A stretch of DNA of 63,938 bases, the filler included. It is 6 parts of 6 records of this genome, joined end to end, with 100 filler letters (N's around TTAATTAATTAA, not from the genome) between each part and the next. Parts side by side here need not be neighbours in the genome. Positions count along the whole stretch, not along the records: positions 55,092 to 63,938 come from SRR20825019_1183; 5 more parts are not named here. The stretch is one strand, 5' to 3'. Shown piece after piece: positions 1 to 63,938 of this stretch. Numbering within the stretch: position 1 is the stretch's first letter; each line of letters starts with the position of its first letter. Position numbers and translations under genes: made by a program. A model generated the notes under the pieces. That model made no database searches. It saw only the letters and a program-made list of their open reading frames with translations, and had not been told where the DNA came from.

Positions 1-280
1 CGGACCCGGGGGCAGTGCCCGGCGCCTCCACCAGGAACGGCCAGAGATCCATGTCTGACCTTTGCTGACGGGGGCGAACCAGGATCGACGTGTATCGAAA
101 GATGTTATGCCTTTCGCCCAGGATGGCACCGCTGTAATGGGCCACCTTTAATAAATGCTAACGACAATGACGTCGAGTTCGCTGTTGCTGCGTAAGCAGT
201 CACAAGGACTACATTTATAAATTCCTGAGGGTTGACGCCTTCAGGTGGGGGTTGGGCCACCTAGCAACAGAACGGCCCAC
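1..280 (+). ncRNA. ssrA: Permuted two-piece tmRNA (acceptor piece truncated at the window start)
   Basis: Acceptor piece ends CGCCTCCACCA at 33 with a GGCAGTG T-loop. Intervening segment 34-69. Coding piece starts GGGGGCG at 70 and pairs with CGCCTCC including the G3:U Ala determinant. Tag frame 157-195 encodes ANDNDVEFAVAA*. The 3' end is approximate. Confidence 0.93.
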
Positions 281-366
281 TTCTCTTCCCCTTAAATCAC
301 CTTATGAACCTAGCTTCGGTTGGACGAATCCGTTTTTGGTTTGCGCTCAGTGGTCACTAAATAAGA

Positions 367-444
367 ACCGCCGAGCGCGGGTCACCACTCCCGGCTCGGC
401 GGTCTAAGATCTCTACCCGGTGGTCCTGAATAGCCGGATAGAGA
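367..444. terminator. Two adjacent GC-rich hairpins between tmRNA and the converging lux operon
   Basis: ACCGCCGAGC(367-376)/GCTCGGCGGT(394-403) and TCTCTAcCCGG(410-420)/CCGGaTAGAGA(434-444). No clear U-tract. Confidence 0.45.
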
Positions 445-462
445 CACCAGAGACTTATATCT

Positions 463-801
463 TCAGCAGTAGTGCACCTCTGCCGGCACATCGTCCTGCG
501 CGCCATCAATCATGGCCTGTGTTTCGGCATAGGTAAGTGCGAACAGGATGTCCTCATATGACAGACCTGCGATTGCGTAGAGCAGCCTTGCTACCGCCTG
601 CTCAAGAACAGCTCGGCGAGTATTATGGCCAATTGCCGTAATCGCGTCGCCGTGTGGCACACCAATGGCATATTCCACCCGCTCAACGATCGATTCCACC
701 CGCGCTGGGTCAAGTTGCCCGAACAGGAAAAATAGTTGCTCAGCAGCCTTGTTGATGATGGATGGCTGCACCGGGCCTAATCTGGTATCCGCTATAGTCA
801 T
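463..801 (-). CDS. Hypothetical 112-aa protein translationally coupled to luxI
   Basis: ATG overlaps the luxI stop (ATGA at 798-801). Plausible helical composition, no family recognised. Confidence 0.7.
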   Translation of the reverse strand: MTIADTRLGPVQPSIINKAAEQLFFLFGQLDPARVESIVERVEYAIGVPHGDAITAIGHNTRRAVLEQAVARLLYAIAGLSYEDILFALTYAETQAMIDGAQDDVPAEVHYC

Positions 802-1433
802 ACTGCAATCTCCAACTGCTCTTCCTGCAATGAGCCTGCCTGCAGCACACTGCCTTCAATGTTGCGGTTCTTCGCGACAGTCCTGTAGTCGCGTTCGTTC
901 AAGTCAATCAGAAAGGCGAGCACAACCTCACCGTCTGAAACTGATGGCAGACCAAGCGGTGTTACATCCCAGCCAGCTTTCAAAATGGTCGGAAAAAGCA
1001 CCATGCTCGCCACACAACTGACGTGCGTGATCTCAGACATCAGGGCAAATTCGTATAGGCCACAGACCAGCTCAGACACCGTGCGGTCTCGTTCCAGCAT
1101 CAAATGGCGGCCGGTCAGGCTGTAAAAGCGCGAAATTTCCCAGGTTGTCTTGCCGGTTGGGACGCCCTCAGCACACAGGCCAGGGAACACTTCACTCATC
1201 AGATGCGGCTTGGCTGTGGGAAGGAGGCGCATGGCGCCCTTGAGTTTACCTTTGCTGTCTATGCACAGAAGATAAACAGTATCGGGACGGTCGAACTGAT
1301 CGCGCTCTATCCCGTCGGCACAATCAAGTGTCCATCCCATCTTCTCTACAAAGACATCATAGCGTTGCTGCCAAAGCTCTCTCAAATAACCTTTGTATCT
1401 GGCTTTGTTATGAGCACCCACGACGTGGATCAT
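798..1433 (-). CDS. luxI: Acyl-homoserine lactone synthase (LuxI family)
   Basis: Motifs RYDVFVEKMGW, ERDQFD, MRLLPT and WEISRF. GGAGG RBS upstream. Confidence 0.95.
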   Translation of the reverse strand: MIHVVGAHNKARYKGYLRELWQQRYDVFVEKMGWTLDCADGIERDQFDRPDTVYLLCIDSKGKLKGAMRLLPTAKPHLMSEVFPGLCAEGVPTGKTTWEISRFYSLTGRHLMLERDRTVSELVCGLYEFALMSEITHVSCVASMVLFPTILKAGWDVTPLGLPSVSDGEVVLAFLIDLNERDYRTVAKNRNIEGSVLQAGSLQEEQLEIAV

Positions 1434-1535
1434 ATTAGCCTCCTTGGTGATTTAGGTGGCCTCCATGATCGGATTTCCCGGGGTAGCGGGCTATTAGCTA
1501 ATCAGACTAGGTTTTTCCACCGCGTTGAATATTAA

Positions 1536-2276
1536 CTACCCAGAGTAGAAATTTGTCGCCAGGAACGCCTTGACCACTGCCTGAAGGCGCGTGTGCACGC
1601 CCAGCTTGCGCTTTGCATTCTCAATATGCGCATGCACTGTACGCTCGGCGATGTGGGGGATGCTGGAGATTTCCCAGTCCGTTTTTCCAGCCGACACCCA
1701 GCGCAAACATTCAAGCTCCCTAGGGCTTAACTCCTGCCGGTCAGCCGTCGGGTGTTGTCCTTCGTCCCCGAGCTTGACGGCCCGGTCATGCATGTAAACG
1801 CTCATAAGGTGAAGAGCATGCTCAACGGAAGGGTCATGCTGGCTGTATTCACCCACGATGTTTACGGCGCCAGGATATGAGCCAACCACATGAATGGGAA
1901 CAGTAACTCCGTACACAAGGCCAGCGTCTTCTGCCTCATCAAAGAAGCGTTGCTGCTCGCCGGAGCGGCCTTTCACAACGGTTTCATTTTCCCAGTTGAA
2001 CGGCATGCTTGTGCCAAGGGAAAGCTGAAGGATCTTGTCGATCCGATCATACTTCTTTTCAAGATAATATTTGGTCCAGTCGTCTGGATAATGGGCGAGA
2101 AAGACTGCGTTTTCAGGCAAGGTATCAAATGCGACGCAGGAGACACAGGCGTAATGATCAAAGCCAAGCCGCGCGGTGCTTGTTTGAAACAACTGGCCAA
2201 GACTTTCGAGGTCGCCGGTCGTTTTGGCTCCATCAATAAAATCGAGCGCGATTTGAAAGCTTTGAAGGTTGCCCAT
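1536..2276 (-). CDS. luxR: LuxR-family regulator (autoinducer-binding domain + HTH)
   Basis: YPDDWTKYY...D...PFNW, GVTVPIH and LSPRELECLRWVSAGKTDWEI. Confidence 0.93.
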   Translation of the reverse strand: MGNLQSFQIALDFIDGAKTTGDLESLGQLFQTSTARLGFDHYACVSCVAFDTLPENAVFLAHYPDDWTKYYLEKKYDRIDKILQLSLGTSMPFNWENETVVKGRSGEQQRFFDEAEDAGLVYGVTVPIHVVGSYPGAVNIVGEYSQHDPSVEHALHLMSVYMHDRAVKLGDEGQHPTADRQELSPRELECLRWVSAGKTDWEISSIPHIAERTVHAHIENAKRKLGVHTRLQAVVKAFLATNFYSG

Positions 2277-2416
2277 ATCCTACCTTTCAAGCACGTCACC
2301 ATGGCACCGCTCGCCAGGCAGCACCTCTCTCTTCAGCTCCTTGCCCCAATACAGCGGGACCAATCAATTTGTACGATTCCCCAATCGTTCACACCTTATA
2401 GCCCGCGGGGGCCATC

Positions 2417-3190
2417 TCAGTAAATTAAATTGCTCAAAAATGCCTTCACAACGGCCTGAACCCGAGAGTTAACCTCCAGTTTTGCTTTCGCACCTTCAAT
2501 ATGGTTGTGGACGGTACGTTCAGCGATGGAAAGAATGCCCGCAATCTCCCAGTCTGTCTTCCCTGCTGCCACCCACTGCAAGCATTCCCGCTCACGCGGT
2601 GTGAGCTTGATCAGGGGCCGCATCGCTCGGTTTTCTTTTTTTGCCAACCTGAGCGCAGCATCATGCAGATACACGCTCATCAGGTGAATGGAATGCTCAG
2701 CGGCAGCGTCAACCTGTCGTTTTGAACCAACAACGTTAACCGCACCGGGAAAGGATCCAACAATATGTATGGGCACGGTGATACCGAACAACATGCCCTC
2801 GCCCGTGACTTTACTTGAGGTTCCCTCTTTATTTCCCGTTGTTCCTGGGGCATCAAACAGCGCGCCGGAACTATCCCAATTGAAGGGCATATGTTCCTTT
2901 AGAGAGACCTGCAAAATGCGGTCCGTGCGACCAAAATGTTCTTCTAGATAGTGATTGGACCAATCAGCTGGATAGTCGGCTATAAAAACCGCGCCCTCTG
3001 GCATGGAGCCGAACTCAACACAGGATATACAGGCATAATGGTCAAAACCCAGCGGTCGATAGGACTTCTGGAACGCAGCGCTCAGCGCCTCCAGCGTTTT
3101 CACTTTCTTGGAAGCTTCAATAAACTCCACTGCCAACCGAAAATATTCGAGATCCATACGCCAAGTTCGCTTACCAGTGTGCTTCGCCAT
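2417..3190 (-). CDS. luxR: Second LuxR-family regulator, paralog of 1536-2276 (start may be 3157)
   Basis: YPADWSNHY...D...PFNW and LTPRERECLQWVAAGKTDWEI. Confidence 0.92.
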   Translation of the reverse strand: MAKHTGKRTWRMDLEYFRLAVEFIEASKKVKTLEALSAAFQKSYRPLGFDHYACISCVEFGSMPEGAVFIADYPADWSNHYLEEHFGRTDRILQVSLKEHMPFNWDSSGALFDAPGTTGNKEGTSSKVTGEGMLFGITVPIHIVGSFPGAVNVVGSKRQVDAAAEHSIHLMSVYLHDAALRLAKKENRAMRPLIKLTPRERECLQWVAAGKTDWEIAGILSIAERTVHNHIEGAKAKLEVNSRVQAVVKAFLSNLIY

Positions 3191-3363
3191 TCACCGATAC
3201 GCTATTCAGTGTATCAGCTCCAACGACGCGACCTTCAAAAAATCCAGCTCATCACCCACCTAAGCTGTTGAAGATCATCAAAAAAGCCGTCTTATAATAA
3301 CGGCGCTGTTGGTGACATAAACCTTAACCTCGAACGAGATATACAGAAACAGGTCTTTTTACA

Positions 3364-3390
3364 CTAATTTCCGTTTAACGATTAAATAAC
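3364..3390. promoter_or_regulatory. Candidate overlapping CtrA-type sites
   Basis: CTAA-N7-TTAAC (3364-3379) and TTAA-N7-ATAAC (3375-3390), each one mismatch from TTAA-N7-TTAAC. Confidence 0.4.
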
Positions 3391-3466
3391 ACCCTATGCG
3401 CTAATTTTGACGACGCACATTCAGAGTTTTTTTTGATACTTTACGGGAAAAAGCCTGAAATATCCC

Positions 3467-3495
3467 TTCACGCCTATCCGGCTTGGCATTATAAG
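3467..3495 (+). promoter_or_regulatory. Candidate sigma70 promoter of sspB
   Basis: TTCACG-17 bp-TATAAG. Confidence 0.45.
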
Positions 3496-3536
3496 GAGCC
3501 CAAACCGAGTGTATTGTAACGGGGAGCTTGGCCAGC

Positions 3537-4082
3537 ATGTCAGATACTTATATTGATTATGATGCAAAGGTGCAGGAAGCACTTCGCGGAGTTGTTCGCG
3601 CTGTGTTGACTGATACCGAGAAGAATGGCTTGCAAGGCGAGCATCATTTTTATATCGCGTTCAAAACGCAGGCTGATGGTGTTGATATACCTGCTCATCT
3701 GGTCAGTCGCTTCCCGGAAGAGATGACCATCGTGCTTCAGCACAAATTCTGGGGCCTTAAAGTAGAGGAAGACCATTTCATGGTTGGCCTTTCTTTCAAC
3801 CAGAAGCCCGAGCATCTACACATCCCCTTCGATGCAGTGGTTGGTTTTGTCGACCCTAGTGTACAATTTGCGCTTCAGTTCCATGAAGATGCTGACTTTG
3901 ACGACGAAGACGCCGACGCGGCTGACTTTGAAGACGCACCTGAAGGCGCAATCGCGGATGTAAGTAGTCAAGACATCGCAGGTGATGATGTGCCTGCGGA
4001 CGACACACCCGCAGAAGGCACCAGCGGTACACAAACCGGCACCGATAACGTGGTAACACTCGACGCTTTCCGGAAAAAATGA
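3537..4082 (+). CDS. sspB: ClpXP adaptor SspB (alphaproteobacterial type)
   Basis: IDYDAKVQEALRGVV, HHFYIAF, FPEEMTIVLQHKFW, acidic linker and C-terminal VVTLDAFRKK ClpX-binding motif. Confidence 0.95.
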   Translation: MSDTYIDYDAKVQEALRGVVRAVLTDTEKNGLQGEHHFYIAFKTQADGVDIPAHLVSRFPEEMTIVLQHKFWGLKVEEDHFMVGLSFNQKPEHLHIPFDAVVGFVDPSVQFALQFHEDADFDDEDADAADFEDAPEGAIADVSSQDIAGDDVPADDTPAEGTSGTQTGTDNVVTLDAFRKK

Positions 4083-4162
4083 CCATATCCGGCGCCGACC
4101 ACTCAGTATTCTGTCAGCACTAAAGCCCGCCTTGGGCTCCCAAATTGAAAGAGACGTCCATC

Positions 4163-5773
4163 ATGAGCGATTGGTCTTACAGCGATCTTTTCCAGTCAGG
4201 AAAGGATAAAACCCCTTATCGCAAACTCACCTCAGACTTCGTCTCCACCGTTAATGTGGATGGGCGAGAAATCCTGAAGGTTGCTGATGAAGGGTTGGAG
4301 CTGTTGGCACGTGAAGCCATGTCCGACATCGCTCATTTGCTGCGCCCCGGTCACCTGCAACAGCTCGCGAACATCCTCAAAGATGACGAGGCAAGCGAAA
4401 ACGACCGTTTTGTCGCAAAGGAGCTACTCAAAAACGCGAATATCGCAGCAGGCCGCATATTGCCCGGCTGTCAGGACACTGGCACTGCCATCATTGTTGG
4501 CAACAAAGGCCAGCATGTATGGACAGACGGCAACGATGCCGCACCACTGACCAAAGGCGTTATGCGCACGTATACGGAAACCAACCTGCGCTATAGCCAG
4601 ATGGCTCCGCTTTCCATGTATAAGGAAGTAAATACCAAGAATAACACGCCAGCTCAGATCGATATCTACGCCAACGAAGGTAACGAATATAAATTCCTGT
4701 TCCTCGCCAAAGGCGGCGGAAGCGCGAACAAGACTTTCCTCTTCCAGCAGACACCCGCCACACTCCGCGAAGACCGCATGCTCGCATTTCTTGAGGAGAA
4801 AATCAAAACTCTGGGTACCTCAGCCTGCCCACCCTACCATCTTGCGATTGTGATTGGTGGCCTCTCGGCCGAGCAGAACCTTGCGACAGTGAAAAAGGCC
4901 TCTGCGCGCTACTACGACGAGCTTCCCACCGAGGGTGACGTCACAGGCCGCGCCTTCCGTGACGTAGAGATGGAAGAAAAAGTCCACAAAATGACCCAGA
5001 AAATGGGCATTGGCGCTCAGTTTGGCGGTAAATATTTCTGCCACGACGTGCGTATTATCCGCCTGCCACGACACGGCGCTAGCCTACCCGTGGGTATCGG
5101 TGTTTCCTGTTCAGCTGACAGGCAAGCCAAAGGAAAAATCACCAAAGACGGCATTTTCCTGGAACAACTTGAAGCCGACCCGGCAAAATATTTGCCTGAG
5201 GTCGTGGACGCGCATCTTTCAGAAGAGGTGGTGAAAATCGACCTTAACCGACCGATGAAGGACATTCTGGCGCAACTGACCCAATATCCCATCAAAACGA
5301 GGCTCAGCCTCTCCGGCACTATTGTTGTTGCACGTGATCTGGCGCATGCCCGCATTCAGGCCATGATGGAAGACGGCGCAGAAATGCCTGCCTACTTCAA
5401 AGATCATATCATCTATTATGCTGGCCCCGCGAAAACACCTGAAGGCTACGCCTCAGGCTCCTTCGGCCCAACAACGGCGGGCCGCATGGACAGCTATGTT
5501 GGTCCCTTCCAGAAGCTGGGCGGCAGCATGATCAGCCTCGCCAAGGGCAACCGCTCCCGTGAGGTGACAAAAGCCTGCGGTGAGAATGGCGGCTTCTACC
5601 TTGGCTCTATTGGCGGCCCCGCCGCCATCCTCGCGAAAAACAACATCCGCAAGGTTGAAGTACTGGATTTTGAAGACCTTGGCATGGAAGCCGTATGGAA
5701 GATTGATGTGGAAGATTTTCCAGCCTTCATCGTTGTTGACGACAAGGGCAATGACTTCTTTAAAGACCTTTAA
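4163..5773 (+). CDS. fumA: Class I (Fe-S) fumarate hydratase
   Basis: [28 protein letters not shown] and GPTTAGRMD motifs. Confidence 0.95.
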
Positions 5774-5791
5774 GCCCCAGGGGATGTTGCA

Positions 5792-6253
5792 ATGACTGTG
5801 ACGATCAGGGATGCAGCGTCCGAAGCTGACCTAAAGGCGGCCTATGCATTGATTACCGCATTGGCCGCCCATGAAAACGCAAGCCACTATCTTAAAGTTT
5901 CAGAAAACGCTTTTACAGAAGGGGCACTTTCGCACCCTCCCCGCTTTCATGTCATGGTAGCGGAAGAGCATAGCAAAATTCTTGGTGCCGTGACCTATAC
6001 CTCTCGCTTCCACATCTGGTCTGGCAAGGATGTCTTGATCCTTGATGATCTGTATGTTGACCCTGCCGCGCGCGGCAAAGGTCTAGGTGGTAAGCTCCTT
6101 AACGCCATTGGCCAAATTGCCAAAAAGCGCGACCTGCCGGTAAAGTGGCAGGTCAACACTGATAACGAGGGCGCCATCCGCCTTTATAAGCGGATGGGGG
6201 CTGATTATTCAGAGCGTGGTGTTTGCTTTTGGCGCCCGGAGAAAATCAGCTAG
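5792..6253 (+). CDS. GNAT family N-acetyltransferase
   Basis: LDDLYVDPAARGKGLG and NEGAIRLY acetyl-CoA binding motifs. Confidence 0.9.
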   Translation: MTVTIRDAASEADLKAAYALITALAAHENASHYLKVSENAFTEGALSHPPRFHVMVAEEHSKILGAVTYTSRFHIWSGKDVLILDDLYVDPAARGKGLGGKLLNAIGQIAKKRDLPVKWQVNTDNEGAIRLYKRMGADYSERGVCFWRPEKIS

Positions 6254-7617
6254 CCCAGTATAACCTTCGTGGCTTTTTCAATCGCCGCAAGCGACCGGTC
6301 AACATCCGCTCCCGTCGTGCGCCAGCTTGATACACTGATGCGGATGGCGTGCCGCCCCTTCCAGACAGTTGGCCCAAACCAGCATTCACCAGATTCTTCC
6401 ACATGTGAGCGGATTGCTACCAATTCCTCTGCGCTTCCGATTGTAGCTACGACCTGATTGAGCATCACATCATTCAGCACCTCAAAACCGATGGCGCGCA
6501 GACCGTCTGCAAAGTACCGCGCATGAGCACAGCACCGGTCGATCATAGCTGCGACACCGCTCCGCCCCAGTGTCCGGAGTGCGGCCCACACCTCCACACC
6601 GCGCGCACGACGGGAAAACTCAGGCACCATATCCTTTGGCGCATTTTGGCCATCTGCCCTGAAATAAGGCGCCGTTGTTGCCATGGCCTGGTGCAGCATT
6701 GAAGCATCACGACATAACACGATGCCGCAGTCATATGGCGTATTCAGCCATTTATGCGCGTCGGTTGCGAAGCTATGCGCCAGTTCAATGCCCTTGAAAT
6801 ACTGTTGATGGCTTTCAAGAAGCTTGGCCCATATGCCAAAGGCCCCGTCAACATGAACCCACGCGCCAACTTTCCCGGCTTCCTTTGCGATCTCGCCAAT
6901 AGGGTCAATCGCGCCAGTGTTTACATTTCCGGCTTGGGTGCAAACGAGCGTAAGTGCATCAAGTGTTGGAATTTCTTCGAAGATCATGGCGCCATTGCTA
7001 TCTGTCGGCACTTTAATGACCCGGTTTTTGCCAAACCCAAGCATGGAAAGCGCTTTCTCAACTGTCACATGCACTTCTTCAGAGACCACAACCTTGACCT
7101 CCGGTGCGCCATACAGGCCCTGCTCTTCCACATTCCAGCCTGCGTTAGAGAGAAGCGCAGTACGGCCCGCCGCCAGCCCCGTAAAGTTTGCCATGGTCGC
7201 GCCCGTGGTCATACCCACACCGGTTGATGCGGGCAAATCAAAGAGGTCAATAAGCCAACCACCCGCGACGGTTTCGAGCTTTACACCCGCGGGCGAATTC
7301 ATCTCGGACGACGGGCTTTGGTCCCAGGCTGTTGCAAGCCAGTTTGCCGCAACGGTTACTGGCAAAGCGCCTCCAACCACAAAACCGAAATACCGGCTCC
7401 CGGTTGTGACTGCTGTGGCGGGGCTGCCTACCCGGTGCAACAGATCAAGCGTTTCTTCCGCGCTCGCGCCATCCACCGGTAATCTTTCGTCAAAACCAGC
7501 CAGTCCGGCTCGCGCCTCTGCGCTCGGAAACACAGACATCTCAGGCACATTTGCCAGATAATCTTGAGCCAAACTCGCCGCGTGCTTCAAATCGCGTTCA
7601 TAGGTCGTATCCATCAA
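6250..7617 (-). CDS. PLP-dependent group II amino-acid decarboxylase
   Basis: YFGFVVGG, GATMAN, WVHVDGAFG and DAHKWL (Schiff-base Lys). Confidence 0.92.
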   Translation of the reverse strand: MMDTTYERDLKHAASLAQDYLANVPEMSVFPSAEARAGLAGFDERLPVDGASAEETLDLLHRVGSPATAVTTGSRYFGFVVGGALPVTVAANWLATAWDQSPSSEMNSPAGVKLETVAGGWLIDLFDLPASTGVGMTTGATMANFTGLAAGRTALLSNAGWNVEEQGLYGAPEVKVVVSEEVHVTVEKALSMLGFGKNRVIKVPTDSNGAMIFEEIPTLDALTLVCTQAGNVNTGAIDPIGEIAKEAGKVGAWVHVDGAFGIWAKLLESHQQYFKGIELAHSFATDAHKWLNTPYDCGIVLCRDASMLHQAMATTAPYFRADGQNAPKDMVPEFSRRARGVEVWAALRTLGRSGVAAMIDRCCAHARYFADGLRAIGFEVLNDVMLNQVVATIGSAEELVAIRSHVEESGECWFGPTVWKGRHAIRISVSSWRTTGADVDRSLAAIEKATKVILG

Positions 7618-7928
7618 ACTGCCTCGCTTATCGCTGTTTTAAACCGGTTAATGGCGTCTTCATCGCGCCTGTAAAATACCCAGCCCTTTTTTCGGGTAGG
7701 GAGGATAAACCCGGCAGCCACCAGCACCTTGAGGTGCCGGGCGGCCGTAGGCTGGCTAACCTCAAGTCGTTCTGTCAGCCAGTTCGCGCACACGCCGTCT
7801 GTAATGAGATCACCGTCCACCTGTGGCGGAAAATTCGCAGTAGGGTCTTTCAGAAGCTCAAGAACATACAAACGCTTGTCGCTCGCGAGCGCCTTTAACC
7901 CTGTCTCAATATCTACATACATAGCCAT
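7614..7928 (-). CDS. ArsR/SmtB family repressor
   Basis: LKALASDKRL...SQPTAARHLKVLVAAG...GWVFY. Its stop overlaps the decarboxylase start. Confidence 0.9.
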   Translation of the reverse strand: MAMYVDIETGLKALASDKRLYVLELLKDPTANFPPQVDGDLITDGVCANWLTERLEVSQPTAARHLKVLVAAGFILPTRKKGWVFYRRDEDAINRFKTAISEAV

Positions 7929-7946
7929 ATAGCTTAATTGCTATAT
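7927..7946. promoter_or_regulatory. Palindromic operator at the arsR start (probable autoregulation)
   Basis: ATATAGC-TTAATT-GCTATAT, a 7-6-7 inverted repeat. Confidence 0.65.
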
Positions 7947-8047
7947 TATGAACTAGATATCAAACAAGAAGTAGTTTTAAGCATCAAAAGGATTTCTATT
8001 CACTCTGCCCAACTGAGAGCACTTGTAGCGCGCCGGGCTATCCGGCG

Positions 8048-9166
8048 CTAAAGGTGAAGCTCAAAGTCAGCTTCTGCCACGGAAACGCCGTTGATGATAA
8101 TTTCAAGCCTATGAAGCCCTTCATAGTAGCGGCGCGTGGTAATGGGCTTGATTACGTGACGACGTTCAGCCTTCAAGCCACCGTCCTTGAGTTTCGCGTC
8201 TTTCCATTTGAAGACTTTTGGAGCCGTCCCCCCGTTCGACTTCACAAAATGAATAGCGTAATCGACCATTACCGGCGCCGCTTTATCCGGCGCCCTGACA
8301 TTGATGTCGAATTCAAGCGCGTCTCCAAACACTACCTTCGGGGTCAAGACAGAAAGTTCGCAGGTAAGCCCCTCAACGGCTTTGTATCCAAAGGCCGCAA
8401 GCGTGTTCTCGTCCCCAGCTTTCAAAAGCGTTCTGCAAGCATGGCGAACAAGGCGCACGCGCTCAACAGACGCTCCTTCAAGCCAATCATGCGCGATCGC
8501 TGCCACCATCGCGGGGTGGTCCTTGGCTATGTCATTCAAGCTATTGGCGACCGAGCGACGAACATAGTCCTCCCCATCATCCCGTAACGCCTTCAGGAAT
8601 GGTAATATGGGCGCGGGGTCAACAACGAACTCATTGAGCCGAAGGCCCCAAGGCAAACGGGGTCGTGTCCCCTCACTCACCAAACGCCTTACGTGACGGC
8701 TTCGGTCGTCCACCCAGCCATTGAGCACCGAAAGCGTGTAGTCCCGATGTTCAACAAGAAACGGCCGGATAGCAAACTCGGCAGTAAAACGCTTGGTCAC
8801 CTCCTTAAGAAGCGGCAGTGCTTTTTCAGGTTGGTGCAGCCCTCGGTGGGTAACTAGGTCAGTGACAGGCCACGCAGCAAACCCCATCAAGCCGGTGCCG
8901 TCGAACGTAAGACCCTCCCCGTTTGGGTCTTCACTTTCGTGAAGGCTCGCGAGCACCACTTCTTCAAATTCATCAAATGGCGCTGGCAGGGTCTGGTCGA
9001 GCGCATGCATGATCTGGGTCGCGCGTTCTTTCAACTCAAGTGTGTCAAGCCCGGTCGTCGACAGCTCTATAAACCGCTGTTTGTCAAAGCCCTCGCAGGC
9101 TCGCTCGAATATATCGGCTGTTTTCCCAATAAGGTCTTGATTGAAGTAATTTTTGAAAGGTTCCAC
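8048..9166 (-). CDS. alkC: AlkC-family DNA alkylation repair glycosylase (HEAT-like repeats + C-terminal beta domain)
   Basis: RFTAEFAIRPFL, RRLVSEGTRPRLPW and YVRRSVANSLNDIAKDHP. Confidence 0.85.
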   Translation of the reverse strand: MEPFKNYFNQDLIGKTADIFERACEGFDKQRFIELSTTGLDTLELKERATQIMHALDQTLPAPFDEFEEVVLASLHESEDPNGEGLTFDGTGLMGFAAWPVTDLVTHRGLHQPEKALPLLKEVTKRFTAEFAIRPFLVEHRDYTLSVLNGWVDDRSRHVRRLVSEGTRPRLPWGLRLNEFVVDPAPILPFLKALRDDGEDYVRRSVANSLNDIAKDHPAMVAAIAHDWLEGASVERVRLVRHACRTLLKAGDENTLAAFGYKAVEGLTCELSVLTPKVVFGDALEFDINVRAPDKAAPVMVDYAIHFVKSNGGTAPKVFKWKDAKLKDGGLKAERRHVIKPITTRRYYEGLHRLEIIINGVSVAEADFELHL

Positions 9167-9196
9167 CGTGTTTCTCGCTGTGGCTCAATTGTATTT

Positions 9197-9211
9197 GTTC
9201 TATTTTTGTTC
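9197..9211. promoter_or_regulatory. Alphaproteobacterial LexA (SOS) box
   Basis: Exact GTTC-N7-GTTC (GTTCtatttttGTTC) about 30 bp upstream of the repair gene. Confidence 0.75.
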
Positions 9212-9276
9212 TTATTGTTTTCTGCATCAAGCGTCAAGCTGCTTGACCAATTTTCACCAAGATGCAAGATCGCCGC

Positions 9277-9513
9277 ATGTACGATCTTGATGATGCAAAG
9301 CTTGAGAAACACTCGGTGACCCTTTCGGGGCACCGTACATCAATTTCATTGGAGGTTTGTTTCTGGCGGCACCTGCGAAAGATTGCCCAAGACCGCAAGA
9401 CATCAGTGAACGAGTTGGTTCGCCAATTGGACGAAGCGCGGAGCGGCTCCCTTTCAGGCGCCATCCGCGCCTTTATATTGCAGACGCTGGAGAAAAAGAC
9501 GCCAACCGGCTAG
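9277..9513 (+). CDS. Ribbon-helix-helix domain protein
   Basis: KHSVTLSGHRTSISLE...FW...LSGAIR. Confidence 0.88.
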   Translation: MYDLDDAKLEKHSVTLSGHRTSISLEVCFWRHLRKIAQDRKTSVNELVRQLDEARSGSLSGAIRAFILQTLEKKTPTG

Positions 9514-12500
9514 GTGCCGTCACCGTCTTTTTCTTCTTCAGCCTTTTTGGCCTCAGCTTCTTTCTTCTTTTTTTCTTCCTGCGCTTTTTTCAGGTTGTTC
9601 AGGAAACCGAACGCGCGGCTAAACACCTCACCGGCAGGGTTGTTAGCGGCCTCACCAGTGGTCGCTTCGCGGTTTTCCTGCTCTTTGAACAGGCTGGTGC
9701 GGATGCGTCGTTCGATACCCGCAATCACAAAACTTTCAAGCGCGCGGCTTGTCCAGTTCGTGGAGGGGTTGTTGAGGGAGCCCGAGTATTTAACCGGGAT
9801 AACCGGTGCATCTTGCGGACTGGTCAGATTGAGCTGCCCCTTCAGGTCCATCAAGCTCTCGCTAAAGTTCACCTGCCCATCGAGAGACAAGGCACCCCAA
9901 GGGCCACTTGCGGAAAGTGTCTCAACAAGTGCCACACCGCCATCAAGTGTGAAGCGTGTCTCAAGGGCCGCGAAATTGGTTTTACCTTGCCGCAGGAAAC
10001 CTCCGATTGAGGTGAGGAACCCGGTGGGTGTTGAAGCTTGCGACATCTCCCGCACAAGCGAAGGTACACTCAGAAAGTTCAAGGCGCCCGCTCGGCCGGT
10101 AATTTCCCCTCGGCCACGCAGTTTACCCAGCATGGCTTCCGGTGTCTCGCCGCTTGCATTGAAATTGAAGTTGAAGGATGCCACACCATCAGCAATCCTG
10201 CCGAACCCCTCTGACAGCAGCATGGATGCGATATCCAGTTCTTTGACAACAATGTTGCCCTGCACCGTTGGCGCTCCGCTGACATCGAGATCGACCGCAA
10301 CCGTCACAGGCTGACCATTGAGCAGAGCACTACTGCCGAGATCAAGCCTGATCAAGCCATCACCAGCGGTGAGCGCCGCACCCGGTGCCTGCACCTTCTG
10401 GCCCGCAAGAGTAACGCCTTCAAGGGCCAGATCAACCTGGCCGGAGTAGCCACGTAGAGCCTCGAAATTGAAGGGTTCGCCTTCCTGTGCCGGTGCGGGC
10501 TGCTTATTGGCCGCGTTCCCTGTCAGGTTATTGAACACAAAGCCTGAGCCCCTGAGCCTGCCATATAACCGGCTTTTGTTGTCTGAGCCCACGTTACCCG
10601 CGATTTGCGCGTCTCCGTTACGAACGTCCAGCGTCTCTAGCGCCCAAGCACCTTCCGACAGGCTTACGTTTGCCGCAACACGAAGCGGTTGGGCCGGGTT
10701 TGGTACAGTCATGGCAGGCAAGAATTTACGCGCCGCGGCCTGCGCACGCTTGTGGTCATAGGTAACCTGCCAGGTGCTTCTGCTTTCGCCCTGTTCGCCC
10801 TTGGCAAGCAATTGGCCGCCTGCAAATTCGCCACTGATATCCATCTTGATGGGGGCATTCGCCTTTTGACTGGCACTGAAGGTCAGGTCTGCGGCGGCAC
10901 CACCATTGATTTCAAACCCGGTTTGGGAGGCCAGCGCCCGCAGGTTCTCATGTTTGAGCGTGCCGCGGATATCAAACGCGAGCGGACTATCCGCCACATA
11001 CGCAACGGTGCCGTTCGCAGCTATCTGCCGGGCCTCACCGTTTGATGCGTTGGCGGAGAGATGCAGGTTGGAGAGAGGGCCTGAAAGCCTGAAGCTACCA
11101 TCAAAGCCGCTCATGCCACTCGCCCGAATAAAGGGCTGCATGTCGGGCATTACCGCCAGCACGAAAGGCATCGGCCAGTCCGCCAGCTTCGCGTCACCGT
11201 CTATTTCTATGTCGGAGCCTGCGGGGCGCAGTTGCGCGGCCAATTGCAGTGTGCCCTTGCCGCCTTTCAGTGTCAGCGAATTTACCTTAACGCCGGAGTT
11301 GGCGACTTGCGCATCAACACTGAAATCCCGGAACGATTGTCCCGCCCATTGAATGGCAGATGCCTTAAAACCGAAGCGTAACGTGCTTTCCGGCAACATG
11401 GCAAACAGCTCGGCTGTTTTTTGCGCGGGTTCAGCCGCTGTTCCTGCGGAAGCCGGTTTATTCTCAGGGAGATAGGCGTCCAGATTAATGTTATCGGCCT
11501 GCAGGGTCACATTTGTTGGCCAACCGCCGTTCAGGGTCCCCACGATACCACCACTGATGTTGGTCGTATCCAGTCGGCTTTTGATGTTGGATACCAACCA
11601 CCGGCTGCCATCAAGCTCCAGCTTTCCAGCAAAATCCGCTGTAGCGAGACGCCCGGGCGCCAATTGCCCGCTTGGGTCATAGCCGAGCCAGCGCAACATG
11701 TCCTGCAAGTTGCCCGAGGTCGCGTTCAGGTTGCCGCTGCCACGCATATCAGCCCCGATACGACCAGAGAAATTGACACTGGTTGCACCAGGGAAAAGCG
11801 CCTGCGCGTCACCGACGAAGAGGCCCGCATCACCAACGCCGAGTGCGAAATCTACCTGCTGGATCAAACCGTCCAATACGCGAACACCTTCAATGGTGAC
11901 ATCAATGCTACCAGAAACAGGCAACTCCGGTGGTGCCGCTGTGTTGCTTGCCTGCTCTGTGCTTGGCGAGCCACTCGCCTGTTGCACAGCGTCCATCCAC
12001 GGCTGAAGATCAACAATGCCGAGGGAGAGCGTGCCACCCACATGGGTTTTACCCGTACGTTCAGCCAGTGTCAGATCAACCCGGCCCTGTGTCTCCGCAG
12101 CCTTAAATGTACGAGAGGTTACACGGGTCACGCCGGAAGTGCGCTCAACTTGCAAATCAAGTTCAAAGGCCTCGTTCGGCAACATAGCGCTACCTGGCGT
12201 GCCTGTACCCATGGCAGTTGCGGCGGCCACAAAGCGCCCCAGCGCGTCACCACCCAGCTGTACCCGGCCTGCAAAACTGCCGTCGTCCAGCCTGCCTGAA
12301 ATATCCGCCAAACCACCTGCAAGCGCTGCCTCTACTTTCACAGAGGTCACACCCTCTTCACGGGAAGGCCTGAGCTTACCAACAGTCGTTACCTGCTGGC
12401 CTGCTGTTTTTAACCCGCCCTCCCACTCAAAGGGCCCGTCAGGCAAGCTGCCGGAAAAGTCGAGCTGTATTTCTTCAAAAACACGCGTCGTACCGTCAGC

Positions 12501-12995
12501 GTTCATAAGGGTGATTTTGCCGCCCTGAAGTTCCAGCCGGTTTAACTTGATAGGTGCTGCGGTTTCAGCCACCTCATCTTCAGCCGGGGCCTCCGGCCAG
12601 CCGCGAAGGCTGATGCTGCCGTTCTCGCGTTCTTCAAGTGTAACCGCCAGACCGTTCAGGCCCAGATGCTGAATATCCAACCCACCCTTCAGGAGCGCCG
12701 AGATACCAAGCCTTGCCTCAATCAGCTCTGCCGTCGCCACAGGCTCGACCACACCATCCTGCATCGGGAACATTCGAACTTGCTCGGCAGACATTGATGG
12801 CCTCGGCAACAAGCCAAGCCGAATATCGCCCGCGAGTTCCACGCGCATGCCGGTTTGCTCTGAAATAAGAGAAGCAAGCCTGCCGCGATACTGATTCCAG
12901 TCAAGAAATCCAACCGCAACGGAAGCTATCACGACCAGCCCGACCAGGCTGCCCACAAGCCATGTAAGGATTTTTGTGATTTTGCCTTTTTTCAT
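9510..12995 (-). CDS. AsmA family protein
   Basis: N-terminal TM helix, DWNQYRGRLASLISEQTG...GLLPRP AsmA N-terminus and a long beta-rich body. Confidence 0.85.
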   Translation of the reverse strand: MKKGKITKILTWLVGSLVGLVVIASVAVGFLDWNQYRGRLASLISEQTGMRVELAGDIRLGLLPRPSMSAEQVRMFPMQDGVVEPVATAELIEARLGISALLKGGLDIQHLGLNGLAVTLEERENGSISLRGWPEAPAEDEVAETAAPIKLNRLELQGGKITLMNADGTTRVFEEIQLDFSGSLPDGPFEWEGGLKTAGQQVTTVGKLRPSREEGVTSVKVEAALAGGLADISGRLDDGSFAGRVQLGGDALGRFVAAATAMGTGTPGSAMLPNEAFELDLQVERTSGVTRVTSRTFKAAETQGRVDLTLAERTGKTHVGGTLSLGIVDLQPWMDAVQQASGSPSTEQASNTAAPPELPVSGSIDVTIEGVRVLDGLIQQVDFALGVGDAGLFVGDAQALFPGATSVNFSGRIGADMRGSGNLNATSGNLQDMLRWLGYDPSGQLAPGRLATADFAGKLELDGSRWLVSNIKSRLDTTNISGGIVGTLNGGWPTNVTLQADNINLDAYLPENKPASAGTAAEPAQKTAELFAMLPESTLRFGFKASAIQWAGQSFRDFSVDAQVANSGVKVNSLTLKGGKGTLQLAAQLRPAGSDIEIDGDAKLADWPMPFVLAVMPDMQPFIRASGMSGFDGSFRLSGPLSNLHLSANASNGEARQIAANGTVAYVADSPLAFDIRGTLKHENLRALASQTGFEINGGAAADLTFSASQKANAPIKMDISGEFAGGQLLAKGEQGESRSTWQVTYDHKRAQAAARKFLPAMTVPNPAQPLRVAANVSLSEGAWALETLDVRNGDAQIAGNVGSDNKSRLYGRLRGSGFVFNNLTGNAANKQPAPAQEGEPFNFEALRGYSGQVDLALEGVTLAGQKVQAPGAALTAGDGLIRLDLGSSALLNGQPVTVAVDLDVSGAPTVQGNIVVKELDIASMLLSEGFGRIADGVASFNFNFNASGETPEAMLGKLRGRGEITGRAGALNFLSVPSLVREMSQASTPTGFLTSIGGFLRQGKTNFAALETRFTLDGGVALVETLSASGPWGALSLDGQVNFSESLMDLKGQLNLTSPQDAPVIPVKYSGSLNNPSTNWTSRALESFVIAGIERRIRTSLFKEQENREATTGEAANNPAGEVFSRAFGFLNNLKKAQEEKKKKEAEAKKAEEEKDGDGT

Positions 12996-13268
12996 TCCAA
13001 TCCTCCGTTGCACGCCACGCGCATCTCCACCGTCAGAGTGCGCAATGAGAACGCTGAATGCAAGTGACCATCCCAAGTATTCACATCAATTAGGCAAGCT
13101 TACGGCGAAAATTCTTAACCTTTTGAATTTCTGACACTAAGCTGCGGAAAAGACACTTGATTTGGGTACCATGATCACCAGAAGAACACCGCAAATAGCT
13201 TTTCATTTGGCAACCACACGGCCCTTTATGGGCGAGACCTGTTTCAGCATGACGAGGAATCGCTAATC

Positions 13269-15077
13269 ATGCCGCAGGAGCATATCAAACGTAACTGGTT
13301 CCAACGGCAACGGCGACGTATCCGAGCCTCGCTTTTTAGCGCAGGCGGATATGAATTTGGCGCCATCACGGCCATAGCGGCCTTGGTTGGCGTGATTGCA
13401 GGCTATGCCGCTATCGGCTTTTACCTGGGCATCGGTGAACTCCTTTTATTCAGCTTTGGCCAAAATGAAGCCGAACTCGCGACAGGCGCAGCTTCTCTAC
13501 CCTGGTACCATCTCATTGCCATTCCGGTTATTGGCGGTCTTGTTGTTGGGCAACTGTTACGTTTTTTGCCCACACACCAAACCCGCGCCGTATCTGACGT
13601 GATTGAAGCGGCGGCCATCCGGGAAGGCAAACTTAACTTCAAGGAAGGTTTTGTAAGCGCAGGAACAACGCTGATTTCTCTGGGCTCTGGCGCATCCCTT
13701 GGCCGCGAGGGGCCGGTTGTGCATATAGGCGCAACACTGGCAGCGGTTGTCACCCGCATATTACACCTCAACCCGTCCATCGCGCGCACCCTGCTTGGGT
13801 GCGGTGTTGCGGCAGCTGTTGCTGCATCTTTCAATGCGCCCATCGCCGGTGTTTTCTTCGCGCTTGAAGTTATTATCGGGCACTATGCCTTGCACGCCTT
13901 CGCCCCTGTGGTGATTTCCGCCATCGCGGGCACACTTATCAGTCGCGCGCATCTTGGCAACTTCCCAGCGTTCCACACAGCCGAATATGCCATCACAAGC
14001 TTTTGGGAGTTTCCCGCGTTTTTCATATTAGGTATCGCATCAGCATTGGCGGCGGTCATTTTCATGTCGGGCCTCGACTGGGCTGACAAAATACGTGGCA
14101 AAATCAGCAAGGTGCCCTATTGGCTTCAACCGGCTATCGCGGGGCTCTGTGTTGGTTTGATCGCGCTTTATTTCCCCGAAGTTCTGAGCGTGGGGTATGA
14201 GGCAACAAGCAAGGCACTAAACGGCGAGTATGGTTTTGAACTGCTAATTTCGCTCGTAATTGCAAAAATGGTTGCCGCCATCATTTGTTATGGCGGCCGG
14301 TTTGGGGGCGGGGTCTTCTCCCCTTCCCTCTTCTTGGGCGCCATGGTTGGCGGCGCGTTTGGCATCGCCGCTGGCGCCGTGTTCCCTGAGCTTGCATCCA
14401 CGCCCGGCCTTTATGCGGTTGTTGGCATGGGGGCCGTAGCATCCGCCGTACTGGGCGCGCCCATTTCAACTATGCTTATCGTGTTTGAGATTACCGGGGA
14501 CTATAATGTCACCATTGCAGTCATGATCGCATCTGCCGTTGCCAGCATGGTCACCAGCACCTTTTATGAGCGATCCTTCTTCCTGATGCAGCTTGCAAAC
14601 CGGGGGATCCGGCTTGAAGGCGGCAAAGCGACCTACCTTTTGAAATCCGCCCGGGTAGCAGATCATATGACACGCGACTTTTTCACCGTGCGCGACACGG
14701 AACCCGCCATCAAGGCGCGTGAGCTTCTCGTTACCCAAGGCGGCGGCATGCTCATAGTCACAAACGAGACCGGTGCCATGGTTGGTGTTCTGAGCTTTGG
14801 CCAACTGCCTGCGGACATTTTTGAAGGCGACACTGCCCGCACCCATATCGTGGGCGAATATATGCGTGACCTTCCACAAACCGTGAAGGCAAACCAACCG
14901 CTTCAAGTCGCGCTGCATAAACTTGATGTCAGCGGGGAGGAAACACTGCCGGTGGTCTCTGCCGACAGCAGCCACACAGTTGTCGGGCTTATCCGGCACC
15001 GCGATGTAATGCAGGAATATAATCGTGCCCTGCTAGAAAGCCAGGGCGGCGACACCCGCCTGCGCCGCCGTGTTTAA
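13269..15077 (+). CDS. ClC chloride channel/transporter with CBS domains
   Basis: GREGP, FNAPIAGVFFALE, GGVFSP and a C-terminal CBS pair. Confidence 0.92.
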   Translation: MPQEHIKRNWFQRQRRRIRASLFSAGGYEFGAITAIAALVGVIAGYAAIGFYLGIGELLLFSFGQNEAELATGAASLPWYHLIAIPVIGGLVVGQLLRFLPTHQTRAVSDVIEAAAIREGKLNFKEGFVSAGTTLISLGSGASLGREGPVVHIGATLAAVVTRILHLNPSIARTLLGCGVAAAVAASFNAPIAGVFFALEVIIGHYALHAFAPVVISAIAGTLISRAHLGNFPAFHTAEYAITSFWEFPAFFILGIASALAAVIFMSGLDWADKIRGKISKVPYWLQPAIAGLCVGLIALYFPEVLSVGYEATSKALNGEYGFELLISLVIAKMVAAIICYGGRFGGGVFSPSLFLGAMVGGAFGIAAGAVFPELASTPGLYAVVGMGAVASAVLGAPISTMLIVFEITGDYNVTIAVMIASAVASMVTSTFYERSFFLMQLANRGIRLEGGKATYLLKSARVADHMTRDFFTVRDTEPAIKARELLVTQGGGMLIVTNETGAMVGVLSFGQLPADIFEGDTARTHIVGEYMRDLPQTVKANQPLQVALHKLDVSGEETLPVVSADSSHTVVGLIRHRDVMQEYNRALLESQGGDTRLRRRV

Positions 15078-15152
15078 ACTCGCCTGTGAAGAATTTCACC
15101 CCACACCATCGCCGCCCTTTTCGTGCCTCCCATTGGGTGCTATAGACCCCCA

Positions 15153-16000
15153 ATGATGAGCGACCCTTTTGACCTTGATGATCTGGATAACGGCGACACC
15201 CAAGCGCCTGCCCCCGCCCTAGCACCGCGCGCCGATATCCCGCCGCCGTATATTGAAGGCTTGAACGCGCCTCAGCGGGAAGCGGTTTTGGCGACAGACG
15301 GTCCGCTTCTGGTGCTGGCAGGTGCGGGCACTGGCAAAACCCGCGTCCTCACTACAAGGCTCGGTCATTTGATGGCCACGGGCCGCGCGGCACCCTGGAA
15401 TATCCTTGCAGTTACCTTTACCAACAAGGCCGCCAAGGAGATGCAAAACCGCGTTGCGCGCGTTATCAACCGCCCAGTTGAAGGTATGTGGATTGGTACG
15501 TTTCACTCGGTCTGCGTGAAAATATTGCGCAAGCATGCAGAGCTTGTCGGCCTCAAATCCAACTTCACCATTCTTGATACCGATGACCAGATCAGGCTGC
15601 TCAAGCAGCTGATTCAGGCCGAGAATATTGATGAGAAACGCTGGCCCGCCCGCACGCTCGCGGGGCTTATTGATCGCTGGAAAAACCGCGCGCTCTCAAC
15701 AGCCAAAGTGCCCCAAGGGGAAGCTTTTGCCTTCGCAAACGGGCTGGGCAGCACACTTTATGAACAGTATCAGGAACGCTTGCAGGTCCTGAACGCCTGT
15801 GACTTTGGCGACCTTTTGATGCATGTTATCACGCTGTTCCAAAGCAACCCGGATGTACTGCGCGAGTATCACAATCAGTTCCGTTATATTCTGGTGGACG
15901 AGTACCAGGATACCAACGTTGCACAATATCTGTGGCTACGGCTGCTGGCACAGGCTTCCAAAAACATCTGCTGTGTGGGCGATGACGACCAGTCCATCTA
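15153..16000 (+). CDS. uvrD: UvrD/PcrA helicase, 3'-truncated
   Basis: LAGAGTGKT, TFTNKAA, GTFHS, DEYQD and VGDDDQSI. Confidence 0.95.
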
Positions 16001-16100
16001 NNNNNNNNNNNNNNNNNNNNNNNNNNNNNNNNNNNNNNNNNNNNTTAATTAATTAANNNNNNNNNNNNNNNNNNNNNNNNNNNNNNNNNNNNNNNNNNNN
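16001..16100. other. Artificial contig spacer
   Basis: 44 N + TTAATTAATTAA (stops in six frames) + 44 N. Confidence 0.98.
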
Positions 16101-16225
16101 CTCATCAGGTCGTTCATCAGGTCGTAGCGGCCGGCGACGGAGTCGAAAACCTCGCGTACCAGCCCGGCTTTCTCGCCGACGGGCACATCCTTGAAGCCGA
16201 AATGGGTGGTGGCGTTTTCAGTCAT
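16101..16225 (-). CDS. ubiE: UbiE methyltransferase, N-terminal fragment
   Basis: THFGFKDV...[23 protein letters not shown], divergent from mutM. Confidence 0.9.
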
Positions 16226-16394
16226 CGCGAAAATCCCGTTACCGAATGGAGCCGATCCCAAGGATCGCCCCACCCGTGATCTAGCCCAGAGTGAGCGGCA
16301 ATCCAACAGGAGAAGCAATGGCCGTGCGGACATGCTTGCCCGTCCCTGCCCGCTCCCGTACAGAGAAACAGACGCGGAAGCGAAGGGGGGCGAC

Positions 16395-17225
16395 GTGCCT
16401 GAACTGCCCGAGGTGGAAACCGTGATGCGCGGCCTGCAGCCCTTTATGGAGGGTAAGCGGCTGATGCGTGTGGAGCAGCGGCGGCCGAATTTGCGCTGGC
16501 CGTTCCCAGAAGATTTTGTTGCTCGTCTCGAAGGTCAACGGGTTGCCAGCATGACCCGGCGGGCGAAATACATGCTCGTTCATATGGAAGACGGAACCGT
16601 CCTGATCTGGCATCTCGGCATGTCCGGCCGGGTCACTATCGACGAGATCCGCCCGGCCGAGCTGGACCGGCACGATCATGTTGTCTTCACCATTGAGGAC
16701 GGCACCGTGATCCGGTTCAACGATCAGCGCCGGTTCGGCTCCATGGATCTCGCGATGGAAGGTGAGATTCCGGCCCACAAGCATTTTGCCGGGATGGGGC
16801 CGGAGCCGCTTTCCAACGCGTTCAATGGCCCGGCGCTGGCCGCCGCCCTGGCGGGAAAGCAGACGCCGATCAAGGCGGCTTTGCTGGATCAGAAGGTTGT
16901 TGCGGGGCTTGGCAATATCTATGTGTCGGAAGCGTTGTTCCGGTCCGGCATTTCGCCCCTGCGCAAGGCTGCCAATGTACAGGGAGCGCGGGCCGAACGG
17001 CTGGCGGGAGACATCCGGGAAGTATTGCAGGCGGCGATCCTGGCCGGGGGCTCTACGCTCCGGGATCATGCCCGGCCGGACGGGGAGCTCGGCTATTTCC
17101 AGCATGAATTCGCCGTCTATGACCGCGAGGGCACGGCATGCCCGGTGGAGCCCGGTCACGGGCCGATCCGCCGCATTGTCCAGTCCGGCCGGTCCACTTT
17201 CTATTGTCCACGCTGCCAGCGGTGA
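16395..17225 (+). CDS. mutM: Formamidopyrimidine-DNA glycosylase
   Basis: PELPEVET start (GTG), [15 protein letters not shown] and C-terminal zinc finger. Confidence 0.96.
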
Positions 17226-17241
17226 GGTAGAAGCTGCCATT

Positions 17242-17643
17242 ATGTCTATCCGGCAAAACAACAAGCGCGGGTCCGCACTCCGGGCGCTTCGGCTCCTTGT
17301 CAGAGTGTTTGTCTTCGTCCTGCTGCTGGCGTCTGCCCGGGCGGGATTGGCGGCGGACAGCTTTGTCGAAGGCTTTGCCGATCTGCCCTTGATGCCGGGC
17401 CTCGAACAAATTCCCGATGCCTCGCTGGCATTCGATGCGGCCAGCGGACGGATCGTGGTGGCCTTTGCCCGCGGACCTCTGCCCGTTGCCGGCATTCAGT
17501 CCTTTTATGCGGAGACCCTCGGCCAGCTCGGCTGGACCCGGGCGGGAGAGAATACCTACCAGCGTGAGGGGGAGAGTCTGACGCTGGATTTCACACCGGA
17601 CGGCGAGGATACGCTGGTCCGGTATTCCTTATTGCCTAGATGA
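17242..17643 (+). CDS. Exported hypothetical protein
   Basis: Signal peptide then [14 protein letters not shown]...[11 protein letters not shown], co-directional in the operon. Confidence 0.75.
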
Positions 17644-17692
17644 CCGGCGGGCTTGTCCCGCTGGCGCGCAACGGATGAATGGGAGCGATCCG

Positions 17693-18469
17693 ATGGCATA
17701 TGAGAACATTCTGGTTGAGAAGAAGGGGGCCGTCGGCCTCATCACTCTGAACCGGCCGAAGGCGCTGAACGCCCTGTCGAGCGCGCTGATGGCGGAGCTG
17801 GGCAAGGCGCTCGCCGATTTCGAGGCGGATGACGATATCGGCTGCATGGTGCTGACCGGCAGCGAGAAGGCTTTTGCCGCCGGTGCCGACATCAAGGAGA
17901 TGCAGAGCAAGTCCTTCACTGACGTGTTCAGTGAGGATTTCATCACCAGCGGCTGGGAAGAGATTACCCGCTGCCGCAAGCCGGTGATCGCGGCGGTCTC
18001 GGGCTATGCGCTCGGCGGCGGCTGCGAAGTGGCGATGATGTGCGATTTCATCCTGGCCGCCGACACGGCGAAATTCGGCCAGCCGGAAATCACCATCGGC
18101 ACGATCCCGGGGGCCGGCGGCACACAGCGCCTGACCCGGTTCGTCGGCAAGTCCAAGGCCATGGAAATGTGCCTGACCGGACGGATGATGGGTGCGGAGG
18201 AAGCCGAGCGGGCGGGTCTTGTGAGCCGCGTCGTTCCGGCAGCCGATCTGCTGGAAGAGGCCCTGAAGGTGGCGGGGAAGATCGCCGATCTGTCCCGCCC
18301 GTCCGTGTTGATGGCGAAGGAAGCGGTCAACCGGTCCTACGAGACCACCATGGCCGAGGGTGTGAAGTTCGAACGGCGGCTGTTCCATGCCACTTTCGCG
18401 ACCGAAGACCAGAAAGAAGGCATGTCCGCATTTGCGGAAAAGCGGCAGCCTAGTTTCAAGAACCGCTGA
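17693..18469 (+). CDS. Enoyl-CoA hydratase
   Basis: [25 protein letters not shown] and FGQPE. Confidence 0.95.
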
Positions 18470-18495
18470 TTCTGAAATCAGTTGGATTTACGCGG

Positions 18496-18525
18496 TTGAC
18501 GCGACGGGAGACTCTCGTCTATAAG
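18496..18525 (+). promoter_or_regulatory. Sigma70 promoter of rpsT
   Basis: TTGACG-18 bp-TATAAG with a GANTC site in the spacer. Confidence 0.6.
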
Positions 18526-18569
18526 CCGCCCTCTTGAATTTCCGCGCATCGAGCTGGGATAAGAAGCAA

Positions 18570-18836
18570 ATGGCGCAACATCAGTCTGCCAAAAAACGTA
18601 TTCGCCGTAACGATCGGCGCCGGGTTATGAACCACGCCCGGATCAGCCGTATTCGTACCTTCGTGAAGAAGGTCGAACTGGCGATCGACAGTGGGGACAA
18701 GGAAGTCGCTCAGGCCGCGTTCAAAGCCGCGCAGCCGGAAATGCAGCGTGGCGTGACCAAGGGTGTCCTTCACCGGAACACCGTGTCGCGCAAGCTGTCG
18801 CGTCTCTCCGCACGGATCAAGGCGATCTCCGCTTAA
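18570..18836 (+). CDS. rpsT: 30S ribosomal protein S20
   Basis: [12 protein letters not shown]...[16 protein letters not shown]. Confidence 0.97.
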
Positions 18837-18864
18837 TCCGGACGTCCTGACGAATACTTGAGGT

Positions 18865-18899
18865 AAAAGCCGCGGCCCAGGGTCGCGGCTTTTCCTTTT
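18865..18899 (+). terminator. Rho-independent terminator of rpsT
   Basis: AAAAGCCGCGGC...GTCGCGGCTTTT followed by a T-rich tail. Confidence 0.8.
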
Positions 18900-19582
18900 G
18901 GTGCTTCCGGTGAGGAAGCCCGAGGCTCCCGGGGAGTCATGACGATCAGGTTACGGTTTTATGTAAAAAGCATGACGAAAATCGCGATAATTCAGATCGG
19001 CGATCAGGGCGGAATCATGCGTGACACTAAGAAATTTCAATAAAAACAATTGCTTAATTGTGTATTTCCGAGTGGTGGAATTGAAAGACAATGTCATCGC
19101 TTAAGGACGGAATTCAAGGCGTTGATTCAAAGTGGAGATTGATTCTGTCAAGGAAAAGATCGGCGCTTGCGGCGAAAAAAAATCGTCATTTTGGATAGAG
19201 TCACGGTTGCGTCCGGAAAAGCACTTGGGTAGTTTGACTGCCTACTGCCGCGCCGGAGTGAAAACAAAATGAATAAGATTATTCAAAACTTCAGGCTCGG
19301 TATTCGTTTAACGCTACGGTTTGACCGGGCATTCGGAACGAGCGCCAAGTAAAACTTTTAGCGTTTCTAAGATTTATTTCGCATAGCCCGAAGAGTGCAA
19401 GAAATCGCGAGGGCGATTCTCTCTGGGGAAGGTGCGTCTGGACAGAGACTTTTTCGGCCGACTGGTCAATACATCGGATGGGGCGTTGGATGGCCAGGGG
19501 CGAGCTGGAAAAGGAGTCGAGAAGAGGTTTGAATGTGTGGGGTGAATTCGGGCCGCAACGACAGGTCGCCGGAGGTCAGAAC

Positions 19583-21004
19583 ATGACAGCCGGCATTTCA
19601 GGCGATGACGAGCTGTGCTGGGCGCGTGTGCGGGGCAGACTCCGGACCGAGCTCGGTGACGCGGTTTTCCGGAACTGGCTGAAACCGCTGACTTTCGAGG
19701 GTATCGACGAAGGCACGGCGATCATGCGGGCGCCGAGCCCCTTTGTCCGTGACCGGGTCCGGTCGCAATATTCCGACCGCTTGCGGGCGATCTGGTCGGT
19801 CGAACATACCGATGTGAAATCCATTGCCATCTTCGCGTCCAGCCGGGGCCGCTCCGAGAGCAGCCGGGATGAGGCGGCGGATGCTGCAATTGAGACGGAC
19901 ATGCCGGAACCGGCGCCGCGCCCCGCCGCGCTGAGAGCGCCCGCTGTTCATGGCTCTTCCGGCTCGGACGAGCGCCCGGATTTCGAGGCGCCGCTTGATC
20001 CGCGCTTCACTTTCGACAATTTCGTCGTCGGCAAGCCGAACGAGCTGGCCTTCGCCGCCGCGCGCCGGGTTGCCGAGAGCGAGACGGTGCCGTTCAATCC
20101 GCTGTTCCTCTATGGCGGTGTCGGTCTTGGTAAGACCCACCTGATGCACGCCATCGCCTGGCATGTCCGGCAGCGGCATCCGAACAGGCGGGTGATTTAT
20201 CTCTCCGCCGAAAAATTCATGTACCAGTTCATCCGGGCCCTGCGTTTCCGTGACACGGTTTCGTTCAAGGAGCAGTTCCGGTCGGTCGATCTGTTGATGA
20301 TCGACGATGTGCAGTTCATCAGCGGCAAGGATTCCACCCAGGAAGAGTTTTTCCACACCTTCAACGCGCTGGTGGACCAGAACCGCCAGGTGGTGATTTC
20401 CGCCGACAAGTCGCCGACCGACCTCGAAGGCATGGAGGAGCGTCTGCGGTCGCGCCTCGGCTGGGGGCTGGTTGCCGATATCCATCCGACCAACTACGAG
20501 CTGCGCCTCGGGATCATGCAGTCCAAGGCCGAGCGTCTCGGCGTCGAGATGCCGGAGAAGGTGCTCGAATTCCTGTCCCACAAGATCTCCTCCAATGTCC
20601 GCGAGCTTGAGGGCGCGCTGAACCGGATCGTCGCCCATTCGACGCTGGTCGGCCGGGATATTTCGCTGGAGATGACCCAGGAGGTTCTGGCCGATCTGCT
20701 GCGCGCCAATGACCGCCGGGTGACGGTCGAGGAAATCCAGCGCCAGGTGGCCAACCATTTCCAGATCAGGCTTTCGGAGATGCATTCGGCGCGCCGTTCC
20801 CGCGCGATTGCCCGGCCCCGGCAGGTGGCGATGTATCTGTCCAAGCAGCTGACCTCGCAGTCACTGCCGGATATTGGCCGGAAATTCGGCGGCCGGGATC
20901 ATACGACGGTGCTGCACGCGGTGCGAAAAGTCGAGGAACTGCGCGGCCTGGACAAGCAATTCAACGACGATGTCGACCTGCTCCGCCGCATGCTGGAATC
21001 GTGA
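19583..21004 (+). CDS. dnaA: Chromosomal replication initiator DnaA
   Basis: GGVGLGKTHL, IDDVQF and FGGRDHTTV. GGAGG precedes ATG 19583. Confidence 0.97.
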   Translation: MTAGISGDDELCWARVRGRLRTELGDAVFRNWLKPLTFEGIDEGTAIMRAPSPFVRDRVRSQYSDRLRAIWSVEHTDVKSIAIFASSRGRSESSRDEAADAAIETDMPEPAPRPAALRAPAVHGSSGSDERPDFEAPLDPRFTFDNFVVGKPNELAFAAARRVAESETVPFNPLFLYGGVGLGKTHLMHAIAWHVRQRHPNRRVIYLSAEKFMYQFIRALRFRDTVSFKEQFRSVDLLMIDDVQFISGKDSTQEEFFHTFNALVDQNRQVVISADKSPTDLEGMEERLRSRLGWGLVADIHPTNYELRLGIMQSKAERLGVEMPEKVLEFLSHKISSNVRELEGALNRIVAHSTLVGRDISLEMTQEVLADLLRANDRRVTVEEIQRQVANHFQIRLSEMHSARRSRAIARPRQVAMYLSKQLTSQSLPDIGRKFGGRDHTTVLHAVRKVEELRGLDKQFNDDVDLLRRMLES

Positions 21005-21189
21005 TCTTTCGGGGCTGGCTCGGGCGCCGTCCGTAATGGGTCAGCAGCACGAACTTTTTTGCCTTTGAAACTACCGCAAGCGCGATGCACTTGTGCTATA
21101 GTTTCATGCGCTTGTCTCATGCGGAGGCGCTCGCTCGCCGCTGGGTCGGCGATTGGGGGATCAACTTTCCAGCCGATAAGTAGAAGAAT

Positions 21190-22308
21190 ATGAAAATCGT
21201 TATTGATCGCGCGGCTTTGCTTAAGCCTCTCGGACACGTCCAAAGTGTTGTGGAACGCCGGAATACGATCCCGATCCTGTCAAATGTGCTGTTGAAAGCG
21301 CAGGACGGGCGGCTCGGTCTGAGCACGACCGACATGGACATGGATATTGTCGAATCCGTGGCCTGCGATGTGTCGGAAGCCGGGATCGTGACGGTGCCGG
21401 CCCATACCCTCTACGATATCGTCCGCAAGCTGCCCGATGGATCGGATGTCGAGCTTGCCGCCGCTGGCGATGTCAGCCGCGTGACGATCCGCGCCGGCCG
21501 CTCGAATTTCTCGCTTCCCGCTCTAATGCCGGAGGAATTTCCGGCGCTCAGCGGCGATGCGCTGCCCCACAGCTTCGTCATCAGCGCGGCGGATTTCTGC
21601 ATGCTGATCGACCGGAGCCGGTTCGCGATCTCCACCGAGGAGACCCGCTATTACCTGAATGGTATTTTCCTGCACGCGGCGGAAGCCGACGGCGTCAAGG
21701 TGCTGCGCGCGGTGGCGACCGACGGTCATCGTCTGGCCCGGGTACAGATGCCGCTGCCCGAAGGCGCGGCGGACATGCCCGGCGTGATCGTGCCGCGCAA
21801 GGCGGTGAACGAGATCCGCAAGCTGATCGACGGTGTCGAGGGTGAGGTCACGATCTCGCTGTCGGACACCAAGCTCCGGGTTTCCTTCGAGGAAACGGTT
21901 GTCACCACCAAGCTGATCGACGGGACGTTCCCGGATTATGAGCGGGTGATCCCGAGCGGTAACGACAAGATGCTGCATGTCGACCGGCAGCGCTTCTCCG
22001 AAGCGGTGGACCGCGTGGCGACGATCTCCACGGAAAAATCCCGGTCGGTGAAACTTGCCGTCACCAGCGGCCAGTTGACCCTTTCCGCCAGCAGCCCGGA
22101 CAACGGGACCGCGCAGGAAGAGGTCGAGGTCGATTACAGCGCGAGCGATATCGAGATCGGTTTCAATTCCAAGTACCTTCTGGACATCACCAGCCAGATC
22201 GAGGGGGAGCGGGCGATCTTCCAGCTCGCCGACCAGGCCTCGCCGACAATCATCCTCGACCAGGATGATGAAAGCGCGCTTTACGTGCTGATGCCGATGC
22301 GCGTCTGA
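21190..22308 (+). CDS. dnaN: DNA polymerase III beta clamp
   Basis: TIPILSNVLL, ATDGHRL, FPDYERVIP and VLMPMR. Confidence 0.97.
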   Translation: MKIVIDRAALLKPLGHVQSVVERRNTIPILSNVLLKAQDGRLGLSTTDMDMDIVESVACDVSEAGIVTVPAHTLYDIVRKLPDGSDVELAAAGDVSRVTIRAGRSNFSLPALMPEEFPALSGDALPHSFVISAADFCMLIDRSRFAISTEETRYYLNGIFLHAAEADGVKVLRAVATDGHRLARVQMPLPEGAADMPGVIVPRKAVNEIRKLIDGVEGEVTISLSDTKLRVSFEETVVTTKLIDGTFPDYERVIPSGNDKMLHVDRQRFSEAVDRVATISTEKSRSVKLAVTSGQLTLSASSPDNGTAQEEVEVDYSASDIEIGFNSKYLLDITSQIEGERAIFQLADQASPTIILDQDDESALYVLMPMRV

Positions 22309-22376
22309 GGACCGCCCGGTCCAGGGTAACAAGGCCAGCACGAACGGAAATGTTGAACGCATTGCGAAACACGGAC

Positions 22377-23567
22377 ATGTCCCGAACGACGCCCGCACCG
22401 GTGCCGACCAGCACCGGACGGGTCTCGCCGCGCGTCAGCCGCCTGTCCGTGACCGCGTTTCGCAATTATGGCGCGGCCCGGATGGATGTTTCGTCTTCGG
22501 CGATCGTGCTGACCGGACCGAATGGCGCCGGCAAGACCAATTTGCTTGAGGCGGTTTCTTTCCTGACCCCCGGGCGCGGCCTGCGCCGGGCCAGGATCTC
22601 CGAGGTCGGGCGGGCCGCGGCCGATGGAAGCAACGCCGCCTGGGCCGTTTCGGCCGAGGTTGGCGGCATGATCGGCTCCGTGCAGATCGGCACCGGCCGC
22701 GATCCGGGACCCGAGGGCACCGGCCGTGACGGTGGCGAGAAACGTCTGGTGCGGATCGACGGTGTGCCGGCGAAGAGCCAGACCGTGCTGGCCGAGCATC
22801 TGGCGGTTTCCTGGCTGACACCGCAGATGGACCGGTTGTTCATCGAGGGCTCCTCGAACCGGCGGCGCTTTCTGGATCGGCTGGTTTATGCCTTCGATCC
22901 GGATCATGCGACGCGGGTGAATGCCTATACCCATGCGCTGCGCGAACGGGCGCGGCTGCTGCGGAACGGCACACGGGACCGTGCCTGGTTCGCGGCGCTT
23001 GAAGAATCCATCGCTGAAAAGGCGGTTGCCATCGCCGCCGCCCGGGCGGGACTTGTGGCGCGGCTGAATACGGTGACGGCGGCGGGCTCGGGCCCCTTTC
23101 CGGGAGCCGAGCTCAGCCTTGACGGATATGTCGAGACGGAGATTGCCAACCGCCCGGCGCTTGCGGTCGAGGATGAGCTGAAGGCGCGGCTGGAAAAGGC
23201 CCGGCGCCTCGACGGCAGCGAGCCGGCGGCTGTTCCGGGCCCGCATCGCAGCGACCTCGAGGTCCGGCATATGACCAAGGGCATGATGGCGCCGCATTGC
23301 TCCACGGGGGAGCAGAAAGCGCTGCTGATTGCCATCGTGCTCGGCCATGCAAGGCTGGGCGCGTATGAAACCGGCGCGGTTCCCGTGCTGTTGCTGGACG
23401 AGGTGGCTGCCCATCTCGACAGCGGCCGCCGGGCTGCGCTTTACGATATTCTCCTCGCGCTTGGCGGGCAGGTCTGGATGACCGGCACCGACCGGGCGCT
23501 GTTCGCGTCCCTTGAGGGCGCAGGCCAGTTCTTTGCCGTTGAAGACGGCGAAGTGCGGGCCGATTGA
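22377..23567 (+). CDS. recF: DNA replication/repair protein RecF
   Basis: GPNGAGKTN, GPHRSDL, STGEQK and LLLDEVAAHLD. Confidence 0.95.
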   Translation: MSRTTPAPVPTSTGRVSPRVSRLSVTAFRNYGAARMDVSSSAIVLTGPNGAGKTNLLEAVSFLTPGRGLRRARISEVGRAAADGSNAAWAVSAEVGGMIGSVQIGTGRDPGPEGTGRDGGEKRLVRIDGVPAKSQTVLAEHLAVSWLTPQMDRLFIEGSSNRRRFLDRLVYAFDPDHATRVNAYTHALRERARLLRNGTRDRAWFAALEESIAEKAVAIAAARAGLVARLNTVTAAGSGPFPGAELSLDGYVETEIANRPALAVEDELKARLEKARRLDGSEPAAVPGPHRSDLEVRHMTKGMMAPHCSTGEQKALLIAIVLGHARLGAYETGAVPVLLLDEVAAHLDSGRRAALYDILLALGGQVWMTGTDRALFASLEGAGQFFAVEDGEVRAD

Positions 23568-23591
23568 TCACCTGAAGGACTAGGAGCCGAC

Positions 23592-23747
23592 ATGGCACAA
23601 GATGATCTTCCGGAAGAAAACGGCGTGACCAGCGAAGACGCTGAATATGGCGCCGAGTCGATCAAGGTCCTGCGCGGCCTTGATGCGGTCCGGAAGCGGC
23701 CGGGCATGTATATCGGTGACACCGACGACGGCTCGGGCCTGCACCAC
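23592..23747 (+). CDS. gyrB: DNA gyrase subunit B, N-terminal fragment
   Basis: [34 protein letters not shown]. Confidence 0.96.
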
Positions 23748-23847
23748 NNNNNNNNNNNNNNNNNNNNNNNNNNNNNNNNNNNNNNNNNNNNTTAATTAAT
23801 TAANNNNNNNNNNNNNNNNNNNNNNNNNNNNNNNNNNNNNNNNNNNN
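23748..23847. other. Artificial contig spacer
   Basis: Same N44-TTAATTAATTAA-N44 linker. Confidence 0.98.
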
Positions 23848-23848
23848 G

Positions 23849-24517
23849 GTGGTGGCGCCGGAGCATGATCGCAGTGGCGCCGGGCAGAGCATCTCCATTC
23901 ACGACCCGCTGCGGGTGTATGAAAACGGTGAGAAACGCTACGCCGTGTCCGGTACGCCCGCAGACTGTGTGTTGTACTCGCTGGCCCATTGGTTTGGTGA
24001 TAACCCGCCGGATCTGGTGCTGTCCGGTGTGAACTGCGGCGCCAATATCAGTGATTCGGTGCAGTACTCCGGAACCGTGGGCGCGGTGCTCAGCGCCGAA
24101 CATATGGGCATACCCGCCATTGCGCTGAGCCAGGCCTTCCTGAGCCGGGAAGGCGTTGACTGGTCGCCGGTGTCGGCGTTCGGGGAGCAGGTAATCCGCA
24201 AGCTCTGGCAACCGGGCGAAAACCGGGCCTGGAATGTGAACTTTCCGGCCTGCGACGCCGGTGTGATCCGGCAAGCGCAATGGTGCAACCAATCCACCGG
24301 CTCCATTCAGCGGCCCCGCCTGCTGGCAGGGCAGGATGCCCGTAGCCTGCCTTATTGGTGGCTGGGGTTCGATCGCAGTTCCCGGCACATTACGGCACCG
24401 GATGAAGACGTCACCGTGCTGCGGGAAAAAGCCATTGCGATAACGCCATTGCGTCACCGGGAAGCCCTGCCCGGTGGTACTGGAATATTCGATCTGGCCG
24501 CCGCTGCGGCTCACTGA
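23849..24517 (+). CDS. surE: SurE-family nucleotidase/phosphatase, 5'-truncated
   Basis: VAPEHDRSGAG, GTPADCV, SGVNCGAN, YSGTVGA and NVNFP. Confidence 0.88.
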   Translation: MVAPEHDRSGAGQSISIHDPLRVYENGEKRYAVSGTPADCVLYSLAHWFGDNPPDLVLSGVNCGANISDSVQYSGTVGAVLSAEHMGIPAIALSQAFLSREGVDWSPVSAFGEQVIRKLWQPGENRAWNVNFPACDAGVIRQAQWCNQSTGSIQRPRLLAGQDARSLPYWWLGFDRSSRHITAPDEDVTVLREKAIAITPLRHREALPGGTGIFDLAAAAAH

Positions 24518-24530
24518 ATTGACTGAGGGG

Positions 24531-26207
24531 ATGACAACAATGACATTTACACGCCACCACAGCGTCTGGCCAAAAGAGTTACCAAAGAGCATGACGCTGC
24601 CTGACACCAGCGTTTTCACCAACCTGCAAATATCTGCCCTGCGGTATCCGGACCATACAGCGACCATCTACTACGATGCGCCCATGAGCTACAGGCAGCT
24701 GCTGACGGAAGTGGAAGCGATGGCCGGCTATCTTCAGGCTCAAGGAGTGAAGAAAGGTGACCGTGTTCTGCTCTACATGCAGAACTCCCCCCAGTATGCC
24801 ATTGCCTACTACGCCATACTGCGAGCCGACGCCGTGGTGATTCCGGTGAATCCGATGAACCGGGCTGCAGAGCTGGAACACTACATTGCCGATACCGGTT
24901 CGAGGGTGTGCCTGGCCGGTCAGGAACTGGCCGGCTTTATCCTGCCGATGCTGGACAGCACGGATCTTGAACGGGTGGTGGTGGCGTCCTATAACACCTA
25001 CATCAATAAGGACACCGACCTGGATTTGCCGGCAGAGGTGGCCGCCCCGGCCTGGTCCAAAGACGTTCCCGGCGTGGTGAGCTGGGAGCAGGCGCTGGCC
25101 GGGAATCACAAGCCGGCAGAGCACACCGCAGGCCCGGACGACCTGGCGGTGATTCCCTACAGTTCCGGGACCACCGGCGCGCCCAAGGGATGCATGCATA
25201 CGCACCGCAGTGTCATGGCCACAGCGGTTCACCGGGCGTTCTGGAATCTGAGCACCGCCAACACTGTCCAATTGGCGACGTTGCCGTTCTTCCACGTGAC
25301 CGGTATGACCGGCTCCATGAACAGCCCCATCTACAGTGGTTCAACTACCATCATTATGACGCGCTGGGATCGCACAACCGCCGCCCGGCTGATAGAACGT
25401 TACCAGGTCACCGGCTGGACCAACATTGTCACCATGGCGGTGGATTTTCTGTCGAATCCGGACATCGGGCAATACGAGCTTTCCAGCCTCAACACCATTG
25501 GCGGTGGTGGAGCGGCAATGCCGGAAGCGGTGGCTGCCAAGCTTAAAGCCATGACCGGCCTGGATTACATCGAGGGTTATGGCCTGTCGGAAACCATGGC
25601 CGCCACCCACATCAACCCGTCGGATCATCCCAAGCCCCAGTGCCTGGGTATTCCGGTATTCGATGTGGATAGCCGCATCATTGACGTTGAGACCCTGGAA
25701 GAGAAAGGCCCGGGCGAGGTGGGGGAGATTGTTTCCAATGGTCCTCAGGTAACCCAGGGGTACTGGCATCGCCCGGCTGAAACCGAGGCGGCGTTCGTGG
25801 ACATCGACGGCAAACGCTTTTTCCGCACCGGTGACCTCGCTTATTACGACGAAGAGGGCTATTTCTTCATGGTGGACCGGGTCAAACGGATGATCAACGC
25901 ATCAGGCTTCAAGGTGTGGCCCTCGGAAGTGGAAGGATTGATGTACCGGCATCCGGCCATCCACGAAGTGTGTGTCATTTCATCGCCCCACCCCAAACGC
26001 GGTGAGACTGTGAAAGCCTGCATCGTACTGACGCCGGATGCGGAGACCAGTACCACCGAAGCGGACATCGTCAGTTGGTGTAAGGAGCAGATGGCTGCCT
26101 ACAAAGTGCCAGAAATCATCGAGTTCGTGGATGAGTTGCCGAAATCACCCACGGGCAAGTTGATGTGGCGAGCGCTGCAGGAAGAAGAGTGGAAGGCTAA
26201 AGCCTAA
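24531..26207 (+). CDS. Long-chain fatty acid/acyl-CoA ligase
   Basis: YSSGTTGAPKG, GYGLSE, RTGD and KSPTGK adenylate-forming motifs. Confidence 0.94.
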   Translation: MTTMTFTRHHSVWPKELPKSMTLPDTSVFTNLQISALRYPDHTATIYYDAPMSYRQLLTEVEAMAGYLQAQGVKKGDRVLLYMQNSPQYAIAYYAILRADAVVIPVNPMNRAAELEHYIADTGSRVCLAGQELAGFILPMLDSTDLERVVVASYNTYINKDTDLDLPAEVAAPAWSKDVPGVVSWEQALAGNHKPAEHTAGPDDLAVIPYSSGTTGAPKGCMHTHRSVMATAVHRAFWNLSTANTVQLATLPFFHVTGMTGSMNSPIYSGSTTIIMTRWDRTTAARLIERYQVTGWTNIVTMAVDFLSNPDIGQYELSSLNTIGGGGAAMPEAVAAKLKAMTGLDYIEGYGLSETMAATHINPSDHPKPQCLGIPVFDVDSRIIDVETLEEKGPGEVGEIVSNGPQVTQGYWHRPAETEAAFVDIDGKRFFRTGDLAYYDEEGYFFMVDRVKRMINASGFKVWPSEVEGLMYRHPAIHEVCVISSPHPKRGETVKACIVLTPDAETSTTEADIVSWCKEQMAAYKVPEIIEFVDELPKSPTGKLMWRALQEEEWKAKA

Positions 26208-26224
26208 GCGTTAATTCATGCTTA

Positions 26225-26262
26225 TTATTCCGCACTGCGGAATAACGTTCTAAATATTGACA
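26225..26262 (+). promoter_or_regulatory. Perfect palindromic operator followed by a TTGACA -35 upstream of the ABC operon
   Basis: TTATTCCGCA-C-TGCGGAATAA (26225-26245) and TTGACA (26257-26262). Confidence 0.7.
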
Positions 26263-26368
26263 TACGAGACGTTCGGTGCAATTGTTTCATTAAGCTGATA
26301 GATGGGTCGCAAGGCCCTGCCCAAAACCGCATAACTCGCAACAACAACAAAACAGCGGAGGAGCACAC

Positions 26369-27232
26369 TTGAGCCTTTTTCTACAACAAATCATCAACGG
26401 GTTAACCCTGGGGAGTATCTACGGTCTCGTAGCCCTGGGCCTGACCCTGGTCTACGGGATACTTCATATCCCCAATTTCGCCCATGGCGCGCTCTATATG
26501 GTCGGGGCATTCATGTCCTACTTTTTCATGGTGGACCTGGGCGCGCACTACTGGATTGCCATGGCCGGTTCGGCCGCGGTGGTCGCTGTCCTGGCAATAC
26601 TGTGTGAGCGTCTGGTGTTCCACCCACTGAGGCATTCTCCACCGATCCACGACAAGATCGCCGCCATCGGTATTCTGCTGTTCCTGGAAGCGGTGGTGCA
26701 GATGTTCTGGGGATCGGACTTCCGCCGTATGTCATCGCCGTTTACCGGCATCCTGAATTTCGACGGACTGATTATTCCTGAGCAGCGCCTACTAATCATT
26801 GCGGGGGCGTTTGTGTTGGTGGTGGCCCTGCAACTCTTCCTGCGCAAGACCATGACGGGGGCGACCATTATCGCCATGGCGCAGAGCCGTGAAGGTGCCT
26901 TCCTGGTGGGCATTGATGCCAACCGGGTGGCGATGATGACGTTTGCGATTTCGGGCATGCTGGCCGCGTTTGCCGCCACACTCTATGCGCCCATCAATCT
27001 GGTGTATCCCGCCATGGGGCACCTGGTCATCATGAAAGCCTTCGTCATTATCATACTCGGTGGCATGGGTAGCGTGCCTGGCGCCATTGCCGGCGGCATG
27101 ATTATCGGTTTCGCTGAAGCCCTCGGCGGCTTTTACATCTCGACGTCCTATAAAGACATTATTGCCTTTGGTCTGCTGGTGCTGATTCTGTCAGTTCGTC
27201 CACAGGGCCTGTTCGCGAAGGGGGCGCACTGA
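26369..27232 (+). CDS. Branched-chain-amino-acid-type ABC permease (LivH-like)
   Basis: GSIYGLVALGLTLVYG...NFAHG and LGGMGS. Confidence 0.93.
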   Translation: MSLFLQQIINGLTLGSIYGLVALGLTLVYGILHIPNFAHGALYMVGAFMSYFFMVDLGAHYWIAMAGSAAVVAVLAILCERLVFHPLRHSPPIHDKIAAIGILLFLEAVVQMFWGSDFRRMSSPFTGILNFDGLIIPEQRLLIIAGAFVLVVALQLFLRKTMTGATIIAMAQSREGAFLVGIDANRVAMMTFAISGMLAAFAATLYAPINLVYPAMGHLVIMKAFVIIILGGMGSVPGAIAGGMIIGFAEALGGFYISTSYKDIIAFGLLVLILSVRPQGLFAKGAH

Positions 27233-27234
27233 TC

Positions 27235-28266
27235 ATGTTCAAAGTCGCTTCCCTGCTGATGACGCCAGCCGCCAAATACCTGATGCTGGCCTTCGCCATA
27301 CTGTTCCCGCTGGTCGCCGCGAATGAGTACCAGGTGTACGTGATGGCGACCGCCTTTGTCTGGGCGATCGCGGTCTACGGCCTGAACATCATTACCGGTT
27401 TTTGCGGCCAGCTGAACCTGGCCCACGGCGGTTTTTTTGCCATCGGAGCCTACACCCTTGGCCTGCTGACTGCCGACTATGGCTGGAGCTTCTGGCCGGC
27501 CTTCCTGGGTGCGCTGGTGATGACGGCGGTGCTCGGGTTTCTCGTGGGCATCGTCTCGTTGCGCCTGAAAGAGCATTACTTTGCGATATTCACCCTGTGT
27601 GTGGGCTTTATCATCTACCTGCTGATCGACAAGTGGGAAGAGCTGACCCATGGCGCCATCGGTGTCCGAGATATCGCCGCACCCTATGGCTTTGGGCTGG
27701 TGGACTTTACAGACACCACCCCGTTCTACTACCTGGTGCTGGCCTTCCTGGTGTTCGCAATCTGGTTCATGGGGCGTTTGTCCAAGTCCCTGCTGGGTCG
27801 TACCTTCATTGCCATCCGCAACGGTGATGAACTGGCCCAGTCCCTCGGGATCAACCTGATGCGTAATAAAGTCCTCGCCTTTGTACTGTCCACGACCTAT
27901 GCCGGCCTGGCAGGTGCCCTGTATGCCGGGATGGTCCGTTTCATCGGCCCGGAAGAGGCCAATATCAACCACACCTTCGACATGATCACCTATCTGCTGG
28001 TGGGCGGTATCGGCACCATTATGGGGCCGTTGCTGGGCACCGTGGGCATTGTGTGGATTACCCAGTCACTGCAGTTCCTGGAAGAGTACCGAATGATCAT
28101 TTTCGGGCCGCTGCTGGTGCTGTTGGTGATCTTCTTCCCCCGGGGCATTACCGGCTCCTTCCTGACCTGGATGCATCGCAAGTCCCAGGCACTGGCGCCT
28201 ACGAAAAAGCGCCAGGAGAACAAGGTCAACACCGCACAGAACCGGGAGGCAGAGAGCAATGCTTAA
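27235..28266 (+). CDS. ABC permease (LivM-like)
   Basis: GQLNLAHGGFFAIGAY and LVGGIGT. Confidence 0.93.
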   Translation: MFKVASLLMTPAAKYLMLAFAILFPLVAANEYQVYVMATAFVWAIAVYGLNIITGFCGQLNLAHGGFFAIGAYTLGLLTADYGWSFWPAFLGALVMTAVLGFLVGIVSLRLKEHYFAIFTLCVGFIIYLLIDKWEELTHGAIGVRDIAAPYGFGLVDFTDTTPFYYLVLAFLVFAIWFMGRLSKSLLGRTFIAIRNGDELAQSLGINLMRNKVLAFVLSTTYAGLAGALYAGMVRFIGPEEANINHTFDMITYLLVGGIGTIMGPLLGTVGIVWITQSLQFLEEYRMIIFGPLLVLLVIFFPRGITGSFLTWMHRKSQALAPTKKRQENKVNTAQNREAESNA

Positions 28267-29029
28267 GGTAGAAAACGTCACCAAAATGTTTGGCGGTCTG
28301 GCGGCGGTGAGCGATGTGTCGGTGGAGTTCGAAGCCGGCAGGATCAACGCCATTATCGGCCCCAACGGTGCTGGCAAGAGCACCTTTTTCAACCTTATTT
28401 CAGGCCTGTACCAGCCCACCTCCGGCCGTATCCTGCTGGACGGCGTGGACGTCACTAACCTGCCCAGCGACAGGGTCGCACGCCTGGGTGTGGGAAGGAC
28501 CTTCCAGACGACCAACCTGTTTGAGCAGGCAACCGTGCTGGACAACCTGATCGTGGGGCACCGGCTGCGGACGAAATCCGGCCTGTGGGACGTGCTGATC
28601 AACAGCAAACGCCTGCAACGTGAAGAGAAGGCGGCGCGGGACAAGGCCATGGAAGCCCTGGAATTTGTGGGCCTTGCCCACGTTGCCGGGCAGTTTATTG
28701 CCGACATCACCCAGGAAGAACGCAAGCGGGTGGCCTTTGCCCTGGCACTGGCGACCGACCCCAAGATCGTCCTGCTGGATGAGCCGGCGGCCGGGGTCAA
28801 TCCGGAAGAAACCGTCGGATTCGCCGCGCTGATGCGGAAAATGGTGGATGAAAAAGGACTCACCGTGTGCCTGATCGAGCACAAGATGGACATGATCATG
28901 AGCCTGGCAGACAAGATCATGGTGCTGGATCACGGTGAAAAGATTGCCGAGGGCACGCCGGAAGAAGTACGCAACAACCCGGTGGTGATCGAAGCCTATC
29001 TGGGAGGTGACGAAGATGCTGCAGCTTAA
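28259..29029 (+). CDS. ABC ATPase (LivG-like)
   Basis: GPNGAGKST, LLDEPAAG and IEH. Confidence 0.94.
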   Translation: MLKVENVTKMFGGLAAVSDVSVEFEAGRINAIIGPNGAGKSTFFNLISGLYQPTSGRILLDGVDVTNLPSDRVARLGVGRTFQTTNLFEQATVLDNLIVGHRLRTKSGLWDVLINSKRLQREEKAARDKAMEALEFVGLAHVAGQFIADITQEERKRVAFALALATDPKIVLLDEPAAGVNPEETVGFAALMRKMVDEKGLTVCLIEHKMDMIMSLADKIMVLDHGEKIAEGTPEEVRNNPVVIEAYLGGDEDAAA

Positions 29030-29723
29030 CCATGTCGACGTCTGCTATGGCAGCTTCAAGGCACTGACCGATATTTCGATGACGGTGGATGCCGGGGAGC
29101 TGGTTGTTCTACTCGGGGCCAATGGCGCCGGTAAAAGCAGCCTGTTCAATGCCATTAGTGGTCTGGTAAAGCCGACGGCCGGCGAGATCCAGTTCGAAGA
29201 CAAACAGCTCAACGGTATGAAAGCCAGCGCGGTCGTCGCCAGCGGCGTAGTGCAGTGTGCCGAAGGCCGAAAACTGTTTCCGCAGATGAGCGTCATGCAG
29301 AACCTGATGATGGGGGCCTACGTGCACCGACGTGATCGGCAGGGCAACCGCAAGCGCCTGAACGAAGTGTTGGAGCTGTTCCCGATCCTCGCAGACAAGG
29401 CCGATGAGCCTGCCGGATCTCTGTCCGGGGGGCAGCAACAGATGGTGGCCATCGGCCGCGCCATGATGAGCCGCCCCCGCTTGCTGATGCTGGATGAGCC
29501 ATCCCTTGGCCTGGCTCCCCTGGTGGTCAAGCAAGTGTTCGAAACCGTCAAACAAATCAACAGCCTGGGCACAACCGTGCTGTTGGCAGAGCAGAATGCG
29601 TTTGCGGCCCTGAAGATTGCCCACCGTGCTTATGTTATGGAGAACGGCCATCTGGTCATGGAAGGCGACCGGGAGACGATGCTGGGCAACGAACAGGTTC
29701 GCAAGGCGTATATCGGGGCCTGA
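29016..29723 (+). CDS. ABC ATPase (LivF-like)
   Basis: GANGAGKS, LSGGQQQM and LDEPSLGLAP. Confidence 0.94.
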   Translation: MLQLNHVDVCYGSFKALTDISMTVDAGELVVLLGANGAGKSSLFNAISGLVKPTAGEIQFEDKQLNGMKASAVVASGVVQCAEGRKLFPQMSVMQNLMMGAYVHRRDRQGNRKRLNEVLELFPILADKADEPAGSLSGGQQQMVAIGRAMMSRPRLLMLDEPSLGLAPLVVKQVFETVKQINSLGTTVLLAEQNAFAALKIAHRAYVMENGHLVMEGDRETMLGNEQVRKAYIGA

Positions 29724-29776
29724 CCGGCCTACAACAACAATCAGAGTGACACGCACAACACAACCAGGAGACAACA

Positions 29777-30925
29777 ATGAAAATAGTCAGAAAACTGGGT
29801 CAGGCTGTCGCGGCGGCAACCCTTGGGATGAGCCTGTCCGCCGGTGCAATGGCGGGTGAAGTCAACATCGGATTCACCGGCCCGCTGAGTGGCGGCGCTG
29901 CTTTATACGGTGAAAACACGCTGTCCGGGCTGCGAATGGCGGTGGCGGAAATCAACGCGGCGGGCGGTTTTGACCTGAACGGCGAAAAGACCACGGTCAA
30001 CCTGGTCCCCCTGGACGATCGTTACTCACCGGCGCAGGCGGCGACCAATGCCAAGCGACTGAAGCAGGAGTCCAACGTGTCGGCGGTGTTCGTGCCTCAC
30101 TCCGGTGGTATTTTTGCCCTCCAGGACTTCAACGAGAAAGACAATTTTCTGGTGATGGCCTACTCCAGCGTGCCCAGCATCACCGAAAAGGGCAACAGCC
30201 TGACGTTGCGTATTCCTCCCACCTTTGATGGCTACGTGCGGGCCTTTACCGACTACGCCCTTGAGCACGAGGGCAAGAAGCTGGGCATGGGCGGCGCAAC
30301 CCATGAATACGCCAAAATCTGGGGCGCCATGATCAAGAAAGAGTGGGAGTCCAAAGGGGGAGAAGTGGTTTCTGACAACCCCATGGACTACAACAAATCG
30401 GCGGATTTCTTTACCGGCGTCAGCCGTATCATTTCAGAAAGCCCGGACGTGATGTTTGTGGGCGGCGCCTCCGAGCCGACCGGTCTGGTGGTGCAACAGG
30501 CCCGCCAGATGGGCTTTCAGGGCGGCTTTATCGTGATGGACCAGGCCAAGATTGACGAAGTGGCCCAGGTAGCCGGTGGCCTGGACATGGTGGAAGGCGC
30601 CATCGGCGTGGTTCCACTGAGCGTCTATGACACCCCGGCGGCCAAAGACTTCATCGAGCGCTACAAGGCCGAGTACGACAAAATGCCCGGATCCGAAGCC
30701 GCCTACAACTACCTGGCGCTGCACGCCCTGGTGGAAGCCATGGACGCCACCGAGTCCACCGACCCGAAAACCATCCGCGCTGCGATCGGCGATGCCCTGA
30801 AAAACATGGACACCCGCAAGAACCCGTACGAAGTCACCGAAGTCACCGAAAACGGTGGTTTCGTGACGGAGACGACCCTGGCCGTGGTGAAAGACGGCGA
30901 GATTGTTCGGGAAGAGATCAAGTGA
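29777..30925 (+). CDS. ABC substrate-binding protein (Liv/HAAT family)
   Basis: Signal peptide, IGFTGPLSGGAALYG and EINAAGG. Confidence 0.92.
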   Translation: MKIVRKLGQAVAAATLGMSLSAGAMAGEVNIGFTGPLSGGAALYGENTLSGLRMAVAEINAAGGFDLNGEKTTVNLVPLDDRYSPAQAATNAKRLKQESNVSAVFVPHSGGIFALQDFNEKDNFLVMAYSSVPSITEKGNSLTLRIPPTFDGYVRAFTDYALEHEGKKLGMGGATHEYAKIWGAMIKKEWESKGGEVVSDNPMDYNKSADFFTGVSRIISESPDVMFVGGASEPTGLVVQQARQMGFQGGFIVMDQAKIDEVAQVAGGLDMVEGAIGVVPLSVYDTPAAKDFIERYKAEYDKMPGSEAAYNYLALHALVEAMDATESTDPKTIRAAIGDALKNMDTRKNPYEVTEVTENGGFVTETTLAVVKDGEIVREEIK

Positions 30926-30953
30926 TGGGGGTATCAGCACCCATCTGAATGAG

Positions 30954-30979
30954 AAAAGGGGCCCAAGGGCCCCTTTTTT
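30954..30979. terminator. Bidirectional intrinsic terminator
   Basis: AAAAGGGGCCC-AA-GGGCCCCTTTTTT between converging genes. Confidence 0.88.
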
Positions 30980-31004
30980 AGTGTTGCTTCGGGCGTCTGA
31001 CCGC

Positions 31005-31481
31005 TCAGGCCACGTACATCACCAGGTTCTCTGCCACGCAGGCAGGCTTGTCCTCTCCACGGATTTCCACGGTGGTTCGGTAGGTGGCCAGCGTGCGCTG
31101 ATCATCCACCCTGGACACATCCAGCAATTCCATCTTGCTACGGATATCCGCCCCGGATTTCACCGCCGCAGGAAAGCGCAGCTTATTGATGCCGTAGTTT
31201 ATGCTGGCGCCTTTGCCCTGCACGTCAATGACCTCCTGATTCAGCAGTGGAATCAGCGACGCTGTCAGAAACCCATGGGCGACGGGGCTTTTCCACGGTG
31301 TTTCCCGCGTGGCCCGCTCAACATCCAGATGAATCCACTGGTGATCGCCCGTGGCGTCCGCAAACGCCTGAATCATCTCCTGGGTGACGGTTTTCCAAGG
31401 GCTGTGGCCAATGGTAGTGCCGCAAAAATGTTCAAGATCGTTTAATTCAACAGAGAGCATATCTGCTTCCATGGTGCACAA
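31005..31481 (-). CDS. MaoC-family dehydratase
   Basis: FADATGDHQWIH, AHGFLT and NYGINKLRF. Confidence 0.92.
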   Translation of the reverse strand: MCTMEADMLSVELNDLEHFCGTTIGHSPWKTVTQEMIQAFADATGDHQWIHLDVERATRETPWKSPVAHGFLTASLIPLLNQEVIDVQGKGASINYGINKLRFPAAVKSGADIRSKMELLDVSRVDDQRTLATYRTTVEIRGEDKPACVAENLVMYVA

Positions 31482-31498
31482 GGTGCAAAGTCAGAGAC

Positions 31499-32260
31499 TC
31501 AAACAGCGTACCCGGGATTTTTGCTATCCAGAAGCCGAACCAATGCGGGCCAGGTCAAAGCAGCCGCACTGCCGAGTTCCTGAGACTGGTCAGCGGTTGT
31601 CTGAATGGCCTGCTCTGACGGCATACAGGTTGGCCCGCAGCTCTGGGCCTTGACCTGGATCTCGCAGGCCTTCATCAGAAAATACAGATAGGTGAACGTC
31701 TCCGGCACGTCCTTGCCCGCCGTCAGCACCCCGTGATTGCGCAGCATCATCATCGACTTGTCACCCAGGTCCCTGATCAGCCGCTCCCGCTCATCCAGGT
31801 TCAGTGCCACACCTTCATAATCGTGATAGCTCAGATGATTCAGGCACAGCATCGCCGTCTGGCTCAGGGGCAACAGACCATCCCGGTGCGCCGACACAGC
31901 CACCCCATCCGGCGCGTGCAGGTGCATCACCGCTCCGGCATCCTCGCGGCCCATGTGAACGGCACTGTGAATGGTGAATCCGGCCGGATTTACACGGGCG
32001 AGGCCGCCAGACTCCACCACCTGGCCGTCCTTATCCACCTTCACCAGTGACGACGCGGTGATTTCATGGAACAGAAGCCCATAGGGGTTGATCAGGAAAT
32101 GATGATCCGGCCCCGGCACCCGTGCCGAAAGGTGGGTGAACACCAGATCGTCCCAGCCAAACAGCGCCACCAGGCGATAGGCGGCGGCCAGCTCGGTACG
32201 GACCTTCCATTCGGCTTTTCTCAGATCCCGTTGTGATGACTGATCGTCTGTTGTCGTCAT
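31499..32260 (-). CDS. Class II aldolase/adducin family protein
   Basis: THLSARVPG, NPAGFTIHSAVH, HLH and LRNHG. Confidence 0.92.
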   Translation of the reverse strand: MTTTDDQSSQRDLRKAEWKVRTELAAAYRLVALFGWDDLVFTHLSARVPGPDHHFLINPYGLLFHEITASSLVKVDKDGQVVESGGLARVNPAGFTIHSAVHMGREDAGAVMHLHAPDGVAVSAHRDGLLPLSQTAMLCLNHLSYHDYEGVALNLDERERLIRDLGDKSMMMLRNHGVLTAGKDVPETFTYLYFLMKACEIQVKAQSCGPTCMPSEQAIQTTADQSQELGSAAALTWPALVRLLDSKNPGYAV

Positions 32261-32277
32261 GATGAGAGCCTCAGCTG

Positions 32278-33420
32278 TCAGCCTGCCTGCAACAAAGTGG
32301 CGTATTGCTCCAGATGGAAATCGTCATCCCCCAACTGGTGATTGATGGCGATCAGCCGCTTCGCGTAGTGGGCAAAGTTGTACTCCCAGGTCATGCCGAT
32401 ACCACCGTGGGACTGAATGCCGGCCTCGGAGATGAATTGACCGGCACGGCCAATCACGTTTTTGGCGGCGGCCAGCACGCGGCGGCGTTCATCACTGGGT
32501 TCGCTGTCGGCGACGCTGGCGGCAAGAATTGCCATGGAACGAGCCTGCTCCAGTTCCGACATCATATCCACCATACGGTGCTGCAACACCTGGAACCGGC
32601 CGATTGGCACGCCAAACTGCTTGCGCTGTTTGAGGTAATCCAGAGTCAGCTCATTGGCCATTTCCATGACACCCACAGCCTCGGCGCAGATGGCGGCGAT
32701 GGCGCGACCGGCCTGATACTCGATCACCCCGGCAGCCTTGCCTTCTTCTCCCAGCAACGCGTCGGCACCGACCTGGACGTTGTTCAAGGTAATGTCACAG
32801 CCGCGGGAGCCGTCGATAGTGGGGTAAGCTCGGCGCTCAACGCCAGCGGTATCCGGGCTCAGGGCAAACAGGCTGATGCCGTCGGCATCGCGGGCGTCGC
32901 CTGAGGTGCGTGCGGACACCACGATCAGGTCGGCACAGTGGCCGCTGGTCACCACGGCCTTGCGGCCGTTCAGAGCATAGCCCTCGCCGTTTTTCTCGGC
33001 ACGGGTTTCCACGTTATTCAAGTCATAGAAGCTCTGGGGCTCTTGCAGGCCTACAGCGGCTTTCAGTTCGCCGCTGGCGATGCCGGTCAGCCAGGTGTCT
33101 TTCTGGCTGTCGTTGCCTGCCTGGCCAATCAGGCCGCCGCCCAGAATAATGGACTGCACATATGGCTCCAGGCAAAGCCCGCGGCCCAGCTCAGTCATAA
33201 CGGACTGAACTTCCACACCGCTGCCGCCAAAGCCACCGAGTTCCTCGGAAAAAGGTACAGCGGTCAGGCCCAGCTCGCTAAGCTGCTGCCAGAAATCGGC
33301 GCTGAAGCCCAGTTCCGTCTCACTGAACGCCAGGCGTTTTTCAAAACTGTACTCACCGCGCACCAGCCGTTCCACGGTGTCCTGCAGCATCTGCTGCTCT
33401 TCATTAAGTCGGAAATCCAT
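32278..33420 (-). CDS. Acyl-CoA dehydrogenase (PimD-like small subunit)
   Basis: MDFRLNEEQQML, RKQFGVPIGRFQVLQHR and QSHGGIGMTWE. Confidence 0.9.
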   Translation of the reverse strand: MDFRLNEEQQMLQDTVERLVRGEYSFEKRLAFSETELGFSADFWQQLSELGLTAVPFSEELGGFGGSGVEVQSVMTELGRGLCLEPYVQSIILGGGLIGQAGNDSQKDTWLTGIASGELKAAVGLQEPQSFYDLNNVETRAEKNGEGYALNGRKAVVTSGHCADLIVVSARTSGDARDADGISLFALSPDTAGVERRAYPTIDGSRGCDITLNNVQVGADALLGEEGKAAGVIEYQAGRAIAAICAEAVGVMEMANELTLDYLKQRKQFGVPIGRFQVLQHRMVDMMSELEQARSMAILAASVADSEPSDERRRVLAAAKNVIGRAGQFISEAGIQSHGGIGMTWEYNFAHYAKRLIAINHQLGDDDFHLEQYATLLQAG

Positions 33421-33430
33421 GGTCGTCTCC

Positions 33431-34135
33431 TTAAAGCCCGAGAATCATTTTCGACACGATGTTCTTCTGGATCTCGTTGGATCCGCCGAAGATCGACAGC
33501 TTGCGGTTGTTGAAGTACTGGGCCGACAGGGGAGCGGCATCTTTATCCGACAGGAAGTCGCCCTCGTAATCCATATCCATCTCCTCTTCGAGGAACGGCA
33601 GGGCATAGGGCCCGATCGCGCGGCGGGCGAGATCATTGATGGCCTGGCGGATCTCGGTGCCTTTTACTTTCAGCATGGAACTTTCCGCACCCGGCACACC
33701 GCCACCTTCAACAGAGGCAATAATACGCAGGTTGCTGATGGCGGCTGCCGTGAGGTCGATTTCCACTTTGGCGATGCGATGACTGAATGAGGGGTCCTCA
33801 AGCAGCGGCCGACCGTTTTTCAGGCGGCGTGATGCCAGGTTTTTCAGGTGCGACAGTGCTGCCTTGGACATACCGATACCGGCCAGGCCGGTGCGCTCGT
33901 AAGTCAGAAGATACTTGGCATAGGTCCAGCCTTTATCCTCTTCGCCCACCAGGTTCTCCACCGGCACCTTCACGTCCTCGAAGAACACTTCGTTAACTTC
34001 ATGCTCACCATCCAGAGTGATGATGGGGCGCACGGTAATGCCCGGTGTGTCCATATCGATGAGCAGGAACGAAATACCTTCCTGGTTCTTGACCTCGGTG
34101 TTGGTACGCACCAGGCAGAAGATCATGTTGGCGTG
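33431..34135 (-). CDS. Acyl-CoA dehydrogenase (PimC-like), 5'-truncated
   Basis: GISFLLIDM, NEVFFEDV and SIFGGSNEIQKNI. Confidence 0.9.
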   Translation of the reverse strand, partial: HANMIFCLVRTNTEVKNQEGISFLLIDMDTPGITVRPIITLDGEHEVNEVFFEDVKVPVENLVGEEDKGWTYAKYLLTYERTGLAGIGMSKAALSHLKNLASRRLKNGRPLLEDPSFSHRIAKVEIDLTAAAISNLRIIASVEGGGVPGAESSMLKVKGTEIRQAINDLARRAIGPYALPFLEEEMDMDYEGDFLSDKDAAPLSAQYFNNRKLSIFGGSNEIQKNIVSKMILGL

Positions 34136-34136
34136 C

Positions 34137-34236
34137 NNNNNNNNNNNNNNNNNNNNNNNNNNNNNNNNNNNNNNNNNNNNTTAATTAATTAANNNNNNNN
34201 NNNNNNNNNNNNNNNNNNNNNNNNNNNNNNNNNNNN
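34137..34236. other. Artificial contig spacer
   Basis: Same linker. Confidence 0.98.
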
Positions 34237-34238
34237 AA

Positions 34239-34264
34239 GGCGGGGAGCGGAATCCCCGCCCTAC
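34239..34264 (-). repeat. REP-like palindrome
   Basis: Minus strand reads GTAG-GGCGGGG-ATTCCGCT-CCCCGCC: a GTAG foot plus hairpin. Confidence 0.6.
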
Positions 34265-34306
34265 ACTCGACTTGCGCACGGGTCCCATTCCCTGCACCGT
34301 TTTCGC

Positions 34307-34948
34307 ATGTCCAAAGAGCGCTACATTCAAGCCAAGGAAAAATGGGCCGCCAAACAAAAGGCCCGTGGCGTTACCGCCCGCGAAGTCGCTTCCGAGAATC
34401 GCTTGCCGCCCGGGCAAAAACTCACCGAAAAATTTCCCGTGCTTGATCTCGGCGTGCAACCGGAGATCGCCCACACCGATTGGACCCTCACTCTTGACGG
34501 CTTGGTCGAAAAAGGAACCACGCTCGATTGGGTGACATTCAACGCCCTCCCGCAGGTGGAAGACACCAGCGATTTCCACTGCGTGACCACCTGGAGTAAA
34601 TACGACTGCCGCTGGGGTGGTGTCGCCTTCACCACGCTTTACGAACTCGCCCAACCTGCTCCCGAGGCCAAATTCGTATATTTCACCAGTTACGACGGTT
34701 ACTCCACCAATGTCCCGCTCGCGCAATGCCTTGACGACGACGTGCTCATCGCGACGTCTTTCGATGGCCAACCCGTCACTCGTGAACACGGCGGTCCCGC
34801 CCGGGTGATCCTCCCCAAACTCTACGCCTGGAAAGGCGCGAAGTTCGTGAAAAACATCACCTTCCTCGCCGAAGACAAACTCGGTTTCTGGGAAATCCGC
34901 GGCTATTCCAACACTGCCGATCCCTTCACCGAAGATCGCTACGCGTAA
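34307..34948 (+). CDS. Sulfite oxidase-like molybdopterin-binding oxidoreductase
   Basis: RLPPGQ, DFHCVTTWS, HGGPAR and YAWKGAKF. Confidence 0.9.
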   Translation: MSKERYIQAKEKWAAKQKARGVTAREVASENRLPPGQKLTEKFPVLDLGVQPEIAHTDWTLTLDGLVEKGTTLDWVTFNALPQVEDTSDFHCVTTWSKYDCRWGGVAFTTLYELAQPAPEAKFVYFTSYDGYSTNVPLAQCLDDDVLIATSFDGQPVTREHGGPARVILPKLYAWKGAKFVKNITFLAEDKLGFWEIRGYSNTADPFTEDRYA

Positions 34949-34990
34949 GCCCTTCCGCACATGCACTCAGAGAAAGCGGCATTGTTGATC

Positions 34991-35080
34991 TTGTCATCGC
35001 GAGCCCGACGTAGTCAGGCGTGGCGATCCACCCATTTAGATTGCCGCGTCATCCGCTTCGCAGATTCCTCGCAATGACAA
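34991..35080. repeat. 90-bp nested palindromic element (RPE/MITE-like)
   Basis: Termini TTGTCATCGCGAG...CTCGCAATGACAA with inner GCGTGGCGATC...GATTGCCGCGT. Confidence 0.65.
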
Positions 35081-35104
35081 ACGATTCCATGACCCACTCG
35101 TATC

Positions 35105-36112
35105 ATGAAACACGTCCATCTCGATAACATCCCCTGGTTCGAATGGGCATCGACCACCGGTAAGTTTCAGGGAGCCGGTCGGGAAATCTCCGAAGCACTC
35201 GGGGCGGTGGTCGGCGCGACATTGGATCAGGGCGGCCACCCTTTCGATTTGGAATTAGGCAGACTCGCGCCGGGTAAATCCGGTTGCCCGTTTCACCGCC
35301 ACTCCGCGCAATGGGAATGCTACACCATTCTCAGCGGATCCGGCGTCATGCGTCACGGCGATCAGCGACGTGATCTCGGTCCCGGCGATGTCGCGCTGCA
35401 CCCTCCCGGCAGTTCCCACCAACTGATCAACACCGGTGAGACCGATCTGCTCTACTACCTCGTGGCCGACAATCCGCTCACGGAATTCTGTTACTACCCC
35501 GATTCCCACAAATGGGGCGTCGTTCCCGGTGGAATTATTCTGCAGGGCCACGAAGTTCACTATGATCTCGGCGAGGACGACTCTCCTGAAACGGCCGTTC
35601 CCCCATCCACGCGACTTCCTTTGCCGGAAATTCCCGCTCAATTTCTCAACATCGCGGATCTCGAATGGGGGCATCGTCACTCGCCGAAAAGCAAGTTCAG
35701 TTCCTACTGCCGCGACATTTCGATCAATCTCGGCGGTAAACGTAATACCGACGCACAAAATGGTGGCCATCCCTTTGACCTGCAGATTCGCCGCATTGCT
35801 CCGTCCGCTGCTATCTGCCCCTATCACAGCCACAGTATGCAATGGGAGTTGTTGGTATTTCTATCCGGACGCGGCACCGTGCGCACCCCCAGTGAAACCA
35901 TCGAGGTCGGCAAGGGAGACATCGTGTTGCATCCACCCGGCACCCCGCACCAAACCCGAGCGGCCGCTGACACCGAACTCGAATGCCTCATCATCGCGGA
36001 TAATCCAAAGGAAGACACCTGCTATTATCCCGATAGCGACAAATGGGGCGTGCTATCGATTGGCCGTTACTTTCGCCGCACCGACACCGAATACTACGAC
36101 GGCGAAGAGTAA
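35105..36112 (+). CDS. Tandem double-cupin protein
   Basis: Two copies of HPFDL...CP(F/Y)HxHSxQWE...HPPGxxHQ...ADNP...YYPDSxKWG. Confidence 0.88.
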   Translation: MKHVHLDNIPWFEWASTTGKFQGAGREISEALGAVVGATLDQGGHPFDLELGRLAPGKSGCPFHRHSAQWECYTILSGSGVMRHGDQRRDLGPGDVALHPPGSSHQLINTGETDLLYYLVADNPLTEFCYYPDSHKWGVVPGGIILQGHEVHYDLGEDDSPETAVPPSTRLPLPEIPAQFLNIADLEWGHRHSPKSKFSSYCRDISINLGGKRNTDAQNGGHPFDLQIRRIAPSAAICPYHSHSMQWELLVFLSGRGTVRTPSETIEVGKGDIVLHPPGTPHQTRAAADTELECLIIADNPKEDTCYYPDSDKWGVLSIGRYFRRTDTEYYDGEE

Positions 36113-36966
36113 AGTGCAGCCGGACTACGGTTGGCATGATGTCGATACTGCGTCGGCGTCATTCGATAATGTTGACTAAACTGGCGGCAGAAAAAATGCG
36201 AATCGGCATACCCCAATTCGAACGCGACTTCCCGCACGCGCAAACCGCTTTCGAGCAGCATGATCGCGGCTTGATGCAGACGCTGTTGCTTCAACCATTC
36301 CCGCGGTGAAATCCCAATCTGCTCGCGAAACTTCCGGGTGAAATAATCCGTGGAAAGCCCGAAGTAAGTCGCCATATCCGCCGGCCTCATTCCCTTTCGC
36401 CAATGCTCACTGAGGAATGCCACCAAGCCCTCCATTTTCTGATGGGATAACCACGGATTTGACAGTCCCGAAGCACTGTTTTCCCGATGGGTGATCGCCT
36501 CGGCGACCAAACACATCAGAAGAGCTCTCATTTCCCGAAATCGAAACCTCTCCGGTTGTTGCGAGGCATGGCAGAGTTGCTCCATCAGAAGATTCCCCCG
36601 TGCAAACCCCATCAGGGCCAATCGATCCCACTCCGGCACGATCAGGGTCCGTCGATCCCATAATTGAAAGCGAACCACATAATTGCGCAGCACCTCCCGG
36701 GACGATCTCACCCGTAAATCGTGCGGCACTTGCGAAGAAATCCAATGAAAGCACTCAGTCGGCACTTCGATTTCACAATCCCTCAGTTTCCCGACAATCG
36801 ACCCTTGATGAATATACCAAAGCACATGGTCGGGAATCGCCCGAACACCACTGCTCCACCCCTTGGTGCGTCCGATCGAACAGGTCACAAAACGCAGATT
36901 CTCTTCCGTCGCGTTTTCCAATAATCCAATAAAGGCATCCAAATCGACTTTCCTCACCGGGGGCAT
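36094..36966 (-). CDS. AraC family regulator
   Basis: C-terminal double HTH: GLSTDYFTRKF...EVAFELGYADSHFFCRQF. Confidence 0.9.
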   Translation of the reverse strand: MPPVRKVDLDAFIGLLENATEENLRFVTCSIGRTKGWSSGVRAIPDHVLWYIHQGSIVGKLRDCEIEVPTECFHWISSQVPHDLRVRSSREVLRNYVVRFQLWDRRTLIVPEWDRLALMGFARGNLLMEQLCHASQQPERFRFREMRALLMCLVAEAITHRENSASGLSNPWLSHQKMEGLVAFLSEHWRKGMRPADMATYFGLSTDYFTRKFREQIGISPREWLKQQRLHQAAIMLLESGLRVREVAFELGYADSHFFCRQFSQHYRMTPTQYRHHANRSPAALYSSPS

Positions 36967-37129
36967 GACGGAAATCAGTCATGAATCACCGTTTTAGTCC
37001 ACTTTTTAGACGTCTTACTCATCTGGACGAAACCGATTGAAAATGCGACTGTTTACCACTGTTAGGTTCACAACTCTCCGCAGATAGTTTCCTCGAGAGG
37101 ATATTTTCATACCACCCACTCACGACAAC

Positions 37130-37852
37130 ATGTCATCTCCTTTATCCGCCTCCCATTTCAAGCTCACCCCCAGCCAGCTTGATGCCTATGATCGCGACGG
37201 CTATGTGCTGGTTGACGACGTTTTTCCGCAGACAGAACTCGACGAGATTAACCGTGAGATCGAGCGCCTGCGCTCCGAAAAATCCGACGACGGCACCAAT
37301 CAAAAAGATGTCATTCTCCGCTTGGGTTTGAAATCTCCACTCACCAGTCAGATGTGTCGCGACGAACGCATCCTCACGCTGATCGAGGACCTCGTAAAAC
37401 CCGGCATCGCGATCTACTCCGCCAAACTTTTTGAGAAGAATCCGCACGACACCCAGATCTGTCATTGGCACCAGGACGATGCTTATTACACCCAGAATTC
37501 CGACTGCGACTGCCGCATGTCGGCCTGGATTCCCCTTCAGGATTGCGATGAGAAAAACGGTTGCGTGTGGGTGATTCCCGGTAGCCACAAAACCGGACTG
37601 AAACCCGCCAACATGATCGGTGACGACACCGGCCATTGCGAACTCGCCTTCGCCCACGGCACCGCCGATCTCGAGGGCGCGATTCCCGTGCCGATGAAGG
37701 CCGGCACCGTCCTCCTCTTCCACGCCCTCCTCGCCCATCGTTCTCTGGGCAACCACACCTCGCGTCCCCGCCGCTCGTTTATCATTAGTTACCAGGATGC
37801 GATCACCACTCGGGGAAACAAGGATCAGCATAAGATTCTACGCAGCGCCTAG
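37130..37852 (+). CDS. Phytanoyl-CoA dioxygenase (PhyH) family Fe(II)/2OG oxygenase
   Basis: WHQD, NGCVWVIPGSH and HRSLGN...R. Confidence 0.9.
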   Translation: MSSPLSASHFKLTPSQLDAYDRDGYVLVDDVFPQTELDEINREIERLRSEKSDDGTNQKDVILRLGLKSPLTSQMCRDERILTLIEDLVKPGIAIYSAKLFEKNPHDTQICHWHQDDAYYTQNSDCDCRMSAWIPLQDCDEKNGCVWVIPGSHKTGLKPANMIGDDTGHCELAFAHGTADLEGAIPVPMKAGTVLLFHALLAHRSLGNHTSRPRRSFIISYQDAITTRGNKDQHKILRSA

Positions 37853-37949
37853 CTGATTATCATAAGTGGCGAATGGGATCACTGCCCCTTCGGAAAGAAT
37901 CCCCCCCCACTCTTGCGCGAGCTCCCGGTCTTCCCTACTTGCTCAGTTG

Positions 37950-39458
37950 ATGCGCACTTCGTTTCTTGGGCTGAAAATCGGCCGGCTCCAAATTTTCAGT
38001 TTGGCCCTCATCGTATTCGGGTCGCGATTGTGGACGTTTCATTACGCGGGTTCCCCTTTACCGTTCTTCGATCAATGGCTCGCCGAGTATAATAACGTTT
38101 TTCTGAGTCTGGCCGGGGGGCACAGCATTTCGGAGGTGTTGTTGCGGCATCACAACGAACACGCGCTCATCACGACCAAACTATTCAGCCTGATCGGATT
38201 TTCGATCAACGGTTATTGGGATGTGAAATTCCTCGTCGTGATCGCCGCGATCGCCAGGACAGTCGTCGCTGTCATGGCTTTTCTCCATCTCGCTTCGAAT
38301 GAATCAGGTCCGAAGCGTCTCCTGCTTTGGTTGTTGGTTGCCGTTATCTTCGGCATCCCCTGGTCAGGGTTTAACGCGTTGTGCGGATTGCAGGTGAGTT
38401 TTTATCTGGCGGAGATCGCACTGATTTGGAGCCTCGGCCTTGTGGTAAACTGGAAGAGCCCGCGCAGCGCGATTGGTCTAGCCGGTGCCATGGTTTTCGG
38501 GCTCGGCAGTTTGGCCTCAGCTCTCGCGATCCCTGCGTCCACTTTAGTGGCTCATTGGGTCTCACGAAAATCACGACCGGGGTTTTGGCCCGCGTGGACC
38601 GTGACCGCGATCATGGCGCTGGCCTTTGCGATTAACGCGACCGGGGGACACGGAGAAATCACGTCCAAGCTCACATTCGCCACCTGCAAATTTTTCCTCC
38701 GTTTAATCTCTTGGCCGACTGAGAATCTCACGCTGGGTCTCTGCCTTGCAGTCATCACCTTGATTTCGATCCCGCTCATTAAACGCCTTCCTCATTTCGA
38801 TCCACAGAAAGCCTCTCTGACGCTAGGTTTGACGGTATTTGCAATCGTGAACTCCGGTCTGCTTGCGCTCAACCGAGCTCCCTCCGAACTCCATTCAAGA
38901 CATTGGGACACGCTACTCTGGATGCCGTTAGGAATGATTGCGCTGGTGATTGTCGCCACACCTTACCTGCCCCGTTTCCGAAGCCTGGCCACTGTGATGG
39001 CAATCGGGGTTGCCCTATTTTACGGAGCTACCTTTGCGCAAAAATATCACGCAATCACGCAACCCTACTATGATGCTTCACATGAACAGCGCGATGCCGT
39101 CGTGCAGCAATATCGAGACTGGTTTCTCAGTGGAAAACTCAAAGAACCCTCCGATGTCGTGAACCGCCAACTCGAACAGAGGGACTACCGTTTCTACGAT
39201 GATCCGATCGGGCGTTACATGCCCCATCCGATACCCACCGCCAACATCCTCGCGGCCCCCATCCCGGCGCTTTCCTTGCTCAGCCCAGACATTCTACCTA
39301 CGCGTGAGCCCAGTCTTCTCTCGCGCATCACCAGAAGCCTGATCGCATGCGGCAAGCCCCTCTGGCTGCTCGGAGTGCTTCTCGGGATTACCTCACTTGG
39401 AATCAGCTTCCGCCGACGCCCAGCAGAACCTCACGCGAACGGACACCCGCTTGCTTGA
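37950..39458 (+). CDS. Polytopic membrane protein, unknown function
   Basis: Many hydrophobic segments. PFFDQW and HNEH loop motifs loosely suggest a GT-C-like membrane enzyme. Confidence 0.7.
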   Translation: MRTSFLGLKIGRLQIFSLALIVFGSRLWTFHYAGSPLPFFDQWLAEYNNVFLSLAGGHSISEVLLRHHNEHALITTKLFSLIGFSINGYWDVKFLVVIAAIARTVVAVMAFLHLASNESGPKRLLLWLLVAVIFGIPWSGFNALCGLQVSFYLAEIALIWSLGLVVNWKSPRSAIGLAGAMVFGLGSLASALAIPASTLVAHWVSRKSRPGFWPAWTVTAIMALAFAINATGGHGEITSKLTFATCKFFLRLISWPTENLTLGLCLAVITLISIPLIKRLPHFDPQKASLTLGLTVFAIVNSGLLALNRAPSELHSRHWDTLLWMPLGMIALVIVATPYLPRFRSLATVMAIGVALFYGATFAQKYHAITQPYYDASHEQRDAVVQQYRDWFLSGKLKEPSDVVNRQLEQRDYRFYDDPIGRYMPHPIPTANILAAPIPALSLLSPDILPTREPSLLSRITRSLIACGKPLWLLGVLLGITSLGISFRRRPAEPHANGHPLA

Positions 39459-39493
39459 CGCTACGGAGCTCGGGATTACGAATCTTCACTCGC

Positions 39494-40993
39494 ATGAAGC
39501 ATTCCACGCACGTTGAAAACCCTGACGTTATCCTAATCGGCAGTGGCATTATGTCCGCCAATCTCGGGGCCATGCTCAAGCGCCTCGATCCCCAGCTCAG
39601 CATCCAGGTTTACGAAGTCACCGACGAACTCGCTCAGGAAGCCTCCCACGGTTGGAACAACGCCGGAACCGGCCACGCCGGGATTTGCGAAATCAGTTAC
39701 ACGCCGGATCGTGGTCCCGATGGCGAGGTCGATGTTTCCAACGCGATTAAGATTTTCGAACAGTTCGAACAATCCCTCCAATTTTGGAGCTATGCCGTCG
39801 CCGAGGGCATGATCGATACCCCGCGCGATTTCATCAATCCCGTGCCTCACATCAGCTTCGTGCACGGACAGGAACAGGTCGATTTCCTCAAGTCCCGTCA
39901 CGCCGGGATGTCTGCCCACCATTTCTTTAGCGAAATGGAATACTCCACTGACCGCGACACGATCGCAAGCTGGGCTCCTCTCCTGCTCGACCAACGCGCC
40001 CAGATCCCCATCGCGGCCACCAAGATGGATGGCGGCACTGATGTGACCTTTGGCACGATCGCTCGCAAGCTACTCGGCTGGCTCGAGAAACAGGAAGGCT
40101 GTGGCATCGCGAGTGGTCATCGCGTCGTGGATATCGAAAAAGAAAACGGACGCTGGAACGTCAGCGCCAAGGATCTCGCGTCCGGCCAAGTCCACCGCAA
40201 TACCGCAAAATTCGTCTTCATTGGTGCGGGTGGCGGCAGTCTGCGTCTGCTCCAGAAATCCGGAATCGAAGAGAGCAAAGGCATTGGAGGTTTCCCGATC
40301 GGAGGCCAATGGCTCGTTTGTGAAAACCCCGAGATTATCAAACAACACCGAGCCAAGGTTTACGGACAAGCGCTCGAAGCAGCCCCGACCATGGCTGTGC
40401 CGCATCTCGATACCCGGGTGCTCGATGGGAAACGCTCGCTTCTCTTCGGGCCGTTCGCTTCGTGGACGACAAAATTCCTCCACAAGAAAGGGAGCTGGAC
40501 CGACCTCCCCGCCACGATCCGTTCACACAACCTCCTCACGCTCCTAAAAATTGGCGCGACCAATATTCCGCTTGTGCGCTACCTCGTGCAACAAGGCACC
40601 CAGAGCATGCAGGACCGCATGGATGTGCTCCAGGTCTTTCATCCCGGCGCGAAGGTCGAAGACTGGAAACTGATCGACGGTGGGATCCGTGTGCAGGCGA
40701 TTAAGAAAACCGACGGCGAAGCCGGCATCGTGCATTATGGCACTGAAGTGATCACCGACCCGGAAAAGACGATTTCCGCCCTCCTCGGCGCGTCACCCGG
40801 TGCTTCTGTTTCGGTCAACATCGTCCTCGAAGTCGTGCGAAACTGTTTCTCCCATATCCTCGAGACGGATGAAGGCCGCGCCCGGATGAAGGCGATGATC
40901 CCGACCTATGATCTTGAGTTGAAGCAAAGCCAGCACGCCGACTTCTTCCGACAGGCTCATGCCACCGCCCGTCAGCATCTGCAGCTCGATTGA
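39494..40993 (+). CDS. mqo: Malate:quinone oxidoreductase
   Basis: IGSGIMSA, WNNAGTGH, MAVPHLD and LLGASPGAS. Confidence 0.93.
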   Translation: MKHSTHVENPDVILIGSGIMSANLGAMLKRLDPQLSIQVYEVTDELAQEASHGWNNAGTGHAGICEISYTPDRGPDGEVDVSNAIKIFEQFEQSLQFWSYAVAEGMIDTPRDFINPVPHISFVHGQEQVDFLKSRHAGMSAHHFFSEMEYSTDRDTIASWAPLLLDQRAQIPIAATKMDGGTDVTFGTIARKLLGWLEKQEGCGIASGHRVVDIEKENGRWNVSAKDLASGQVHRNTAKFVFIGAGGGSLRLLQKSGIEESKGIGGFPIGGQWLVCENPEIIKQHRAKVYGQALEAAPTMAVPHLDTRVLDGKRSLLFGPFASWTTKFLHKKGSWTDLPATIRSHNLLTLLKIGATNIPLVRYLVQQGTQSMQDRMDVLQVFHPGAKVEDWKLIDGGIRVQAIKKTDGEAGIVHYGTEVITDPEKTISALLGASPGASVSVNIVLEVVRNCFSHILETDEGRARMKAMIPTYDLELKQSQHADFFRQAHATARQHLQLD

Positions 40994-41001
40994 GGCGGTG
41001 C

Positions 41002-41127
41002 AGTAGCGAGTAGTTAGTAGCGGGTAACGAGCAGATCAAACCCTCCTCACATTCCACTACGCCCTACCCATTGCCTGCACGCCCCCTTTACCAACTACTC
41101 ACTACCCGCTACTCTTTACTCTCTACT
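41002..41127. repeat. Inverted arrays of degenerate heptamers
   Basis: AGTAGCG/AGTAGTT/AGTAGCG/GGTAACG (41002-41029) facing CCAACTA/CTCACTA/CCCGCTA/CTCTTTA/CTCTCTA (41091-41125). Confidence 0.6.
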
Positions 41128-41136
41128 TTCCTCTCC

Positions 41137-42561
41137 ATGTCCAAAACCATCTACACCGCCGCCGTCGATCTCGGCGCCACCAGTGGCCGCGTCATTCTTG
41201 GCGCTTGGTCAAATAACAAACTCACTCTCACCGAAGCCCATCGTTTCCCCAACGCCTATCGTGAGCTCGGCAAACATGCCTATTGGGAACTCGGCACGTT
41301 TTGGGCCGAAGTGGAAACGGGACTGAAGAAGGCGGTCGAACTACTCCCCCGCGGGGCCACACTCTCCTCGGTCGGCGTCGATACCTGGGGCTGCGATCAC
41401 GTCCTCCTCAACGATCAGGGCCGCATGGTCTTCCCTCCCCACGCCTATCGTGACGATCGCACCCAGGCCGGGATCAAGGCCCTCAAGAAAAGCGGTGCGA
41501 GCACGATCTACGCGGCCACGGGTATCCCCAATGTGTTTTACAACACGAGCCTGCAACTCGGCGAAACCATCGCCTCCTGCCCCGCGATCACCGACCTCGC
41601 CACCCACTGCCTTTTCTTATCCGACTACCTCAATTATCTGTTGAGCGGCAAGATGGCCAACGAGCTTACCGTCGCCAGCACCTCGCAGCTCCTCGATGTA
41701 AAGGCCAACGACTGGTCCCGCACCGCCCTTAACCATTTCAATATTCCGCCTCAGTGGTTTTCCAAGCCGAAGCTCGCTGGTGCCAAGCTCGGCAAAGTGA
41801 AAAACTTCCCCGAACTCGCTGGCGTGGAAGTCATCGCCTGTCCCGGACATGACACCGCCTGCGCCTACGACGCGATGCCGGCCGCTGAAGACGGCAATGA
41901 CATCTTCCTCAGTTCCGGCACCTGGTCGCTCGTCGGATTTGAGAGCGACAAACCGGTCCTCGGACCCGTCGCCGAAAAGGCCAACGTCGCCAACGAACGC
42001 ACGGGCAACGGCGGCTACCGTCCGCTCACTAATGTTGTCGGCCTCTTCCTGCTCGAACAGATCATGAACGACTTCAAGCAGCGTCCGCAAAATGACCGCG
42101 ACTGGACAAAGCTCATCAGCGCCGCCCAAAAGCTCCCGGCTCCCGAGGCCCTGCTCAACCTCACCGACCGCGCTTTCACCAGCCCCGATTCGATGAAAAC
42201 CGCCATCGATGCGCAGTTGAAGAAACGGAAGCTCAAGGCACCGAAGGATCTCGCCGGCTACACCCGCCTGATCTGCGACTCGATTGGCGAAGGCCACGCG
42301 AAATGCATCCGCGCGTTTCAGAGCATGACCGAGAAAACCTTCAAGCGCATCCTCATGGTCGGCGGCGGCTCAAAGAACCAGCTTCTCTGCCAGGCCACCG
42401 CTGATGCCGCCGGCATTCCCGTGATTTCGTTCAGCCTCGAAGGCACCGCTGTCGGCAACATCGCGCGCCAACTGATTTCCCTCAAAGCCGTGAAGGATCT
42501 GAAAACCTTCCGCCGTCTCCTCAGCGCCGACCTCAAACAGAAGACCTACCGCCCACGCTAA
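41137..42561 (+). CDS. rhaB: Rhamnulokinase-like FGGY sugar kinase
   Basis: AVDLGATSGR, GVDTWG, HDTA, SSGTWSL and VGGGSKN. Confidence 0.88.
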   Translation: MSKTIYTAAVDLGATSGRVILGAWSNNKLTLTEAHRFPNAYRELGKHAYWELGTFWAEVETGLKKAVELLPRGATLSSVGVDTWGCDHVLLNDQGRMVFPPHAYRDDRTQAGIKALKKSGASTIYAATGIPNVFYNTSLQLGETIASCPAITDLATHCLFLSDYLNYLLSGKMANELTVASTSQLLDVKANDWSRTALNHFNIPPQWFSKPKLAGAKLGKVKNFPELAGVEVIACPGHDTACAYDAMPAAEDGNDIFLSSGTWSLVGFESDKPVLGPVAEKANVANERTGNGGYRPLTNVVGLFLLEQIMNDFKQRPQNDRDWTKLISAAQKLPAPEALLNLTDRAFTSPDSMKTAIDAQLKKRKLKAPKDLAGYTRLICDSIGEGHAKCIRAFQSMTEKTFKRILMVGGGSKNQLLCQATADAAGIPVISFSLEGTAVGNIARQLISLKAVKDLKTFRRLLSADLKQKTYRPR

Positions 42562-42698
42562 TGGCGGGGCAAGCAGGGGTCGCCGATCACGGCGTTGTTC
42601 CATTATAGGGCGGTCCGGATATCCGGCGACGTCATCAATTTCCTCCCCTCCAAGGAGGGATAACCACCTCTCGTGGACTCCTGTATCGTGCTTTTATC

Positions 42699-44705
42699 AT
42701 GATACCCGCCCACCGATTCGTCTCTTGCCTGACAACCACCGCCGTCGTGGTGGCACTGGCGCTCAGTTACAACTCGGCTATAGCCCAAGACAGTGTCAGC
42801 GGCGGGAATGCCACCGGCAATAACAGTCTGGCTGTCGGGTCCGGTTCCACGGCGTCTGACAAAAAAGCAACAGCAGTTGGTAACAACGCCGAAGCCAGTG
42901 GCGAAAACTCGACAGCTATCGGACGTGCCAGCACCGCCTCCAATGACAGTGCCACTGCAATCGGGCAAAACGCACAAGCCACCGGCTATGAAGGTTCCGC
43001 TTTAGGCAAAGGATCCAAAGCCACCGGGGGCAGTTCTACTGCAGTGGGTATAAAAGCCCAGGCAAGCGCCGATTCGAGCATTGCGATCGGAGATCAAAGC
43101 GTGGCCTCCGGCACCAATAGCACTGCGATCGGCGCCGAATCAGAAGCTTCGGGCGTCGGCTCCAGCGCCACCGGTTCACATGCCCAATCCTCCGGAGACT
43201 ATGCCACATCGAACGGATTTTCCGCTCAGGCCACCGGCGAACGCAGCACCGCCGTTGGAATCGGATCCGAGGCTACCGCCAAAAACAGCATCGCCCTCGG
43301 TCCGGAAGCTCAAGCCACTGCTACCCGCAGCTTTGCCGCCGGTCTCAATTCCGCCGCCACGGCCAACGGTGCTATTTCGCTCGGGGCCGCTTCCGAAGCT
43401 TCCGGCACCAATGCCGTCGCCTTGGGTCGTGGCGCCGCCGCACTCAATGAAGATTCCCTCGCTCAAGGTCACGATGCCAGTGCCTCCGCTGACGGCGCCG
43501 TCGCCACCGGAGCTCATTCGGAAGCTTCCGGAAATTACAGCACGGCACTTGGGTCAAGTGCCGAAGCCTCCGCCAATAAAAGCACCGCCACCGGATCAAG
43601 CAGCATCGCCTCCGGCCTCCGCAGCACCGCCTTGGGCGAAGGATCCGAAGCCTCCGCTGAAAATGCCACTGCGCTCGGTCAAAACGCCGATGCTTCCGCC
43701 GAAAACTCCGTCGCTCTCGGCCGCGGCTCCGTCGCCAATCAAGCCAACACTGTCTCAATCGGCAGCTCCGGCAATGAACGCCGCCTCACCAACCTCGCCG
43801 ATGGCACCGCCGATACCGACGCCGCCACGGTCAAACAGGTCAATACCGTTGACGACAAAGTCGATGATCTCACCCAAACCGTCGCCGACAATAAGCAGGA
43901 CGCCAACAATCGCATCCAGGCCGTCGATGATCGCGTCACTCAGCTCAGCAATACTCTCGGCTCCAACGCCACCGCCTCGACCACCAGCAGCACCGCCGCA
44001 GGACAAAACGCAATGGCCGGCGGCCAAAACGGCACTGCTTATGGTTCCGAAGCACTCGCCTTTGGTCTCAACGACACCGCCATCGGTGGCAACGCCAAGG
44101 TCAACGCCGATCACTCCACCGCCGTCGGGGCCAACACCGTGATCGACGCCGCCTATTCAACCGCTCTCGGTGCCAACGCCCGCACCGAATCCACCGCCGT
44201 CGGCTCGGTCGCCCTCGGTGCCGATTCCGTCGCCAGCGAGGCCAATGTCATCTCGGTCGGCAACAGCACCAACCAGCGTCGCATCACCAACGTTGCCAGC
44301 GGCACCCAATCCTCCGATGCCGCCACTTACGGTCAACTCAACCAAGCGACCGCATCCCTCAATCAACGCATTCAGGAAAACAAAGTGGAGATCGCTAAAA
44401 TCAACCGTCGGATCGACGACAACCAGCGTGAGCTGGCCCGCGTCTCTCGTCAGACTTCCGACAACTCCAAGGAGATCGGCCGCGTCGGGGCCATGGCGAT
44501 CGCCACCGCTCACGTCGCCCCCAAACTCACCACCAAGACCCGCCGCCAAATCTCGGCCGGCTTCGGCTACTACAAATCACGCGCCGCCATCGCCATCGGC
44601 GCAGGCGCGGTCAACGAAGAGGGCGACATTGCGATCTCCACTTCGCTATCCCTGACCGACGGCAACGATGTCGGTGTCGGCGGTGGGATCTCCTTCGGCT
44701 GGTAA
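42699..44705 (+). CDS. Trimeric autotransporter adhesin (YadA family)
   Basis: Signal peptide, 14-aa head repeats (e.g. ASGENSTAIG), two neck motifs (RRLTNLADG...DAATVKQV, RRITNVASG...DAATYGQL), coiled coil and anchor ending GISFGW. Confidence 0.92.
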   Translation: MIPAHRFVSCLTTTAVVVALALSYNSAIAQDSVSGGNATGNNSLAVGSGSTASDKKATAVGNNAEASGENSTAIGRASTASNDSATAIGQNAQATGYEGSALGKGSKATGGSSTAVGIKAQASADSSIAIGDQSVASGTNSTAIGAESEASGVGSSATGSHAQSSGDYATSNGFSAQATGERSTAVGIGSEATAKNSIALGPEAQATATRSFAAGLNSAATANGAISLGAASEASGTNAVALGRGAAALNEDSLAQGHDASASADGAVATGAHSEASGNYSTALGSSAEASANKSTATGSSSIASGLRSTALGEGSEASAENATALGQNADASAENSVALGRGSVANQANTVSIGSSGNERRLTNLADGTADTDAATVKQVNTVDDKVDDLTQTVADNKQDANNRIQAVDDRVTQLSNTLGSNATASTTSSTAAGQNAMAGGQNGTAYGSEALAFGLNDTAIGGNAKVNADHSTAVGANTVIDAAYSTALGANARTESTAVGSVALGADSVASEANVISVGNSTNQRRITNVASGTQSSDAATYGQLNQATASLNQRIQENKVEIAKINRRIDDNQRELARVSRQTSDNSKEIGRVGAMAIATAHVAPKLTTKTRRQISAGFGYYKSRAAIAIGAGAVNEEGDIAISTSLSLTDGNDVGVGGGISFGW

Positions 44706-44912
44706 ACCGCATCCGTGCGACTCAATCGCGCGCAATATTCCTCACGTCTAAGCCTGCCTTGACTCCATCAGAGACTTTGTCAGTCCGCTCATGGTATCGC
44801 CTCATGCAATTTCGGTTTATTCAATTGGGCCTCCCCAAAAAATCTAAAAATATGTGAAGGGATATTGAGGTGAGCGCCGTTATGCGTAACTGCGACTCCA
44901 CCGCCATATCCC

Positions 44913-45530
44913 ATGAAAAATTCCCCGTCCCCGATCATCGCTCTGTTGATGGTCACCCTGCTCATCGCCGGATGCGAATCGACCGCTATCACCAAACGCA
45001 TCAACGAGAGACCCGAGGTCTTCGCCGCCCTTCTGCCCGACCAAAAAGCCTATGTTAGAGATGGTATCGTTTTCCCGGGTGACACTTCTGATATGGCATA
45101 CATCGCCTTGGGCGTGCCCGACAAAGTTGAGACGAGGGAGAAGGATGACATCACCGTCGTGATGTGGACCTATTCAAAATATTATCCCGGCGGTATATTC
45201 GAGGAGTTTCTCACTAACTACTCCCGCACCAGAAATCCCAATTTATTAAGGAAAACCGATATAAAAACCGGTGACTTCACTTTAAGTGATAGTGTCGACG
45301 GGGGGCCGCCATCGACAGACGATGCGGCATTAGGAGGCGGCACACATACCGGCGGTGTCATGGCCAAGTTCGATTTGCCCGACTTACCTGTCTACAAGCT
45401 CTACGTTTTTTACCACCGAGGAAAAATCACCGACGTAAAAATTGAGAGCTTGGACGGCACAAAGTTCATGTGGCTGGAAGAGGCCCTCGAGATGGAAAAG
45501 GCCCGTGAGCTCAGGAAATCCAGAACCTAG
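44913..45530 (+). CDS. Lipoprotein, unknown function
   Basis: Lipobox LIAGC and GDTSDMAYIALGVPD...WTY. Confidence 0.8.
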   Translation: MKNSPSPIIALLMVTLLIAGCESTAITKRINERPEVFAALLPDQKAYVRDGIVFPGDTSDMAYIALGVPDKVETREKDDITVVMWTYSKYYPGGIFEEFLTNYSRTRNPNLLRKTDIKTGDFTLSDSVDGGPPSTDDAALGGGTHTGGVMAKFDLPDLPVYKLYVFYHRGKITDVKIESLDGTKFMWLEEALEMEKARELRKSRT

Positions 45531-45574
45531 CCCCCTTCTCATTGCTTATGTTTACCATCCAACCATCCCCAAAT

Positions 45575-46135
45575 ATGAAACAAACCTCCCTCTATCTCCC
45601 CTGTCTCGTCTTGATCGCCCTGCTCATCACCGGATGTGAATCAAATGGCATCGCCAATCGCATCAACGAAAAATCCGCAGCCTTTTCCACCTTGAATCCC
45701 GAAGACAAGGCATACCTCGAAGAAGGAATCATCTTCCCAGGTTATACCGAGGATATGACTTATATCGCTTTAGGAAAACCCTCGTCGATCGAAACCAACC
45801 AGAAGGATGACACGACTGTTGAGATCTGGACCTACAAAAAGCTTTATCCCTCGGATAAATTTGAAGCCATTCTCCTAAATTACATCCGCACCCGAAATCC
45901 CGATTTATACAGCACGCCGGATGACAATAGCAGTGAGGTCATGTCGAGCGACAACTCGTCACGAGTCGATCCAACCAGCAACAGATATTATGGTAAGAAT
46001 ACGATGGGAAACTCCTCTCAAGGTATGGGAAGCCTCCATCTGCCCGACGTGCCAGTTTACAACCTAATCTTATTTTTCACAGACAACAAAATCGTCGATG
46101 TCCAATTAGAATCCCTCGACGGCACCAAATTTTAG
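45575..46135 (+). CDS. Lipoprotein, paralog of the preceding gene
   Basis: Lipobox LITGC, GYTEDMTYIALGKP...WTY and the shared ESLDGTKF motif. Confidence 0.8.
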   Translation: MKQTSLYLPCLVLIALLITGCESNGIANRINEKSAAFSTLNPEDKAYLEEGIIFPGYTEDMTYIALGKPSSIETNQKDDTTVEIWTYKKLYPSDKFEAILLNYIRTRNPDLYSTPDDNSSEVMSSDNSSRVDPTSNRYYGKNTMGNSSQGMGSLHLPDVPVYNLILFFTDNKIVDVQLESLDGTKF

Positions 46136-46202
46136 GTCCCTCCGGATTCAATCGCCACCGACAGCCGAACCGAGGCTTCGCGTCGGTTGCGATTGATAAA
46201 AC

Positions 46203-47042
46203 TCACACCAGCGGCTTCACAAAATCCAATGCCTGGCGGACGAATTCATCGCCGTCGGGGCATTGGTTTTGGAACATGCCGCGCTGCCAGCCGAAGTCAC
46301 CGAGCGAGGTGTTGTAGCTCTCGAACTCCACGAACTCTGCGGGGGTTTCCCGCACCGCCTCGAAGATTTCCTTCCATGGCATCAGCCCCACTCCAGGAAC
46401 GCCACGGTCATTCTCGCAGGCGTGCAACGCCATCAGGCGTGAACCGACTTTCCGAATCTCGGCCGGTAAGTCGCGCACCTCGGTCGCGAGATGGTAGGTA
46501 TCAATCGCAATTTTCAAATGATCGTGATCAGCCATCTCGACCAGTTTGAGCGCCTGGGTCGGCGTGTTGACCAAGTGGGTGCGAAAGCGGCTCATCGGCT
46601 CGATGCCCATTTTGATTCCTGCTTGCTGCGCGTATTCCGCCAAGCCGTGCAGTCCTTCCGCGGTGCGCGCGTATTCATCGGCCGGCGGACGTCGGCGCAA
46701 TGAAACTCCGGGACGGCCATAGATCGCACCCGAATACGTGCTCGCGCCCATCGCCACCGCGAGATCTACCTGCTGTTTGTGCCAGTCATAGGCGCGCAGA
46801 CGATGCGAAGGCTCGTCGCCCGACAGATCCGCGTTGTCCGGCCATTGCCCTCCGGGACCAATCACGATGCCCATCCCCGCGTCCTCCGCCGCTCGTTTCG
46901 TCAGGGCGGGATCAAACTTCACATCATCTCCGATCGAGATCTCCAGCAGATCGATTCCAAGCACCTTCGCCCGTGCGAATAACCCGATCTCAGAATCTGC
47001 CCAACAATCCGTCCAAAGATAAATGTGTGCTGCGTATTTCAT
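46203..47042 (-). CDS. Sugar isomerase/epimerase (D-psicose/D-tagatose 3-epimerase-like)
   Basis: IEPMSRF, DTYH, HACENDRG and EFES metal ligands. Confidence 0.87.
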   Translation of the reverse strand: MKYAAHIYLWTDCWADSEIGLFARAKVLGIDLLEISIGDDVKFDPALTKRAAEDAGMGIVIGPGGQWPDNADLSGDEPSHRLRAYDWHKQQVDLAVAMGASTYSGAIYGRPGVSLRRRPPADEYARTAEGLHGLAEYAQQAGIKMGIEPMSRFRTHLVNTPTQALKLVEMADHDHLKIAIDTYHLATEVRDLPAEIRKVGSRLMALHACENDRGVPGVGLMPWKEIFEAVRETPAEFVEFESYNTSLGDFGWQRGMFQNQCPDGDEFVRQALDFVKPLV

Positions 47043-47149
47043 CTTCCGCTGATTACGCGGATGCGCGCGGATAAGAAAACCCCAAAGCGTGTTACGATCA
47101 GATTTAACTGCGAAGGGCGCGGAGAAAACACTGAAAGATGGCGTTGATA

Positions 47150-47214
47150 ACGCGCACAGGGACGTGCGCGTCCACCTAGTCATCTAAGGTGGATGAGCAC
47201 GTCCCTGTGCTCAT
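47150..47214. repeat. Pair of inverted REP sequences (REPIN-like)
   Basis: GTGG-ACGCGCAC-GTCCCT-GTGCGCGT on minus (47150-47175) and GTGG-ATGAGCAC-GTCCCT-GTGCTCAT on plus (47189-47214). Confidence 0.7.
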
Positions 47215-47275
47215 TGGGTGTGATCACATTTCTCAAGAGTGAATCAAAATTCATCTAACCTTGAATACAGCCTGC

Positions 47276-47440
47276 TCACACTTCGTGCCACCTCACCCGT
47301 TCCGTGAGATCTCCCCGAGTCGACTGCGGGGCCGGTTGCCCTGCCTGCGGCCAGCCGAGATAGATCAAGCCCATCATCCGGTGGGTTTCATCCAGCCCTA
47401 ACCAGTGTGCAAACTCAGAACTGGCGGCCACCGGCGGTGA
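47276..47440 (-). CDS. Nitroreductase-like protein, C-terminal fragment (not in ORF track)
   Basis: Manual translation SPPVAASSEFAHWLGLDETHRMMGLIYLGWP...RGDLTERVRWHEV*. Confidence 0.65.
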   Translation of the reverse strand, partial: SPPVAASSEFAHWLGLDETHRMMGLIYLGWPQAGQPAPQSTRGDLTERVRWHEV

Positions 47441-47540
47441 NNNNNNNNNNNNNNNNNNNNNNNNNNNNNNNNNNNNNNNNNNNNTTAATTAATTAANNNN
47501 NNNNNNNNNNNNNNNNNNNNNNNNNNNNNNNNNNNNNNNN
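47441..47540. other. Artificial contig spacer
   Basis: Same linker. Confidence 0.98.
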
Positions 47541-47864
47541 GCCGGCTTATCGCGTTGTCCCGATCGAATAATGGACCAACCAACCGGGTCAGCCGCGGCG
47601 AACCGAGGCCGGCCCGCCGGCAGGGTCATCACCGGCTGCCCGGACGGCCCCGGCTCGGGCCGGAGGCACTGGCAGGCCCCCCCAGCCTTGGCGCACGCCC
47701 CGGGGTCGAGAGTGCGATCCCCCGGTAGCCGTGTCACGCCTCAATGCTTTCACTTTGATGAGTGTCTGTAGTCGCCGCTGACGTCGGTGTCTCACTCCAC
47801 ATGTGTCCAGCGGTAGTTGATATTAATACAAGCACAAGAAGAATGCGCACTCAACAGTCAAGCC

Positions 47865-49180
47865 ATGCCTGCCAAGGCGGATGTAAAGTTGGAGAAACTG
47901 CTGAGGTATTTTGCCACGGGAGCTGCTCTTCAGACCACCAGTCTCCTGGCTGAGGGTCCCAAGAGGTACTAGTTCTGTATGATGCCCTCCTTGTTTGGTG
48001 GTGTGGTATGTCTTCCTCTAATGCACTGGCGTATGCAGCCTCAGCAGCTCCACTCAGCCTTGGAAGAAGCACATGAAGAGAGCTGTGTCGCGCGGTTTGT
48101 CCTTCTCCAGCACCCACCTTGTGTACATTCAACTTCTCCGCTTGCACGGAATGCCGGAGTTCATACGGAAACTAATCGCTAGTGCTGGTGCAGGGTGGAC
48201 GGCCCCGCCCCTTATTTCCGCATTTGTTTTCGCTGGCGGGATTCTGCCTCCGTTGCTTCGTGTGCCTCTGTTGAAGCCGGTCGTTCCCGTGTGGTGGGCG
48301 TGGGCCGCGCTATTCAACTACCAGCTCTGGGCACAGCACCATCACTATCATCCATCCTACAGCAGAGCTCTGAATCGGGCAGCCGGTCTGCCAGCCAACA
48401 AAGCAGTATACCATAGGTCTAAGACAAGGGAGATGTTCCCATGCAACCATCCAACGCTTGGCATTCATCCAGGTCAGTGATGGCACAAATAACTTAGGAT
48501 GCTTGTGTCGTGAGGATGGAATGAGAGATGTTGATTTTTTTTTCTAGGCGAAGACTCTTGTGCGCGTGCTGCGGTGACTGCAGTGATGCATGGCGTGCCT
48601 GAGTTAATCAAAATGTATGCAGTGATTTATGGGTTACGGTACATGACGGGGTAAGTTGGGCGGCCCTTCGTAAACGTACGGAAGACCTTATAGGGCTCGA
48701 TACGCGTTCAGAAAATGGAAAGGGGATGTCCCCACCCTGTTGAAGAGATACGTGCGGTCAGTGCTAATGATGGCGGTACAAGTTCATGTCGGCAGAGCAG
48801 GTATGCATGTCGCCCCGTTGCCTCGTTCCTATTGTATCTGCGTGATCATTCCTCTGCTCGTCGCGTAGATTGTTGTTGTCCACGGCTTTTCACTCAGACG
48901 AAATACCCACTGACACTGTCTTCCTCCAGCTTATTGCATGAACAGCCGCCTTTCTCCCAAGAAGTTCCTCTGGTGGCTGGGCCCAATAATGGGAATCGTT
49001 GCGTCGAACGGCCTGTGGCTGGAATACCCTGACGCTCGTGCCGATGTCGTGACATTCAACTCTGCAAATGCCATGCTCACTCTTGTCACTCAACTTGGCC
49101 TGGGCAAGACGGAAAAACAGGCTGCACACATGGCGCTCTTTTGTATCGGCAGTGCTGTCAGTGGGCGCCTATTCAGATGA
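47865..49180 (+). CDS. Eukaryotic spliced gene, TMEM135-like membrane protein (about 325 aa, 5 exons)
   Basis: Exons 47865-47965, 48039-48472, 48548-48650, 48712-48800 and 48930-49180 separated by GT-AG introns. The 978 nt join in frame and give PC...HPGEDSC. Confidence 0.7.
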
Positions 49181-49796
49181 ACATCTGTGTCACAGGATTG
49201 CCCTGCATCCCGTGCTGAGTCGCCAAGCACATTCGAACGGCCAGGCCTGGCCAGGCGGGGACTCAGATCGAACAGGCCATGATGTGGGGGATCCGTGCAT
49301 CATGGAGCTGTGTCGGCCGCGGCATCCGGCCGCTTCTGGCCGGATCGGTGATGTCATTCCAGATCGATGTGGGGCAGCTGTTAGTTAGCCTTGGACACGT
49401 TGTCCCCGTGACGCGAAGAGAAACAGCGTGGTGGTGAGCAGAGGGACGGGATGCCGAGCTGTTGTGACCGCCCTGCCCATGCAGTCATCACGGCAATGAT
49501 TGCTGCGGCCGCTACCCGACCGCAACGTCGGTCTTGAGCGAATCAACAGTGAGCGCCCGGAGCCGGGCTTGGCGTCCGCTCAGCGTGACCCATGACCCAT
49601 GATGGTCATGGGATGAGTTCACGGTTGGCTCAATCCGAATCAAGTCAATGTCCGCGGCCGCCGACGTCAAGTCGTGCCTGCCATCATCCCACGGTCGGGC
49701 CTTGCGGCCCGTTCGGTTGTGTTCGGCACCGGAGACGCACCAGGGACGTTTCATTCCAATAAACCTGTCGTTGGCGTCATCTGCTGCGGTTGTTGT

Positions 49797-49838
49797 TATT
49801 GCTCCTTGGCCGCCTGGTATTGCTCCTTGGCCACCTGG
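49797..49838. repeat. 21-bp tandem duplication
   Basis: TATTGCTCCTTGGCC(G/A)CCTGG twice. Confidence 0.85.
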
Positions 49839-51062
49839 GACCGGGGCACAGTTCAGCACTGTTTTCGAGCCGAGTCTGCGAGGGGCTTTCCTCAGGCCGG
49901 CGGGAGGCCGTCCCTCAGCAGCTTCATTTCATCTCTTCTTCGTGCGCTGGGCCCACTAGGTGAGCATCAGGTGCCGAAAAGGTCTTCAAATATTCATTGG
50001 AGTGCCTTCTCGCAGTTCTTCGCTGTTTGAGTTTAGAAAATAAACCAGAGCATGCCTCTGCGAGTAGATGGGCGGAAGGCTTTCAAAGTTCGGCGTGGAT
50101 ATGCACGATTAGGCACTGTGGCACCGGCAGACATAGCAAATACAAAGAAGGTTTCACCGAATCCTTCTCGAAGTTTAGTGAATTGGACAGTGTGCGTTGG
50201 AAGGTCGCTTGTATATGGGTCCATGGAAATGGGCGGCGAGGCACCAGTATTATCATCGCTTCGCTGCCTCGATCCTACGGTGCATCCTGGACTTATCAAA
50301 GTAACAAAAGTTGCTTTAGAAGGTGTTCTTGGGGCACCCTCGCCGACGTCAGGGAAAATGCGCCTTGTGATTGCCAGTGCGGATGGGTGCCCGGCAGAGG
50401 CGTGCGTCCTGGCGGCAAACTGCGGTTGGGCTCTTTGTAACAGGTAGCGTGCATAGCTGTGTTTTGCATATGGTTTCTGAACACTGGATGGGTGGGCTAA
50501 CTGAAGTTGGGCAGGAGCCATGTCCCGTGCCATGTTGTCACGGCAGCTGCTAGTGGGGGTGAATATGTGTTGGATCCTTGCGTTGATGAGGTAGAAGACG
50601 CAACGGTTGAGTGCTTTGCAGTGTCCGAGGCCCATGATGGGCCCCGGAGTTTGGCTTCACCTCTGTGCTTGGGTTTGTGGGACGGAGGGGAGAATGGTGA
50701 TAGCGAAGCACAGCAGTCTTTCGTAGAGGAGGTATCTCCATTGATTCGCAAAGCAGATGTGGGGACACTATTCGGAGAGGCCCTTTCGAACTTCCAAAGG
50801 GAGATCGACGGTGAAGCAAACTGCTGAATCTCTCGGTAAGGTTTACTACCTAGCTCCATTCTCGGGGTGTGAGTGTTTATTGTTGGTTTACCGATGGAAT
50901 ACGGCGGGTTGTTGTTCCACGACATTAGGTGCCGCATGCATGATATCCTTCACTCTGCCTTCAGCGCGTCCAATACAAGCAGAGACAATGATTGATGGTG
51001 TTCATATCATATTTACTTGCTACAATACAGCCCGGCCTGAAAGAGGGTGCCGTTGCTGTCCC

Positions 51063-54000
51063 TCACTGCGCCGCACGAACCCCAGTACGACCAATGCAGG
51101 CCTCCATTCTCTCAATGAGTCCCAGGACGGCGCCGCTCCTAGACAATTCTTCTTCATTATCCGAGTCAACCAGAACAGCCTGTGCGATCTCATTAGGGGT
51201 GAGAGGCGGATCGTACCAACGGTGGCCTTCGGATCGCGGGGGGCTGGCGACTATGGAACGGCACTTCACCGGACTCTGGTCGGGATTCTTTTGGGTGACC
51301 GGCCGCACGAGCTTGATAGCCTTGCCCACTTGGCTCGCGACCTTCTTGATGGGATACCCGCGTTTCTTGTACACATCCTGCACAGCCTTCGATACCATTT
51401 CCCGCTCAACACCAGACGCCACACCAGTCACTCGCAGGCCGCCGTCATCCGGAATGCCCTCAGCAGGTGTGCTCTTGACCTTCGTCGGCGACACCACTCC
51501 CGCGCGCCTTCTGGGGGTCCCCTTTTCATTTCGGTGTGCGTTGATGCCAGCATGCTCTGGCAGGGGTTCGCGGGCTTCCCGCGCCTTGTTCGTTGCCTCT
51601 CCCTTGCTAAACTGGCGGACTTCCTGTGCAGTGCGCTGGTTCCACACCCTTTTCGCATATCCCATGGATTTTGTGCTGTAGTCGCCAGCATTCGCCTCTA
51701 GCTGCAGATTAGCAACCAATCCACGCTGGATATTAGCGGCAACCTGTTCCTTCTTGCGGGCCGTCGGGTCCGCGGATTTGTGTTGCCTCATCCGGATCCT
51801 CTCCACTGCCGCCGCCACCCGCTTCTCTTGCAGCTTCGCCTGTGCCACTGCCTTCTTGGCATCGGATTCCACAAAATCGACCCCACCGAACGGCTCGCGA
51901 GGCTGCGGATCAGCCGGTGATTCAGGTGGGGAAATGTCTTTCCGCGGGGTGCGTTTCGCTGGCAACGGACGATCCACTTCGCTTGGAATCTTACGTGGGG
52001 GAGGGCGTCGCTCTGGAGGAAGGAACTTAAATCCTTTAGCTACTGATGAAGCAATAGTCTTGAGATCCGAAATGCCGTGCTTGCCGACACTGCCAATGCC
52101 ACCTGACGACTGGCCCTTGCCATGTGATCCATCATCCTGCTTTTCGGATGCCGCTTGGGCGCTTTCACGAATCTTCTGCTTCAACTTCGACATCTCCTCT
52201 TCTCGCTCCTTTGCGCGCCGCTTAACCTCATCCATGATTGCTTTCTCTTTTTCTTTCTGCTCCTTCTTGAATTTTGCCGACTTCTCCTCCCGCTCCTTCT
52301 CCGCCGCAGCGGCAGCAGCCCGTGCTGCCTCCAATTTTTCTTCGCGTTCTTCCTCCAGACGTCTCATCGCTTCAACTTCTCTCTCCTTGCGCAACTTCTC
52401 TTCTTCTCTCGCTTTCTTCAGCTCCTCCTCCCTCCGTTCCCTGGCCTTCTCCGCCTCAGCTTCCTTCAAACGCTGCCGCAACTTATCACGGTTCTCCTCG
52501 AGCTGATCTAGAACATCGAGTAGCTTAGGCCTGCGCGTTTTGCGTTCATGATCGGCACGAATCATGCCCCACTTGGATTTACCCCCCTTCATTCCCAACA
52601 ACGCCCCAGCACTCTTTCCTGAAGTTTGCTGGGATGCCGGTGCATCCACATGTTCCTTCTTTTTCGGGAGATTGTTTCGAGAAAAAGCACTGAGGCCGGC
52701 TTGAACTCCTGCATCCTCGTCCACCTCGAACATCTCATCATCACCGCCATCTTCGTCAGAGGAAGAGTCGTTGGAATCCACATCGTCTAGGTTCGGGAGT
52801 TGCTCCATAATCTCCCGGCCAGTACTCTCGTCACCATTTATCGCCGCGAGCTTCTTGGACAATCTCTCATTCTCTCGCATTAACTTTTCTTGTTCGGCCC
52901 TTCTAGCTTTCTTGAGGCCCTCCCTCTCCTTTTCCTTTTTCATCCGCTTCAGCTCCTGTACAGCAGCCTCCTGGGCCTCCTTCTTCTTCAAAGCTTCGGC
53001 CTTCTTCCGATTGGCCTCTTCGCGCGCCTCCTCCTTCTTTTTCTCCATTGCCAACCTTTCCTTCTCCTGTTTCTTCTTTAGAATCCGCTGACCCAGCGCA
53101 TGCGCTTCGGCAGCTTTTGCGGCTTTCCTCTCGGCTTCTTCCCTCTCGAGTTTTTCTTGGGCAATCTTCGCCAACTTCGCCTGCTCTGCGGCCTCCTTCT
53201 TTGCAATACGCTTTTCCTCTTGCTCTTTCCTCAACTGCTCCTGTCGCTGTTGCGCCTTCGTCAACTTCTTAGGCTTCGGCACGGGGAGGGAAGACTGCAC
53301 ACCCACATCTTCATCAGTTCGGAACATTGACATGTCTCCGCCTTCGAGCTCCGTGGAGGCCGCCCCTTCGTCTTCGGGGGTCTTCCCATTGGACTTCATG
53401 TCTTGCGTGGCAACACCATTCTTCGCAAGAGTCGTAGTAGATTCCAATAAGGCAGCTTCTCGTGCAGTCCTGCGCAAGGCCACTTCCATTTCCATTTTTT
53501 TCTTGTTCTCTAGCTCGGCGTTTCTGGCTTCTTCTCTCAACCTTTGGGCCCGTTGACGTCGCGTCTCAAACTTGGGCCGCATAGAGTCTACAAATACTTT
53601 GATGTCGTGCAATCGGCGATCTTCCTTTTCACGAGCTTGCATTGCTTCTTCCTTTTGTGCCTTCAGTTTTTGCTGCACCGCAGTCTCGTGCCGGCGTGAT
53701 CTTTCATCGAGAACACCCCGCATGATCATTTGCCGGCGCTCAACGACCTTCTCGGGATCAAGGTCGCTGGGTTGCTTCGCTTCAATACGTGGATTAGTTT
53801 TGGTTGGTGCATCATTCTTCCTACCCATAAACATCCCTGCGGGCCCAGCACCGGTCGTATGCTTCATCACATACTCTACCACACAAGCGTGTCCTTGCTG
53901 AAGTGCCACATGCAGAGCCGACACTCCCTCAGAATTTGTGGCGTTAATATCGGCACCAAGGTCGGCCAACCGCGTAAGCTCGACGACATTCCCTTCGTAT

Positions 54001-54980
54001 GCGGCGTTGAGTACGAGTGGCAGCGTGACAGCAGGATCCAGATTCTCGGCCTTCTTTGGGGGATCCATGCGAATCTTTCTAACCGCTTCATCCGCTAAGA
54101 ACTCTGCACGGCGCGGCTCCGCGCCTTCCATCCACTTCTTCTGCTCACGCAACTGACTCTGAACCGACATTAACTCTATTTCTTTGGCGCGTTGTAGGTG
54201 AATGAGTTCCTTTGTTTTCTCTACTGTCGACCAATGCACACGCTGCGGACGGTACACAAACAAAGGCCCCCTTCCATCCATGTCTTCCTGCTCTAGGTAG
54301 TCTATAGGTTGGCAGCCGTATTCGTTATCTGTGTCGCCCCCACGAGCAAGCCTCTGCGCCTCTAGGAGTTCGAGGTAGTCTTCTCTCAAGTCGTCTTCAA
54401 GGTCGCTTGGAATGGCATCTCCATCTGGATCCAGCTCTGTGCCATCCTCCATAGCTTCGACATCGCGGAAAGCTGATGTCCGCACAGGTGAACCAGACCA
54501 AGATTCCAGGCAGTTCCGCTCTTCGACCTTTGCCTTCATGTGAGACAGGTCGGTGTAGGCGCTAACCCTTACACTATCAGGGGTAGGAGATGTTACAGAC
54601 ACGGTCCCAGTTGGATCAAGATAGAGCGCATCCCCAGGTTGCGGCTCGTCTTCTGGGTCTGCAGGCTTCTTTGCCCATGCAGGCTGGGGTGGGGCCGGCA
54701 CCCATTCCCCTCTAGCATGCCGCCGAACTGCTTGCACGCCAGTGTCTTCATCACAGGTGAAATCCAAGCCCTCGCAATCATCGTCCCCCGTATTCAAATC
54801 CCGTTCGAATTCCCCAAGCATCAGTTTTGCTGCACTCGACCCTTCTCCTCGCCGCCCATTACTCGTCGTAGGGACTACATTCCCTGTTACCCTGGGCACG
54901 ACTTTTCCTTTGCCGCTGAATAGCCCACCCATCTTCCCCAACATAGCATTCTTCGCGTTGATGTCTCCTACCATGGGCAC
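51063..54980 (-). CDS. Large eukaryotic protein exon with ankyrin repeats and charged coiled coils (open at contig edge, probably spliced further)
   Basis: 1305 stop-free codons. LNAAYEGNVVELTRLADLGADINATNSEGVSALHVALQQGH ankyrin pair and E/K/R-rich helices. Confidence 0.8.
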   Translation of the reverse strand: MPMVGDINAKNAMLGKMGGLFSGKGKVVPRVTGNVVPTTSNGRRGEGSSAAKLMLGEFERDLNTGDDDCEGLDFTCDEDTGVQAVRRHARGEWVPAPPQPAWAKKPADPEDEPQPGDALYLDPTGTVSVTSPTPDSVRVSAYTDLSHMKAKVEERNCLESWSGSPVRTSAFRDVEAMEDGTELDPDGDAIPSDLEDDLREDYLELLEAQRLARGGDTDNEYGCQPIDYLEQEDMDGRGPLFVYRPQRVHWSTVEKTKELIHLQRAKEIELMSVQSQLREQKKWMEGAEPRRAEFLADEAVRKIRMDPPKKAENLDPAVTLPLVLNAAYEGNVVELTRLADLGADINATNSEGVSALHVALQQGHACVVEYVMKHTTGAGPAGMFMGRKNDAPTKTNPRIEAKQPSDLDPEKVVERRQMIMRGVLDERSRRHETAVQQKLKAQKEEAMQAREKEDRRLHDIKVFVDSMRPKFETRRQRAQRLREEARNAELENKKKMEMEVALRRTAREAALLESTTTLAKNGVATQDMKSNGKTPEDEGAASTELEGGDMSMFRTDEDVGVQSSLPVPKPKKLTKAQQRQEQLRKEQEEKRIAKKEAAEQAKLAKIAQEKLEREEAERKAAKAAEAHALGQRILKKKQEKERLAMEKKKEEAREEANRKKAEALKKKEAQEAAVQELKRMKKEKEREGLKKARRAEQEKLMRENERLSKKLAAINGDESTGREIMEQLPNLDDVDSNDSSSDEDGGDDEMFEVDEDAGVQAGLSAFSRNNLPKKKEHVDAPASQQTSGKSAGALLGMKGGKSKWGMIRADHERKTRRPKLLDVLDQLEENRDKLRQRLKEAEAEKARERREEELKKAREEEKLRKEREVEAMRRLEEEREEKLEAARAAAAAAEKEREEKSAKFKKEQKEKEKAIMDEVKRRAKEREEEMSKLKQKIRESAQAASEKQDDGSHGKGQSSGGIGSVGKHGISDLKTIASSVAKGFKFLPPERRPPPRKIPSEVDRPLPAKRTPRKDISPPESPADPQPREPFGGVDFVESDAKKAVAQAKLQEKRVAAAVERIRMRQHKSADPTARKKEQVAANIQRGLVANLQLEANAGDYSTKSMGYAKRVWNQRTAQEVRQFSKGEATNKAREAREPLPEHAGINAHRNEKGTPRRRAGVVSPTKVKSTPAEGIPDDGGLRVTGVASGVEREMVSKAVQDVYKKRGYPIKKVASQVGKAIKLVRPVTQKNPDQSPVKCRSIVASPPRSEGHRWYDPPLTPNEIAQAVLVDSDNEEELSRSGAVLGLIERMEACIGRTGVRAAQ

Positions 54981-54991
54981 TTGCCCAATAT

Positions 54992-55091
54992 NNNNNNNNN
55001 NNNNNNNNNNNNNNNNNNNNNNNNNNNNNNNNNNNTTAATTAATTAANNNNNNNNNNNNNNNNNNNNNNNNNNNNNNNNNNNNNNNNNNNN
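54992..55091. other. Artificial contig spacer
   Basis: Same linker. Confidence 0.98.
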
Positions 55092-55092
55092 G

Positions 55093-56106
55093 CCGCTGCG
55101 GGCCGGCAAGGTGGTGATCACCACTGGGGCCCGCCCTGCCCTGCCGTCGATCCCCGGCATCGAGGAGGTGTCCTATCTCACCAGCACCACGGTGCTCGAG
55201 ATCGCAGAGCTGCCGCGATCGCTGCTCATCATCGGCGGCGGTTATATCGGCTGCGAGCTGGCACAGCTCTTCGCGCGCGCCGGCGTCGAGGTGACGATCG
55301 CCTGCCGCCGCGGCCTGCTGCCGGCGGCCGAGCCGGAGGTCGGCACCGCCCTCACCGGGTACTTCGAGGATGAAGGCATCCGCGTGCGAAGCGGGCTCAA
55401 ATACCGCCAGATCCGTGAGACGGAAGACGGCGTGATCCTGAACGCGCTCGCGGAGGGCAACGACGTACGCCTCGAGGCAGAGCGGGTCCTGATCGCCAGC
55501 GGCCGACGACCGAACACGGAGGAGATGGGCCTCGCCGAGGCAGGCGTTGTCCTGTTACCGAACGGCGGCATCGAGGTCGACGAACGCCTGCGCACGACGA
55601 AGGCCGGCATCTACGCCGCCGGCGACGTCACTGGCCGCGACCAGTTCGTCTACATGGCCGCCTATGCTGCCCGGCTCGCGGCGGAGAACGCGCTCAACGG
55701 CGACAGCCGGCGCTACGACAACGCGGCGATGCCGGCGGTCGTGTTCACCGATCCCCAGGTCGCCAGCGTCGGCCTGACCGAGGCCGCGGCGGGCCAGGCC
55801 GGCCACCGGGTCAAGACCTCTCTCCTGTCGCTCGACCAGGTGCCTCGCGCGTTGGCAGCGCGCGACACGCGCGGCCTGATCAAGCTCGTGGCGGAGGAGG
55901 AGACGGACCGGCTGCTCGGCGCGCACATTCTCGCGCCCGAAGGCGCCGACAGCATCCAGACGGCCGTTCTCGCCATCAAGCACGGACTCACGGTCGCCGA
56001 GCTTGCGGAGACGATCTTCCCCTATCTCACAACGGTCGAGGGCCTGAAGCTCGCCGCCCAGACGTTCACGCGCGACGTGGCCAGGCTTTCCTGCTGCGCG
56101 GGGTAA
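55093..56106 (+). CDS. merA: Mercuric reductase, 5'-truncated
   Basis: DQFVYMAAY, VFTDPQVA, FPYLTTVEGLKLAAQTF and C-terminal LSCCAG. Confidence 0.95.
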   Translation, partial: PLRAGKVVITTGARPALPSIPGIEEVSYLTSTTVLEIAELPRSLLIIGGGYIGCELAQLFARAGVEVTIACRRGLLPAAEPEVGTALTGYFEDEGIRVRSGLKYRQIRETEDGVILNALAEGNDVRLEAERVLIASGRRPNTEEMGLAEAGVVLLPNGGIEVDERLRTTKAGIYAAGDVTGRDQFVYMAAYAARLAAENALNGDSRRYDNAAMPAVVFTDPQVASVGLTEAAAGQAGHRVKTSLLSLDQVPRALAARDTRGLIKLVAEEETDRLLGAHILAPEGADSIQTAVLAIKHGLTVAELAETIFPYLTTVEGLKLAAQTFTRDVARLSCCAG

Positions 56107-56114
56107 CGGGGGCC

Positions 56115-56330
56115 ATGGAGACCGGCGACAAGGTCCTGGCGTTGCTCGGTGCGAAGGTGCTCTGCTGCGTCGCGCTGGTTCTCGCCGCCACCGGTGTCCT
56201 GGGAGGGTTTGGCGCCTGGCTGATCGACGGTGCCGGAGGGTGGCTCGTTGCCGGCCTGATCGTTGCGGCCATCGTGGCGCTCATGCTCGGACGCCGACAG
56301 GAGCGGACGAAGACGCGCCATCCCGGATGA
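56115..56330 (+). CDS. Small two-TM protein with a vicinal Cys pair (Mer transporter-like)
   Basis: AKVLCCVALV in the first hydrophobic segment, starting 8 bp after merA. Confidence 0.65.
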   Translation: METGDKVLALLGAKVLCCVALVLAATGVLGGFGAWLIDGAGGWLVAGLIVAAIVALMLGRRQERTKTRHPG

Positions 56331-56398
56331 GGCATCCTATATGAGGCGACAGGAACCTGCCGCTACGCGCCCCGTTTTCGACTCAGGACGAGAATAGG

Positions 56399-57751
56399 AT
56401 GACCCAACGTTTCGACCTGGTGGTAATCGGCACCGGCACCGCCGCAAGCGGCGTAGCGAGCCGCTGTCGCAATGCTGGCTGGTCGGTGGCCATTGTCGAC
56501 GAACGCCCCTTTGGCGGGACCTGCGCGTTGCGCGGCTGCGATCCTAAGAAGGTGCTGCGACGCACGGCCGAGGTGGTGGATGCCGCGCGACTCATGAACG
56601 GACACGGAATCACTGGTCCCGCCCCCACCGTAGATTGGCCCGCCCTCATGGCCTTCAAGCGGAGCTTCACCGATCCGGTCCCCAATGCGCGGGAAAAGGC
56701 CTTCGCGGACAAAGGCATCGCCACCTTCAAGGGTACAGCGCAGTTTATTGGCGAAAACACGATTTCCGTCGGCGAGGACCGGCTCGAAGCCCGATACATC
56801 GTGATCACAAGCGGGGCGAAGCCGGTGCCGCTCTCCATGCCCGGTGCCGAGCACGTCATCACCAGCGACGACTTTCTGGAGCTGGAGGCGCTGCCGAAAC
56901 GTGTGCTTCTGATCGGCGGCGGGTACGTTTCCTTCGAGTTCGCCCATATCGCCGCACGCGCCGGTGCCGAGGTGGTCATGGTCGACCGGGGCGAACGGCC
57001 GCTCAAGGCGTTCGATCCCGACCTCGTCGACATGCTGGTCGACCGCACGCGGGCCCTCGGCATCACCTTCCGCGCCAAGGCCGAAGTGACGGCGATCGAG
57101 CAGGCGAACGGCGGGCTTGGCGTCATTGCCAGGATCGACGGCGCCGAAGAGCGGTTCGAGGCGGACCTCGTCGTGCACGGCGCCGGCCGGGCCGCGGCGA
57201 TCAGCGCGCTGGAGCCCGACAAGGCGAACGTCAAGGCGGACGGTACGGGCGTCGAGGTCAACGAGTATCTGCAGAGCCTCACGAACCCGGCGGTCTATGC
57301 CGCCGGCGACGCCGCGGCGACAGCGGGGCCGCCGCTCACGCCGGTCGCCAGCCTGGAGGCCAAGGCGGTGGCGGCGAACCTGTTGGAAGGAAACCACGCC
57401 ACGCCCGACTACACCGGCGTGCCGAGCGCCGTGTTCACCGTTCCCGAATTGGTGCGTGTCGGTCTGAGCGAAGCCGACGCAACGGCGCAGGGCCTCGAAT
57501 TCGAATGCAAATTCTCAGACATGCGGGGCTGGTTCTCCGTCCGTCGCGTCGGAGAAACCCACGCCGCGGCGAAAGTGCTGGTCGAGCACGGATCGGGACG
57601 GATCCTTGGCGCGCACATCCTCGGGCCGGAAGCGAGCGAGACCATCAACCTCTTCGGCCTCGCCATGCGCACCGGGCTAAAGGCGGAAGACCTCAAGGGC
57701 CTGGTCAGCGCCTATCCGTCGGCAGGCTCGGATATCGGCTCTCTGATCTGA
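56399..57751 (+). CDS. Pyridine nucleotide-disulfide oxidoreductase (glutathione reductase-like)
   Basis: GGTCALRGCDPKK redox disulfide, GGGYVSFE and YAAGD. C-terminal YPS, no CC tail. Confidence 0.9.
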   Translation: MTQRFDLVVIGTGTAASGVASRCRNAGWSVAIVDERPFGGTCALRGCDPKKVLRRTAEVVDAARLMNGHGITGPAPTVDWPALMAFKRSFTDPVPNAREKAFADKGIATFKGTAQFIGENTISVGEDRLEARYIVITSGAKPVPLSMPGAEHVITSDDFLELEALPKRVLLIGGGYVSFEFAHIAARAGAEVVMVDRGERPLKAFDPDLVDMLVDRTRALGITFRAKAEVTAIEQANGGLGVIARIDGAEERFEADLVVHGAGRAAAISALEPDKANVKADGTGVEVNEYLQSLTNPAVYAAGDAAATAGPPLTPVASLEAKAVAANLLEGNHATPDYTGVPSAVFTVPELVRVGLSEADATAQGLEFECKFSDMRGWFSVRRVGETHAAAKVLVEHGSGRILGAHILGPEASETINLFGLAMRTGLKAEDLKGLVSAYPSAGSDIGSLI

Positions 57752-57890
57752 CGCCGCGCTCGTCATGGTCTGAGACAGGCGCAAAGCCTTCCACGGCGCT
57801 GGAAGCGCTTCCCAGGTCGATGTAGCGTTCCTGACCGGCTTCCCGACGGAATAACCACCGTCTCTCCTTTCCCGGCACGACTCCGATCCC

Positions 57891-57922
57891 TTGACTCTGT
57901 ACCGTGGTACGGAGCGTAGGCT
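57891..57922 (+). promoter_or_regulatory. MerR-type promoter/operator
   Basis: TTGACT-20 bp-TAGGCT enclosing the dyad TCTGTAC-CGTG-GTACGGA. Confidence 0.85.
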
Positions 57923-57947
57923 TCAATGAGCGATCGAGGTGAGAGAC

Positions 57948-58406
57948 ATGATTGGCATGACCATCAGCAGGGCCGCGCAGGCGGCCGGCGTTGGCGTCGA
58001 GACGGTCCGCTTCTACGAGCGCAAGGGCCTGATCGAGCAGCCCCCGAAGCCCGCCGCCTCAGGCTTTCGGAGCTATCCCGACGAGACCATCGAACGCATC
58101 CGCTTCATCCGGCAGGCGCAAGAGCTGGGCTTCTCGTTGCGCGAGGTCCGGGAGCTCCTGGAGCTGCGCGCCGATCCCGAGGCGGATGCGGCCGACGTCC
58201 GGGCCCGGGCTACGGCGAAGCTCGACGACGTGAACGAGAAGATGCGCCAGCTCCAGCGCATCGGACAGGCCTTGGAGGCACTGATCGCGTCTTGTCCCGG
58301 CCACGGCGAGCTCGGCTGCTGCTCGATCATGGAGGCGCTGGAAGGTCACCAAAAGGCGGACGTCGGGGCCACGGAAGCCGTTGATACAAAGCCAAGATCA
58401 GGATGA
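57948..58406 (+). CDS. MerR-family metal-responsive regulator
   Basis: GVGVETVRFYERKGLI, RFIRQAQELGFSL and metal loop CPGHGELGCC. Confidence 0.93.
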   Translation: MIGMTISRAAQAAGVGVETVRFYERKGLIEQPPKPAASGFRSYPDETIERIRFIRQAQELGFSLREVRELLELRADPEADAADVRARATAKLDDVNEKMRQLQRIGQALEALIASCPGHGELGCCSIMEALEGHQKADVGATEAVDTKPRSG

Positions 58407-59155
58407 CGGAGCTCCTTGCGCAGTTTCAGGCGCTTCCGGCGATCTCCCTCGCGGCCTTCGCGCTGGTGGCGGCCGCCGGCCTGCTCATGGGCTTGGCCCC
58501 GAGCTCGGTGCCGCTGGCCTCGGTGGTCGTCGGCTCGGTCGCCGGGCGTGGAACCGGGGAGACCGCACCGACGGCGCGTCGGGGGCTCCTGTTCGCCGGC
58601 GGGTTCGTGCTCGGCATCGCCACGGTGGATGCCGCCATCGGCGGGCTGTTCGGATTCGTCGGCGACGCCGTCATCCGCGTGCTCGCCGGCTCCCTGGCGA
58701 TCACGAACCTCGTGCTTGCGGGCCTGCTGGTGGCCATGGGCCTCGCGCTCCTGAGAGTCATCCATGTGCCGTGGCTGCGGCTACAGGCACGGCCGCGCGA
58801 GGTGAGTTCGTTCGGCGGCGCCTACGCGCTGGGCATCCCCTTCGGGCTCTCCACCTGCCCCGCCTGCACGCCGATGGTGCTTCCCGTCCTCGGCGCCGCA
58901 GCAGCAACCGGCGAGGCCTGGGTCGGCGCGGCGCTGCTCTTCACCTTCGGCATCGCGCGCGGCGTGCCGCTGCTGATCGCCGGGGCGGCGACCGGGGCAG
59001 CGATGCGCCTGCATCGCGCGGCATTCTGGGCGCCCCGCATCGAGCGCGCCGGCGGCGTGCTGCTCCTGTTGGCGGCCCTCTACTTCCTCTACGAGGGCGC
59101 GGCGGCCACCGGCGCGGTGCCGCCGCTGGAATTCCTCCTGGCGGACCTGACGTAA
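58403..59155 (+). CDS. CcdA/DsbD-beta-like membrane protein
   Basis: Six to seven TMs, GLAPSSVP, GLSTCPACTP and FGIARGVPL. Confidence 0.82.
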   Translation: MTELLAQFQALPAISLAAFALVAAAGLLMGLAPSSVPLASVVVGSVAGRGTGETAPTARRGLLFAGGFVLGIATVDAAIGGLFGFVGDAVIRVLAGSLAITNLVLAGLLVAMGLALLRVIHVPWLRLQARPREVSSFGGAYALGIPFGLSTCPACTPMVLPVLGAAAATGEAWVGAALLFTFGIARGVPLLIAGAATGAAMRLHRAAFWAPRIERAGGVLLLLAALYFLYEGAAATGAVPPLEFLLADLT

Positions 59156-59169
59156 AAAGGAAAACCTCC

Positions 59170-59388
59170 ATGAACACGACGACCTTCAGGATCGATGGCA
59201 TGCACTGCGACGGCTGCGCCGATCGCATCCGGACACTTCTGGGCAAGGAGCCGGGGGTCCGCGAGGCGCGCGTTTCCTTCGCGGAAGGAGCGGCGGCTGT
59301 CCGCTTCAACCCCCATTCGGTGAGCGAGGCTCGGCTTCGCGAGGTCATCGAGACGGGCGGTTTCAATGTGGTCGAGATGACGGCGTGA
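59170..59388 (+). CDS. HMA-domain metal chaperone (CopZ-like)
   Basis: IDGMHCDGC, 72 aa, no signal peptide. Confidence 0.92.
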   Translation: MNTTTFRIDGMHCDGCADRIRTLLGKEPGVREARVSFAEGAAAVRFNPHSVSEARLREVIETGGFNVVEMTA

Positions 59389-60065
59389 CGGAGTTCGAGC
59401 TTCTGAACCTGGTGCTGCTGCCGATTGGGCTCGGGCTGCTCGGCTTCGTCGAGCCGTGCTCGATCGGCTCGAGCCTCGTTTTCGTCAAGTACCTGGAGGG
59501 CAAGGACAGGCTTGCCAAGCTGTCGCAGCTCACGGTCTTCGCGCTGACGCGCGGCGTCTTCATCGGTTTGCTCGGGGCAGCAGCGGCCGGGATCGGCACG
59601 GCCTTCCTCGGTTTCCAGAAAGCCGCCTGGATCGTGCTTGGCACGATCTATACCGCGATCGGCCTGTTCTACTTGGCGGGAAAGGCCGGGTTCCTGATGC
59701 GGACGATCGGACCGCGTCTCTCCGCCCTCTCGGGCGGCAGAGGCTCCGCGACCCTCGGCCTGCTGTTCGGACTCAACATCCCGGCCTGCGCGGCACCGCT
59801 CATCTTTGCGCTGTTCGGCGCCGCGGCGGCGGGCGGCGCGGCCGGGCGGCCAATCACCAATGGCTTCGTCTCGCTCGGACTGTTCGGCCTGGCGCTGTCG
59901 CTGCCGCTGGTGCTGGCCGCCGCGTTTCAGCCGGCGCGCCGGGCGCTCGACTGGCTCGCCGGCCTGTCGCGCCGCATCCCCGTCTGGACCGGCTTGGTGC
60001 TGATCGTCCTCGGCGCGTGGTCGATCTGGTTCGGGTTGTTCGTGAACCTGGAGGACTGGACATGA
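59385..60065 (+). CDS. Second CcdA-like membrane protein
   Basis: GFVEPCSIG, GLNIPACAAP and FGLALSLPL. Confidence 0.82.
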   Translation: MTEFELLNLVLLPIGLGLLGFVEPCSIGSSLVFVKYLEGKDRLAKLSQLTVFALTRGVFIGLLGAAAAGIGTAFLGFQKAAWIVLGTIYTAIGLFYLAGKAGFLMRTIGPRLSALSGGRGSATLGLLFGLNIPACAAPLIFALFGAAAAGGAAGRPITNGFVSLGLFGLALSLPLVLAAAFQPARRALDWLAGLSRRIPVWTGLVLIVLGAWSIWFGLFVNLEDWT

Positions 60066-61531
60066 TGGCATGCACGCGCGCTTTCCGCGCCACAGTCGCG
60101 GTCGCCGCCGGCGTGGTGATCGCCTCGACCGCGGGCGCTCCCTCCATCAGAGCCGCCGACGACGTCCATTACGGACCGGATACCGTCGACATCGCGGCCC
60201 ATTGGGCGGCGCGCGCGACCCTCGCCAACGCGGTGATGTTCAGCGGCCTGGGAGAGCCGCTCTCGATCTCCATGTCGACGGCCGACGACATCCTGAAGCA
60301 TGCAGGTTACATTGCCCGGCCCCCGATGCCCGACATGGCCACCGTCGGGGCCGTTTATGCCGCCGGAAGCCCGGCGCTGAAACAGACGCCCGACTTCTCG
60401 GATTTGCAGACATTGCGGTGGGGTCCCGCGAGCTTCGACCGGACGCTGGAGCCGGCCGCCCAGGCCTGGGCGCTGATCAAGATCACCAGCCCGGCGTTCC
60501 ACCTCAACTTCCATGACGACAAGGCGGACAGGCGCGTCGCGCTGATGATGCTGCCGCAAGCCCGGGCGCAGGCCGAGGTCCTGGCGGAGCGGCTTCTCAC
60601 CGGCCCGGGCCTGTTCGCGGCCCGTTCTTCGGACGGCACCTTCGCCGAACCCCGCGCCCACGACCAGGCCGTGGTGTTGTGGGGTGTGTCCAACCTGATC
60701 CTCGCCGCGACGAGCGAGCGCGAGGACTACTGGCACACGGCCTGGCGCGAGCTCGTCGACGCCGGCGATTATCGCGAGCTGTCGGACCGCGCCCTCGCGG
60801 CCGTCGAGCAGTTGCCGCCCAACACCCCCCGGGACCAAGCCCTGGCGATCGAGGCGCTGGGCCGCTACGCGCTCGCCACGAACGACGCGCAACGCCGCGA
60901 AAAAGCCCTGACGCTGGCACGTCGCCACGCCAACGCGCTGACGCAGGTACGGAATGTCTCGCTGAGCGATGCCGCGCTTGCCGTCTACGGCCTCGTCGAG
61001 GCCGGCCGGCTGCTGCGGGATGACGGGTTCGCGAAGGCAGCGGCCACCGCATTCGAGACCGGGCTGCTTCCGAAGTGGGACGACCGGCTCGGCGCGTTCC
61101 GCACGGACGAGCCCGTCAGCTATACGCCGTCCATCACGGCCGCCGTCGTGGCAGCGCTGAATGCGATGCGCTGGCACGGCTCGGGCGATCTCGCGAAGGA
61201 AGCAAACCGCCTTTATCCGGGGTTTCTCGAAACGGTTCTGGTCGATGCGAGACTGCAGCTCGCGAGCCCGCTGCCGCTGGTCCCGGCCCGCTACCGCGAG
61301 GGCTGGCCCGATACGGCCTTCGCGCATCCGGCGCTGCCGACACCGGAGAAAGCCGGCCTCGCACCGGTCTTCGCCGGCGAGGTCGTACACGAGAACGGGA
61401 CGTGGCGCGTCTCCGATCGCCGCTTTCGCACGGCAGACGCGATGTTCCTCGCCAACATGCTGGTGATGCCGCACGAGGGACAGGCCGACACGTTCCTGCC
61501 CGCGAACCGGCTCGAGAGCCTCGACAGATAG
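60062..61531 (+). CDS. Exported hypothetical protein (489 aa)
   Basis: ATG overlaps the upstream stop, signal-peptide-like N-terminus, no family recognised. Confidence 0.78.
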   Translation: MMACTRAFRATVAVAAGVVIASTAGAPSIRAADDVHYGPDTVDIAAHWAARATLANAVMFSGLGEPLSISMSTADDILKHAGYIARPPMPDMATVGAVYAAGSPALKQTPDFSDLQTLRWGPASFDRTLEPAAQAWALIKITSPAFHLNFHDDKADRRVALMMLPQARAQAEVLAERLLTGPGLFAARSSDGTFAEPRAHDQAVVLWGVSNLILAATSEREDYWHTAWRELVDAGDYRELSDRALAAVEQLPPNTPRDQALAIEALGRYALATNDAQRREKALTLARRHANALTQVRNVSLSDAALAVYGLVEAGRLLRDDGFAKAAATAFETGLLPKWDDRLGAFRTDEPVSYTPSITAAVVAALNAMRWHGSGDLAKEANRLYPGFLETVLVDARLQLASPLPLVPARYREGWPDTAFAHPALPTPEKAGLAPVFAGEVVHENGTWRVSDRRFRTADAMFLANMLVMPHEGQADTFLPANRLESLDR

Positions 61532-61540
61532 GAGAAGGAC

Positions 61541-63938
61541 ATGGCCGAAGCCATCGCGCAACAGGCACGGGACCGGGGCATCGAGAGCCTGCAACTCAAG
61601 ATCGGGGGCATGAGCTGCTCGTTCTGCACGAACGCGATCGAGCGCGGACTCCGCCGCGAGAAGGGCATCGAGGAGGTGCATGTCTCCCTCGCCCACGAGG
61701 AGGCCCTGGTGCGGTTCCGGTCGGACGAGACCGACGAGACGCGGATCAAGGACACGTTGCGCGCCCTCGGCTTCATCGTGCGCGACCCGCGCAAGGTCGG
61801 CGGCTTCGACGAGCAACTCGACCTCAAGCGCAAGGAGCGCAACGACCTGATCTCGGCGGCGAGCCTCGCCCTTCTCATGTTCTGCGCGATGGCCGCCATG
61901 TGGCTCGGCCTCTGGCAGATGCAGGACTGGCACGCCTGGACGGCGTGGGCGTTCGCCACTTACACCTTCGGCTGGAACGGCCGGCGCATCATCCGTATGG
62001 CGTGGGGCGCCGCGTGGCGCGGCATCACCAACCAGCACGTGCTGCTCTCGGTCGGCGCCATCGGCGCCTATATCGGCGGCCTCCTCGGCGCCCCGCTACC
62101 GTTCCTCGGCTGGTACGGCTTCGTCGGGTTCCCGCCCGTCGACTTCTTCGGCGTGGTGGTGTTCCTGACCACCTATCACTTGCTGTCCGGCTACGTCTCG
62201 CTCGTGGTGCGCACGAAGGCGTCGGAGAGCGTGCGCCGGCTCCTGGAGATGCAGCCACCGACGGCCCGGGTTGTTCGCGACGGCCGGGAAGAGGACGTCG
62301 CGATCGACGAGGTCGCGATCGACGACCGCGTCCGCGTGCGCCCCGGCGACCGCATCCCGGTGGACGGCACGGTGGAGGACGGCACGTCGGCGGTCGACCA
62401 GTCGATCGTCACGGGCGAGCCGATCCCCGAGGAAAAGAAGCAGGGCGACGAGGTGATCGGCGGCAGCGTCAACCAGACCGGCACGCTGCTCATCCGCGTC
62501 ACCCGCACCGGCGAGGACAGCTTCCTGCGCCAGGTCGCGCGCCACGTCGAAGAGGCGAAGGCGATGAAGCCGGGGATCATCGTCCTGGTCGACCGGGTGC
62601 TGCTCTACTACGTCCCGGCGGTGCTCGGGATATCGGCGGCGGCGCTCCTGTTCTGGGGCTTTGCGCCGCTGGCCTGGGGCGGCGCCATGCAGTGGGTCAC
62701 GGCGATCTATGCCGCGGTCACGGTGCTCGTGATGGGCTATCCCTGCGCACTGGGCATGGCGACGCCGCTGGCGCTGATCCGTGGTGGCGGCATGGCGGCC
62801 GAGCGCGGCATCCTGATGCGCTCGGGCGAGGCGTTTCAGATCCTCAAGGACATAACCCATGTCGTGCTCGACAAGACCGGCACGCTCACCGAGGGCAAGC
62901 CGCGGCTCGTCGCCGCCGAGGCAGTCGGTGATTTCGGCCGGGACGAGGTCCTGCGCCTGGCTGCGGGCACCGAGTCGGCCTCGGAACATCCGCTTGCCAG
63001 CGCCATCGTCGACGGCGCGGTGGAACAGGGGCTCGAGATACCGCAAGCGCGCGACTTCCAGGCAACGGCCGGGCAGGGCGTCGAGGCGACCGTCGCGGGG
63101 CGCCGGGTCCTGGTCGGCACGACCCGCTTCCTGCGCGCGAGCGGGGTCGACGTCGCGCCGGCAGAAGAGATGCTCGACCGGCACGAGGCACAGGCGCACA
63201 CCGCCGTGCTTGTCGCGGTCGACGGGGTGGTCGCCGGGGTGCTCGCGATCGCCGACGCGGTCAAGCCGGACGCGAGGGATGCCATCGCGGAGCTCAAGGG
63301 GCGCGGCATCACGCCGGTCATGCTGACCGGCGACAACGAACGCACCGCCAGGGCCGTCGCCGGTCAGGTCGGTATCGAAGAGGTCCATGCCCAGATCGTG
63401 CCGCAGGACAAGGCAGCGCGGGTCCGCGCGCTCCAGGAGCAAGGCGCGCAGGTCGCCATGGTCGGCGACGGCATCAACGACGCGCCGGCGCTGATGCAGG
63501 CGCATGTCGGCATCGCCATCGGCGCGGGCACCGACATCGCGATCGAGTCCTCCGATGTCGTGCTGATCGGCGAACGCCTCGGCGCCGTGCCGGAGGCGAT
63601 CACGATCGGCGGCATGAGCTATCGCAAGACGGTGCAGAACCTGTGGCTCGCGTTCTTCTTCAACGGCGTCGGCGTGCCGCTCGCGGCCACCGGGGTCGTG
63701 CATCCCTCCTGGGCCATGGCCGCCATGGCCGCCAGCGTCACCCTCGTGCTCGCCAACTCGTTCGGCGGGCAGGTCTTCACGCGCGGCAAGGCGCGGACAG
63801 ATCACGTGCCGGAACATCCCAGGCAGGCCCCCGAGGAAAGCCGGAATACTCCTGACACCAATGGTTCGGAGCTCAGGCTCTCGGTGCCGAGCATTCACTG
63901 CCAGGGCTGCATCGAGACCATCGAAGCCAACCTGCGGC
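61541..63938 (+). CDS. Heavy-metal P1B-type ATPase, runs off the window end (not in ORF track)
   Basis: Manual translation: N-terminal [32 protein letters not shown] and a further HMA motif IHCQGC near the end. Confidence 0.95.

Follow-up and report, generated by a model that had tools for sequence, protein, structure and literature searches.

A MerR-type promoter over an unusual P1B pump: a conserved cassette of marine bacteria with a candidate role in mercury handling

An accessory mercury-handling pump module, activated by a MerR-family sensor and carried on a mobile mercury-resistance island, is the reading favoured here for six genes at the end of a 63,938-nt stretch of DNA (the window). 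As a whole, including the proposal that all six genes are a single unit under MerR activation, this reading is given about an even chance of being right. The genes are a conserved, mobile set of marine bacteria, and a MerR-type mercury switch placed over an unusual pump, two cysteine-bearing membrane proteins and an exported protein may point to a mode of mercury handling not yet described. The first-pass annotation had proposed a dedicated system for an unspecified soft metal, with two transmembrane thiol relays and co-evolved members; the view of a single conserved metal cassette, its genes co-directional and preceded by a MerR-type promoter, is upheld, whereas the unspecified metal, the pair of relays and the co-evolution are not.

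Operon structure and flanking genes

The window consists of six contigs joined by linkers of the form N44-TTAATTAATTAA-N44, and all six genes lie within the last piece (55092-63938), an 8.8-kb contig that is 99.989% identical over 8847 nt, one base apart, to contig15 of Thalassospira profundimaris WP0211 (locus L007). L007 supplies the complete ATPase (846 aa), followed downstream by a further MerR-family gene. Six co-directional open reading frames were found where they had been annotated (Table 1), and the promoter, the overlaps (ATGA at 58403, GTGA at 59385 and ATGA at 60062) and the gaps of 14 nt ahead of the HMA gene and 9 nt ahead of the ATPase gene were all read directly in the sequence. 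A terminator-like hairpin (57845-57862) lies 5' of the promoter, the spacer of which holds a mer-operator-like dyad, CTGTAC-N4-GTACGG; 11 of its 12 half-site bases equal those of the Tn501 MerR site, given as CCGTAC-ATGA-GTACGG in PMC11049809. A standard sigma-70 scan with a 16-18-nt spacer found nothing in the promoter region, as expected because a MerR promoter has a long spacer. The same operator was found upstream of the regulator gene in 18 of 20 loci, and a looser form of the pattern in 20 of 28 related loci, in 5 of 80 YPC loci from metagenomes and in none of 40 CPC control loci.

Table 1. Features of the cassette and its flanking genes in the window.
Feature	Position	Strand	Basis
merA 3' part, truncated at contig start (context only)	55111..56106	+	TIGR02053 MerA 395 bits over 331 aa
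Membrane peptide, 71 aa, with CC pair (context)	56115..56330	+	ORF; 92% conserved in L005/L006
Glutathione-reductase/MerA-like FAD disulfide oxidoreductase without C-terminal Cys pair (context)	56399..57751	+	Pyr_redox_2 175.6 bits
MerR-type promoter	57891..57922	+	TTGACT 57891-57896, 20-nt spacer, TAGGCT 57917-57922; sequence read
MerR-family metal sensor (MerR2), first gene of unit	57939..58406	+	Pfam MerR-DNA-bind, MerR_1, MerR
CcdA/DsbD-fold membrane protein 1 (CcdA-like 1)	58403..59155	+	Pfam DsbD_TM 60.1 bits, DsbD_2 41.7 bits
Small HMA protein (GMHCDGC)	59170..59388	+	Pfam HMA 54.6 bits
Divergent CcdA-like membrane protein 2 (CcdA-like 2)	59385..60065	+	BLASTP E 3e-14, 31% identity to canonical DsbD_TM protein
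Exported protein, 489 aa, (α/α)6 barrel, no described family	60062..61531	+	AlphaFold2 and fold comparison
P1B-type ATPase, YPC for CPC	61541..63938 (cut at window end)	+	TIGR01525 570.5 bits, TIGR01511 471.2 bits

The annotated position downstream of merA is confirmed by the 3' fragment of that gene, the full form of which in L007 scores 542.7 bits on TIGR02053, above the cut-off of 454.45. The 71-aa membrane peptide gave no match in Pfam and NCBIfam profile searches, and the FAD oxidoreductase stays under all NCBIfam cut-offs; relatives of the latter adjoin the cassette in L019 and L029 and YPC ATPases in L071, L073, L084 and L114. MerT and MerF are encoded on the same island, a few kb upstream of the cassette in L007, and a second MerR on the island has a different operator, CTGTAG-N3-CTACAG, which fits separate inducers as well as a modular origin.

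Features of the encoded proteins

MerR2, for which ATG codons at 57948 and 57957 are alternative starts, scored 127.5 bits on the NCBIfam MerR model (cut-off 150.85) and 118.3 bits on that of CueR, both below the cut-offs, and the classical MerR1 of the island also fell short on the MerR model (136.7 bits). In a PDB comparison, its closest solved structure was Tn501 MerR (5crl, E 4e-25), with weaker matches to CueR (1.3e-22), PbrR (5.3e-16), CadR (5e-15) and ZntR (6.9e-13), and the C-x8-C spacing of its loop cysteines equals that of the aligned Tn501 protein; judged by sequence, MerR2 is closest to the Hg(II)-responsive MerR. A cysteine at the first-ligand position of Bacillus MerR is present in 13 of 20 relatives, and the clade of the window's protein has Ala at this position and a CC pair in the loop. 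The small HMA protein has no signal sequence, as read from its start, and is therefore probably a cytoplasmic metallochaperone; its NCBIfam score is CopZ-like, and in six relatives the HMA domain is joined to the C-terminus of the regulator.

The proposed thiol relays can apply at most to CcdA-like 2, which keeps cysteines in TM1 (EPCS) and TM4 (PACAAP), both aligning with those of the canonical DsbD_TM protein; CcdA-like 1 has lost the TM1 cysteine (APSS in the alignment) and carries CPAC in TM4, and a Pfam search found no thioredoxin-like periplasmic partner among the genes encoded here. A Pfam search with CcdA-like 2 gave no match, and its hhalign probability against CcdA-like 1 was 94.9%. 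Weak similarity of a CcdA-like protein to ArsG-family permeases (E 5.7e-05) suggests that its role may be that of a permease as readily as a redox one. The exported protein has at least 152 homologues and no Pfam or NCBIfam match, and its AlphaFold2 model has a pLDDT of 91.2, with residues 1-31 below 50. It has invariant His, Asp, Arg, Trp and Tyr residues and conserved Met motifs (PMPDM and LMML) of a kind often seen in periplasmic proteins that bind Cu(I) or Ag(I); because its mature part is devoid of cysteine, it would be a poor ligand for Hg(II).

The part of the ATPase lying in the window contains an N-terminal HMA domain and the beginning of a C-terminal one, and both are present in the full L007 protein. 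The signatures of CopA are CPC, YN and M-x2-SS, and in the pumps aligned here these read YPC (20/20), FN (20/20) and M-x2-S-V (20/20). The best solved relative was A. fulgidus CopA (3j09, 450.7 bits), followed by another CopA structure, 3rfu (417.3 bits), with ZntA at 307.9 bits, and the protein exceeds the cut-offs of both TIGR01511, the copper subfamily (397), and TIGR01512 (376 bits against 313.5). The ATPase falls in a wide, unstudied YPC clade. The view that nearly all members deviate from the norm of their families is thus sustained by the regulator (Ala and CC), CcdA-like 1 (TM1 cysteine), CcdA-like 2 (no Pfam match), the exported protein (no family) and the ATPase (three motifs). These deviations are, however, family traits common to many loci, which argues against co-evolution special to this one.

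Conservation and gene neighbourhoods

That the genes belong together is supported by a synteny comparison, in which the same parts recurred in 28 related loci in an arrangement beyond chance. The exported protein was followed by the ATPase in all 28, CcdA-like 2 lay directly upstream of the exported protein in 23 of 25 judgeable loci, and MerR2 was present in 20 of 28; CcdA-like 2, the exported barrel and the YPC ATPase form a core conserved across alpha- and gammaproteobacteria. MerA was encoded within 9 kb in 12 of the 28 loci, in at least six different arrangements, and the nine cassette-locus MerAs tested were all above the TIGR02053 cut-off. The remaining 16 loci had no MerA within 9 kb, and of five cassette genomes without a nearby MerA, two MAGs had none above the cut-off genome-wide.

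Scanning of metagenomes for the YPC motif yielded at least 120 stretches and 80 loci. MerA was found near the pump in 10 of the 80 (nine confirmed above the NCBIfam cut-off, and L084 identified solely by a phmmer match of 894 bits to the L007 MerA) and in 7 of the 25 that have 2.5 kb or more of flanking sequence on each side, CcdA-like proteins in 22 of the 80 and 9 of these 25, and the exported barrel in 5 of the 80. L103 contains a MerR-MerA-ATPase unit on one strand, and L045, on a contig with a GC content of 0.42, has MerB and MerA beside the pump. The control, 40 CPC-CopA loci taken one each from 40 alphaproteobacterial genomes, had MerA in 0/40, MerT/F in 0/40 and CcdA-like proteins in 1/40 (Fisher p = 0.0007 for MerA and 0.0005 for CcdA-like proteins, between sets that come from different collections and loci that are not phylogenetically independent). 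Regulators near YPC pumps carried a cysteine at position 79 in 44 of 49 cases, a type typical of divalent-metal MerR proteins, whereas those near CPC pumps combined Ser with C-x7-C, as in CueR, in 14 of 16. Together, MerR sensors of the divalent (Cys79) type, CcdA-like proteins and MerA flank the pumps of the wider YPC clade, and true merA is found next to the cassette core much more frequently than next to ordinary CopA genes.

Proposed mercury handling, its alternatives and known systems

Operator, sensor and neighbourhood point to mercury rather than to an unspecified soft metal, and the placement of merA would then not be incidental. Hg(II) bound by MerR2 would switch the unit on, and thiol-bound Hg(II) would be collected by the small cytoplasmic HMA protein and the two HMA domains of the pump and moved outward from the cytoplasm by the ATPase, whose membrane site, one cysteine short of that of CopA (C to Y in CPC, with Y to F in YN), may allow release of a thiophilic ion. 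By way of cysteines embedded in the membrane (the CPAC of CcdA-like 1 and the TM1/TM4 pair of CcdA-like 2), the CcdA-like proteins could transfer metal, or else reducing power, to the other side, and the Cys-free periplasmic (α/α)6 barrel would receive or process what arrives outside. The outward direction is taken only from the general rule for P1B pumps, and would run against the MerT/MerP/MerF uptake logic encoded a few kb upstream. Also counting against mercury are an ATPase sequence nearest to Cu(I) CopA and above the copper-subfamily cut-off, a window MerR2 that lacks the first MerR cysteine and falls short of the NCBIfam MerR cut-off, a second MerR on the island with an operator of its own, the 16 loci in which no MerA lies within 9 kb, and a Cys-free barrel with the fold of sugar isomerases and glycosidases.

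A diverged CopA/CopZ/CueR-like set for Cu(I), Ag(I) or Au(I) efflux, merely riding on the mercury island, would account for the CopA-like pump, the CopZ-like HMA protein, the Met motifs of the exported protein and a window regulator that lacks Cys79 and begins its loop with CPG as in CueR. It is nevertheless considered unlikely, given the alteration of CPC, YN and SS in every aligned pump, the different regulator types at YPC and CPC pumps, the mer-type operator absent from the 40 CopA loci, and the enrichment of MerA and CcdA-like genes near YPC pumps. In addition, Li et al. 2022 (PMC11082258) describe a metagenomic pump, CopAL6, a putative member of the YPC clade, which did not rescue E. coli ΔcopA: copper resistance went down and copper content up. 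This gain in metal content and sensitivity would suit ATP-driven uptake feeding Hg(II) or an organomercurial to MerA/MerB, in which the barrel would be the receptor in the periplasm and the CcdA-like proteins would carry the metal on thiol pairs as MerT does. The mer logic of uptake followed by reduction favours such a scheme, as do the loci in which MerA and a YPC pump occur and a search for MerT and MerF homologues detected none (L103, L092, L045, L042, L110 and L098), one of which, L045, has MerB, and a single-Cys site that would suit the one-coordinate RHg+ ion. However, P1B pumps of established direction export, according to a review (PMC7558416), MerT and MerF are already encoded on the window's island, two of the five cassette genomes examined have no MerA above the cut-off, and the exported protein has no cysteine, so that uptake is regarded as quite improbable.

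A role in envelope protection, in which metal loaded by the pump, or reducing power supplied by the CcdA-like proteins, reaches the periplasm and enables a barrel enzyme to repair or remodel envelope parts damaged by thiophilic metals, is judged to be about as improbable as uptake. It is consistent with a fold of isomerases and glycoside hydrolases bearing invariant residues, with both relay cysteines of CcdA-like 2 and, according to the same review (PMC7558416), with some P1B pumps serving metalloprotein assembly. Yet the barrel is present in so few YPC loci that it appears to be an add-on to the pump rather than the pump's reason for being, no thioredoxin-like partner is encoded, and CcdA-like 1 would be incapable of a canonical relay. 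Least probable of all is efflux of Cd(II), Pb(II) or Zn(II) of the ZntA/CadA/PbrA kind under a PbrR-like sensor. The Cys79-type sensors beside YPC pumps, the C-x8-C spacing, which is also found in PbrR, the 20-nt spacer, which resembles that of the zntA promoter, and the TIGR01512 score would agree with it, but PbrR, CadR and ZntR are clearly weaker than MerR as matches to the sensor, and ZntA is weaker than CopA as a match to the pump; the operator is of mer type, and the recurrent neighbour is MerA, not czc or cad genes.

The composition of the cassette matched none of the classical mer, cop/cue, gol, znt and pbr operons, as first annotated. CueR-CopA-CopZ systems (P1B-1; A. fulgidus and L. 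pneumophila CopA) contain the pump's best sequence relatives and likewise combine a MerR-family regulator, an HMA chaperone and a pump, and A. fulgidus CopA, too, carries a metal-binding domain at each end; the cassette differs in its three pump motifs, a sensor that is not of CueR type, its operator, and the MerA, CcdA-like and barrel neighbours that set it apart from the control loci. CopAL6 is described as having a YPC trimer in the metal-binding helix and an HMA domain at either end (PMC11082258), but is a synthetic metagenomic gene without operon context, assayed for copper. Both membrane proteins are homologous to DsbD_TM of the CcdA/DsbD/ScsB reductant transporters, the Scs system being one of copper tolerance, with the relay cysteines kept in CcdA-like 2; CcdA-like 1 departs from them in TM1 and TM4, as does the cassette in encoding no thioredoxin-like periplasmic client. 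The exported protein shares its fold with AGE-superfamily barrels, best with mannose isomerase (5x32) and cellobiose 2-epimerase (4z4j; Z 26.0 and 25.9, rmsd 2.8-3.1 Å over ~321 residues), and with exported YPO2471 (7tem), a likeness of fold alone at 10-12% identity and with no family-model match; unlike these barrels, it is periplasmic and always placed beside a metal pump. The Tn501/Tn21-type mer operon (merR, merO/P, merT, merP, merA) shares with the cassette a MerR-family activator, a long-spacer promoter and near-identical operator half-sites with the same 4-nt spacing, and the cassette is often linked to merA, merT and merF. In place of merTPA, however, the cassette has a P1B ATPase together with the cytoplasmic HMA protein, the exported barrel and both CcdA-like proteins; its regulator gene comes first in the unit and runs in the same direction as the others, instead of being divergent, its spacer is 20 rather than 19 nt, and MerR2 of the window has Ala in place of the first cysteine.

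Source, layout and distribution of the cassette

Five N44-TTAATTAATTAA-N44 linkers divide the 63,938-nt window into six pieces, and window features are not to be read across these joins. The cassette is confined to the last piece (8,847 nt), which has a GC content of 0.688 vs 0.54-0.62 in the other five and is 99.989% identical over its entire length to part of Thalassospira profundimaris WP0211 contig15 (locus L007). Upstream of the cassette, this contig carries a classical mer unit composed of a divergent MerR1, MerT, MerF and a full MerA (542.7 bits against the NCBIfam cut-off of 454.45), and it encodes the complete 846-aa ATPase with a second, C-terminal HMA domain. The cassette is absent from the nearest genome, G001, where only short P-type ATPase matches were found. 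The 8.8-kb piece occurs at 91.7% identity in a Tepidicaulis isolate and at 91.8% in a MAG of the Rhodobiaceae, the gammaproteobacterium Litchfieldella and a further alphaproteobacterial MAG match the cassette part at 81-84% identity, and a Leisingera plasmid holds the same parts in a different order; such near-identical and related copies across lineages, together with the reordering on the plasmid, indicate that the cassette is mobile. In metatranscriptomes, contigs of ~90-95% identical relatives were recovered in four runs from three studies, including a single 8136-nt contig in run X2; as these contigs are assembled and may include DNA, they show presence rather than transcription or co-transcription, and the parts left uncovered carry no meaning.

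The first-pass annotation had described six co-directional genes, linked by short overlaps or gaps, behind one MerR-type promoter, and all of these elements were found. The six ORFs lie on the + strand, the ATGA, GTGA and ATGA overlaps were read directly, gaps of 14 nt (CcdA-like 1 to the HMA gene) and 9 nt (exported protein to ATPase gene) are present, and the promoter consists of TTGACT and TAGGCT separated by a 20-nt spacer. A terminator-like hairpin sets the unit apart from the upstream gene. Such hairpins number six, compared with 2.3 ± 1.5 expected; all others lie within coding sequence, were treated as chance and were set aside as internal terminators.

Coordinates of features in the window, in L007 and in related loci or metagenome contigs (other L-numbers)
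Feature	Location	Positions	Strand
Linker joins	Window	16001-16100, 23748-23847, 34137-34236, 47441-47540, 54992-55091	
Last piece	Window	55092-63938	
Match to last piece	L007	4031-12877	
Part covered by run X2 contig	Window	55761-63815	
1305-aa ORF	Window	51063-54980	-
71-aa membrane peptide	Window	56115-56330	
Flavoenzyme	Window	56399-57751	
Terminator-like hairpin	Window	57845-57862	
TTGACT / TAGGCT	Window	57891-57896 / 57917-57922	
MerR2	Window	57939-58406	+
CcdA-like 1 (ATGA at 58403)	Window	58403-59155	+
HMA protein (ATG at 59170)	Window	59170-59388	+
CcdA-like 2 (GTGA at 59385)	Window	59385-60065	+
Exported barrel protein (ATGA at 60062)	Window	60062-61531	+
P1B ATPase (cut by window end)	Window	61541-63938	+
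Third MerR-family gene	L007	13097-13594	
Canonical CcdA gene	L017	3288-3941	
Canonical CcdA gene	L024	394-1116	
MerR2-HMA fusion (also L019, L024, L029, L030, L031)	L017	7546-8217	
YPC ATPase, merA, merB	L045	6783-11426	
DUF6610 protein	L098	1-885	
DUF6610 protein	L110	9728-10798	
Exported-protein and/or ATPase gene in frame pieces	L030/L031	9043-12058	
Same	L044	5240-8471	
Same	L023	10505-12958	

Several neighbouring features were observed. The interval separating merA from the cassette encodes a 71-aa membrane peptide with a CC pair, for which there is no family match, and a flavoenzyme that resembles MerA and glutathione reductase but has no C-terminal Cys pair; relatives of the flavoenzyme adjoin the cassette or YPC pumps in six loci (L019, L029, L071, L073, L084 and L114). 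Just past the window end, 3' of the ATPase, L007 carries a third MerR-family gene, also present in L005, L006, L008 and L084 and divergent in L047; it has a different Cys pattern (CPSRHP; CSGDGCGC), and the NCBIfam model that it matches best is CadR-PbrR, at 81 bits and below the cut-off. In the preceding piece, Lys, Glu and Arg abound in a 1305-aa ORF, which contains extended coiled-coil-like segments and resembles neither its neighbours nor typical bacterial proteins.

Co-occurrence of the genes in other genomes was borne out by synteny around the exported protein in 28 loci (27 from genomes and one from a plasmid). The ATPase gene lies directly 3' of the exported protein in 28/28 and CcdA-like 2 immediately before the exported protein in 23 of the 25 loci that could be judged (one was partial, and three contigs are too short to judge). 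MerR2 is present in 20/28, CcdA-like 1 in 13/28 (before the core of CcdA-like 2, exported protein and ATPase, after the pump, or divergent), a free HMA gene in nine, and an HMA domain fused to the regulator in six. MerA lies within 9 kb in 12/28 loci, in at least six different arrangements, and any of MerA, MerT or MerF in 14/28; all nine MerAs tested exceed the curated cut-off (493.7-556.7 bits), the remaining three being near-duplicates of these. Of the five genomes checked that lack MerA near the cassette, three carry an above-cut-off MerA elsewhere, one of them ~9 kb downstream on apparently the same contig, and two MAGs have no above-cut-off MerA anywhere. The exported-protein and/or ATPase gene is split into two or three frame pieces in L030/L031, L044 and L023; either decay of these copies or frameshifts from sequencing may account for this.

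The pump and its partner proteins

The ATPase is a P1B pump (TIGR01525, 570.5 bits; TIGR01511, 471.2 bits, above the 397 cut-off) with Pfam E1-E2_ATPase, Hydrolase and HMA domains, and the core motifs DKTGTLT, TGEP, SEHP and GDGINDAP were read in the full protein. Its closest solved relative is the Cu(I) pump CopA (3j09, 450.7 bits, vs 307.9 for ZntA, 4umv). A P1B-2 Zn/Cd/Pb (ZntA/CadA) identity was rejected on this weaker ZntA match, the lack of CPC and a NF033775 ZntA score of 369.4 bits, below the cut-off of 1240. P1B-1 pumps usually carry the signature CPC / YN(x)4P / M(x)2SS; the pump, described as atypical at first pass, is indeed so, with YPC / FN(x)4P / M(x)2SV in all 20 clade members. 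The YPC pumps are an undescribed pump subclade, and by ancestry their transport chemistry would be of the Cu(I) type, less one thiolate.

The two CcdA-like proteins had been proposed to form transmembrane thiol relays, a proposal that may stand at most for CcdA-like 2, which keeps both the TM1 and TM4 Cys, and falls for CcdA-like 1, which has no TM1 Cys. CcdA-like 1 (Pfam DsbD_TM, 60.1 bits) has APSS in TM1, where canonical members have SPC, and CPAC in TM4, invariant in 9/9 members; judged from its sequence, it cannot act as a canonical TM1-TM4 disulfide relay. Of 16 members of CcdA-like 2, 15 have no Pfam match. Its BLASTP alignment with a canonical DsbD_TM protein spans the entire protein (E 3e-14, 31% identity), both Cys being in register and EPCS and PACAAP pairing with SPCV and TPCIGP, and an hhalign profile comparison with CcdA-like 1 gave 94.9%. 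The predicted model of CcdA-like 2 is of low confidence (pLDDT 68.9); CcdA (5vkv) ranked third at E 0.24, a Foldseek search of the PDB returned no match at E ≤ 0.001, and a profile search of PDB sequences returned none. Pfam and NCBIfam place a thioredoxin-like domain in none of the six cassette products. Canonical CcdA genes with both relay Cys were also observed in L017 and L024, a few kb upstream of a classical mer operon and apart from the CcdA-like genes of the cassette. The free HMA protein has no signal sequence and its homologous domain is fused to the regulator C-terminus in six relatives, for which reasons it is probably cytoplasmic.

The exported partner is an undescribed protein, matched by no Pfam or NCBIfam family model; of 8,000 candidates scored, at least 152 are homologous to it at E ≤ 0.001. 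Its N-terminus resembles a signal sequence (residues 1-31, pLDDT below 50), its mature part is without Cys, and four His are invariant (H147, H151, H225 and H422). The predicted model (pLDDT 91.2) is an (α/α)6 barrel, with mannose isomerase 5x32 (Z 26.0) and cellobiose 2-epimerase 4z4j (Z 25.9) as best structural matches, superposed at an rmsd of 2.8-3.1 Å over ~321 residues with 11-12% identity. Foldseek matches include 7tem (E 6e-06), an exported Yersinia protein of unknown function, and 5x32 (E 7e-06); look-alikes in the ESM Atlas are unnamed clusters only.

Regulation and the wider YPC clade

The promoter spacer contains the dyad CTGTAC-CGTG-GTACGG, which agrees with the symmetrical Tn501 MerR-binding sequence, given in PMC11049809 as CCGTACATGAGTACGG, at 11 of 12 half-site positions and likewise has a centre of 4 nt. 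A consensus TTGACTCCGTAC-N4-(G/A)TACGGAG lies upstream of the regulator in 18/20 related loci; a looser operator pattern occurs in 20/28 related loci, in 5/80 further YPC loci among the matches listed, and in 0/40 CopA control loci (718 kb). The MerR1 operator (CTGTAG-N3-CTACAG) is unlike that of MerR2, and the two units are under separate control.

MerR2 has the winged helix and the dimerisation/DNA-binding helix of its family (Pfam MerR_1 63.0, MerR-DNA-bind 68.4 and MerR 34.7 bits). Its best solved relative is Tn501 MerR (E 4e-25), followed by CueR (1.3e-22), Bacillus MerR (5.2e-22), PbrR (5.3e-16), CadR (5e-15) and ZntR (6.9e-13). The C-terminal loop is C-x8-C in all 20 aligned relatives, with the spacing of the aligned Tn501 MerR, and 13/20 have Cys at the position of the first ligand Cys of Bacillus MerR; the clade of the window's MerR2 (n=6) has Ala there and a CC pair in the loop in 5/6. 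MerR2 falls below the NCBIfam TIGR02051 MerR cut-off (127.5 vs 150.85 bits), which appears strict for this lineage since the island's classical MerR1 likewise falls short (136.7 bits). These comparisons qualify the switch of the cassette, as far as sequence can tell, as one of mercury type. Assignment as a CueR/GolS-like regulator (CPG loop, Ala79) was dropped after comparison of operators, PDB relatives and neighbouring sensors. In six relatives, MerR2 carries a complete C-terminal HMA domain, a sensor-metallochaperone fusion.

YPC pumps extend well beyond loci of the six-gene form. Metagenome contigs scanned for a back-translated 11-residue motif yielded at least 120 stretches, of which 80 were loci with flanks; these were set against 40 canonical CPC pump loci (±9 kb), one per alphaproteobacterial genome, hand-chosen from 130 pattern matches at sites far from contig starts.

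Genes beside YPC pumps (80 loci, counts among the matches listed; 25 with at least 2.5 kb on both sides) and beside CPC control pumps
Gene	YPC, all	YPC, well flanked	CPC control
MerR2-like regulator	46/80	15/25	18/40 (any MerR-family regulator)
HMA protein	36/80	18/25	
CcdA-like protein	22/80	9/25	1/40
Exported barrel protein	5/80	3/25	0/40
MerA	10/80	7/25	0/40
MerT or MerF			0/40

One-sided Fisher tests of the 25 well-flanked YPC against the 40 CPC loci gave p = 0.0007 for MerA and p = 0.0005 for the CcdA-like protein, values that overstate the case because the two sets were drawn from separate collections and their loci are mutually related. Nine of the ten MerA loci among the YPC matches listed exceed the NCBIfam MerA cut-off; the tenth (L084, the same island as the window) was counted by its phmmer score only (894 bits), and a truncated fragment under the cut-off (L062) was left out. 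The MerA-linked contigs range in GC from 0.42 to 0.71, with a MerR-MerA-pump unit on the same strand in L103 and a MerA gene overlapping the pump gene in L092. Residue 79 of MerR proteins separates sensors of divalent from those of monovalent metals. Regulators beside CPC pumps have Ser79 and a C-x7-C loop in 14/16, as in the aligned CueR, and those beside YPC pumps have Cys79 in 44/49.

Other surroundings were also seen. In L045 (GC 0.42), merA and merB (alkylmercury lyase, Pfam 81.7 bits) converge on a YPC ATPase gene, and HxlR regulators, a DUF7482 protein and a thioredoxin are encoded nearby. In L098 and L110, a DUF6610 protein (~262-265 bits) adjoins a YPC ATPase and MerA, and the regulators are of ArsR rather than MerR type.

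A probable role in mercury handling and comparison with known systems

The first-pass interpretation, a soft-metal system pairing efflux with thiol relays and an exported component, is partly supported. Because the regulatory wiring and gene neighbourhoods point to mercury, the cassette is probably an accessory mercury-handling module, a MerR-controlled P1B-pump operon. MerR2 would switch the unit on, and the cytoplasmic HMA protein and the two HMA domains of the pump would gather thiol-bound Hg(II), which the YPC pump would carry across the inner membrane, its outward direction being assumed from the general P1B rule (PMC7558416). The CcdA-derived proteins may hand on metal or reducing power via membrane-embedded Cys, and the Cys-free barrel may act on the arriving material in the periplasm. 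With a single Cys at its site, the pump could feasibly release the highly thiophilic Hg.

Several observations argue against this mercury-module reading: Hg(II) export conflicts with the uptake logic of the adjoining MerT/MerF, the first Cys of MerR is missing from the window's MerR2, the Cys-free barrel is folded like a sugar enzyme, and 16/28 loci have no MerA nearby. YPC pumps are at present annotated as generic or copper pumps, and a simple copper exporter would suit the CopA-type ancestry. Against it stands CopAL6, a pump that has YPC and an HMA domain at either end: E. coli ΔcopA expressing it became less resistant to copper, and its copper content rose to 534.5 µg/g (PMC11082258). CopAL6 is the sole published datum on such a pump in the literature searched, and its likeness to the present clade is by description. 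A Rhodobacter P1B pump that lacks the typical motifs is mentioned as uncharacterised in PMC7558416, and a mycobacterial CcdA-like protein is annotated as a mercury transport protein in a review table (PMC12195606). In CC-licensed PMC papers and bioRxiv full text, no description of the cassette, or of a mercury link of YPC pumps, was found.

Beyond the probable mercury-handling role, it is an unlikely proposition that the YPC ATPases are the missing dedicated bacterial mercury pumps, their site cut to a single Cys for binding and releasing Hg(II)-thiolate or one-coordinate organomercury (RHg+), and that the marine branch, with the Cys-free (α/α)6 barrel and the CcdA-derived carriers, forms a complete trans-envelope route, perhaps inward to MerA/MerB. 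If true and inward, this would be an ATP-driven mercury uptake system feeding MerA/MerB.

In textbook mercury resistance, uptake by MerT/MerP is followed by reduction by MerA, and we know of no established dedicated mercury pump. A P1B clade with an altered metal site is here wired to mercury-type sensors, beside MerA in unrelated lineages, and this wiring makes bacterial mercury pumping and its direction testable in T. profundimaris WP0211, a marine isolate that is culturable and non-pathogenic. The locus lends itself, as a natural experiment, to asking how P1B metal selectivity depends on the number of thiolates at the site, and it offers an uncharacterised exported protein family of at least 152 members as well as two CcdA-derived membrane proteins that are as yet unstudied and carry metal-style Cys motifs. 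Surveys of mercury cycling that count merA/merB alone would overlook the YPC pumps. Compared with CcdA/DsbD transporters, the cassette differs in encoding neither a thioredoxin-fold periplasmic client nor a cytoplasmic donor alongside. The exported protein matches no family sequence model of AGE and six-hairpin enzymes but has, in its predicted model, the same (α/α)6 barrel fold. The transmembrane CPC/YN/MxxSS signature of P1B-1 CopA is not matched by the ATPase, whereas the core motifs, the HMA domain and the TIGR01511 score are shared.
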